Virus genome (UHGV): UHGV-1757948
Direction: 5' to 3' (one strand)
DNA length: 20,276 bases
DNA from: a virus
The translations under genes and the position numbers were made by a program. This document shows, piece after piece, positions 1 through 20,276 of the stretch. The stretch's first letter is position 1, and each line of letters opens with the position of its first letter. The notes below the pieces were generated by a model. That model made no database searches. It saw nothing but the letters and a program-made list of their open reading frames with translations, and had not been told where the DNA came from.

Positions 1-1
1 A

Positions 2-3000
2 GTAAGATATAATCAAGAAGAGCATCTTCTGTATGTCAGCAACTATACTTGTAAAGCCGATGATAGCATACTTTATGAAATAAGTGTGGATTTAACAGAC
101 ACCCTGACCGTGTCTCAATCCTCATTCAGAGCACAGCTCGATTCCATAAAAACAGAGATACTTACATCCCTGACTTATGGCATGCGTGGTGACATTTTAG
201 CACAATGCGCGAAGTATTTTCTGCGGAAAGACAGTCCGGACACAGCCTTGGATATTATAACATTCCTCAAAGGGCTGCTTGTGGGAGACGGAGACTACGG
301 CATAGATGCGGACGGTACCGCACGGCTGAAGAAACTTCTTGCCGACGAAGCCACAATGAAAACGCTGACCGTGACAGGAAGGGCACATTTCTTCGAGCTT
401 GTCATAGATGAGCTGAACAGCGTCGGAGGTCAACTGATACTGTCCGCTGCTAACTGCACGGTACGCTCTGTCGAAAGAATAAGCGGAGCATGGCGTCTGT
501 GGTGGCTGGCGGAGGACAGCGACGGCAGAGCCGTGCAGAACATGTGGAAGGTCGGAGACCAGGCTCTGGCAATGACATCCAATCTTGCCGAGGGGACATC
601 ATATGATGCAGGAAACAGACTATGGTGGAGACTTGTCACGGCAACAGGGAGCGGAACACGGAACATTGACGGTGAGGACAGAAAGTGCCATTGGATTGAA
701 GTGTCTGAAGCCACGTGCGCGGCTGACAGCCTTGAGCCTGCAGAGGGTGACAGCGTTTGTCTGTGCGGACACCGTGGTGACGACACAGCGCGCAGCCATG
801 CGATAATAATAGCCGCCCACTCCACTCCGGATACCGAGCTGGAGAGTCCGTCATTCGCGCAATACAACGGAATCACAAGTTTTTCTCTAAGCCAGTACCG
901 CACGACATGGTTCGCGGCTAACGGCAATAAGATAAGAGGCGAGCTGGATGTGGACACTTCCGGTCTTGTCAGCTACACGCACCTTGCATGGGGAAACGGT
1001 CCGGACGACTGGACAAAGGACAAATCCCAGAGCACGGCAAAAGACTGGCTCATGCTCGGCATATGCACAGACCGCACGGAGAGCGACGTGGCTCTCGTCT
1101 ACAGCGACTATGCATGGTCAAGGATTAAAGGTACTGACGGAAAGACCACATACTTCCATGTGAAATATTCTTCAAACGAGAACGGAAATCCCATGACAGA
1201 GACGCCCAACCTCTACATCGGCACATACGTTGACTTCACTGAGGCAGACAGCAACGACCCCTCGGACTACACGTGGTCACGCTTCCAAGGATATGACGGG
1301 GAGCAGGGGATACCGGGGAAAAACGGTACGGACGGAAAGACAAGCTACCTTCACATCAAATATTCCGACGACGGGGGAAAGACGTTCACCGCCAGCAACG
1401 GTGAGACACCGGGTGCGTGGCTCGGGCAATGCGTAGACTTCAACTCATATGACCCGACAAGCGTTACCTCATATAAGTGGACACGGATACGCGGTGAGGA
1501 CGGAGCGGACGGAAGTGACGGTGAACCCGGCACGGACGGGCAGGACGGATTCTCGTGGGCACTTGACCCTGCCGCCATAACATTGGAGGCTGACAGTGAC
1601 GGTGTGGTGAGCATGCAGGATGCGACATCACGTCTGCGCGCATGGCTCGGCACGCGCGAGATGACTGTCACCATTACCGCCATAGAGCCAGTGCACTGTC
1701 TTGCGTCACGCAACGGGGCGCAGGTTACAATAACCGCAATAGGGACATATACGGCAGACTGGGGAGGTTCGGTGCCGTACGGAGCGGGATGGGTGCAGAT
1801 TACGGCACAGGCAACACTGGGAGGAGAGACCCGCAGTGTGAGCTGCCGCCTGTCCTTCACTGTATCGTCCATGGCACTCTCATCGCAGATTAAGGCTGAG
1901 ACGGACAGCATAAGCCTTAAAGTCGGCTATCTTGGGGCAAAGGACGGAAACATGGTGACCACTCCTGACATATTCCTGACAGGGAACGGGAACAAGACAT
2001 ACACAATCGGGGACATGTCAAGCCTGCGCGGAAAGACAATAACGGTATCATGCCTTGTCAAGACCGTATCCGCGGTTCCGGCGGCATCTGGCAACAGACG
2101 TATCGGCATGGAGCCCATGGTACGGTATGCCGACGGCAGCACGCAGTATCTCGGAACATGGAGGCAGATAACATCCACGGACACGTTCGAGGGACGCATA
2201 AGCTCCACACACAGGATACAGGATAAGGCTGTGGCGTCGGTAGAACAGTGTAACCTGTATATACAGGGCATATCATCAGGATACTCGTCCGTATCGCGTC
2301 CAAAGATAGAGACAGGTGCGGACGCGACAGACTGGGGACTCAGCGCGGAGGACAGGCTTAAAAGACCGAATCTTCTTCCAGGAACATCGGACTTCAGCCA
2401 ATGCACCGTACAGGATACCGTAGAGGCAGGAGCATACACGACACCTTACGGAGAAAAAATAAGCGTGGCACACGGTGTGAACGAAGCCGGGACATCATAC
2501 AAGGACGTCATCACATGGCGCAACGTGGTGCCCGAGCCGGGCGTACAGTATACGCTCTCATTCTGGGCGCGCGGCACAGGCAGCATCGGCTCGTACTTCT
2601 ATCCGAACTGCACCGACTGGGTCACAAGTCCGGGGACGAAGAACCAGACAGGTGTGACAGACGGATTCGTACAGTTCACGCTTGAAAGCGGATGGAACCG
2701 CTACCAGGTGACATGGAGCACACGCAACGATGTAAGCGGAGCGAAAAGTCTCATAGCGGCACGGCTCATGCCGGACAGTTCTGCACAGGGAGAGATCTGG
2801 ATATGCGGAGTGAAGCTGGAGAAAGGCAGCGAGGCGACAGACTGGCGTTCGGAGACAATCACGCACGACGAGCTGCAGGCGACAGGAATAGACATTGAGC
2901 ACAAGCGCATAAAGGTCACTGCCGACAACTTCGAGATACAGAACAACTCAGGCGAGACTGTCACCACTGTCGACGAGGCGGGCACCCTTACAGGTGTGAT

Positions 3001-3778
3001 GCTCCGCACTATGGACGAAGGACAGGGGCATGTGGAGATAAAGGGAGGACTGATTGAGGTAAAGAACCCTAACGGTGTGACCAACATCAAAATGGGATAT
3101 AACGGCTCATACATGGTACTGTCATATTATGACAATGACGGTACGTTCCTTTATGACCTCGGACCGTGGGGACTGTCCGGCAAGGATGTCTCGGAAGAAC
3201 GGTGGGAGACCAGCAGCAAATACGGACGCCTGCAGCTGACAGGGACCACATTCTCCACCGTAGGCGACATCGTTGGCAACAAACAGATAATGAACACCAT
3301 ATTCCAATATGGTCATGTGTACACGAAAACACCTTTGTACATGTATCTTGCAGGGCGCGTAAACGACACATATCTCAGCGGTGACTACGCCTCCACTCCG
3401 GAGATTGCAAGAGCCGCGAACGGCAGATGGTTCATGGAGCAGGGTAATGTGACCACGGCACAGGCTGTCACAGGAATGTGGGCGCAGGACAATCCGGAAT
3501 CGTTCATGATAGGCTCGCCTATGGACACACCGCCAATGGACTATACGCGATATGAAGATGACTATGCGGAAAAGGTGGATTTCTCCAGACAATGGTGCTC
3601 GCGCAATGTGTACAGATTCTCGAACATCGGAATCGTACAACCGGGAAGCGGCACCGTATACTACGGCAGCATGATAACGACAACAGCCGTATACATGAAT
3701 TATGACAGGGTGCAGATGATACAGATTAATCGCATTGACGATGATGACACGGACACGAACGGAAACATATATTTATGA
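2..3778 (+). CDS. Tail fibre / host-specificity protein, 5' end truncated by the window (at least 1258 aa)
   Basis: The track ORF starts at GTG 86, but the same frame has no stop back to nt 2, so the gene very likely begins upstream of the window. It contains repeated Y-x-W-[ST]-R-[IF]-x-G modules with collagen-like G-x-y runs (GEDGADGSDGEPGTDGQDG). Two jelly-roll-type domain ends are present (RPKIETGADATDW and VKLEKGSEATDW). Size and position upstream of the lysis genes fit a tail fibre. Confidence 0.85.
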   Translation, partial: VRYNQEEHLLYVSNYTCKADDSILYEISVDLTDTLTVSQSSFRAQLDSIKTEILTSLTYGMRGDILAQCAKYFLRKDSPDTALDIITFLKGLLVGDGDYGIDADGTARLKKLLADEATMKTLTVTGRAHFFELVIDELNSVGGQLILSAANCTVRSVERISGAWRLWWLAEDSDGRAVQNMWKVGDQALAMTSNLAEGTSYDAGNRLWWRLVTATGSGTRNIDGEDRKCHWIEVSEATCAADSLEPAEGDSVCLCGHRGDDTARSHAIIIAAHSTPDTELESPSFAQYNGITSFSLSQYRTTWFAANGNKIRGELDVDTSGLVSYTHLAWGNGPDDWTKDKSQSTAKDWLMLGICTDRTESDVALVYSDYAWSRIKGTDGKTTYFHVKYSSNENGNPMTETPNLYIGTYVDFTEADSNDPSDYTWSRFQGYDGEQGIPGKNGTDGKTSYLHIKYSDDGGKTFTASNGETPGAWLGQCVDFNSYDPTSVTSYKWTRIRGEDGADGSDGEPGTDGQDGFSWALDPAAITLEADSDGVVSMQDATSRLRAWLGTREMTVTITAIEPVHCLASRNGAQVTITAIGTYTADWGGSVPYGAGWVQITAQATLGGETRSVSCRLSFTVSSMALSSQIKAETDSISLKVGYLGAKDGNMVTTPDIFLTGNGNKTYTIGDMSSLRGKTITVSCLVKTVSAVPAASGNRRIGMEPMVRYADGSTQYLGTWRQITSTDTFEGRISSTHRIQDKAVASVEQCNLYIQGISSGYSSVSRPKIETGADATDWGLSAEDRLKRPNLLPGTSDFSQCTVQDTVEAGAYTTPYGEKISVAHGVNEAGTSYKDVITWRNVVPEPGVQYTLSFWARGTGSIGSYFYPNCTDWVTSPGTKNQTGVTDGFVQFTLESGWNRYQVTWSTRNDVSGAKSLIAARLMPDSSAQGEIWICGVKLEKGSEATDWRSETITHDELQATGIDIEHKRIKVTADNFEIQNNSGETVTTVDEAGTLTGVMLRTMDEGQGHVEIKGGLIEVKNPNGVTNIKMGYNGSYMVLSYYDNDGTFLYDLGPWGLSGKDVSEERWETSSKYGRLQLTGTTFSTVGDIVGNKQIMNTIFQYGHVYTKTPLYMYLAGRVNDTYLSGDYASTPEIARAANGRWFMEQGNVTTAQAVTGMWAQDNPESFMIGSPMDTPPMDYTRYEDDYAEKVDFSRQWCSRNVYRFSNIGIVQPGSGTVYYGSMITTTAVYMNYDRVQMIQINRIDDDDTDTNGNIYL
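1109..1550 (+). repeat. Intragenic tandem protein modules with collagen-like triplets inside the tail-fibre gene
   Basis: Modules start in frame at 1109 (YAWSRIKGTDGKTTYFHVKYSS), 1268 (YTWSRFQGYDGEQGIPGKNGTDGKTSYLHIKYSD) and 1472 (YKWTRIRGEDGADGSDGEPGTDGQDG). The repeat is conserved at protein level and diverged at DNA level. Confidence 0.7.
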
Positions 3779-3800
3779 TAAAAAAACAGGAGGACAGTAT

Positions 3801-3908
3801 ATGACATTGACAACATTGAACTTTTCCAAGACCGGAGGCTTGTGGCATGCGGAATGGACACATGGCGGTGAGGGAATATTACAGATAGACGGTGAGCCGG
3901 AACAGTAA
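3801..3908 (+). CDS. Small hypothetical protein (35 aa), below the ORF-track cutoff
   Basis: An ATG at 3801 is preceded by cAGGAGGacagtat (SD-like, about 7-nt spacer) and a TAA lies at 3906-3908. My translation is MTLTTLNFSKTGGLWHAEWTHGGEGILQIDGEPEQ. It fills the gap between the fibre gene and the next gene. There is no homology support. Confidence 0.4.
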   Translation: MTLTTLNFSKTGGLWHAEWTHGGEGILQIDGEPEQ

Positions 3909-3924
3909 AGAAAGGAGACAGACC

Positions 3925-4578
3925 ATGAGACGTATAAGAATAGGAAACGACATCATTCTGCGCATAAGGCTTACACGCCGTGGCGGTGCAGAGAACCTCG
4001 AGGGAAAGAAAATAGGTCTTATGCTGCGCAACATTCTCGGCAGTGTGAGCCTTCTTGTAGTACAGTCAGGAGGGGAGCTGATAGCAGGATGGCAGGGCAC
4101 ACAGCAGCAGTGGACAGGTGCGTATACAGTGACACTCACAGAGGATTGGGGCGAGAACAACCGCAACACCGTGGATGAGGCATGCGCCTTCGAGCTTGTG
4201 TCAATAAGCAGCGACGAGGGTGTGGAGACCGGCACCGTGAACATCGAGCTTGACATGGACATCAGCGTGCCGGGCAACGGTCTGTCCGCCTATGAGATAG
4301 CCGTGCTGCACGGCTTTGAGGGCACAGAAGAAGAATGGCTGGAGAGTTTAAAGCCCGACACGAGTAATTTTGTGACAACCGAACAAGTAGCGGAAGACTA
4401 TCAGCCAAAGGGAGATTATGTTACAGAAGCACCTAAGGATGGGAAAAACTATGTACGGAAAGATGGAAGCTGGACTGAGTTTGCAGGAAGTGGAAAAGCT
4501 AATGCCTTTTTTTCGAATAATATCCTTAAATTTGAGAGCGGAGGAGCACAATTTAACAACAACATATTAATAATTTGA
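3925..4578 (+). CDS. Tail-fibre-associated protein (217 aa from ATG 3925; the track starts at GTG 3892)
   Basis: ATG 3925 is preceded by aaAGGAGacagacc. The protein contains the fibre linker motif LSAYEIAVLHGFEGTEEEWLESLKP. This is followed by YQPKGDYVT and DGKNYVRKDGSW motifs, which are common in phage fibre proteins. Confidence 0.75.
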   Translation: MRRIRIGNDIILRIRLTRRGGAENLEGKKIGLMLRNILGSVSLLVVQSGGELIAGWQGTQQQWTGAYTVTLTEDWGENNRNTVDEACAFELVSISSDEGVETGTVNIELDMDISVPGNGLSAYEIAVLHGFEGTEEEWLESLKPDTSNFVTTEQVAEDYQPKGDYVTEAPKDGKNYVRKDGSWTEFAGSGKANAFFSNNILKFESGGAQFNNNILII

Positions 4579-4580
4579 TT

Positions 4581-5315
4581 ATGTCAGAAAAAATTAGCCA
4601 AATTCAGATTAACGCCGACGTCAGAGATATAGAAGACGCGCAGGCATTACACAAAGGTGATAGTTTAGGCACAATAAATGGACAGTCTTTTAATGAAGGT
4701 AATGACTTAAACATTGAAGTTGGTACCAATGATTACAATGCCCTTAAAAACAAGCCACAAATAAACGGACATGAGTTGTCTGGGAATAAATCAGCAAAAG
4801 ATTTAGGCTTACAAGAAGCAGGTGACTATGTAACTCCCGAAGATATACCCGATGTGAGCGAACTGGCAACAAAGACAGAATTGGCAGAAGGACTGGAAGG
4901 CAAGCAGCCAAAGGGTGATTATGCCACAAAGGCAGAAATACCAGATGTGAGTGGATTTATTACCTCTTCACAAGCGGAAGAAAAATATCAGCCGAAAGGA
5001 ACTTATGTCACCACGACTGAACTATCTAAAAAGGCAGATAAAATCGCAACCGAAAATGTAGCCGAAACTACAAAGGAATTGCAACCGAACAAGTATTACA
5101 TATTTGGCGAAGTTGCCACACTTACCATAACTCTTGCAGCAGGAGAAGAAAATGTCCTTGCTGAATACATGTTTGAGTTTACAAGCGGCACAACTCCAAC
5201 AATATTGTCACTGCCCGAGGACGTTAAATGGATAGGTGAAAGCACGATTGAGGCAAGCAAGACATATCAAGTGAGCATCGTCAATAATATAGCAGTCATG
5301 GGAGGTGCAGCATGA
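4581..5315 (+). CDS. Tail fibre / receptor-binding protein (244 aa from ATG 4581; the track starts at TTG 4575)
   Basis: It carries a DYNALKNKPQINGHELSGNKSAKDLGL motif and three [Q]PKG[DT]Y[AV]T repeats, each followed by an IPDVS-type segment. The stop of the upstream gene (4576-4578) lies just before the ATG. Confidence 0.75.
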   Translation: MSEKISQIQINADVRDIEDAQALHKGDSLGTINGQSFNEGNDLNIEVGTNDYNALKNKPQINGHELSGNKSAKDLGLQEAGDYVTPEDIPDVSELATKTELAEGLEGKQPKGDYATKAEIPDVSGFITSSQAEEKYQPKGTYVTTTELSKKADKIATENVAETTKELQPNKYYIFGEVATLTITLAAGEENVLAEYMFEFTSGTTPTILSLPEDVKWIGESTIEASKTYQVSIVNNIAVMGGAA

Positions 5316-6001
5316 GCATATACAGACGCAGGCTTATGATAGCCAACACACTTAAAAAGAGTGACAGCAACATAAATTATCCTGGACTTATTGCAGCATG
5401 GTCGGCAGCAGGAAAGAGCAATGACGATGCTGATAGAAACGTGTTGCACGATTTGACGGGTAATGGGCTTGACATTACGCTGAACGGCTTTGCGTTCAAT
5501 ACAGAAGGAAGTGGCTATGGACATCCCGAATACCCCGATGCTCTTGTCTTTGACGGAGTGGATGATTACGGTATTAATGAGGAAATGCCGATATTGACTG
5601 ATTATACGGTTATTGTTAAGAGAGAAATATTTAGTGGCGGATTATATTCTCATGTAATCGGAAAACGTACAGGCTCTATACCGGGAGCTTTTTGGTTTGA
5701 AAGAGGTAAAGGAGATACTCATAGCTTTGGAATGGCTAATTCAATCAATATATTAAATGAAAGTATATCTTGGCAGTCCACGACAAGCTATAACGGGACA
5801 CCTATAGAAAAAGGTGAAGCTGAGGATATTCATGAATTAACGATAGGTGTAGCAAGCAAAACATATCCAGATTTTAGGGGTATGGCTTTCTACTCCGCCT
5901 ACCTCTTTGACCGCTCATTGGGTGAGCAGGAGATAAAGTCATTTATTAGAAAGTATATAGACGCAGACTATCTGTTACCGAGTGAACAAACAACAGAATA
6001 A
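5312..6001 (+). CDS. LamG-like (Laminin_G_3 / concanavalin-A-like lectin) jelly-roll protein
   Basis: It has an ATGA overlap with the upstream stop. Motifs are HDLTGNGLDITLNG...ALVFDGVDDYG near the N-terminus and FRGMAFYSAYLFDRSLGEQEIKSF at the C-terminus. This is the usual start and end signature of Laminin_G_3 domains. Confidence 0.72.
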   Translation: MSIYRRRLMIANTLKKSDSNINYPGLIAAWSAAGKSNDDADRNVLHDLTGNGLDITLNGFAFNTEGSGYGHPEYPDALVFDGVDDYGINEEMPILTDYTVIVKREIFSGGLYSHVIGKRTGSIPGAFWFERGKGDTHSFGMANSINILNESISWQSTTSYNGTPIEKGEAEDIHELTIGVASKTYPDFRGMAFYSAYLFDRSLGEQEIKSFIRKYIDADYLLPSEQTTE

Positions 6002-6006
6002 AGAAT

Positions 6007-6663
6007 ATGAGATTTATTATAGCAACAATAGCACAAGCAAAGGCGCACGGAATTGAGATTATATCGACAATGCGCCAATCAGTGGATAAGACACAAGTAG
6101 TGTTCCACGAAGAATATGTAAAGAACATTGACGAATTTAATGCCTTAAAGAGGTATGAATTTGATGATGCTGAATTTACAGACCTTATGGCAAGTGAAGC
6201 ATGGACACACGGAGAAGATTATGTGCAGCCAAATGAGGACTTTGCAAAGGTATTAGCCATGCAGATATTGACAGCAGACACAAAGGCGCAGATAAACACC
6301 ATGTCGCTGTCTAACAACGAGGCTCTGAAAGTTAAGGAGTTTTATCCCGAATGGAAAGAAGGAATTGACGTCAACAAAGGCGAAAAGTACAACTGTGACG
6401 ATGACCTTTGGGAAGCACTTACAACGCATAAGACGCAGGCGAATTGGCGTCCGTCTTTGGAAACCGCATCTATATGGAAACATATTGACGAGGAACATGA
6501 GGGCACAGAGGACGACCCGATACCATACGCACCGCCTATGGAGTTGTTCAACGGTAAATATTACACGCAAGACGAGGTAAAATACAGGTGTACCCGTGAC
6601 AGCGGAATACCTTTGTCACAGAACCTGAGTGAACTTGTGGGATTATATGTGGAACTTGTTTAA
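6007..6663 (+). CDS. Hypothetical protein with a CBM5/12-like carbohydrate-binding motif
   Basis: The segment YPEWKEGIDVNKGEKYNCDDDLWEALTTHKTQANWRPSLETASIWKHI resembles the W..G..Y..GD.V.Y.G.LY.C.Q.H.S...W.P......LW pattern of CBM5/12-type modules. It is the last gene of the low-GC fibre cassette. Confidence 0.5.
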   Translation: MRFIIATIAQAKAHGIEIISTMRQSVDKTQVVFHEEYVKNIDEFNALKRYEFDDAEFTDLMASEAWTHGEDYVQPNEDFAKVLAMQILTADTKAQINTMSLSNNEALKVKEFYPEWKEGIDVNKGEKYNCDDDLWEALTTHKTQANWRPSLETASIWKHIDEEHEGTEDDPIPYAPPMELFNGKYYTQDEVKYRCTRDSGIPLSQNLSELVGLYVELV

Positions 6664-6680
6664 TTTAAAAACCAAAGACT

Positions 6681-6944
6681 ATGAAGGAAAAAGTTATCAG
6701 ATTCGTGACAAACAGATGGTTCGGCTTCGTGGCAGGACTGGTAATCGCAATGCTGTACATGTGGCAGGAACAGAGCCTCGGCAGCGTCAACGCGTGGATA
6801 ATGGGAATCATCACACCTATGCTCTTCGGAGCGTTCGCCGAGGTGGTGAGACATGTCACCACGGAGGACACGTACAAGTGGAAGAACCTGCTGTGGTGGC
6901 TCGCGGGAGCTGTCATTGGAGTAGTGGCGATGCTTGTGGTTTGA
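6681..6944 (+). CDS. Small membrane protein with 3 predicted TM segments, holin candidate
   Basis: The 87-aa product has three hydrophobic stretches: WFGFVAGLVIAMLYMW, AWIMGIITPMLFGAFAEVV and LLWWLAGAVIGVVAMLVV. It is the first gene after the fibre cassette, with two genes (7027..7260 and 7257..7865) between it and the amidase. The holin role is inferred from size, topology and position only. Confidence 0.6.
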   Translation: MKEKVIRFVTNRWFGFVAGLVIAMLYMWQEQSLGSVNAWIMGIITPMLFGAFAEVVRHVTTEDTYKWKNLLWWLAGAVIGVVAMLVV

Positions 6945-6956
6945 TTCCCGGCATCC

Positions 6957-6983
6957 AGGGCAGGGACTCATATGCCCTGCCCT
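6957..6983 (+). promoter_or_regulatory. GC-rich hairpin between two lysis-cassette membrane-protein genes
   Basis: AGGGCAGGG (6957-6965) and CCCTGCCCT (6975-6983) form a perfect 9-bp stem with a 9-nt loop. No T-run follows. It lies between stop 6944 and ATG 7027. Confidence 0.5.
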
Positions 6984-7026
6984 ATCATTTGACTTGATGT
7001 ATGTACGAATAAAAAAACAAGGGAGA

Positions 7027-7260
7027 ATGAACAAGATTATAATGTGGTTTAAGACAAGCAACCGATGGAAGCATCTGCTTGGCGGTCTGATTATCGGTAT
7101 GGGAGCGGATGATATATACTGTGCGGCATACGCAGGCATAGGCGTTGCGGCAGCCCTTGAACTGAAAGACAGGCAATGGGGCGGCAAATGGGACTGGACA
7201 GACTTCGGGCTGACAACAGCCGGAACAGTTGTGGGACAATGCATAAGGATGATGATATGA
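7027..7260 (+). CDS. Small membrane protein (77 aa from ATG 7027), holin/antiholin candidate
   Basis: ATG 7027 is preceded by caaGGGAGa. The hydrophobic segments are HLLGGLIIGMGADDIYCAAYAGIGVAAAL and FGLTTAGTVVGQCI. The track ORF start at 6934 overlaps the upstream gene and the hairpin, so the later start is preferred. Confidence 0.55.
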   Translation: MNKIIMWFKTSNRWKHLLGGLIIGMGADDIYCAAYAGIGVAAALELKDRQWGGKWDWTDFGLTTAGTVVGQCIRMMI

Positions 7261-7865
7261 ACGAGGTACAAAGCACATTGGAGGTCGCAAAAGGCATAAG
7301 CGACTATGGGATAATGATAGTCATCTGCGCGGTGTTCCTGCTGCTCGCCTCAGGTCTGATGATTGCGTGTTTCCGCTGGTTCAAATCAGCGATAAGCAAC
7401 ATAATATCCTACACTGACGAGCTGCGCGAGCTTAACGGAAAGCTGGAAAACAACAACCACGTCATGGTGACGATAGCGGAGGGACTGATGCCTGAGACAC
7501 AACTGCGGATAAAGAACATATCCGGAGCGTTCTTTGACCTTGCGGTGGAGAAAGTATGCAGACTCCTGAAGAAAATAAGGGAGGAGAACCATATAGCCGA
7601 CAAGGAAAGGACAAAGGCTAAGATACGCACCCTGCTGAGCAACATGTATGAGGACAGGAACAGCAAGTTCGACAATTTCCATTACCGTGGGAAAAAGCTC
7701 TCGGAGTACTGCAATCCGGAATGGACAGAATGGGTGGCGAAAGTAATAGAGGGAGAGCTGTACAATGAGAACGGTGCGAACAACGGAAGAGCCTACACCA
7801 ACGTCAGCGCAGTATATGACAATATAAAATTGGACTTTTATCACAGAATGACAGACCAGATATGA
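7257..7865 (+). CDS. N-terminally membrane-anchored protein with a helical ectodomain (202 aa from ATG 7257)
   Basis: It has an ATGA overlap with the stop at 7258-7260. A single TM (YGIMIVICAVFLLLASGLMIACFRWF) is followed by a charged helical region. It sits directly upstream of the endolysin. An i-spanin-like or lysis-regulator role is only a guess. Confidence 0.65.
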   Translation: MNEVQSTLEVAKGISDYGIMIVICAVFLLLASGLMIACFRWFKSAISNIISYTDELRELNGKLENNNHVMVTIAEGLMPETQLRIKNISGAFFDLAVEKVCRLLKKIREENHIADKERTKAKIRTLLSNMYEDRNSKFDNFHYRGKKLSEYCNPEWTEWVAKVIEGELYNENGANNGRAYTNVSAVYDNIKLDFYHRMTDQI

Positions 7866-7895
7866 CGATAAACGCATTTTACAACATTATAAATC

Positions 7896-8489
7896 ATGGA
7901 AAAGTTTAAAGTTATACTTGATGCGGGACACGGAAGGGACACCGCAGGGAAACGTTCGCCTGACGGACGCCTGCTCGAATACGCATACGCCCGTGAGATT
8001 GCAGTGCGTCTTGAAAGGGAACTCAAGGCACGTGGATATGACGCGCAGCGCATTGTGCCCGAGGAAAACGACATCTGCCTGAAAGAGCGGTGCGAAAGGG
8101 CAAACAGAATTTATGCCGCGACAGGAAAGAAAGCGATACTTGTCTCAATACACTGTAACGCGGCTGGTGCCGACGGCAAATGGCATGACGCCAGAGGATG
8201 GTCGGCTTATGTCTCGCGCAACGCTTCAAAGAAGAGCAAAGAGCTCGCCTGCCGTCTGATTGACGCGGCAGAGACACAAGGACTGAAAGTCCGAAGATAC
8301 TCACAGGATGAGCCATATTGGACACAGAATCTCGCAATATGCCGTGACACAAATTGTCCCGCAGTCCTGACTGAAAACCTTTTTCAGGACAACCGGGAGG
8401 ACGTGGACTATCTGCTGAGCGAGAAAGGCAAGCGAACCATTGTGGAGCTGCACGTGGAAGGCATCATGGCGTACTTGGGGAAAGTGTGA
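7896..8489 (+). CDS. N-acetylmuramoyl-L-alanine amidase (Amidase_3 type) endolysin
   Basis: KVILDAGHGRDTAGKRSPDG, EYAYAREIA, SIHCNAAG and TENLFQDN follow the classical Amidase_3 zinc-amidase motif order. The gene lies at the end of the late operon. Confidence 0.92.
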   Translation: MEKFKVILDAGHGRDTAGKRSPDGRLLEYAYAREIAVRLERELKARGYDAQRIVPEENDICLKERCERANRIYAATGKKAILVSIHCNAAGADGKWHDARGWSAYVSRNASKKSKELACRLIDAAETQGLKVRRYSQDEPYWTQNLAICRDTNCPAVLTENLFQDNREDVDYLLSEKGKRTIVELHVEGIMAYLGKV

Positions 8490-8515
8490 GCTCGTTTCCA
8501 AAATGGAAATAACTG

Positions 8516-8544
8516 ACGACAGTTGCAAATTCCGCAACCGTCGT
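8516..8544 (+). terminator. Possible terminator hairpin after the endolysin gene
   Basis: ACGACAGTTGC (8516-8526) pairs with GCAACCGTCGT (8534-8544) as an 11-bp stem with one mismatch and a 7-nt loop. There is no U-tract, so the call is weak. The 3' arm could alternatively pair with GGTTGC at 8567-8572. Confidence 0.3.
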
Positions 8545-8596
8545 AAAGGCGTTCTTTGACATTGTGGGTTGCCGTTAAAAATACAATATTTTCGAA

Positions 8597-8635
8597 AAAT
8601 TATATACAATTATTTTGGGAAATTATATATCTTTG
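8597..8635 (+). promoter_or_regulatory. Candidate Bacteroidetes-type promoter (-7 box TAnnTTTG) with a flanking direct repeat
   Basis: TATCTTTG at 8628-8635 matches the Bacteroides -7 consensus TAnnTTTG. A 10-nt direct repeat AAATTATATA occurs at 8597-8606 and 8620-8629 (23-bp period). TTTG at 8614-8617 lies closer than the canonical -33 spacing, so the call is tentative. Confidence 0.4.
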
Positions 8636-8647
8636 CACAATATAAGA

Positions 8648-8669
8648 AGCCCTTACGGCAATAAGGGCT
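8648..8669 (+). promoter_or_regulatory. Perfect 8-bp stem-loop in the predicted 5' leader of the accessory cassette
   Basis: AGCCCTTA (8648-8655), loop cggcaa, then TAAGGGCT (8662-8669). It lies immediately downstream of the promoter-like box and upstream of the candidate start codons at 8673 and 8709. Confidence 0.5.
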
Positions 8670-8675
8670 GAAATG

Positions 8676-8690
8676 ACAGACGGTGTGCCC
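8676..8690 (+). repeat. Left arm of a perfect 15-bp inverted repeat
   Basis: ACAGACGGTGTGCCC is the exact reverse complement of 9308-9322. It also takes part in a local hairpin, AGACGG (8678-8683) with CCGTCT (8689-8694). Confidence 0.85.
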
Positions 8691-8708
8691 GTCTTAAATT
8701 TAAATTAT

Positions 8709-9302
8709 ATGGCAAAGATAAATAATAATTTTGAGAAACGAAAACGCATCACGAAAAATGAAGCGTTGGAACTGCTAAAAGATTGTTATGAGGACATCTT
8801 CAAGGCGTATTACGCAGGTCTGGAAAATTACAATGAAGAAATAAATATGACCATACCTGAAGCAAGGACAAGGCTTGTAGGTCCTTTGCTTAACGCAAAA
8901 ATAACAGAGAGTTTCATTCTCACATTTCCCGAGAACTGGAACAAAGGCAAATACGGAAGGATAATATTCAGATGGAACGGTGTGCTCATGCTCATCAAGA
9001 AATTGAACAAGAATGACAAGCCGTCTTACATTCCGACAATACTTTCAGATTCGATTGTCAACCAATACCAATTACCGCTTTTCCAAGGCGATGAAGGCAA
9101 GGAAGAGCCGATATTGATTTTCGGATATACAAAGGACGGTTTCGGGCAGCTCGTAAACCCGAGAATTGTCTTGTATGACGATGGGGTTCAATGGACTGCC
9201 TATATGGAAGACGGTGTAAATATGCCGACTGCCAATACAGACACGCAGGAGATTATTGTCCGCCTGAAAAAGAAAGAGACAGGAGAAAAGAAGGCAGAAT
9301 AA
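8709..9302 (+). CDS. Hypothetical protein with no recognisable domain (197 aa from ATG 8709; the track starts at 8673)
   Basis: It is a long ORF in a low-GC block. ATG 8709 has an unstructured AT-rich upstream context (ttaaatttaaattat), whereas ATG 8673 is embedded between two hairpins. I recognise no motif in the product. Confidence 0.7.
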   Translation: MAKINNNFEKRKRITKNEALELLKDCYEDIFKAYYAGLENYNEEINMTIPEARTRLVGPLLNAKITESFILTFPENWNKGKYGRIIFRWNGVLMLIKKLNKNDKPSYIPTILSDSIVNQYQLPLFQGDEGKEEPILIFGYTKDGFGQLVNPRIVLYDDGVQWTAYMEDGVNMPTANTDTQEIIVRLKKKETGEKKAE

Positions 9303-9307
9303 CAGCA

Positions 9308-9322
9308 GGGCACACCGTCTGT
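9308..9322 (+). repeat. Right arm of the perfect 15-bp inverted repeat
   Basis: GGGCACACCGTCTGT begins 6 nt after the stop at 9300-9302 and is followed by TTTT. It is the reverse complement of 8676-8690. Confidence 0.85.
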
Positions 9323-9354
9323 TTTCAACAAACGACCTATAAAAGCAACGTCTT

Positions 9355-10410
9355 ATGAAATGTGAGCAGCTAACATTCGCAAGGGAATACAGGGGATTTA
9401 CGCAAACCGCACTCGCGGCAAAAGTCAAAGGGCTATCGCAATCCAACCTGTCAAAATATGAAAAGGGGTTTGGCGGGCTGTCAGACAACATGCTTAGTTT
9501 GATTATGTCCACGCTTGATTTTCCGATGAAATTCCTTGACATGAATATTGTGAACAAGGTTGACAGCAAGCATTACAGGAAAAAGGCAACCATAACCGTA
9601 AAGACACGCAACGAGATAGACAGGACAATATCCCTGATTGCGTATTGTTTTGATTGGCTTAGTGAATTTGTCGAGATACCTGACTATTCATTTGGATACT
9701 ACGACATGGACAACGGCATAAGCCCGGAGGAACTTGCCGGGCACATAAGGAACAAATACAGGCTCGGCATGTCGCCTATATCCGATATTTGCAATTTCCT
9801 TGAGCGCAATGGGGTATTCATTTACATGTGGGACAGTCCTAACGACGAGTTTGACGGGGTATCCCTGATAACTGACGCAGGCAATCATCTTATCATTGTG
9901 AACAGGAACAGAAGCAACGACAGGGTAAGGTTTACGCTTGCACATGAGCTGGGACACATACTGATGCACGAGTGCCCAAGTTTCCCGGTATTCAGCATTA
10001 GAGACAAGGAGAAAGAGGCGAACGCTTTTGCATCAGAGTTCCTTCTCCCCTCCCAGGCTGTCAGAAACGCCTTGCACAATGTCAGGCTCGGACAGTTCCC
10101 TGAGCTGAAACGGTATTGGCTTGTTTCCATGGCATCACTTTTGGAAAAGGCAAAAAACATAAACGCCATTGCAAGTGAGAAGTACAAGTCTATGAGAATG
10201 GAGTTCAGCAGACGCCATTGGAATAAGAAAGAACCTTACGAAGTGCCTATTGACAGCCCTACCGTCTTTGAGCAGGCATATAGGCTGGTATCGGACACAT
10301 TGGGGTATTCAATCAGCATGATTTCGGAAAGCACAGGCTTGCCCGAGGATGTCTTGATAAAGATATTCGGCAAATCTGCGAGGATAATATCATTAAAGCC
10401 ACTAATATAA
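9355..10410 (+). CDS. XRE-family HTH fused to an ImmA/IrrE (COG2856, M78-type) zinc metallopeptidase domain
   Basis: The N-terminus LTFAREYRGFTQTALAAKVKGLSQSNLSKYEKG is a typical XRE/HTH_3 domain. The central FTLAHELGHILMHE is a HEXXH zinc site (HELGH encoded at 9943-9957), followed by EKEANAFASEFLLP. This order is typical of ImmA/IrrE peptidases. Confidence 0.88.
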   Translation: MKCEQLTFAREYRGFTQTALAAKVKGLSQSNLSKYEKGFGGLSDNMLSLIMSTLDFPMKFLDMNIVNKVDSKHYRKKATITVKTRNEIDRTISLIAYCFDWLSEFVEIPDYSFGYYDMDNGISPEELAGHIRNKYRLGMSPISDICNFLERNGVFIYMWDSPNDEFDGVSLITDAGNHLIIVNRNRSNDRVRFTLAHELGHILMHECPSFPVFSIRDKEKEANAFASEFLLPSQAVRNALHNVRLGQFPELKRYWLVSMASLLEKAKNINAIASEKYKSMRMEFSRRHWNKKEPYEVPIDSPTVFEQAYRLVSDTLGYSISMISESTGLPEDVLIKIFGKSARIISLKPLI

Positions 10411-10436
10411 CAATTATCTATTTTGATACAACACAG

Positions 10437-10474
10437 GCGGTGACCCACATATCAAGGGTTGCCGCTTTTTGTTT
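10437..10474 (+). terminator. Rho-independent terminator closing the two-gene cassette
   Basis: GCGGTGACCC (10437-10446) pairs with GGGTTGCCGC (10456-10465) as a 10-bp stem that includes two G-U pairs, with a 9-nt loop. It is followed by TTTTTGTTT. Confidence 0.6.
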
Positions 10475-10492
10475 AATAAAAAATGAAAGAAC

Positions 10493-11002
10493 ATGGGAAG
10501 ATTTAAAGGATTGCTTGTGGTAGTATCGGTGTTGTTGACCGCATCATTATGCGTCAACATACTCCAGTGCAGTAATGCCGGAAAGAAAACAACGAATCAG
10601 GACACAGTACGGACTACATATATAGACACCATTCCGTTCTTGAATCCTGTACCCAAAGACAGTACGGTGATACGGTATGTTACGGAGACGTTGCCCGTGA
10701 CTTGCCGCAAAGACACGATATACGAAGAGAAGGGCGGGAATACAGGCGACAGCGTCAAGGTGACACTGCCTATAACTTCCAAAGTCTATAAGGACAGTAC
10801 CTATACCGCATACGTGAGCGGATTCCGCGCGAATCTTGACAGTATATTTGTATATCCGAGACACGAGACTGTAACTGTCACAAGGTACAAGGAAAGTCCG
10901 CGCCTTGGCGTCGGTATTGCCGCAGGTTACGGTATAGGGAAAGACATGAAACCGACACCTTTCATAGGAATATCCGTATATTATAGGCTTTGGCAGTGGT
11001 AG
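10493..11002 (+). CDS. Secreted or lipoprotein-like protein with a beta-rich C-terminus ending in aromatic residues
   Basis: The N-terminal signal is MGRFKGLLVVVSVLLTASLCVNILQCS, with Cys candidates for lipidation. The C-terminus is GVGIAAGYGIGKD...FIGISVYYRLWQW. A terminal aromatic residue is reminiscent of outer-membrane beta-signal sequences. Confidence 0.65.
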   Translation: MGRFKGLLVVVSVLLTASLCVNILQCSNAGKKTTNQDTVRTTYIDTIPFLNPVPKDSTVIRYVTETLPVTCRKDTIYEEKGGNTGDSVKVTLPITSKVYKDSTYTAYVSGFRANLDSIFVYPRHETVTVTRYKESPRLGVGIAAGYGIGKDMKPTPFIGISVYYRLWQW

Positions 11003-11004
11003 TA

Positions 11005-11208
11005 TCAGCCATCTGGGAACAGTCTTTCGTAGAACTCTCCCTGCCGTCGCACCAAAGCTTCCCCATAGTCCAACCCGTAAACATCGGCATCGTGCCTTGC
11101 TATGCGTCGCACACGAGCCTGTGCCGAGCGCGGACAATGTATGGCAATCAGATGCTCTGCCTCGGCAAACAGACGGGCGGAGTATTCATCATTTGGCATC
11201 TGTGTCAT
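11005..11208 (-). CDS. Hypothetical protein (67 aa), last gene of the minus-strand operon
   Basis: It overlaps the upstream gene end by 20 nt and has a helical-looking, balanced composition. A competing + strand ORF (10990-11235) has an odd Cys/His/Ser/Pro-rich composition. The strand choice is not certain. Confidence 0.45.
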   Translation of the reverse strand: MTQMPNDEYSARLFAEAEHLIAIHCPRSAQARVRRIARHDADVYGLDYGEALVRRQGEFYERLFPDG

Positions 11209-11572
11209 CAGATTCCTCCTTTTCTGAGTTTATAGATACGAACAATCTCTCGTAGTCATCACAACTGATTTCAAAGCAGTTCTGACTTATTACTCCGTCA
11301 GAATCCCCGAAAACGTAAAACGGGGTATACGGACTGTATGTCTTCAGGACACCCACATCCTTTTTGTTGTCCTGCCTGTGTCTGATATAGAACCAGTAAT
11401 GAGGTCTTTTGTAACCGACACACCATAGCAGCATAAGGACAAACAACAAGAAGAAAAAACAGAAAAACCATTTCGGCAGGAAAACGTCAATCAGAAAGAA
11501 TGTAACCCATGCCGTTACCATTACGGCGAAAGCCTCAAAAGATGTCTTGTAATCAAAATTTTTCATTTTCAT
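11189..11572 (-). CDS. Membrane protein (2 TM) with an acidic C-terminal tail (127 aa from ATG 11572; the track starts at 11599)
   Basis: The TM segments are FEAFAVMVTAWVTFFLIDVF and WFFCFFFLLFVLMLLWCVGY. ATG 11572 lies 7 nt after the upstream stop (11580-11582), while the 11599 start would overlap it by 20 nt. Confidence 0.65.
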   Translation of the reverse strand: MKMKNFDYKTSFEAFAVMVTAWVTFFLIDVFLPKWFFCFFFLLFVLMLLWCVGYKRPHYWFYIRHRQDNKKDVGVLKTYSPYTPFYVFGDSDGVISQNCFEISCDDYERLFVSINSEKEESDDTDAK

Positions 11573-11579
11573 AATATGT

Positions 11580-12134
11580 TTAATATTTCTTATTCCCATG
11601 CTTAAATGGGCGGAGTCTGTTATAGCGCATCTTCTGCTCGACGTAGAAGTCGATGTCGATATCGTTTTGGTGGCAGAATAAGATAATGAGGGCTACAGTG
11701 AGATTGATTTTTTCGCAAAGGGCTTCCTTATATAAACAAAGTCCCTCACAAAGATGGTACATGACGACGGGGAATGGCTCATTAATGAATTTTGCGTCTG
11801 AAGCAAGAAACTCGTCAACGTAATGCAGGGATATTCCGCGCAGTGCAGCCAAGTCCAAACAGCGTATGATGATGTCGCTAAGTTCATCCTCAACCGAGTT
11901 TTTGACGTGTGTCTCAAATTCATACTTAAATACAACGTCGTCATCGGCGTATGTTCCAAGTAATGCTTTGAAAAGGTCAATGTCCGTGTGCCTGTCCTTG
12001 CGGTCTGCCTGTACAGCTTCAGATATCTCAGTAATGATAAGCATCAAATAAGTTTCGTCAGGCAGTTCTTCATCGTGCCATCCGTGCGTCTTTGCGGTCT
12101 CAAAAACTGCTTTTGATAATTTAGTCAAATCCAT
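11580..12134 (-). CDS. MazG-like all-alpha nucleoside triphosphate pyrophosphohydrolase
   Basis: THGWHDE...LMLIITEISEAVQADRKD, EDELSDIIIRCLDLAALRGISL and a C-terminal EQKMRYNRLRPFKHGNKKY are present. These match the E-x-x-E / E-x-x-D helices and the KM.YN..R..KHGK tail of phage MazG-like proteins. Confidence 0.75.
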   Translation of the reverse strand: MDLTKLSKAVFETAKTHGWHDEELPDETYLMLIITEISEAVQADRKDRHTDIDLFKALLGTYADDDVVFKYEFETHVKNSVEDELSDIIIRCLDLAALRGISLHYVDEFLASDAKFINEPFPVVMYHLCEGLCLYKEALCEKINLTVALIILFCHQNDIDIDFYVEQKMRYNRLRPFKHGNKKY

Positions 12135-12187
12135 ACTACTTATATTTTATTTTTAGGCATTTAATGCTTAGTGTTAATATCTGTATA

Positions 12188-12934
12188 TCACTGCGACGCG
12201 CACTCGCTTTCAAGCTCGTTCCAATCCTCGTCGGTAATGTATTTGCGGCATTCAGGATTAAGCTTCAACGCCTCATAGCCGACACGGTTGAGGAAACGCT
12301 CGCTCGTCAGCTTCTTCTCTATGATACGGAAGGCGAGCATGGCGTTGGCGTCCTTGTTCAGGTCTATGGTTATCCCGTCCTCGGTCTTGCATATCATGTC
12401 CGCAGCCTGCTCAAAATGGTAGAGGGTGCGTGACAGCCGCGCAGGATTCATGTATTTGTCAAAATGAATGCCGGGCGCGGCTTCGTCAGCCGTCTTTATC
12501 TGCACATCGTAAAGATGTACCGCGTATGCCAGAAGATTGCGGGCGGTCTCGACATAGGACTTAAGCTCCGTTTCGGTCTGCCTGTACTTGTCGAGCAGCG
12601 ACTTTATGGAGAAGCGCAGGATGTCGACATGCGGCTGTATGTCCTCCTCCACTGTGTCAAGATAGTCATAGAAGAGCTGCGTGCGGTCTCCGAAGTTCTG
12701 GATGTGAAGCTTCTCGTAGGCGTAGTACGCCCTCTCCGCTTCCCTGATGTGACGCTTCAGAGTGAAACGGTAGTACGGTGTCTTCCGTACTCTCTCTATG
12801 GCGTCGAACATTGTCTTGCCCGCCACTGTGTTGGCGGCTCCTATAACAAGGTTGACGAGTGAGTTGAGACGCTCGAACACCTCCATCGCGCGCTGGCTGC
12901 TCACTGCCGTAGCCTGTCGTACGTATGCTGTCAT
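12188..12934 (-). CDS. Hypothetical all-helical protein (248 aa)
   Basis: It is a long ORF in a higher-GC block, with an ATGA overlap to the downstream gene at 12931-12934. I recognise no motif. Confidence 0.75.
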   Translation of the reverse strand: MTAYVRQATAVSSQRAMEVFERLNSLVNLVIGAANTVAGKTMFDAIERVRKTPYYRFTLKRHIREAERAYYAYEKLHIQNFGDRTQLFYDYLDTVEEDIQPHVDILRFSIKSLLDKYRQTETELKSYVETARNLLAYAVHLYDVQIKTADEAAPGIHFDKYMNPARLSRTLYHFEQAADMICKTEDGITIDLNKDANAMLAFRIIEKKLTSERFLNRVGYEALKLNPECRKYITDEDWNELESECASQ

Positions 12935-13191
12935 TGCTGACCTCCTTTCTTCAAATCATTCAAAGCCTTGTCATTGCAGCTTTTACAAAACAATTTATTG
13001 AGAGTTCCTTTTAGCATGACTAAATAGACATCATCGTCATCCTTGAACTTGCGGTTGCAATTAAAACAAAGCCTTTGAACATAAAGCCCTATACTTTCTC
13101 TCGACTTGCGGAACTGCCAGAATTTCAAGAATGGCTTATCAACAGCGTTTAGTACCTCGTATTCACGTTTGGTGATTTTCACTACTTTCAT
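12931..13191 (-). CDS. Small zinc-ribbon-like protein (86 aa)
   Basis: It has paired CxxC motifs (CFNCNRKF and CKSCNDK) and ATGA overlaps at both ends (13188-13191 and 12931-12934). Confidence 0.7.
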   Translation of the reverse strand: MKVVKITKREYEVLNAVDKPFLKFWQFRKSRESIGLYVQRLCFNCNRKFKDDDDVYLVMLKGTLNKLFCKSCNDKALNDLKKGGQQ

Positions 13192-13562
13192 TTTATACCT
13201 CCTTTCAGTAGCTCTGGGTTGTCGTGGATGTTGCCGATTATCGTTGCTTTATCGGTAGGAAGGAAGCCTAATCTTTCAATACCTCCGATAAAAGAGCATT
13301 CAGAATCACTATATTCCACATCCACAATATCTCCGTCTGGAAATTGAATAATATCCCCTTCGTAAATCTCCTTCCCCTTTTTATCATACAAGCCTGTGAA
13401 CTGGCTTACGGTGGAGGGGGCGATTTCTCGTTTCCACACGGCATTAGAGCTGTCGCTCTTTTCGAGAATGTTGCAGTCTCCGTCCGCCCATATTAAAAGC
13501 GAACCATAGCACCACTCATCGTTTGCAAGGCGTTTGCCTCTGAACTTGATTGCTCGTTTCAT
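13188..13562 (-). CDS. YopX family phage protein
   Basis: KFRGKRLANDEWCYGSL, QFTGLYDKKGKEIYEGDII and the C-terminal IIGNIHDNPELLKG are hallmark YopX motifs. Confidence 0.88.
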   Translation of the reverse strand: MKRAIKFRGKRLANDEWCYGSLLIWADGDCNILEKSDSSNAVWKREIAPSTVSQFTGLYDKKGKEIYEGDIIQFPDGDIVDVEYSDSECSFIGGIERLGFLPTDKATIIGNIHDNPELLKGGIK

Positions 13563-13870
13563 GACCGCACCTCCTTTCCGTCGGACAGAAGGTCGTCAAG
13601 ATAGGCGAACTTGTCAACCTCTCCCCATAATCGTTCAAACGACAGGTCGCGCAGGTCTTTGTAGACAGCGGCATTCCCGTTCTTGAATAAGACGAGTGTC
13701 TTGCGCTTAGGTTGGCAAGATACAGTGCCGTTGTGCCACACGGCGTTGATGCGCCAGTTGGCACCATCTATAAACCCATGTTCATAATACGGCACGTATT
13801 TTGGATTGAAGATGCTGTTGTCAATAACACAACTTTCTGTTGCCGCCTTTTCAATCTGTTCTCTTGTCAT
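13559..13870 (-). CDS. Hypothetical protein (103 aa)
   Basis: It has an ATGA overlap with yopX-like at 13559-13562. It contains HGFIDGANWRINAVWH, a motif seen in small conserved phage proteins of unknown function. Confidence 0.75.
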   Translation of the reverse strand: MTREQIEKAATESCVIDNSIFNPKYVPYYEHGFIDGANWRINAVWHNGTVSCQPKRKTLVLFKNGNAAVYKDLRDLSFERLWGEVDKFAYLDDLLSDGKEVRS

Positions 13871-13903
13871 ATCTTATTTGTATTAATATTCTTTCCCTCC
13901 ATT

Positions 13904-14068
13904 TTATCTTGTGATTTTAGAGGAAATTTTCCTTGTATTTCCTTTGTTTTCCTTTGCCAAACACTCATTGCCACATCTTCTGCCCACGTCGTACTTATCG
14001 CACCATCCGTCTCCGTAGAAGCCTTCGTTAATGAAGTGGATACATGAGCCGCAGTGTCTTGCTTTCAT
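13904..14068 (-). CDS. Small Cys-rich protein (54 aa), below the ORF-track cutoff
   Basis: Its ATG (14068-14066) overlaps the TGA of the PAPS-reductase-like gene (14067-14065). My translation is MKARHCGSCIHFINEGFYGDGWCDKYDVGRRCGNECLAKENKGNTRKISSKITR, which has 5 Cys including a CxxC. Confidence 0.55.
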   Translation of the reverse strand: MKARHCGSCIHFINEGFYGDGWCDKYDVGRRCGNECLAKENKGNTRKISSKITR

Positions 14069-14982
14069 TTTTCGTCGTCTTTAAATTCAAATTTCTGTTG
14101 CAGGAACTCGTCAGCGTAGAACTGCTTGTAGCTCTTGTCGCTTATCCACCACCTAAAGCCTGTTTCAGCGTCGTTGAAATTGTGGTCGATATATCCGTTG
14201 TCTATCAGCCATTGGATTGTCTTTATCCAATTGCGTTTGACGTGCGGCCAGCGTTTAGCATCTTCCTTCTTTATCCGTGCGTTCGACATAGGGCAACAGA
14301 TGCAGCCAATGCGTGTATAACCCTCGTCGTAGAGTTCGCAGTGTGGTATGCCGTTCATGTTAAGGAACTCCCACACGTCGCGCTCCGTCCAATAGATTAT
14401 GGGCGATACAAGGATTTTGTCCTTACCGCCGACACACGCAACCATGCTCTCCTCATGTTCGCTCCATTGGTCAAAGGTTTCCTCATTGCGCTTGCCCTTT
14501 ATCTCTGTGGATATTTCCTCACGTTTTGCACGCCGTGCGCTTTCTTCTTTTCTCACACCGATAAGTGTCACCTTGCCAACGCCTGACGTTTCCTTGAACT
14601 CGGCACAACACCAACGCAAAGTCCTTGTCGGCAAGATGTGCTTTTTCTTCGCCATTTCGTAAATGCTCATCCGTGGTTTGATTAGCTCCACATCGGGGTA
14701 TTGCGTCTTGACGAAGCGGATGACTTCGGGCGGGTCTATGCTCGTAAGGTTCATGTGAGCCTTGAAGCGGACACCGGCCAGCTTTGCGACATGGTAGAGG
14801 CATTGGCTGTCCTTGCCGCCACTGAACGCAAGGTAAAAGCCGTTTTCGGGGTCGAGGCGCAACGCCATTTTCTCCGACTTCCGCAAAAGTTCGACGGAGT
14901 GTTCCAGCTTCCTTGCAAGCGGACGGCTTACCTTTGACATTACGGTGTCGTGGTCAAGCAGTATTATTTCACACGCTTTCAT
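14065..14982 (-). CDS. Phosphoadenosine phosphosulfate (PAPS) reductase family PP-loop ATPase, phage IbrA/DndC-like clade
   Basis: The PP-loop is AFSGGKDSQ (residues 52-60). It also has RWCCAEFKE, LIGVRKEESARRAKRE and YTRIGCICCP, matching the motif order of PAPS-reductase-like proteins common in phages. Confidence 0.88.
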   Translation of the reverse strand: MKACEIILLDHDTVMSKVSRPLARKLEHSVELLRKSEKMALRLDPENGFYLAFSGGKDSQCLYHVAKLAGVRFKAHMNLTSIDPPEVIRFVKTQYPDVELIKPRMSIYEMAKKKHILPTRTLRWCCAEFKETSGVGKVTLIGVRKEESARRAKREEISTEIKGKRNEETFDQWSEHEESMVACVGGKDKILVSPIIYWTERDVWEFLNMNGIPHCELYDEGYTRIGCICCPMSNARIKKEDAKRWPHVKRNWIKTIQWLIDNGYIDHNFNDAETGFRWWISDKSYKQFYADEFLQQKFEFKDDEK

Positions 14983-15107
14983 TTTGCCTTGTCTTTAAGT
15001 TTGAATATAAATTCCATCAGTTGTTTGTTCTGCTGGCGGTACCTGTCAACCTCGGCTTGCAGGAAGTCAATCTCGTTGTGGTACGCCTCACGCTCAAAGT
15101 CAGTCAT
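14979..15107 (-). CDS. Small coiled-coil protein (42 aa), below the ORF-track cutoff
   Basis: ATG is at 15107. Its TGA (14981-14979) overlaps the ATG of the PAPS-reductase-like gene (14982-14980). My translation is MTDFEREAYHNEIDFLQAEVDRYRQQNKQLMEFIFKLKDKAK. Confidence 0.45.
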   Translation of the reverse strand: MTDFEREAYHNEIDFLQAEVDRYRQQNKQLMEFIFKLKDKAK

Positions 15108-15113
15108 CGTTCA

Positions 15114-15260
15114 CTAATCGTCTACAATGGCTTTTGCTAAACCGAAGAGAAGGATATATATTCCTAACATGAGCAGTACCCATGGGAAACTTGTCAACAT
15201 CCATATAGAGGCTGCCACGCAAAGTGCACCGGCATGGATGATTAGTTCAGTTCTGTTCAT
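15114..15260 (-). CDS. Small 2-TM membrane protein (48 aa), below the ORF-track cutoff
   Basis: Its ATG (15260-15258) overlaps the TGA of the radical-SAM gene (15259-15257). My translation is MNRTELIIHAGALCVAASIWMLTSFPWVLLMLGIYILLFGLAKAIVDD. Confidence 0.5.
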   Translation of the reverse strand: MNRTELIIHAGALCVAASIWMLTSFPWVLLMLGIYILLFGLAKAIVDD

Positions 15261-16162
15261 TGCTTCATATTTTTAAGTTTGTAACTATTCTCATTAAGCC
15301 ACTTTTGGAAATACCATAACTGACCGCATCCGCCACCTATATCGTCTTGCCCTGCCGGGTTAAATACTCTCGTATTAAAACCTACGTCATTCATCTTTGA
15401 ATTAAAGTCACGGATTAAGTCAAGTTGTCGCTGTATTGATGAATGTACACTTTCATCCTTTTCGCAAATAACAGACAAAGTGACCTCCCATATATCAGGG
15501 TTAAATAATTCAGAGAGCCTCATAGCATCTTCCATATCATTATTCCCGACATGTACGCAATAATTAAAGAAAGGCTTTCTTCCGACATAAGAAGCCCAAA
15601 ACTCACCCGTAGAAGCTATTTGCCGAAGTGTTGACGTATTCGTTGCTATAAGTTTCTTCCTTTTTTCATCTGTACTTTCATGTACTGAAAATTGAAGACC
15701 TACTTTATCTATTTCTTTCGATAGTGCAATAAAATCAGACATGTATAAATACATCATGTGAGGGGCAGAAGTGCTTACAAGAAGTTGTGCGTTTGGATAT
15801 TTCACATGTAGACTTTCTATTGCAGGCTGCAATGCCGAGTAGTTGTAAAAAGGCTCTCCCATGCTCATAAACATAATTTGGAACTTTTTAATGTCATCAG
15901 TGCGGCAATCAATAGTAGATAATGCCCCATCAATCTGTTGTATTATTTCGTCAGTAGAAAGATTTCTGACAAAAAATTTGCCTGTTCCGCAGAAAGAACA
16001 TCCAACTGGACAACCGCTTTGAACCGAACAACATATAACTGTCCTTTTTTTGTATTCTCCATATCTATAAAGAACAGTTTCAGCAATAGCATTTGGCTTG
16101 TCCCACTCAAACACGAATTTCTTTACATTCGTATCACTTGATTCAAATACTTTTGTTTTCAT
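15257..16162 (-). CDS. RlmN/Cfr-family radical-SAM methyl synthase lacking the N-terminal domain
   Basis: VICCSVQSGCPVGCSFCGTG compares with E. coli RlmN LCVSSQVGCALECKFCST. FMSMGEPFYNY compares with MMGMGEPLLNL. LLVSTS and LQFSVHES are also present. The C-terminal DDIGGGCGQL compares with DDIDAACGQL. RlmN comparisons are from memory. Confidence 0.85.
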   Translation of the reverse strand: MKTKVFESSDTNVKKFVFEWDKPNAIAETVLYRYGEYKKRTVICCSVQSGCPVGCSFCGTGKFFVRNLSTDEIIQQIDGALSTIDCRTDDIKKFQIMFMSMGEPFYNYSALQPAIESLHVKYPNAQLLVSTSAPHMMYLYMSDFIALSKEIDKVGLQFSVHESTDEKRKKLIATNTSTLRQIASTGEFWASYVGRKPFFNYCVHVGNNDMEDAMRLSELFNPDIWEVTLSVICEKDESVHSSIQRQLDLIRDFNSKMNDVGFNTRVFNPAGQDDIGGGCGQLWYFQKWLNENSYKLKNMKQ

Positions 16163-16368
16163 TTGCCGTATGTTTTTGTTTTCTTGGGTTTGTAACTATC
16201 GGTTTCTTCGTCCCACTCCACGCAGTCGGGGCAGTAGAGTTTGCCGTCGATTTCTTCCCAATCGCACATCTTCGCCATATACCTTGCCATACCTTCACTA
16301 AATTCATAGCCATGCTTACTTCCGCACCCGTCGCACACGGCTTGGTACATCGTCACTTTCTGTTTCAT
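16159..16368 (-). CDS. Small zinc-ribbon protein (69 aa)
   Basis: It has CDGCGSK and CPDC motifs. Its stop overlaps the radical-SAM ATG in an ATGA at 16159-16162. Confidence 0.7.
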   Translation of the reverse strand: MKQKVTMYQAVCDGCGSKHGYEFSEGMARYMAKMCDWEEIDGKLYCPDCVEWDEETDSYKPKKTKTYGK

Positions 16369-16370
16369 AA

Positions 16371-16652
16371 TCAGTAATATCTTATTACATCTTGATTCAT
16401 TAAAGCTTTCATAAAAGACTCCTTTTCTTCATCTGTGGCTTTCCTTACATTCGCACCCCAACAGAAGTTTCCCCATCCCGTACTTTTCTTGATTATACCG
16501 TCATTCCATCCAATCAAAATGCCGTATCCGTCACCATCTACATATCCGTTATGGATGAATACCCTTTGATTTTCGGGGTGGTATTTCGCAGATTCTTCAT
16601 TTGTTGGAATTCCATATAGGAACTCACCCACGTTATATTCACTTCTTTTCAT
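16371..16652 (-). CDS. Hypothetical protein (93 aa)
   Basis: It has an ATGA overlap with the upstream gene at 16649-16652. The C-terminal RKATDEEKESFMKAL echoes HPATEAEKRRLFDAL in the 18233-18649 product, so the two may be distant paralogues. Confidence 0.7.
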   Translation of the reverse strand: MKRSEYNVGEFLYGIPTNEESAKYHPENQRVFIHNGYVDGDGYGILIGWNDGIIKKSTGWGNFCWGANVRKATDEEKESFMKALMNQDVIRYY

Positions 16653-16855
16653 ATCTTTACATATTGGCTACACGCCTGTTGGTTGCACTTAACTTTCTGT
16701 AAACAATTGAACGTGCGGTTACTCTTGCGCACACGGCAGTAGGATATTACTTTGCTTCCACATTCCCACCGCTGGCGGTGAATACAAGTGCGGCACGTTT
16801 CTAAGGTTGATTCTTGCGGCTGAATGGTGTCAGCATTGCTAAATAAATCACTCAT
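16649..16855 (-). CDS. Small Cys-rich protein (68 aa)
   Basis: It has 7 Cys, including CRTC and ECGSKVISYC, and ATGA overlaps at both ends. Confidence 0.65.
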   Translation of the reverse strand: MSDLFSNADTIQPQESTLETCRTCIHRQRWECGSKVISYCRVRKSNRTFNCLQKVKCNQQACSQYVKI

Positions 16856-17673
16856 AGCAGATCCTTTGCTTCTTCAATCAGGTCACCAAATGTGTCTAAG
16901 AACTGGTCGCGGACTTCGGGGGTGGGGAAAGCCAATATCCGGCTCACCGTCCAATAAGAGTTCTTTTCTTTCTTATTTGCTTTGTAACTAATGCAATATT
17001 TCATTTTATCATCCGTCCAATACGGCTTCCACCCCAATTGCTTCCACCAGGCGTTGCGGCAGACGAGAAGCTGGCAGAGGGCGAGCATGGGCTTGCCGAG
17101 ACCTTGCGGCAACATGTTTCTGTCGCTATCACCAAACAGACGTCCGTCATCGGACAATTCGCTTATACTGCATTTATAAACTTCGCTATCTTCTTCTATC
17201 AATTCCACGTCATTGATGCTACACAGGCATTTCAGCCACGTCTTGGGCAACCCTTTCTTCTTCTCTTTCAGCACGATGTTGCCTCGTTCGTCCAGGTGGT
17301 CGAACTCCCAGCCGTCGGGGACTGTAATTGTCTTTTCGTTTGTTTCCATATCTTCTTTGTTTTGTTGTTTAACTTCGATGTCTACGGTGTTGTTGACTGC
17401 GTTGTAGTATGCGAACGGTTCTTTGGACAGGACAACAGGGAATTTCACTCCTGCATACCGCTGCACAATGTGGTCGTAAAGAGGGTAAGGGTCGCCGACG
17501 GGTTCGAGCTTCTTGCATTTCGCTTTCACCCAACAATCTCTATTTCCATAGAAACTTGCACAATTTAAATCTTTAAATGATGCACAATCTTTGCAATAAT
17601 CATACATATCATCTTTCACGCACTGGTACCACTCTCCGTTGTGCTCAAATATCTCTCCTATCTTCCGTTCCAT
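16852..17673 (-). CDS. Hypothetical protein (273 aa) with a Cys-rich N-terminus
   Basis: It is a long ORF. The N-terminus is YQCVKDDMYDYCKDCASFKDLNCASFYGNRDCW. I recognise no family. Confidence 0.75.
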   Translation of the reverse strand: MERKIGEIFEHNGEWYQCVKDDMYDYCKDCASFKDLNCASFYGNRDCWVKAKCKKLEPVGDPYPLYDHIVQRYAGVKFPVVLSKEPFAYYNAVNNTVDIEVKQQNKEDMETNEKTITVPDGWEFDHLDERGNIVLKEKKKGLPKTWLKCLCSINDVELIEEDSEVYKCSISELSDDGRLFGDSDRNMLPQGLGKPMLALCQLLVCRNAWWKQLGWKPYWTDDKMKYCISYKANKKEKNSYWTVSRILAFPTPEVRDQFLDTFGDLIEEAKDLL

Positions 17674-17675
17674 AG

Positions 17676-18230
17676 CTATTCTTGTTCTTGTTCGTTGTTT
17701 TCTTGCTTGTCATCTTCCTCTTCCTCATTGTCGGACATGAAGTAGGCCACGTCGTCAAAGGGGATGTTCTTGCGCTCCTTTTCGATTTTCACCGCCAAAA
17801 CATTTTTGAGGATGAAGTCTTTGAGGTCGGTGTAGTCGGAGGGGATGTAGCCGTTTTCCAAAATACGGATGTAAGCGTCGTCAATGTACTTGTCGATGTC
17901 GATGCGCGGGTGTTCCTCGGCAAGCTCTTTCTTGGCTCGGATAAGGCCGAGCAGGAGGGCATTCTTCTTTGCGCGGTAAGCCTTGTTCTTGGATATGTAG
18001 CGTATGTCTGCTATCTCGCGGTGCGACTCGATGGCGCACTCTATCCTCGCCTCGGATATGGCGCATTTGACACCGCTCTTCTTTTGGAGGTAATAGTGCC
18101 AAATTCCCCTGTCCTTATGCAGGCTTCGGGTGAGCAGCCTCGCACAGGCTATCCGTCCGTTGTGGAAGCGGACGAACAGGTGGTGAGGAAAGTCGCTGTC
18201 CGTGAAGACTTGTGCCTTTAATTGTTTCAT
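17676..18230 (-). CDS. Hypothetical protein (184 aa) with a strongly acidic C-terminal tail
   Basis: It is a long ORF. The C-terminus is FMSDNEEEEDDKQENNEQEQE. I recognise no family. Confidence 0.75.
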   Translation of the reverse strand: MKQLKAQVFTDSDFPHHLFVRFHNGRIACARLLTRSLHKDRGIWHYYLQKKSGVKCAISEARIECAIESHREIADIRYISKNKAYRAKKNALLLGLIRAKKELAEEHPRIDIDKYIDDAYIRILENGYIPSDYTDLKDFILKNVLAVKIEKERKNIPFDDVAYFMSDNEEEEDDKQENNEQEQE

Positions 18231-18232
18231 AG

Positions 18233-18649
18233 CTATTCTGCCTTTGAGTTTTTGAAAATGTCACGTATCTGCCCGGCTACCTTTTCGGCTGCCTCACGGG
18301 TGCGGAAGTAGTTGCCTACGTCATGCAACACCATGTCAGACCGTTCTCCATAGTCCTTATATTGGAGGGTTGTAAAGTCATTGTTCACAATGTAATACAG
18401 ACCACCTTTCTCCGCCCTCCACCTCGGCAAGTCCTCGATGCACTTCTTCTCGGCGTTCCACCGCTTGCCCTGTTTGGCGAGAGCGTCGAAGAGGCGTCGC
18501 TTCTCTGCTTCGGTGGCGGGGTGGTAATAGTCGGTATACCCCCAACCTTCCTCACTGAAAACCGTTTGAAGACGTTGCCCGTGAAGTGCTGCGTAAGTCA
18601 TAATGCCTCCAATCTTATTAGTCCCGGCATAGATGGCGATTGTATCCAT
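18233..18649 (-). CDS. Hypothetical protein (138 aa from ATG 18649; the track starts at GTG 18664)
   Basis: ATG 18649 follows the TAA (18656-18654) of the upstream small ORF by 4 nt, whereas the GTG start would overlap that ORF. Confidence 0.7.
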   Translation of the reverse strand: MDTIAIYAGTNKIGGIMTYAALHGQRLQTVFSEEGWGYTDYYHPATEAEKRRLFDALAKQGKRWNAEKKCIEDLPRWRAEKGGLYYIVNNDFTTLQYKDYGERSDMVLHDVGNYFRTREAAEKVAGQIRDIFKNSKAE

Positions 18650-18653
18650 ACCG

Positions 18654-18788
18654 TTAAATTTCACCGTCTTTCGGCATGTAGCTCTTTACCAATCCAACGG
18701 TGACATTGAGTGTACCGTTGTCAACTTTAGCGTCAATTGTTCCCACTCTCGCGCCTTTCGGCAGCGTAATCCTGTATGTCTTTTTCAT
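18654..18788 (-). CDS. Small hypothetical protein (44 aa), below the ORF-track cutoff
   Basis: ATG is at 18788-18786 and TAA at 18656-18654. My translation is MKKTYRITLPKGARVGTIDAKVDNGTLNVTVGLVKSYMPKDGEI. It fills an otherwise empty gap in a tightly packed operon. Confidence 0.45.
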   Translation of the reverse strand: MKKTYRITLPKGARVGTIDAKVDNGTLNVTVGLVKSYMPKDGEI

Positions 18789-18815
18789 TTTCACTATTCT
18801 TTTAATTTACATTAA

Positions 18816-18953
18816 CTAACTATCCCTACCCCACTTCCACGCGGATATAAGGGCTCGGTAGACCATCTGCTTCTCATCCCTGTCGCAGAAGTCGAACGAT
18901 GCCGCCAGCTTAACGAGCCACAAGGAAGACGATGGGTGTGCTGTCTGTGTCAT
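18816..18953 (-). CDS. Small hypothetical protein (45 aa), below the ORF-track cutoff
   Basis: ATG at 18953-18951 lies 5 nt after the upstream TGA (18961-18959), and TAG is at 18818-18816. My translation is MTQTAHPSSSLWLVKLAASFDFCDRDEKQMVYRALISAWKWGRDS. Confidence 0.4.
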   Translation of the reverse strand: MTQTAHPSSSLWLVKLAASFDFCDRDEKQMVYRALISAWKWGRDS

Positions 18954-18958
18954 GTCAA

Positions 18959-19675
18959 TCAGTCCTCCCTCACTTCTATAGGCTCACCGTCAACTAACTT
19001 ATACCAAGTGTCGGACTTTATTGTCTCTCCGTCTACCTTGAATGCCTTGACATCCTTTATAGGATACGTTTCTCCGTTCCAACTGTCACGTTCCGTAAGG
19101 ACTATCCAGCAGCCGAGAGCACCTTTCGCCTTGCTGCCCTTGCCTGTCACTATGGCAACAGAATCCTTACCATCAACACTTGCGGCGGAGCAGTCGCCCG
19201 TGTTGGTGGCGGCTGACCTGTAGCCCGTGTTGGTAGCAGCGGAGCAGTCGCCCGTGTTGGTGGCGGCGGAGCAGTTGCCCGTGTTGGTGGCGGCTGACCA
19301 GTCGCCCGTGTTCGATTGTTTATTATCATCCCATTTTACATGGTCCATGATGAACTTGACTCCTGCTTTAATCAGTCCCTGTAAGCCTATTTCGGCTTTG
19401 ATTTTCAAATGGGTACAACATATTTTATCAGGTTTAGACTTGTCAAAATCACCGCTGCCTTCAACTTCACAAAACCTGTTCGGTGTTCCCGTTTCGTCGC
19501 ACGGAGCGTAAAAGCCCAGCACATCCATAGGGCATTCGCAATAATGGAAACCGGTATTGCAGGCGACCGCCTTGTCTGTTGAATACTCCTTGCCGACTTC
19601 GTACTGGAAGCCGCGGCACTTCAGGTCTTTGTCAAAACCTTTATAGCCATGAATCGTTTCTGTCTCTTTTTTCAT
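18959..19675 (-). CDS. Conserved phage protein with a YKGF..D..CRGFQYE N-terminus (DUF7666-like) and a central 9-aa tandem repeat
   Basis: The N-terminus HGYKGFDKDLKCRGFQYEVGKEY...GFHYCECPMDV matches a widespread phage/plasmid family of unknown function (family name from memory). The centre is five TNTG-x-x-SAA repeats. Confidence 0.8.
   Translation of the reverse strand: MKKETETIHGYKGFDKDLKCRGFQYEVGKEYSTDKAVACNTGFHYCECPMDVLGFYAPCDETGTPNRFCEVEGSGDFDKSKPDKICCTHLKIKAEIGLQGLIKAGVKFIMDHVKWDDNKQSNTGDWSAATNTGNCSAATNTGDCSAATNTGYRSAATNTGDCSAASVDGKDSVAIVTGKGSKAKGALGCWIVLTERDSWNGETYPIKDVKAFKVDGETIKSDTWYKLVDGEPIEVRED
19181..19316 (-). repeat. 5 x 27-nt in-frame tandem repeat
   Basis: The plus-strand unit is GCGGCGGAGCAGTCGCCCGTGTTGGTG. 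Copies start at 19182, 19209, 19236, 19263 and 19290, with a few substitutions each. They encode (S/T)NTG[DNY][WCR]SAA. Confidence 0.9.
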
Positions 19676-19687
19676 AGTTTTGAATTT

Positions 19688-19870
19688 TCATTTGTTACGC
19701 AACTGTATGAAGCCGTCGGCTTCGTATTTTTTCAGTTCGGCAAGTCCGTCATCCGTAACGGTGACGATATTCTCTCCGTTTACCGTCATGCCTTCTACGA
19801 TGCCGAACCGCTGCCGGATATTGTCTATGATGCGGGCGTTCTCCGTCACCCAGTAGATTGTAATTCTCAT
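19688..19870 (-). CDS. Small hypothetical protein (60 aa from ATG 19870; the track starts at 19978)
   Basis: ATG 19870 is preceded by AGGAGtcaat, an SD-like sequence with a 5-nt spacer. The 19978 start would overlap the upstream gene by 20 nt. Confidence 0.6.
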   Translation of the reverse strand: MRITIYWVTENARIIDNIRQRFGIVEGMTVNGENIVTVTDDGLAELKKYEADGFIQLRNK

Positions 19871-19958
19871 ATTGACTCCTGTTCTTCGTTTTCTACTTGC
19901 GCTATCGCGCGGAATATCTCGTAAACAACCTGTGGCACCATTGCGTTGCCCAACGCCT

Positions 19959-20276
19959 TTATGGATTCTGCCCGCCATCGAGGAAAGGTGATACCAGCCA
20001 GTCTGCCGGGAAACCCATCATCTCCTGTACAAACAAGGGATTGAGTCGGGAAGTCGCGCCATCGGCTTGCGGGCAGTTCTTCATAATTTCCGCCACAAGC
20101 CCGTGCCTGTTCTTCTGTGACGGTGGGAATGTGGAGTTTTTCCCGTTGGTCGCCTCCGGTGTCGGAAGCAGTCCGTGGAAATCCATGTAATCCATCAGAC
20201 CGTTCGGTCTTGTCTCCCCGTTCGCCCTGCTGTGGAACGTGTCGCCGCCCGCCGCCTTCAAATCCTTTACCCTCCC
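19959..20276 (-). CDS. C-terminal fragment of a larger protein, 5' end beyond the window; resembles the tail of phage DNA-methyltransferase-type proteins
   Basis: The frame stays open to nt 20276, and the track start at 20261 is a TTG inside the frame. HGLLPTPEATNGKN and RLNPLFVQEMMGFPADW resemble the LPTP.A.D and LNP.FVEW.MG.P.GW motifs seen near the C-termini of many phage Dcm-like methylases. No catalytic motif is visible in the fragment. Confidence 0.55.
   Translation of the reverse strand, partial: GRVKDLKAAGGDTFHSRANGETRPNGLMDYMDFHGLLPTPEATNGKNSTFPPSQKNRHGLVAEIMKNCPQADGATSRLNPLFVQEMMGFPADWLVSPFLDGGQNP

What the first reader, a model, noticed from the sequence alone, without database searches (positions are those of the whole stretch)
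8597..10474. Self-contained low-GC two-gene cassette: unknown protein plus XRE-HTH::ImmA/IrrE metallopeptidase fusion
This block sits between the endolysin and the rest of the genome. It has its own promoter-like box (TATCTTTG at 8628-8635), a structured leader, two genes and a good terminator (10437-10474). Its composition is clearly more AT-rich than the flanking phage backbone, which is the classic look of a moron expressed from the prophage.

Gene 2 fuses an XRE DNA-binding domain to a HEXXH ImmA/IrrE (COG2856) protease. Gene 1 (about 198 aa) has no motif I can recognise.

Xre and COG2856 pairs or fusions have been predicted computationally as toxin-antitoxin-like or abortive-infection modules. 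ImmA and IrrE themselves are stress-activated proteases that cleave repressors. Two readings follow:
- A protease-gated defence or exclusion module in which gene 1 is the effector.
- An unconventional lysogeny switch, with repressor and anti-repressor protease in one polypeptide, placed at the late/early operon junction.
Basis: partly seen in the sequence, partly recalled or inferred. Interest (0 to 1): 0.66.

Follow-up and report, generated by a model that had tools for sequence, protein, structure and literature searches.

The report
Rosmer-type toxin–antitoxin cassette with RNA clamp
A gut-bacterial prophage carries a mobile two-gene module that looks like a known anti-phage toxin–antitoxin system (RosmerTA) but pairs the usual antitoxin with an undescribed partner protein, whose gene is bracketed by a conserved long-range RNA helix that probably controls how much of it is made.

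Summary
The cassette is real: it has a promoter box, a structured leader, two genes and a terminator. Only the "clearly low GC" claim is weak.

- **Gene 2** (9355-10410) is a full-length match to RmrA, the HTH plus M78 zinc-peptidase antitoxin of RosmerTA defence systems.
- **Gene 1** (8709-9302, 197 aa) belongs to a small family with no match in Pfam, PHROGs, NCBIfam, PADLOC or PDB.
- **Linkage.** Gene 1 was followed by gene 2 in 68 of 68 loci. Gene 2 relatives were preceded by gene 1 in 79 of 80 loci.
- **Mobility.** The pair occurs in several phage backbones and in non-phage chromosomal sites. One related phage has the site without the genes. This fits a mobile moron and argues against a lysogeny switch.
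- **New finding.** A 10-18 bp RNA helix joins the 5' leader to the spacer just after the gene 1 stop. It is kept in almost every lineage, in more than 20 different sequences, and its mismatches are G·U. It competes with a local leader hairpin.

I read the cassette as a RosmerTA variant with a new putative toxin and mRNA-level control of that cistron. Toxicity, defence and the helix's role are untested.

The parts
8553..8574 (+). Conserved upstream element TCTTTGACATTGTGGGTTGCCG. It lies outside the cassette's own transcript and is complementary to the 5' arm of the cassette terminator.
   Evidence: It recurs upstream of the cassette in many contexts. Complementarity to the terminator's 5' half has z = -3.6 to -7.1 in several phage lineages, with covarying sequences, but is absent from chromosomal copies.
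8581..8626 (+). Two 23-nt direct repeats, each starting with ATACAA (8581-8586 and 8604-8609). Probable operator for the gene 2 HTH (inferred).
   Evidence: Direct repeat family D2. ATACAA lies exactly 47 and 24 nt before the -7 box in 23 and 25 of 32 distinct upstream regions. The HTH recognition segment GLSQSNLS..E is invariant or nearly so across lineages.
8628..8635 (+). Bacteroidota-type -7 promoter box TATCTTTG (consensus TAnnTTTG).
   Evidence: A TAnnTTTG box is conserved 78-95 nt before the gene 1 ATG in 32 of 32 distinct regions.
8648..8669 (+). 5' leader hairpin P1 (AGCCCTTA / TAAGGGCT).
   Evidence: Fold. Predicted independently by RNAalifold, with changes on both sides at all 4 pairs tested. 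Present in all 14 leaders folded singly.
8676..8694 (+). Arm 1 of the long-range helix H (8676-8690, ACAGACGGTGTGCCC). It overlaps the local hairpin P2 (AGACGG 8678-8683 / CCGTCT 8689-8694), so H and P2 are alternative structures.
   Evidence: Perfect 15-nt inverted repeat I1. A local hairpin overlapping arm 1 forms in 13 of 14 lineages folded.
8709..9302 (+). Gene 1: 197-aa protein of an undescribed family and the putative toxin or effector. The fold is weakly PD-(D/E)XK-like but has no conserved acidic residues.
9308..9322 (+). Arm 2 of helix H (GGGCACACCGTCTGT). It lies 5 nt after the gene 1 stop and ends 32 nt before the gene 2 ATG.
9355..10410 (+). Gene 2: 351-aa RmrA-like protein with an XRE HTH, an M78/ImmA-IrrE zinc peptidase (HELGH) and a C-terminal helical region. 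Putative antitoxin and autorepressor.
   Evidence: Pfam. PADLOC RmrA, E = 5e-59 over the full length. phrog_2439, E = 5e-75. NCBIfam spr1629 family, E = 7.6e-32. PDB CapP 7t5t, E = 9e-8, for the peptidase domain.
10435..10474 (+). Intrinsic terminator of the cassette: a 12-bp stem, a 9-nt loop and a TTTTTGTTT tail.
   Evidence: Fold. Similar AGCGG...CCGCTTTT hairpins follow gene 2 in other lineages.

Best explanation
The block is an autonomous, horizontally mobile two-gene operon of the RosmerTA type. It is carried as a moron inside the lysis module of a temperate Prevotella/Segatella phage.

**Shown here**
- Gene 2 has the RmrA architecture: HTH plus M78 zinc peptidase.
- Gene 1 is an obligatorily linked upstream partner from an undescribed family.
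- The operon has its own conserved promoter, leader and terminator.
- A conserved RNA helix (H) pairs the leader with the spacer just after the gene 1 stop. It encloses the whole gene 1 cistron and competes with a local leader hairpin (P2).

**Inferred**
- Gene 1 is the toxin or effector, and gene 2 neutralises it.
- Gene 2 represses the operon through the two ATACAA repeats.
- A phage or stress cue acting through the peptidase domain releases or induces the toxin. This causes abortive infection or exclusion that benefits the lysogen. The analogies are ImmA, IrrE and CapP, the last being activated by single-stranded DNA.
- Helix H sets a low toxin-to-antitoxin output from a toxin-first operon that has no recognisable internal promoter. 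It could do so by creating a double-strand processing site that separates the two cistrons. Alternatively it could lock the toxin's translation start region in a closed conformation, much like fold-back inhibition of hok mRNA.
For: **Gene 2 identity.**

**Linkage and decay pattern**
- Gene 2 lies 46-184 nt downstream of gene 1, on the same strand, in 68 of 68 loci found through gene 1.
- Gene 1 lies upstream in 79 of 80 loci found through gene 2.
- The single exception, L158, has the promoter joined directly to gene 2. An antitoxin-only remnant is the usual decay pattern of a toxin-antitoxin pair. Gene 1 was never found alone.

**Mobility**
- Chromosomal S. copri sites and other phages, in one case beside an Mrr-like gene.
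- Flavobacteriia chromosomes.
- Cassettes with 88-97% identical gene 1 in different backbones.
- A site lacking both genes in phage L072.

**Helix H**
- Present in 33 of 33 distinct leader/spacer combinations in the first set (z = -3.5 to -7.2).
- Present in about 39 of 46 combinations in the second set.
- Cognate arm pairs average -30.6 kcal/mol against -18.3 for non-cognate pairs.
- RNAalifold predicts it without guidance.
- 88% of cells are paired against 34-47% when partners are slid; 11 of 12 pairs change on both sides; 0 of 500 shuffles reach the observed score.
- Mean pair probability is 0.90-0.99 in full 707-769 nt transcripts of 11 of 11 lineages, and the helix is in the window's minimum-energy fold.
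- No TAnnTTTG box lies on the + strand between 8727 and 10842, so no consensus internal promoter for gene 2 is visible.

**Literature**
- RosmerTA defends against phage, and its antitoxin could not be deleted (10.1101/2022.05.11.491447).
- A phage-borne RmrTA with a family-less toxin exists; toxin-first order occurs in 58% of ImmA-node pairs (PMC10440598).
- The pneumococcal Rosmer pair RipAB has been characterised (10.1101/2025.09.02.673660).
Against: - No experiment bears on toxicity, neutralisation or defence for this family.
- Within this RmrA clade the partner is fixed rather than swapped. This differs from the partner promiscuity described for Rosmer/ImmA hubs.
- Earlier tests of predicted COG2856 "toxins" in S. 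pneumoniae found no toxicity (PMC4257102), so predictions for this domain class have failed before.
- The role of helix H is inferred only from its geometry. It directly covers neither start codon: arm 1 ends about 18 nt before ATG 1 and arm 2 ends about 32 nt before ATG 2. At 10-18 bp it is short for a classical RNase III site.
- About 7 of 46 combinations in the second set, those with short spacers, showed no clear helix with my procedure.
Confidence: 0.62

Rival explanations
1. Gene 2 is a fused CapH/CapP- or ImmR/ImmA-style stress switch, not an antitoxin. It represses the cassette promoter. After DNA damage or infection it cleaves itself or is inactivated, which induces gene 1. Gene 1 would then be an inducible effector or accessory protein that is not toxic at basal level.
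For: The peptidase domain's only solved relative by sequence is CapP (7t5t, E = 9e-8), and PADLOC capP matches at 5.6e-20. CapP is a peptidase activated by single-stranded DNA that cleaves an HTH repressor (PMC13228613). Conserved ATACAA repeats at the promoter, together with a conserved HTH recognition segment, fit autorepression.
Against: The full-length best matches are RmrA and spr1629 antitoxin profiles, not CapP. The single natural gene 1 loss alongside zero gene 2 losses fits addiction logic better. The two models are not mutually exclusive.
Confidence: 0.2
2. The pair is a pure addiction or stabilisation module. It keeps the prophage or genomic island in the host and has no anti-phage role.
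For: It has toxin-antitoxin-like architecture and strict linkage. It is present on mobile elements and in variable chromosomal regions.
Against: Characterised RmrA-containing systems give phage defence (10.1101/2022.05.11.491447; PMC10440598). The placement in phage accessory-gene sites beside lysis genes, in one backbone near an Mrr-like nuclease gene, is typical of defence morons. Nothing here excludes stabilisation as an additional effect.
Confidence: 0.12
3. It is an unconventional lysogeny switch, with repressor and anti-repressor protease in one polypeptide controlling the prophage.
For: It has the domain content of an ImmR+ImmA fusion. It sits where the rightward late genes meet the leftward genes.
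Against: The same cassette occurs in non-prophage chromosomal sites and in Flavobacteriia. It is found in several unrelated phage backbones. It is missing from a sister phage with an otherwise collinear lysis region. It is insulated by its own terminator. Its only conserved neighbour is gene 1.
Confidence: 0.04
4. The inverted repeat around gene 1 acts in DNA rather than RNA. It would be either an invertible switch (inverton) that flips gene 1, or a pair of operators for the HTH.
For: The repeat is a perfect 15-nt inverted repeat bracketing a 617-bp segment. Bacteroidales are rich in invertons (my own knowledge).
Against: Gene 1 is never inverted relative to gene 2 in 148 loci. No recombinase is a conserved neighbour. 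The repeat sequence differs completely between lineages while the HTH recognition segment stays nearly invariant. Internal mismatches are 7 G·U and 0 A·C, with one further A·C at a helix end. Selection on DNA would not produce that strand asymmetry.
Confidence: 0.03

Closest known systems
RosmerTA (RmrT/RmrA) anti-phage toxin-antitoxin systems, including phage Kita RmrTA and pneumococcal RipAB (Spr1630/Spr1629)
   Same: It is a two-gene operon. The antitoxin has an N-terminal XRE HTH and an M78/ImmA-IrrE zinc peptidase and gives full-length RmrA profile matches. The toxin is a small protein of no known family encoded upstream. It is carried by a phage, as the Kita system is (PMC10440598).
   Different: Gene 1 matches no RmrT profile, so PADLOC's protein models identify only the RmrA half of the pair. 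The partner is fixed across the whole clade rather than swapped. The hosts are Bacteroidota. A conserved long-range RNA helix brackets the toxin cistron; I found no report of this for Rosmer systems in the papers I read.
CapH/CapP, ImmR/ImmA and DdrO/IrrE repressor-protease pairs
   Same: The peptidase domain is M78/COG2856 with HEXXH and is homologous to CapP. It is combined with an XRE HTH DNA-binding function. These pairs are activated by stress or DNA damage.
   Different: Here the HTH and peptidase are one polypeptide. The module does not sit next to an integrase, an ICE or a CBASS operon. No Cys is invariant across the clade, so a CapP-like cysteine-switch loop cannot be assumed.
hok/sok-type (type I) toxin mRNAs with fold-back inhibition
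   Same: A long-range 5'-3' helix encloses the toxin reading frame and competes with a local 5' hairpin. The toxin mRNA can therefore exist in alternative conformations. The comparison itself rests on my own knowledge of hok mRNA.
   Different: The toxin is a 197-aa soluble protein, not a small membrane peptide. The antitoxin is a protein encoded on the same mRNA. No antisense RNA was looked for or seen. The 3' arm lies between two cistrons rather than at the mRNA 3' end.
PD-(D/E)XK restriction-endonuclease-like fold (for gene 1)

Membership tests
RosmerTA | The antitoxin combines an XRE-type HTH with an M78/ImmA-IrrE zinc peptidase (HEXXH). | tested here: met
   HTH_3 covers residues 10-59 and Peptidase_M78 covers 169-265, with HELGH.
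RosmerTA | The antitoxin matches RmrA profiles over its full length. | tested here: met
   14 PADLOC RmrA models match at E = 2e-31 to 5e-59, covering about residues 3-343. NCBIfam spr1629 repressor/antitoxin matches at E = 7.6e-32 but scores 110.8 bits against a 335-bit cut-off, so it is a related protein and not an equivalog.
RosmerTA | An adjacent co-directional partner gene forms a two-gene operon with the antitoxin. | tested here: met
   68 of 68 and 79 of 80 loci. The promoter and terminator are shared.
RosmerTA | The partner belongs to a described RmrT toxin family. | tested here: not met
   Gene 1 has no PADLOC hit even at E = 10. None of 69 diverse family members hits an RmrT model. 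Described RmrT toxins are heterogeneous, so this argues for a new toxin family rather than exclusion from RosmerTA.
RosmerTA | The partner is toxic and RmrA neutralises it. | not testable with these tools
   The only indirect hint is one natural orphan gene 2 (L158) and no orphan gene 1.
RosmerTA | The system confers anti-phage defence. | not testable with these tools
   Needs plaque assays.
CapH/CapP or ImmR/ImmA regulatory pair | A separate HTH repressor is cleaved by a separate M78 peptidase that regulates a neighbouring operon or element. | tested here: not met
   HTH and peptidase are fused in one 351-aa protein. There is no conserved neighbour other than gene 1.
Phage lysogeny switch (CI/Cro-like) | It is an integral, position-conserved part of the phage's immunity region. 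| tested here: not met
   The cassette lies between the endolysin and the DUF6808 gene. It is absent from sister phage L072. It is present in non-phage chromosomal sites.
PD-(D/E)XK nuclease superfamily (gene 1) | The core fold is present. | tested here: inconclusive
PD-(D/E)XK nuclease superfamily (gene 1) | Conserved acidic catalytic residues, D...(D/E)XK. | tested here: not met
   In 69 diverse members no acidic column is conserved. Only K97 is invariant, and R84, K98, P105, T110, Q119, G139 and Y140 are at least 90% conserved.
Inverton (invertible DNA switch) | Both orientations of the segment between the inverted repeats occur in natural populations. | tested here: not met
   0 of 148 loci have gene 1 inverted relative to gene 2.
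hok-like fold-back-inhibited toxin mRNA | A long-range helix encloses the toxin ORF and is mutually exclusive with a local 5' hairpin. | tested here: met
hok-like fold-back-inhibited toxin mRNA | An antisense RNA antitoxin and a small membrane-peptide toxin. | tested here: not met
   The toxin candidate is a 197-aa protein predicted as a globular alpha/beta fold, and the antitoxin candidate is a protein. Rfam finds nothing in 8450-10550. Antisense transcription was not examined.

The most novel reading that the evidence does not exclude
The toxin cistron of this protein-protein (Rosmer-type) toxin-antitoxin operon is governed by a conserved mRNA conformational switch. The local leader hairpin P2 competes with the 600-nt-range helix H that closes the mRNA around gene 1. 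The switch would set toxin output or trigger processing that uncouples toxin and antitoxin. This would carry the hok-style fold-back principle into a type II-like defence module. It would do so in Bacteroidota, where translation starts without Shine-Dalgarno pairing and depends strongly on mRNA structure.
Probability: 0.35. Interest if true: 0.7.

Novelty: new variant of a known kind. Interest (0 to 1): 0.5.

Why it matters
- **Detection gap.** If gene 1 is a toxin, it adds an undescribed effector family to RosmerTA. PADLOC's protein models recognise only the antitoxin half, so the pair would probably not be called as a complete system. The hosts, Prevotella/Segatella and Bacteroides, dominate the human gut and have poorly charted phage defence.
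- **Clean test case.** The strict one-to-one pairing and the small family size (118 clusters at 50% identity among 1.84 billion proteins) make it a good system for asking how an HTH-M78 antitoxin recognises its toxin.
- **Directly testable RNA feature.** The RNA helix is supported by heavy covariation. Arm and compensatory mutants, RNA probing and an RNase III mutant would test it. It would show how a toxin-first operon without a recognisable internal antitoxin promoter keeps toxin output low.

Tried and rejected
- **Near-identical DNA in INPHARED phages.** None found.
- **Family searches for gene 1.** Pfam, PHROGs, PADLOC and NCBIfam with the single protein, Pfam and PADLOC with 69 members, and a PDB profile search all found nothing.
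- **Rfam on the cassette.** No match.
- **DNA inversion reading of the inverted repeat.** Rejected: no inverted copies, variable arm sequences and a G·U bias.
- **The two arms as HTH operators.** Rejected: the arms vary while the recognition segment does not.
- **Helix H plus the following T-run as a long-range terminator.** Rejected as a general feature, because several lineages have no T-run after arm 2.
- **Outer pairing of the transcript's 5' end with the gene 2 start codon,** seen in the window's minimum-energy fold. Not consistent across lineages, and in L049 the partner is the promoter box itself.
- **A third copy of AGACGGTGT inside gene 1 (9209-9217)** as an alternative partner of arm 2. 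It is not conserved in other lineages.
- **A hairpin spanning the gene 1 stop codon (P3).** It is strong in some lineages (14 bp in S. copri copies), but RNAalifold finds no consensus across 22 sequences.
- **Low GC as evidence of foreign origin.** Not distinctive.
Full report
**1. What is in the sequence**

The region holds two co-directional ORFs, 8673/8709-9302 and 9355-10410. An Amidase_3 endolysin (7896-8489) lies upstream and a DUF6808 gene (10493-11002) downstream.

Homologues of gene 1 are 195-199 aa and align from the ATG at 8709, so the protein is 197 aa. Gene 2 (351 aa) carries HTH_3 at residues 10-59 and Peptidase_M78 at 169-265, with HELGH.

The stated promoter box TATCTTTG is at 8628-8635. 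The leader forms two hairpins. The terminator at 10435-10474 is a 12-bp hairpin with a T-tail (-22.5 kcal/mol, z = -4.8).

The composition claim is weak. The cassette is 42.9% GC against 47.2% for the window, and 14% of equal-sized windows are as low or lower.

**2. Identity of the proteins**

Gene 2 matches 14 PADLOC RmrA models over its full length (best E = 5e-59) and capP at 5.6e-20. It also matches:
- phrog_2439 at 5e-75;
- NCBIfam "spr1629 family repressor/antitoxin" at 7.6e-32, below the equivalog cut-off;
- in the PDB, only CapP 7t5t, through the peptidase domain.

RmrA is the antitoxin of RosmerTA. [quoted passage not shown] A phage-borne RmrTA with a family-less toxin defends E. coli (PMC10440598). 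The pneumococcal Spr1630/Spr1629 pair (RipAB) is a characterised Rosmer system (10.1101/2025.09.02.673660).

Gene 1 has no match in Pfam, PHROGs, PADLOC or NCBIfam when searched alone, nor in Pfam, PADLOC or a PDB profile search with 69 diverse members. The family is small: 118 representatives at 50% clustering among 1.84 billion proteins, all single-domain proteins of about 200 aa.

Across 69 members only K97 is invariant. R84, K98, P105, T110, Q119, G139 and Y140 are nearly so, and no acidic residue is conserved. A canonical metal-dependent nuclease site is therefore absent. A basic, possibly nucleic-acid-binding surface is a guess only.

**3. Linkage, distribution and mobility**

- In 68 loci retrieved through gene 1, a gene 2 homologue (43-100% identity) follows 46-184 nt downstream on the same strand in all 68.
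- In 80 viral loci retrieved through gene 2 (down to 42% identity), 79 have a gene 1 family ORF immediately upstream.
- The exception, L158, has the cassette promoter joined directly to gene 2.
- Gene 1 never occurs alone.

Contexts include:
- S. copri chromosomal regions among glycosyltransferase and sulfatase genes;
- other phages after their lysis genes, one with an Mrr-like gene nearby;
- Flavobacteriia chromosomes;
- contigs of 120-565 kb that carry the cassette, one of them (276 kb) in the window's own phage backbone, so this phage is a prophage.

Cassettes with 88-97% identical gene 1 sit in backbones that lack the window's endolysin and DUF6808 genes.

Phage L072, with 94% endolysin identity, has the endolysin followed directly by DUF6808. 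It retains the cassette's upstream repeats and terminator but neither gene. The cassette is thus a mobile moron in the lysis module, not part of the phage's immunity region.

**4. Regulatory anatomy conserved across lineages**

- A TAnnTTTG box lies 78-95 nt before the gene 1 ATG in 32 of 32 distinct upstream regions.
- ATACAA boxes lie exactly 47 and 24 nt upstream of it in 23 and 25 of the 32 regions. In the window these are the 23-nt direct repeats at 8581-8626.
- Eight residues of the HTH recognition segment GLSQSNLSKYE are invariant, and one more is conserved in at least 90% of sequences, in all 16 lineages aligned. These constant boxes are therefore the likely operator (inferred).
- Hairpin P1 follows the predicted transcription start and covaries.
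- A GC-rich terminator of similar form follows gene 2 in many lineages.

**5. The long-range helix**

A perfect 15-nt inverted repeat brackets gene 1. Arm 1 is 8676-8690 in the leader and arm 2 is 9308-9322, 5 nt after the stop.

The same arrangement holds in other loci with entirely different sequences. Arm 1 ends 14-30 nt before the ATG, and arm 2 starts within about 11 nt after the stop.
- It occurs in 33 of 33 distinct leader/spacer combinations of the first set (z = -3.5 to -7.2 against shuffles), giving 17 distinct arm cores.
- It occurs in about 39 of 46 combinations of the second set, adding at least six more sequence types.
- Cognate arm pairs are far more stable than non-cognate ones, -30.6 against -18.3 kcal/mol on average.
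- RNAalifold on a MAFFT alignment predicts P1 and a 12-bp long-range helix without guidance.
- On that structure 88% of cells are paired, against 34-47% when partners are slid by 1-3 columns. Eleven of the 12 long-range pairs change on both sides, and no shuffle of 500 reaches the observed covariation.
- In partition-function folds of the whole 707-769 nt transcript, the helix has mean pair probability 0.90-0.99 in 11 of 11 lineages. It is also in the window's minimum-energy and centroid folds.
- Arm 1 also forms a local hairpin (P2) with the bases just downstream, in 13 of 14 leaders folded. P2 and H are therefore alternatives.

**6. RNA or DNA?**

Three DNA-level readings were considered.
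- *Inversion switch.* In 148 loci gene 1 is never inverted relative to gene 2. No recombinase is a conserved neighbour, and the arms differ between lineages.
- *Operator pair.* The arms vary while the HTH recognition segment does not.
- *Mismatch types.* Seven internal mismatches are G·U and none is A·C; one further A·C lies at a helix end. One series runs C-G, then U-G, then U-A. This asymmetry is expected for pairing in the sense transcript and not for selection on DNA.

**7. Most likely mechanism**

Shown here:
- an RmrA-type protein;
- an obligate upstream partner;
- an autonomous operon;
- mobility between hosts and backbones;
- helix H competing with P2.

Inferred:
- gene 1 is the toxin or effector and gene 2 neutralises it;
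- gene 2 autorepresses through the ATACAA boxes;
- a phage or stress cue acting through the M78 domain (compare ImmA, IrrE, and CapP activated by single-stranded DNA; PMC13228613) frees or induces the toxin and aborts infection;
- helix H keeps toxin output low relative to antitoxin. The operon is toxin-first and has no TAnnTTTG box on the + strand between 8727 and 10842. H could do this by double-strand processing that removes the protective 5' hairpin from the toxin cistron, or by holding the toxin's initiation region in a closed state.

The helix covers neither start codon, so its exact role is open.

**8. Comparison and novelty**

The cassette works like RosmerTA and meets that family's architectural criteria, except that its toxin belongs to none of the described toxin families. 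Toxicity and defence are untested.

It differs from CapH/CapP and ImmR/ImmA in that the HTH and peptidase are fused and no regulated neighbour is conserved. It resembles hok mRNA only in the fold-back geometry.

I rate it a new variant of a known kind. The protein pair alone would be a modest addition. The strongly covarying RNA bracket is the unexpected part and is directly testable.

**9. Caveats**

- Everything functional is inference.
- Earlier predictions for COG2856 proteins failed a toxicity test in pneumococcus (PMC4257102).
- The fold assignment for gene 1 is weak.
- Some lineages with short spacers showed no clear helix with my automated procedure.
- Many loci are closely related, so counts of loci overstate the number of independent events. 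The counts of distinct arm sequences are the safer measure.

Noticed in passing
window 8553-8574 and 10436-10455; also L045, L057, L048, L013, L012: A conserved element just upstream of the cassette promoter (TCTTTGACATTGTGGGTTGCCG) is complementary to the 5' arm of the cassette's terminator, about 1.9 kb away. The sequences covary between phage lineages (z = -3.6 to -7.1), but chromosomal copies lack the feature. Only read-through transcripts from the late genes would contain the upstream element. It could therefore act as a distant anti-terminator that lets late transcription pass the moron's terminator and reach the DUF6808 gene.
   Followed up: partly
L072:4684-5010, compared with window 8440-8720 and 10380-10502: A sister phage has the endolysin followed directly by DUF6808. 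It keeps the ATACAA repeats and the terminator but has neither cassette gene, and its -7 box is disrupted (TATATATGCT). This is either a deletion scar or an empty landing site. AATATAA occurs at both cassette edges in the window (8638-8644 and 10406-10412).
   Followed up: partly
L158:2880-3010: This is the only orphan gene 2 among 148 loci. The ATACAA/TATATTTG promoter is joined to gene 2 by a short leader with no gene 1, no P1 or P2 hairpin and no helix arms.
   Followed up: partly
window 9291-9326; L055:3568-3630: A local hairpin can span the gene 1 stop codon. Its 5' strand is the conserved last codons (K-K-A-E-stop) and its 3' strand overlaps the end of arm 2. It is 14 bp in S. copri copies and 9 bp in the window. 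It would compete with helix H and would be opened by a terminating ribosome. RNAalifold found no consensus across all 22 lineages.
   Followed up: partly
window 8673-8708: An in-frame ATG at 8673 extends the gene 1 ORF by 12 codons and lies just before arm 1 and P2. Homologues do not support it as the start, although a few database proteins are called from it (for example P0001, at 205 aa).
   Followed up: partly
window 10493-11002 (DUF6808) and 7176-7865 (phrog_19698): The DUF6808 protein has a lipoprotein-like N-terminus (…LLTASLC…) and sits next to the endolysin in six other phages (L073-L078). The 229-aa protein before the endolysin has a hydrophobic stretch. They may be the spanin-like and holin-like parts of the lysis module that the cassette interrupts.
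   Followed up: no
L007-L011, about 3 kb downstream of the cassette: In another phage backbone the cassette is followed by three further accessory genes, including an Mrr_cat restriction-endonuclease-like gene. This suggests a defence-gene hotspot after the lysis genes.
   Followed up: no
window 11580-12134 (-) and 14065-14982 (-): The leftward gene block includes a MazG-like pyrophosphatase (phrog_9236) and a PAPS-reductase-like protein (phrog_424).
   Followed up: no
L014 (contig binned as [Ruminococcus] lactaris): A cassette copy with a typical Bacteroidota promoter box sits on a 3.7-kb contig assigned to a Firmicutes bin. This is probably a binning error rather than cross-phylum transfer.
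   Followed up: no

What the first reader, a model, noticed from the sequence alone, without database searches (positions are those of the whole stretch)
8676..9322. Perfect 15-bp inverted repeat precisely brackets the unknown gene of the cassette
ACAGACGGTGTGCCC (8676-8690) lies in the leader, 18 nt before ATG 8709. GGGCACACCGTCTGT (9308-9322) begins 6 nt after the stop codon. The two are exact reverse complements.

A perfect 15-mer inverted pair is not expected by chance within about 650 bp, and here it frames one ORF almost exactly. The promoter-like box lies outside the left arm. I see three possibilities:
- A DNA inverton that flips the whole gene relative to its promoter. This kind of phase variation is common in Bacteroidales, but no invertase is visible in this window.
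- Terminal inverted repeats of a miniature gene cassette. I see no target-site duplication: the flanks are AATG and TTTC.
- Long-range 5'/3' mRNA pairing that controls translation of gene 1 or read-through into the HTH-ImmA gene.
Basis: seen in the sequence. Interest (0 to 1): 0.56.

Follow-up and report, generated by a model that had tools for sequence, protein, structure and literature searches.

The report
Long-range RNA helix bracketing a toxin gene
The two 15-base arms are not a DNA flip-switch: they are the two strands of a conserved, co-evolving RNA helix that ties the leader of a phage-borne toxin gene to the spacer just after its stop codon, a previously undescribed control element in a toxin-antitoxin-like defence cassette of gut Bacteroidales phages.

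Summary
In detail: ACAGACGGTGTGCCC (8676-8690) and its exact reverse complement (9308-9322) bracket ORF 8709-9302.

The ORF is an uncharacterised 197-aa protein. It sits upstream of an HTH plus M78-peptidase gene that matches RmrA, the RosmerTA antitoxin.

About 110 further loci hold the same gene pair (148 fetches; some contigs came up in more than one scan). The toxin-like protein falls to 29% identity. In nearly all of them a helix of 11-20 bp joins a site 11-22 nt before the ATG to a site 4-18 nt after the stop.

The arm sequences fall into more than 20 families but stay complementary:
- 13 of 14 pairs show double changes.
- The own partner is the best partner in 13 of 14 families (permutation p<1e-5).
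- Non-Watson-Crick positions are 20 G·U against 1 A·C on the sense strand. This points to RNA pairing, not a DNA site.

No locus is inverted, no flipped junction exists in the viral contigs, and the window holds no recombinase among the ORFs tested.

The left arm overlaps a local hairpin. In most families a U-run follows the right arm.

Best reading: a cis-regulatory long-distance RNA interaction that sets toxin versus antitoxin expression, most likely as a split, terminator-like element. Its exact function is inferred, not shown.

The parts
8597..8635 (+). Promoter region. It holds a direct repeat of AAATTATATA (8597-8606 and 8620-8629, 23-nt period) and a Bacteroidetes-type -7 box TATCTTTG (8628-8635). 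The inferred transcription start is near 8640. The repeats are a likely RmrA operator.
   Evidence: Repeat D2. TAnnTTTG lies at -78 to -87 from the toxin ATG in 35 of 35 unique loci. The same box sits upstream of rmrA homologues that lack an upstream toxin gene. The RmrA recognition helix GLSQSNLS is invariant. The operator role and the transcription start are inferences.
8648..8669 (+). Hairpin 1: a strong 5'-proximal stem-loop of the leader (AGCCCTTA-cggcaa-TAAGGGCT).
   Evidence: Seen in the sequence and in the scan. A hairpin at this position, with a different sequence, is predicted in every family folded.
8676..8690 (+). Left arm of the long-range helix (ACAGACGGTGTGCCC).
8678..8694 (+). 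Local hairpin HP-L (AGACGG-TGTGC-CCGTCT). Its 5' strand and loop are the left arm, so it competes with the long-range helix.
   Evidence: Fold -7.8 kcal/mol. A local hairpin is predicted in most families. Covariation support is moderate: 63.5% of cells paired against 32-54% for slid controls.
8709..9302 (+). Toxin-like ORF of 197 aa with no known family. The model has a weak restriction-endonuclease-like (PD-(D/E)xK) fold.
9301..9323 (+). Weak local hairpin HP-R (AACAG..GG-GCACA-CC..CTGTT). It includes part of the stop codon. Its loop GCACA is complementary to the HP-L loop TGTGC.
   Evidence: Fold of the spacer, -6.9 kcal/mol.
9308..9322 (+). Right arm of the long-range helix (GGGCACACCGTCTGT).
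9322..9326 (+). U-run (TTTTC) abutting the 3' end of the helix. It is terminator-like.
   Evidence: Across families the 8 nt after the right arm hold a mean of 4.4 T against 2.3 in background. 22 of 40 pass the rule of at least 5 T in 8, against 9% in background. The window itself has only a 4-T run.
9355..10410 (+). rmrA-like gene: HTH_3 plus Peptidase_M78 (ImmA/IrrE), of the RosmerTA antitoxin type.
   Evidence: PADLOC RmrA E 5e-59. Pfam. PHROG 2439. NCBIfam spr1629 repressor/antitoxin, below its cut-off.

Best explanation
**What it is.** The two arms are the strands of a long-distance RNA helix in the sense transcript of a two-gene cassette: a toxin-like gene followed by rmrA. The cassette is carried as a roughly 2-kb module by Bacteroidales phages.

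**Anatomy.**
- Transcription starts about 70 nt before the toxin ATG, at a conserved TAnnTTTG promoter.
- The leader folds into a strong 5' hairpin followed by a small hairpin, HP-L.
- The 5' strand and loop of HP-L are complementary to the spacer that starts 5 nt after the toxin stop codon.
- Once that spacer is transcribed, a helix of 15 bp (11-20 bp in other lineages) can replace HP-L. This closes the whole toxin cistron into a loop of about 620 nt.

**Shown.**
- The helix is real, conserved, co-evolving and selected on the sense RNA strand (about 0.9).

**Inferred.**
- It is a cis-regulatory switch that sets how much toxin and how much RmrA is made from one promoter (about 0.7).
- The sub-mechanism I rank first (about 0.35-0.4): the helix plus the U-run after it acts as a split intrinsic terminator, or 3'-end-forming structure, whose upstream half lies in the leader.
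  - Transcripts in which the helix forms would end before rmrA, with paired 5' and 3' ends.
  - Transcripts in which HP-L holds the left arm, or in which a ribosome sits on the stop codon 4-9 nt upstream of the right arm, would read through into rmrA.
For: **Position**
- In 35 unique leader/spacer pairs from 72 loci, a helix ends 15-20 nt before the ATG and starts 4-9 nt after the stop.
- The same holds in more distant families, with toxin identity of 29-45%.

**Co-evolution**
- There are 14 arm families in the first set. The own partner gives the best duplex in 13 of 14.
- Mean duplex energy is -28.1 kcal/mol for own partners against -13.9 for cross partners. Permutation p<1e-5.
- On a sequence-only MAFFT alignment, 87% of cells are paired against 27-47% for slid partners.
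- 13 of 14 pairs show changes on both sides. The covariation score is 0.60 against 0.07-0.20, and 0 of 500 shuffles reach it.

**RNA on the sense strand**
- In 36 distinct helices scored symmetrically, there are 20 G·U/U·G against 1 A·C (binomial p 1e-5; by my own count about 15 independent events against 1).
- The helix is in the MFE and centroid fold of 8641-9360.
- Its predicted probability is 0.77-1.0 in 16 families.

**Not DNA inversion**
- No flipped locus, no flipped junction, no recombinase among the ORFs tested.

**Not an RmrA operator**
- The recognition helix GLSQSNLS is invariant while the arms vary. The promoter repeats are conserved instead.

**Terminator-like reading**
- T is enriched right after the right arm.
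- In several distant families the right arm has no local partner (spacer fold 0 to -4.6 kcal/mol) yet carries a U5-7 run.
- Some families without the long-range helix carry a local hairpin at the same place, which in L183 is followed by a U-run.
- No conserved internal promoter for rmrA was found.
- Helix lengths of 11-20 bp fit terminator stems better than the roughly 22-bp RNase III substrates (this last comparison rests on general knowledge).
Against: - No experimental data exist: no transcript ends, no structure probing.
- The U-run is not universal. The window's closest relatives L029-L032 have an A-run instead, and the window itself has only UUUU. The conserved function therefore cannot be termination alone.
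- A terminator stem whose halves lie 620 nt apart would have to form during a brief pause. I know of no precedent.
- Termination before the antitoxin gene looks risky for the host unless the closed toxin mRNA is poorly translated. Yet the predicted accessibility of the start region is not reduced by the helix: 0.577 with it against 0.528 without.
- In the L078-type family the T-rich stretch after the arm also reads as a TAnnTTTG promoter box.
- Support for HP-L is only moderate, and it is not predicted in some distant families.
- The evidence from families without the long-range helix is anecdotal (3-4 of 6 loci).
Confidence: 0.7

Rival explanations
1. A fold-back lock of the hok / aapA type. 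The 5'-3' helix would keep the full toxin mRNA translationally inert or unusually stable, HP-L would be the co-transcriptional metastable hairpin, and activation would need removal or melting of the right arm.
For: The architecture is the same as the long-distance interaction plus metastable hairpins described for type I toxin mRNAs (PMC6733600, read). The left arm keeps a tight distance of 15-20 nt to the ATG. HP-L competes with the helix.
Against: The helix does not cover the start region, and predicted accessibility of -18 to +12 is not lowered by it. Bacteroidetes mRNAs have no Shine-Dalgarno sequence to sequester (general knowledge). The right arm is internal to a bicistronic unit, so 3' trimming cannot remove it unless the transcript ends there. 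The toxin is a 197-aa protein and no antisense RNA is evident.
Confidence: 0.2
2. An RNase III-type processing stalk. The helix would be cut, separating the toxin and rmrA cistrons so that they decay at different rates, as with the long-range stems that flank 16S and 23S rRNA.
For: It is a gene-bracketing helix of perfect duplex. Flanking A-U pairs extend it to about 18-22 bp in some families (duplex outputs).
Against: Core helices are mostly 11-17 bp, short for RNase III. This model does not explain the U-run after the arm or the competing local hairpin. No cleavage data exist.
Confidence: 0.15
3. A DNA inverton. A site-specific recombinase would flip 8691-9307 between the arms, switching the toxin gene off.
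For: A perfect 15-bp inverted repeat flanks a segment of about 620 bp, in a Bacteroidales context where invertons are common (general knowledge).
Against: No inverted copy was seen in any fetched locus. The flipped junction has 0 hits. No recombinase was found among the window ORFs tested. The arms change sequence by compensatory substitutions with a 20:1 excess of G·U over A·C, and that asymmetry has no meaning for duplex DNA. Assemblies report a consensus, so rare flips cannot be excluded.
Confidence: 0.03
4. Two operator sites for the RmrA HTH domain, bound on DNA and looped to repress the toxin gene.
For: Type II antitoxins usually autoregulate (general knowledge). The left site is a palindrome, AGACGG-N5-CCGTCT.
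Against: The RmrA recognition helix is invariant across families while the arms differ completely. The right site is not a palindrome in many families. The G·U bias argues for RNA. Conserved repeats at the promoter are better operator candidates.
Confidence: 0.04
5. Terminal inverted repeats of a miniature mobile cassette, or a chance repeat.
For: The repeat frames one ORF. The window has an excess of other perfect 15-mers that look like chance.
Against: There is no target-site duplication. The arms lie inside a conserved module of about 2 kb. The gene between them is never absent or exchanged in the loci examined. Covariation excludes chance.
Confidence: 0.02

Closest known systems
5'-3' long-distance interaction of type I toxin mRNAs (hok tac/fbi; Helicobacter aapA/IsoA)
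   Same: A toxin mRNA whose 5' leader pairs with sequence beyond the stop codon. The pairing is conserved by covariation, and local hairpins form first and are later replaced by the more stable long-range helix (PMC6733600).
   Different: In those systems the helix sequesters the Shine-Dalgarno sequence, the mRNA is monocistronic, the toxin is a small peptide, the antitoxin is an antisense RNA, and activation is by 3' trimming. Here the start region stays open in the predictions. The toxin is a 197-aa protein. A protein antitoxin gene lies downstream on the same transcript. A U-run follows the helix.
RosmerTA (RmrT/RmrA) anti-phage toxin-antitoxin system
   Same: A two-gene cassette with an HTH plus Zn-peptidase (M78) antitoxin-type protein and a partner of unknown function (Millman et al. 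preprint).
   Different: The partner matches no PADLOC RmrT model. In the papers I read, I found no RNA element described for RosmerTA. Toxicity and defence were not tested here.
Intrinsic (Rho-independent) terminators and attenuators
   Same: A G+C-rich helix followed directly by a U-run. A competing upstream hairpin, HP-L, could act as an anti-terminator.
   Different: The 'loop' is about 620 nt and contains a whole gene. The U-run is missing in some lineages. Termination has not been shown.
RNase III processing stems that bracket 16S and 23S rRNA (general knowledge)
   Same: A long-range helix formed by sequences on both sides of a gene, which excises that gene's RNA.
   Different: Those stems are longer, and cleavage is documented for them. 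Here the helices are 11-20 bp and no cleavage data exist.
Bacteroidales invertons (invertible promoters and gene segments)
   Same: A short perfect inverted repeat flanking a few hundred bp in a gut Bacteroidales element.
   Different: Only one orientation is seen, there is no invertase, and the arms covary like RNA.

Membership tests
DNA inverton | Inverted repeats flank the invertible segment | tested here: met
   15-nt perfect arms with 617 nt between them.
DNA inverton | Both orientations occur in populations or assemblies | tested here: not met
   All fetched loci are in one orientation. The flipped-junction pattern has 0 hits in viral contigs. Raw reads were not examined.
DNA inverton | A cognate invertase (serine or tyrosine recombinase) is encoded nearby | tested here: not met
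   No recombinase domain in the window ORFs scanned.
Type I-toxin-style 5'-3' long-distance RNA interaction (hok/aapA) | Leader pairs with the 3' region of the toxin mRNA, supported by covariation | tested here: met
Type I-toxin-style 5'-3' long-distance RNA interaction (hok/aapA) | The interaction occludes the ribosome-binding site | tested here: not met
   The arm ends 15-20 nt before the ATG. Predicted accessibility of -18 to +12 is 0.577 with the helix against 0.528 with it broken. This is prediction only.
Type I-toxin-style 5'-3' long-distance RNA interaction (hok/aapA) | Small hydrophobic peptide toxin and an antisense RNA antitoxin | tested here: not met
   197-aa folded protein. A protein antitoxin-type gene lies downstream. 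An antisense RNA was not specifically searched for.
Type I-toxin-style 5'-3' long-distance RNA interaction (hok/aapA) | Activation by 3'-end processing | not testable with these tools
   Needs transcript-end mapping.
RosmerTA | RmrA: HTH plus Zn-metallopeptidase antitoxin | tested here: met
   PADLOC RmrA models, E down to 5e-59. Pfam HTH_3 plus Peptidase_M78.
RosmerTA | Adjacent RmrT toxin of a catalogued family | tested here: not met
   No PADLOC hit for ORF 8709-9302. It is a separate, conserved family always paired with this RmrA clade.
RosmerTA | Toxicity neutralised by RmrA, and protection against phage | not testable with these tools
   Experimental.
Intrinsic terminator | G+C-rich stem directly followed by a U-run | tested here: inconclusive
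   22 of 40 helix variants pass the rule of at least 5 T in 8, against 9% in background. The window has UUUU, and close relatives have an A-run.
Intrinsic terminator | Short loop (3-8 nt), so that the hairpin forms at the pause | tested here: not met
   The two halves are 617 nt apart. The local alternative HP-R is weak, -6.9 kcal/mol.
Rfam families | Match to any curated RNA family | tested here: not met
   Only chance-level hits, far below the gathering scores.

The most novel reading that the evidence does not exclude
The helix is the stem of a split, translation-sensing terminator. Its upstream half lies in the leader and its downstream half plus U-run lies just after the toxin stop codon.

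- If no ribosome is finishing the toxin ORF, the arms pair as RNA polymerase reaches the U-run. The transcript then ends as a closed, toxin-only RNA.
- If a ribosome sits on the stop codon, 4-9 nt from the right arm, or if HP-L holds the left arm, polymerase reads on into rmrA. Antitoxin mRNA would then be made in step with toxin translation.

This would be an attenuator acting across a whole gene, in a phage-defence cassette of a phylum that lacks Shine-Dalgarno-led initiation.
Probability: 0.22. Interest if true: 0.85.

Novelty: new variant of a known kind. Interest (0 to 1): 0.64.

Why it matters
- **A new level of control for these systems.** Toxin-antitoxin and abortive-infection systems must keep a lethal protein silent yet ready. 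For protein-antitoxin systems this control is usually assigned to the proteins: autorepression and proteolysis.
- **A gene-spanning RNA structure.** It is conserved with textbook covariation across a family that has diverged to about 30% protein identity. It appears to be part of the design of a RosmerTA-like cassette that is widespread in human-gut Bacteroidales phages.
- **A link between system types.** It carries the RNA logic of type I systems (long-distance interaction plus competing local hairpins) into a two-protein system.
- **Possible new mechanism.** If the U-run is functional, this would be a terminator assembled across 600 nt.
- **Easy to test.** Mutating either arm, then restoring pairing with the compensatory double mutant, gives a direct experiment.
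- **A caution for inverton scans.** Short perfect inverted repeats around a gene can be RNA helices.

Tried and rejected
- **Phage-record BLAST** of 7800-10600 found only one weak hit and no annotated relative.
- **First cross-locus control.** A lenient score (G·U +0.5, wide windows) was confounded by A/U-rich stretches. Cross scores were high. I replaced it with position-restricted duplex energies and longest Watson-Crick runs.
- **First mismatch census** was biased, because G·U was rewarded during helix extension. I redid it with symmetric scoring.
I therefore tested the window-derived structure on the 21-sequence alignment, with slid and shuffled controls.
- **Single-protein RmrA scan** found only close relatives. 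The alignment-based scan was needed.
- **Fold searches for the toxin-like protein** gave only weak restriction-endonuclease-like matches.
- **Start-site occlusion by the helix** was tested by partition-function folding and is not supported.
- **An internal promoter for rmrA** was sought and is not conserved.
- **Rfam** gave nothing.
- **The 21 single-arm 15-mer hits** in viral contigs were treated as chance and not analysed.

Full report
**1. The observation**

The window holds ACAGACGGTGTGCCC at 8676-8690 and its exact reverse complement at 9308-9322, with 617 nt between them. The left arm ends 18 nt before ATG 8709. The right arm begins 5 nt after stop codon 9300-9302.

Markov shuffles give 0.01-0.025 such pairs within 1 kb per window. 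However, the window also has three other perfect inverted pairs of 15 nt or more at long range, and four direct ones. The repeat alone is therefore suggestive and not decisive.

**2. Context**

- ORF 8709-9302 (197 aa) has no Pfam, PHROG, PADLOC or NCBIfam match.
- The next gene, 9355-10410, is HTH_3 plus Peptidase_M78. It matches the PADLOC RmrA models at E 5e-59.
- RmrA is the antitoxin of RosmerTA, described as a Zn-peptidase antitoxin with a toxin of unknown function (Millman et al. preprint).
- Upstream lies an Amidase_3 lysis gene. The rest of the window is phage-like and shows no recombinase among the ORFs tested.
- The promoter-toxin-rmrA unit is a roughly 2-kb module found in unrelated flanks. 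Homology runs from about 8495/8545 to about 10470/10520.
- An AF2 model of the 197-aa protein (pLDDT 84.5) gives only weak restriction-endonuclease-like matches.

**3. Relatives**

- Eight close viral contigs keep CAGACGGTGTGCCC(GTCT) and GGGCACACCGTCTG invariant inside variable spacers.
- The protein has 117 homologues.
- Scans of viral, genome and metagenome collections, plus an RmrA-profile scan, gave 148 fetches. These amount to about 110 distinct loci, because some contigs were fetched more than once.
- All 72 loci of the toxin-based set have toxin gene then rmrA on one strand.
- Nearly all RmrA homologues down to 33% identity are preceded by a homologue of the same protein.
- No locus is inverted, and the flipped-junction pattern has no hit.

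**4. The arms co-evolve**

- In 35 unique leader/spacer pairs, a helix of 10-17 bp ends 15-20 nt before the ATG and begins 4-9 nt after the stop. The arm sequences differ between lineages.
- Examples of left arms: CAGACGGTGTGCCC, AAGTGGTGCGTCC, GCCAACGATATAC, CGGCACACCGCC, AAGCGGCGCGCCC.
- More distant families add others, including AAATTCGGTGATGTA, AGGTAGTGGGATTTGTC, TGATAAGGAGGGTTGC and a 20-bp helix.
- With windows fixed by position, the own partner gives the best duplex in 13 of 14 families: -28.1 against -13.9 kcal/mol, permutation p<1e-5.
- On a MAFFT alignment that was not fitted to structure, 87% of cells pair against 27-47% for slid partners.
- 13 of 14 pairs show double changes, and no shuffle of 500 reaches the covariation score.

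**5. RNA, not DNA**

- With symmetric scoring, the non-Watson-Crick positions in 36 distinct helices are 20 G·U/U·G and 1 A·C on the sense strand (p 1e-5).
- Variation between families is dominated by transitions that pass through G·U. One example is UGUG/CACA in the window against CACA/UGUG in L053.
- The helix is in the MFE and centroid structure of 8641-9360. Its predicted probability is 0.77-1.0 in 16 families.
- The RmrA recognition helix GLSQSNLS is invariant while the arms vary, so the arms are not its operator.
- The conserved AAATTATATA repeats at the promoter are the better operator candidate.
- No Rfam family matches.

**6. Anatomy**

- A TAnnTTTG box lies 78-87 nt before the ATG in 35 of 35 loci.
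- A strong 5' hairpin follows in every family folded.
- The left arm is the 5' strand plus loop of a small local hairpin, AGACGG-UGUGC-CCGUCU in the window. Covariation support for this hairpin is moderate.
- The right arm is the loop plus 3' strand of a weaker local hairpin that includes the stop codon.
- The two loops are complementary (UGUGC and GCACA). The design resembles a kissing pair that can extend into a duplex.

**7. Function (inferred)**

- The helix does not reduce the predicted accessibility of the start region: 0.577 against 0.528. A simple occlusion lock is therefore not supported.
- A T-rich run follows the right arm far more often than background: 4.4 against 2.3 T per 8 nt, and 22 of 40 against 9%.
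- In several distant families the right arm has no local partner at all, yet carries U5-7.
- Some families that lack the long-range helix have a local hairpin there instead, which in L183 is followed by a U-run.
- rmrA has no conserved promoter of its own.
- I therefore rank first a split, terminator-like or 3'-end-forming role that partitions transcripts into toxin-only and toxin-plus-rmrA forms. HP-L, and ribosomes at the stop codon, would be the natural antagonists of this structure.
- Caveats: the U-run is absent in the window's closest relatives, and I know of no precedent for such a long-range terminator.
- A hok/aapA-type fold-back lock and an RNase III stalk remain live alternatives.

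**8. Verdict**

- The inverton and terminal-repeat readings are rejected.
- It is a new variant of the long-distance interactions known from type I toxin mRNAs, here in a two-protein, RosmerTA-like phage cassette.

Noticed in passing
window 3042-3057/18955-18970; 16317-16331/18296-18310; 16757-16771/20121-20135: Three further perfect inverted pairs of 15-16 nt at 2-16 kb distance, plus four perfect direct pairs of 15 nt or more, against 0.15-0.37 expected from Markov shuffles. The 16317/18296 pair brackets four minus-strand genes. Whether any of these is conserved was not checked.
   Followed up: no
window 8597-8606 and 8620-8629: Direct repeat of AAATTATATA with a 23-nt period. The second copy overlaps the -7 box TATCTTTG. 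It is conserved in all families, and also upstream of rmrA homologues that have no upstream toxin gene (L160-L170). The RmrA recognition helix is invariant, so this is a likely RmrA operator.
   Followed up: partly
[not shown]
   Followed up: partly
window 8495-10520: The promoter-toxin-rmrA unit behaves as a roughly 2-kb module. Homology to other contigs starts just after the amidase stop and ends just after rmrA, and the flanking genes differ.
   Followed up: partly
L160, L162, L167-L170, L180 (about 2400-2500): RmrA homologues at 42-44% identity sit directly behind the same promoter box with no toxin gene upstream. The gene order is different, or these are solitary HTH-peptidase genes. The downstream genes were not examined.
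   Followed up: no
L078, L080, L082, L083, L099 (spacer after the right arm): In this family the T-rich stretch after the right arm reads TACTTTTG, a TAnnTTTG box about 30 nt before the rmrA ATG. It could be an internal promoter specific to this lineage.
   Followed up: no
window 8516-8544: A 13-bp stem-loop (ACGACAGTTGCAAATTCCGCAACCGTCGT) lies between the amidase stop and the cassette promoter, at the left homology boundary of the module. The scan flags it as terminator-like on the minus strand.
   Followed up: no
L183 about 2430-2470 and its leader: This distant locus has a classical local terminator-like hairpin after the toxin-position gene (GGGGAGGAA..TTCCTCC plus TTTTT). The loop of its 5' hairpin (GGAGGAAGG) is also complementary to the hairpin's 3' strand. 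This may be an intermediate between the local and long-range designs.
   Followed up: no

Follow-up and report, generated by a model that had tools for sequence, protein, structure and literature searches.

The gene at positions 15257..16162 (minus strand) of the window, the 20,276-nucleotide stretch of phage DNA analysed here, encodes a short RlmN-like radical-SAM protein that belongs to a third, N-domain-less and mostly phage-borne branch of the class A radical-SAM methyl synthases. Judged from its conserved residues, the product is a catalytically competent enzyme of this class. The target of the family is probably not the ribosome, a view that follows from its recurrent place inside NAD+ salvage clusters, and Cfr-like rRNA methylation is unlikely. 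Our tentative first choice is RlmN-type chemistry on an NAD+/ADP-ribose-linked target, probably in the service of counter-defence.

Catalytic residues

The reading frame starts with ATG, encodes 301 residues and was assigned from profile, PDB-sequence and Foldseek matches. The CX3CX2C motif predicted to bind the [4Fe-4S] cluster and SAM spans C51 to C58 of the translation (15989..16012, minus strand), within GCPVGCSFCGTG; the codons of C51, C55 and C58 lie at 16010-16012, 15998-16000 and 15989-15991, respectively. Seven residues ahead of the motif, in VICCSVQSGC, C44 (16031..16033, minus strand) aligns with the adduct-resolving cysteine of RlmN (C118) and Cfr (C105). C279 (15326..15328, minus strand), in DDIGGGCGQL, aligns with RlmN C355 and Cfr C338, the cysteine that carries the methyl group. 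The family signature surrounding C279 is FNPAGQDDIGGGCGQLW, and the loop that holds it (residues 275-280) has low pLDDT in the AlphaFold model. E28 (16079..16081, minus strand) sits in the beta-extension ahead of the radical-SAM core and is the invariant equivalent of RlmN E105. Alignment with E. coli RlmN (HMMER and MAFFT) places C44 on C118, C279 on C355 and E28 on E105. All of the cysteines are invariant in the 91 family members (91/91), and the cluster motif is equally so in RlmN and Cfr. The preliminary description had reported the cluster motif and both mechanistic cysteines and had named the protein a phage-borne methyl synthase of the RlmN/Cfr type; profiles, fold and cysteines bear out this identification as class A.

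A third branch of class A enzymes

An NCBIfam search returned RlmN (TIGR00048) as the top match (E 5.9e-28, profile positions 73-342 of 355), then the Cfr models (2e-21), and no other radical-SAM family reached E<=1e-3. The scores fall well below the curated cut-offs: 97.8 bits against 290 for the TIGR00048 equivalog of RlmN, and for Cfr 69.8 against 550 for TIGR04432 and 76.6 against 530 for NF000424. Pfam Radical_SAM matched at E 3e-06 with 27.8 bits, slightly under its cut-off of 29.5. Matches in the PDB sequence search were confined to RlmN and Cfr, and PHROGs gave a weak match only, to phrog_24834 (unknown function). The AlphaFold model (pLDDT 86.8, pTM 0.87) has the fold of RlmN, with a partial TIM-barrel radical-SAM core, and opens straight at the beta-extension; Foldseek paired it with structures of RlmN at E values from 1e-18 to 1e-15, ahead of RimO at 7e-7 as the next family. 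The core of the family is 26-27% identical to RlmN and Cfr alike, while these two are 37% identical to one another, and the family profile matches both to a similar degree (RlmN 4.6e-30, Cfr 2.8e-28). The core and mid members together form a short clade with a neighbour-joining bootstrap of 100/100. The protein has the residues that perform the chemistry in the RlmN/Cfr superfamily in its broad sense; it lies equally far from both named enzymes and attains the model cut-off of neither.

RlmN (PDB 3RFA, 5HR7, 6FZ6), which makes m2A2503 in 23S rRNA and m2A37 in tRNA, is the best match in both sequence and fold. It shares the radical-SAM core, the beta-extension, the catalytic cysteines, the E105 equivalent and the GEP, DExR and GQL motifs. 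Identity is nevertheless 24-28%, the NLIPxNP segment of RlmN is replaced by TLSVICEKDE, and the phage family has two additional invariant cysteines, C202 and C233. The family is acidic and found in phages and NAD clusters, whereas RlmN is a housekeeping gene. Cfr (PDB 9P0P), which makes m8A2503 in 23S rRNA, shares the fold and the catalytic residues, and its Y97 corresponds to Y34 of the phage protein. At 25-27% identity to Cfr, the phage protein has neither W101 (a gap column) nor the alpha5/beta6 loop extension, Q329 is replaced by P269, and the family never occurs on plasmids, where Cfr genes are found.

A third comparison is with cellular RlmN-like proteins that also lack the N-domain, such as P0241. 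These proteins of about 280 residues have all the catalytic cysteines and share the change of R344 to F or Y. They differ in an identity of only ~28-31%, in mostly keeping S or T at the position of T209, in their housekeeping translation context and in falling outside the core and mid clade in the tree.

The missing N-domain and the RNA-contact site

Only four residues precede the aligned core in the phage protein, compared with 84 in E. coli RlmN and 68-77 in Cfr and Gram-positive RlmN. The alignment begins at SSDGTIKW of the E. coli enzyme, opposite SSDTNVKKF of the phage protein, and the AlphaFold model agrees with the truncation that had been proposed at the outset. The absent HhH2 domain amounts to ~70-85 residues and its absence holds across the family. 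The N-terminal extensions of three members (P0123, P0125 and P0126) were considered as retained HhH2 domains, a possibility rejected on finding no Pfam domain in them. A split N-domain supplied by a conserved partner gene was likewise rejected; no small upstream reading frame is conserved, and the zinc-ribbon-like frame next to the gene is unique to this phage.

Alignment at 25% identity maps the residues by which Cfr and RlmN contact RNA onto the phage protein, and the following result depends on that alignment. Five contacts, which hold the ribose-phosphate of the target nucleotide, are exchanged (Cfr/RlmN numbering): S103/T116 for V42, S187/T209 for L128, N288/N307 for T228, R327/R344 for F267 and R184/R206 for A125. 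Across the family each replacement shows little or no variation, and in the mid and core clades the positions that bind ribose-phosphate are hydrophobic. R195 and K196, the equivalents of the RNA-contacting Cfr residues R249 and K250, are kept. The family has a median pI of 5.8; the members from Arash, ANB28 and a Vibrio phage carry a net charge of -10 as whole proteins, their radical-SAM cores taken alone having -12 to -13. As a discriminator the charge is no more than suggestive because E. coli RlmN is itself near neutral.

These features bear first on methylation of A2503 in 23S rRNA, at C2 or C8, by which the phage would reprogram the host ribosome or carry Cfr-like PhLOPSA resistance. The closest homologues are indeed RlmN and Cfr, Y34 matches the Cfr tyrosine that influences C8 methylation, and lysogenic conversion is conceivable since the phage looks temperate. 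However, the HhH2 domain is what anchors Cfr at the H90-H92 junction and is called crucial for rRNA binding (PMC13001441), and Cfr requires about 179 nt of naked domain V rRNA (PMC12887959). W101 and the loop extension are missing, N288, R327 and R184 are replaced, and the scores lie far under the cut-offs curated for Cfr and RlmN. Carriers are for the most part large lytic phages, plasmids lack the family, and the gene stands in an early-gene string rather than as a lysogeny moron. We regard action on A2503 as very improbable.

Loss of the N-domain had also been taken to suggest a different substrate. The domain is absent, but the argument is weakened, and the loss fails as proof of a non-RNA substrate, since a distant N-domain-less relative (P0241-type) sits in a cellular rimM-trmD-rplS operon. 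That relative shares the R344-to-F and N307-to-K changes, which makes changes at these two positions compatible with RNA substrates.

Distribution of the family

The family comprises 4437-5605 clusters at 90% identity and is mostly phage-borne, with identities of 48-98% across phages of many bacterial phyla. Relatives number 269 in IMG/VR, on contigs of 6-424 kb, and 13 deposited phage genomes carry a member; 185,579 species genomes yielded only 78 loci, and the plasmids searched yielded none. Cultured carriers include Salmonella phage Arash, Vibrio phage 496E54-1 and its relatives, Stenotrophomonas phages ANB28 and BUCTxx99, Xanthomonas phage JGB6 and Aeromonas phage Ahp1. The gene is scattered singly and sporadically among unrelated phages of 30-460 kb. 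Literature searches found no characterised phage homologue of RlmN or Cfr, as the preliminary description had supposed, nor a radical-SAM gene reported with NAMPT or as an anti-defence gene; the family goes unmentioned in the papers on NARP1/2/3, RyDEP, aRES and phage Arash.

Association with NAD+ salvage

The recurrent genomic context is one of NAD+ salvage and ADP-ribose-related genes. Salvage genes lie within 6 kb of the family gene in 27 of 89 dereplicated lineages and within 300 bp in 18. By simple ORF calls of our own, and with background rates taken from the literature and BLAST, NAMPT-like genes (11/89 lineages against 4.0% of phage genomes overall) are enriched at a binomial P of 9e-4, and salvage genes of any kind (27/89 against an assumed 10%) at 9e-8. 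The pattern is repeated in independent loci. Prs-like and NAMPT-like genes flank the family gene in two lineages (L048 and L068), and the same pair adjoins it in Vibrio phage 496E54-1 and L103. In one member the radical-SAM protein is fused to NUDIX, and the fused gene lies immediately upstream of those for NAMPT and NMNAT, all of them abutting or overlapping. Tad3, an inhibitor of Thoeris, is the adjacent gene in one case. The remaining 62 lineages have no salvage gene within 6 kb, and no recurrent family appears among their immediate neighbours.

There is a precedent for such an arrangement, in that extra genes inside NARP1 operons, Adpp and RyDEP, proved to be NAD-related counter-defence enzymes. 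Like the macro-domain phosphatase Adpp (NARP1-AP) and the glycosidase RyDEP, the family gene is, in some lineages only, an extra gene in or beside NARP1-type Prs-like/NAMPT-like or NARP2-type NAMPT/NMNAT operons. It differs from them in its unrelated fold and chemistry and in often lying apart from NAD genes, as it does in the window, and its NAD-derived substrate is putative.

The link extends to cells. Four scanned Saccharibacteria loci have the gene embedded in a cellular cluster of PncA, PncB, NadD-like, NadE and NrtR genes, and a fifth (L116) is similar. Palindromes of 21 bp, TTAGTGT-N7-ACACTAA, stand ahead of the radical-SAM gene as well as of nadE-nrtR, with two observed against 0.03 expected by chance in L102 and five against 0.05 in L105. 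They match the published form of the NrtR operator, which is likewise palindromic, spans 21 bp and has GT-N7-AC at its core (PMC2330246), and co-regulation with the NAD genes is predicted for these Saccharibacteria loci.

Phage accessory islands hold tRNA and RNA-repair genes too, which counts against a link to NAD. A serious rival and live alternative, although to our minds an unlikely one, is that the enzyme C-methylates adenine in tRNA, for example as m2A37 on phage or host tRNAs, binding them without an HhH2 domain, and so tunes translation or shields tRNAs from anticodon nucleases. To our knowledge, no class A radical-SAM methylase other than RlmN and Cfr has been characterised, and RNA is the substrate of these two; the adenines that they methylate include tRNA A37 in the case of RlmN. 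Genes for tRNA occur within 2 kb in 11/89 lineages, the ANB28 copy lies within a tRNA gene cluster, and RtcB, a CCA-adding enzyme or RNA ligase is found nearby in some phages. The retained R195 and K196 and the short relative in the trmD/rimM operon point the same way. In E. coli, m2A37 is found in the tRNA classes Gln, His and Arg(NCG), and these are the tRNAs adjacent to the gene in L042, L080 and L100 (9/26 near versus 4/46 farther, Fisher P = 0.01), a signal that comes from three non-independent loci. Most carriers, the window included, have no tRNA gene nearby. The acidity of the family and its hydrophobic ribose-phosphate positions count against a tRNA substrate, and host RlmN, nearly universal as far as we know, would render an m2A37 activity of the phage redundant. 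Methylation of tRNA also leaves the NrtR operators, the NUDIX fusion and the embedding in NAD operons unexplained.

The gene in its phage

In the window the gene is the lowest in G+C (0.366, with GC3 0.311) among 25 genes (mean 0.456, sd 0.051, z = -1.75). The spot counts by which it had been called AT-rich relative to its neighbour, 17/60 and 33/60, are exact, and the gene is a compositional outlier of this phage. Upstream, a 69-aa reading frame with a CxxC...CxxC zinc-ribbon-like pattern and a weak DUF7569 match (16159..16368, minus strand) overlaps the radical-SAM start with its stop (ATGA), which places the two in one transcription unit. Small CxxC frames stand upstream in only 4/89 lineages and are mutually unrelated in sequence, so this is not a conserved partner. 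Downstream, a 48-aa hydrophobic frame (15114..15260, minus strand) overlaps the radical-SAM stop with its start (ATGA), and a 42-aa frame (14979..15107, minus strand) overlaps the start of a PAPS-reductase-like (PP-loop) gene (14065..14982, minus strand) in the same gene string. The 274-bp downstream "gap" is thus not empty, as it contains these two small minus-strand frames. The PAPS-reductase-like gene matches PHROG 424 (4e-39), Pfam PAPS_reduct (3e-22) and PADLOC BrxP (2e-16); the pairing is a minority one that recurs, in 5/89 lineages, and is present also beside a 44%-identical relative.

The position is that of an early-gene minus-strand string. Autonomous expression as a moron, from a promoter and to a terminator that serve this gene alone, is not supported, given ATGA overlaps on both sides, promoter-like sites at chance frequency and no terminator-like site. 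The window has no Rfam match (riboswitch or other RNA element) and no tRNA, and no NAD gene lies within 20 kb of this copy of the family. The idea that it is a defence gene, for example a radical-SAM enzyme of the viperin type, was dropped when PADLOC returned no match at E<=1e-3.

Another candidate reaction is C-methylation of adenine in the DNA of the phage or in free dNTPs, which would evade restriction or nucleotide-sensing defences. In the window the gene has a MazG-like pyrophosphatase and the PAPS-reductase/BrxP-like gene in its vicinity. One distant relative forms a fusion with a dNTP hydrolase of the HD/dGTPase type, and DNA polymerase I is within 6 kb in 8/89 lineages. Yet the sporadic single-gene spread is unlike the lineage-wide modules typical of DNA hypermodification, and no partner is consistently linked to replication. 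Modification of a whole genome by class A chemistry would take long and consume much SAM. We consider DNA or dNTPs an improbable target. The genomic context gives no support to the roles first proposed for the gene, namely A2503 reprogramming, Cfr-like resistance and methylation of phage DNA; what recurs in it across the family are genes related to NAD+ salvage and ADP-ribose.

Proposed mechanism

We propose, from the residues conserved with RlmN and Cfr, that a first SAM would methylate Cys279. A second would be cleaved at the [4Fe-4S] cluster held by C51, C55 and C58, yielding a 5'-deoxyadenosyl radical that activates the S-methyl group of Cys279 to a methylene radical. This radical would add to a ring resembling adenine at one of its sp2 carbons, and Cys44 would resolve the covalent adduct to leave a C-methyl group on the ring. 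The genomic context suggests that the enzyme dispenses with docking on 23S rRNA in the manner of RlmN and Cfr and acts beside NAD+ salvage or reconstitution, where its likeliest substrate would be an NAD+/ADP-ribose-related nucleotide, methylated on its adenine ring, or some other small molecule. We know of no step in canonical NAD salvage that calls for C-methylation. In phages the enzyme would have an accessory part in counter-defence islands that centre on NAD+. The copy in the window appears to be a solitary, recent acquisition of a 43-kb temperate-type phage, presumably expressed with the early minus-strand string.

A more far-reaching form of this proposal, which we hold to be possible though rather unlikely, is that the family is the first class A methyl synthase whose substrate is not RNA. 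C-methylation would then fall on the adenine, or on a different heteroaromatic ring, of an NAD+- or ADP-ribose-derived nucleotide. The enzyme would be induced through NrtR together with NAD salvage in Saccharibacteria, and phages would use it against bacterial immunity as a new enzymatic layer of the NAD+ arms race.

Significance

An automatic label such as "23S rRNA (adenine2503-C2)-methyltransferase" on a phage contig should not be taken in resistance surveillance to denote a phage-borne Cfr or RlmN. For enzymology, a third branch, thousands strong, with a complete catalytic apparatus and a remodelled substrate site is a prime place to seek a new substrate class, and the cultured phages that carry it make the family directly testable. 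Depletion and reconstitution of NAD+ are currently a central battlefield between phages and their hosts, and the extra genes of NARP operons have repeatedly turned out to be new counter-defence enzymes. The family described here is a previously unreported recurrent member of phage NAD loci and of a cellular NAD cluster under predicted NrtR control.

Results

The radical-SAM gene of the window (15257-16162, minus strand, ATG start) encodes a 301-residue protein, a predicted class A radical-SAM methyl synthase in which all catalytic residues are present. The cluster motif C51-x3-C55-x2-C58 lies in GCPVGCSFCGTG (codon coordinates verified), with C44 seven residues ahead of it and C279 within DDIGGGCGQL. 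HMMER alignment to solved structures and MAFFT alignment with E. coli, Listeria, Paenibacillus and Rhodobacter RlmN, Cfr and Cfr(D) both pair C44 with RlmN C118/Cfr C105, C279 with RlmN C355/Cfr C338 and E28 with RlmN E105. Translation and alignment thus bear out the preliminary description, which had the cluster motif and both mechanistic cysteines retained. The top family match is RlmN TIGR00048 (5.9e-28), followed by the Cfr models; matches to further radical-SAM families, QueE and SPASM-type among them, are at E>1e-3 only, so no other family scores better. The Pfam Radical_SAM score is slightly under threshold, the one PHROG match is weak and to a family with no assigned function, and a PADLOC search gave no match.

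The same description held that the RNA-recognition N-domain is missing, and this is correct. Alignment starts at SSDGTIKW of E. coli RlmN, and the aligned core is preceded by 84 residues in E. coli RlmN, 68-77 in Cfr and Gram-positive RlmN and 4 in the window protein. An AlphaFold2 model computed from 91 family sequences (pLDDT 86.8, pTM 0.87) begins directly with the beta-extension. Its best structural matches are to RlmN, with E from 1e-18 to 1e-15 (TM ~0.7), and RimO is the next family (7e-7).

The window is phage DNA, identical to a 42,947-bp IMG/VR contig, and encodes a tail fibre, an endolysin, an HTH-metalloprotease repressor-like protein, a MazG-like pyrophosphatase, YopX and a PAPS-reductase-like protein. 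The radical-SAM gene sits in a densely packed minus-strand string with ATGA overlaps at both ends. Its start is translationally coupled to an upstream 69-residue CxxC...CxxC zinc-ribbon-like ORF (16159-16368, minus), which was rejected as a conserved partner since it is unique to this phage. Its stop overlaps a 48-residue hydrophobic ORF (15114-15260, minus), followed by a 42-residue ORF (14979-15107, minus) that overlaps the PAPS-reductase start; these two small ORFs account for a seeming 274-bp intergenic gap (14983-15256). The PAPS-reductase-like PP-loop gene itself (14065-14982, minus) resembles the BrxP domain of BREX. It adjoins the radical-SAM gene in 5/89 lineages (dereplicated loci) and in one 44%-identical relative, the pairing being seen in the window and at loci L181 (7174-8028), L095, L015, L055 and L138. 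The window holds no NAD gene near its radical-SAM copy, whose neighbours are the small ORFs and the PAPS-reductase/BrxP-like gene; neither a terminator-like site, a tRNA gene nor an Rfam element was found in it, and promoter-like matches are at chance level.

Spot counts of 17/60 and 33/60 G+C reported earlier are exact. The radical-SAM gene ranks last of 25 window genes in both G+C (0.366) and GC3 (0.311), yet it is not the sole compositional outlier, because 4575-6001 and 8501-9000, in the tail-fibre-distal/lysis region, are also low (0.37-0.41). At 135 other family loci the gene has no systematic G+C offset. The composition of the window copy fits recent acquisition, and the differing early-region contexts occupied by relatives at 82% identity fit a mobile accessory gene.

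The short RlmN-like family is mostly phage-borne and forms a clade distinct from RlmN and Cfr. At 90% identity, searches gave 4437-5605 clusters; the top matches are all 292-325 residues long, on contigs of up to 568 kb. IMG/VR contigs of 6-424 kb contributed 269 relatives. Copies 47-51% identical occur in 13 deposited phage genomes: Salmonella phage Arash, seven Vibrio phages, Stenotrophomonas phages ANB28 and BUCTxx99, Xanthomonas phage JGB6, Aeromonas phage Ahp1 and a 462-kb megaphage. These are labelled hypothetical, 'radical SAM, partial', RlmN or, wrongly, 'prohibitin'; the label 'prohibitin family protein' on OQ436456.1 (JGB6, 50133-51197) and OR529408.1 (BUCTxx99) looks like a propagated misannotation. 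Only 78 loci were found in 185,579 species genomes, covering Bacteroidota, Firmicutes, Actinobacteria, Proteobacteria, Saccharibacteria and archaeal MAGs, and a plasmid search returned no member, only true RlmN/Cfr at <31% identity.

All members lack the N-domain. In an alignment of 91 sequences that share only ~50% identity overall, 62 columns do not vary. Core members are 26-27% identical to RlmN and Cfr alike (RlmN and Cfr share 37%), and the core and mid clades group together with neighbour-joining bootstrap 100/100. The family profile matches RlmN and Cfr almost equally well, and the family scores far below the curated equivalog cut-off of either. No model in Pfam, PHROG or PADLOC captures it, and literature searches found no characterisation. 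Short forms extend down to ~30% identity. Several distant ones (P0162, P0168, P0206, P0220, P0245) keep the cluster motif and have lost one or both mechanistic cysteines; presumably they catalyse a different radical-SAM reaction. In another, P0204 (L173 724-3003; L174 521-2800), a 34%-identical short RlmN-like domain forms one protein with an HD/dGTPase-type dNTP triphosphohydrolase (PADLOC dGTPase 3.8e-46); two independent samples carry this fusion, and its surroundings look cellular.

The family is enriched in NAD gene clusters. ORFs were called in 141 loci, reduced to 89 lineages at 80% identity, and neighbours within 6 kb were clustered. The commonest neighbour families, confirmed by Pfam and NCBIfam, are NrtR-type NUDIX, nicotinamidase-like isochorismatase, NAD synthase, NAMPT-like, NMNAT-like and Prs-like proteins and a DarG-like macro domain. 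At least one lies within 6 kb in 27/89 lineages (within 300 bp in 18), and 21 lineages have a core enzyme. One paper puts the estimated share of phages with an NAD reconstitution pathway at >5%; we find NAMPT-like genes anywhere in the genome in 4.0% of deposited phages. Against that 4% background, their presence in 11/89 lineages has a binomial P of 9e-4, and any NAD salvage gene in 27/89, against an assumed 10% background, a P of 9e-8.

The radical-SAM gene stands between Prs-like and NAMPT-like genes at two loci (L048, L068), immediately before the pair at L103 and immediately after it in Vibrio phage 496E54-1. P0130 is a genuine radical-SAM-NUDIX fusion, and NAPRTase-family and NMNAT-like genes come directly after it. 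Independent look-ups added two further cases: in a prophage, an isochorismatase gene starts 6 bp downstream, and in a 370-kb phage, genes for NMNAT-NUDIX, NAMPT and NAD kinase all lie no more than 7 kb away. In the large gut-phage clade nearest the window protein (25 loci, 72-74% identity), genes for isochorismatase, NadE, NMNAT-like and NUDIX proteins lie 1-5.5 kb downstream. Lineages without NAD genes have heterogeneous immediate neighbours; one of these, among 117 immediate-neighbour ORFs, matches the Thoeris inhibitor Tad3 (PF25185, 7e-32).

In Saccharibacteria MAG contigs with clearly cellular flanks (MetRS, TatD, ATP synthase, ABC transporter) the gene lies inside a full Preiss-Handler set, with isochorismatase, NAPRTase, NAD synthase and NrtR each in 4/4 and NMNAT-like in 3/4. 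TTAGTGT-N7-ACACTAA palindromes occur in the divergent pncA/radical-SAM promoter region and upstream of nadE-nrtR: two perfect sites in L102 (9902-9920, 13556-13574; 0.03 expected), five in L105 (9410-9817, 17339-17357; 0.05 expected), one in L116 (4077-4095) and degenerate sites at equivalent places in L124. Exact matches are confined to four CPR/DPANN-type loci among 183; a Woesearchaeota MAG (L145) also has two sites. The palindromes have exactly the form of NrtR operators as described by Rodionov et al. (PMC2330246): a 21-bp palindrome built on a GT-N7-AC core, from which ADP-ribose releases NrtR. Their position ahead of the radical-SAM gene makes it a predicted NrtR regulon member in this lineage.

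Discussion

Conservation of the catalytic residues suggests that the family carries out RlmN-type C-methylation. The HhH2 domain of Cfr is described as crucial for rRNA binding and as anchored at the H90-H92 junction (PMC13001441); it is absent from the short family. Contacts from that Cfr-rRNA cryo-EM complex, mapped through a low-identity alignment, show the ribose-phosphate contacts of the target nucleotide and its 3' neighbour exchanged for invariant or near-invariant family residues. Given as Cfr/RlmN, S103/T116 becomes V42 in the window protein, S187/T209 L128, N288/N307 T228, R327/R344 F267 and R184/R206 A125; Cfr S151 and S153 become Q95 and M97, and Cfr R249/K250 is kept as R195/K196. 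Two cysteines absent from RlmN and Cfr, C202 (15557-15559) and C233 (15464-15466), are invariant in 91/91 members, and the family is acidic (median pI 5.8 versus ~7.5 for RlmN/Cfr cores). These enzymes probably do not dock on 23S rRNA in the RlmN/Cfr manner, and a Cfr-like action on rRNA seems very improbable.

The exchanges T116 to V and T209 to L/F occur only in the mid and core clades; R344 to F/Y is common to all short clades, including the distant one with P0241. This N-domain-less gene (L183 6001-6846) lies on a cellular contig beside rimM, trmD, rplS, a SpoU methylase and aminoacyl-tRNA synthetases, and could be the housekeeping RlmN in an organism with a reduced genome. As P0241 shares the R344 change in a translation-gene context, loss of the N-domain and R344 alone does not exclude RNA. 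The earlier suggestion that truncation signals a different or partner-dependent substrate is weakened accordingly.

The case for tRNA methylation draws on other neighbours. tRNA genes lie within 2 kb in 11/89 lineages and directly beside the radical-SAM gene in phage ANB28 (L002). Those adjoining at L042 (~11555-11865), L080 (~11429-12073) and L100 (~10959-11221) belong mainly to the Gln, His and Arg(NCG) classes, which carry m2A37 in E. coli; their over-representation in these three loci has a Fisher P of 0.01, from counts that are not independent. RtcB, CCA-adding enzyme and RNA ligase also occur within a few kb in some large phages (RNA-repair-type genes at L177 9799-11061, L176 3868-5046 and L001 201-653). 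We regard a tRNA substrate as unlikely, though worth serious consideration, and modification of DNA or dNTPs as very improbable.

We tentatively favour an NAD-linked, non-rRNA role, in which family function would be coupled to NAD+/ADP-ribose metabolism. The most economical proposal is that the substrate would be an adenine-containing nucleotide of this pathway, because this chemistry acts on C2 or C8 of adenine, conservation of the family spans hosts of many phyla, and domains that handle ADPR and NAD are fused to the radical-SAM domain or encoded beside it. We know of no canonical NAD salvage step that requires methylation. Adpp and RyDEP were likewise extra genes in NARP (phage NAD+ reconstitution) operons, and proved to be counter-defence enzymes. 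If a non-RNA substrate is demonstrated, the short RlmN-like family would be categorically new.
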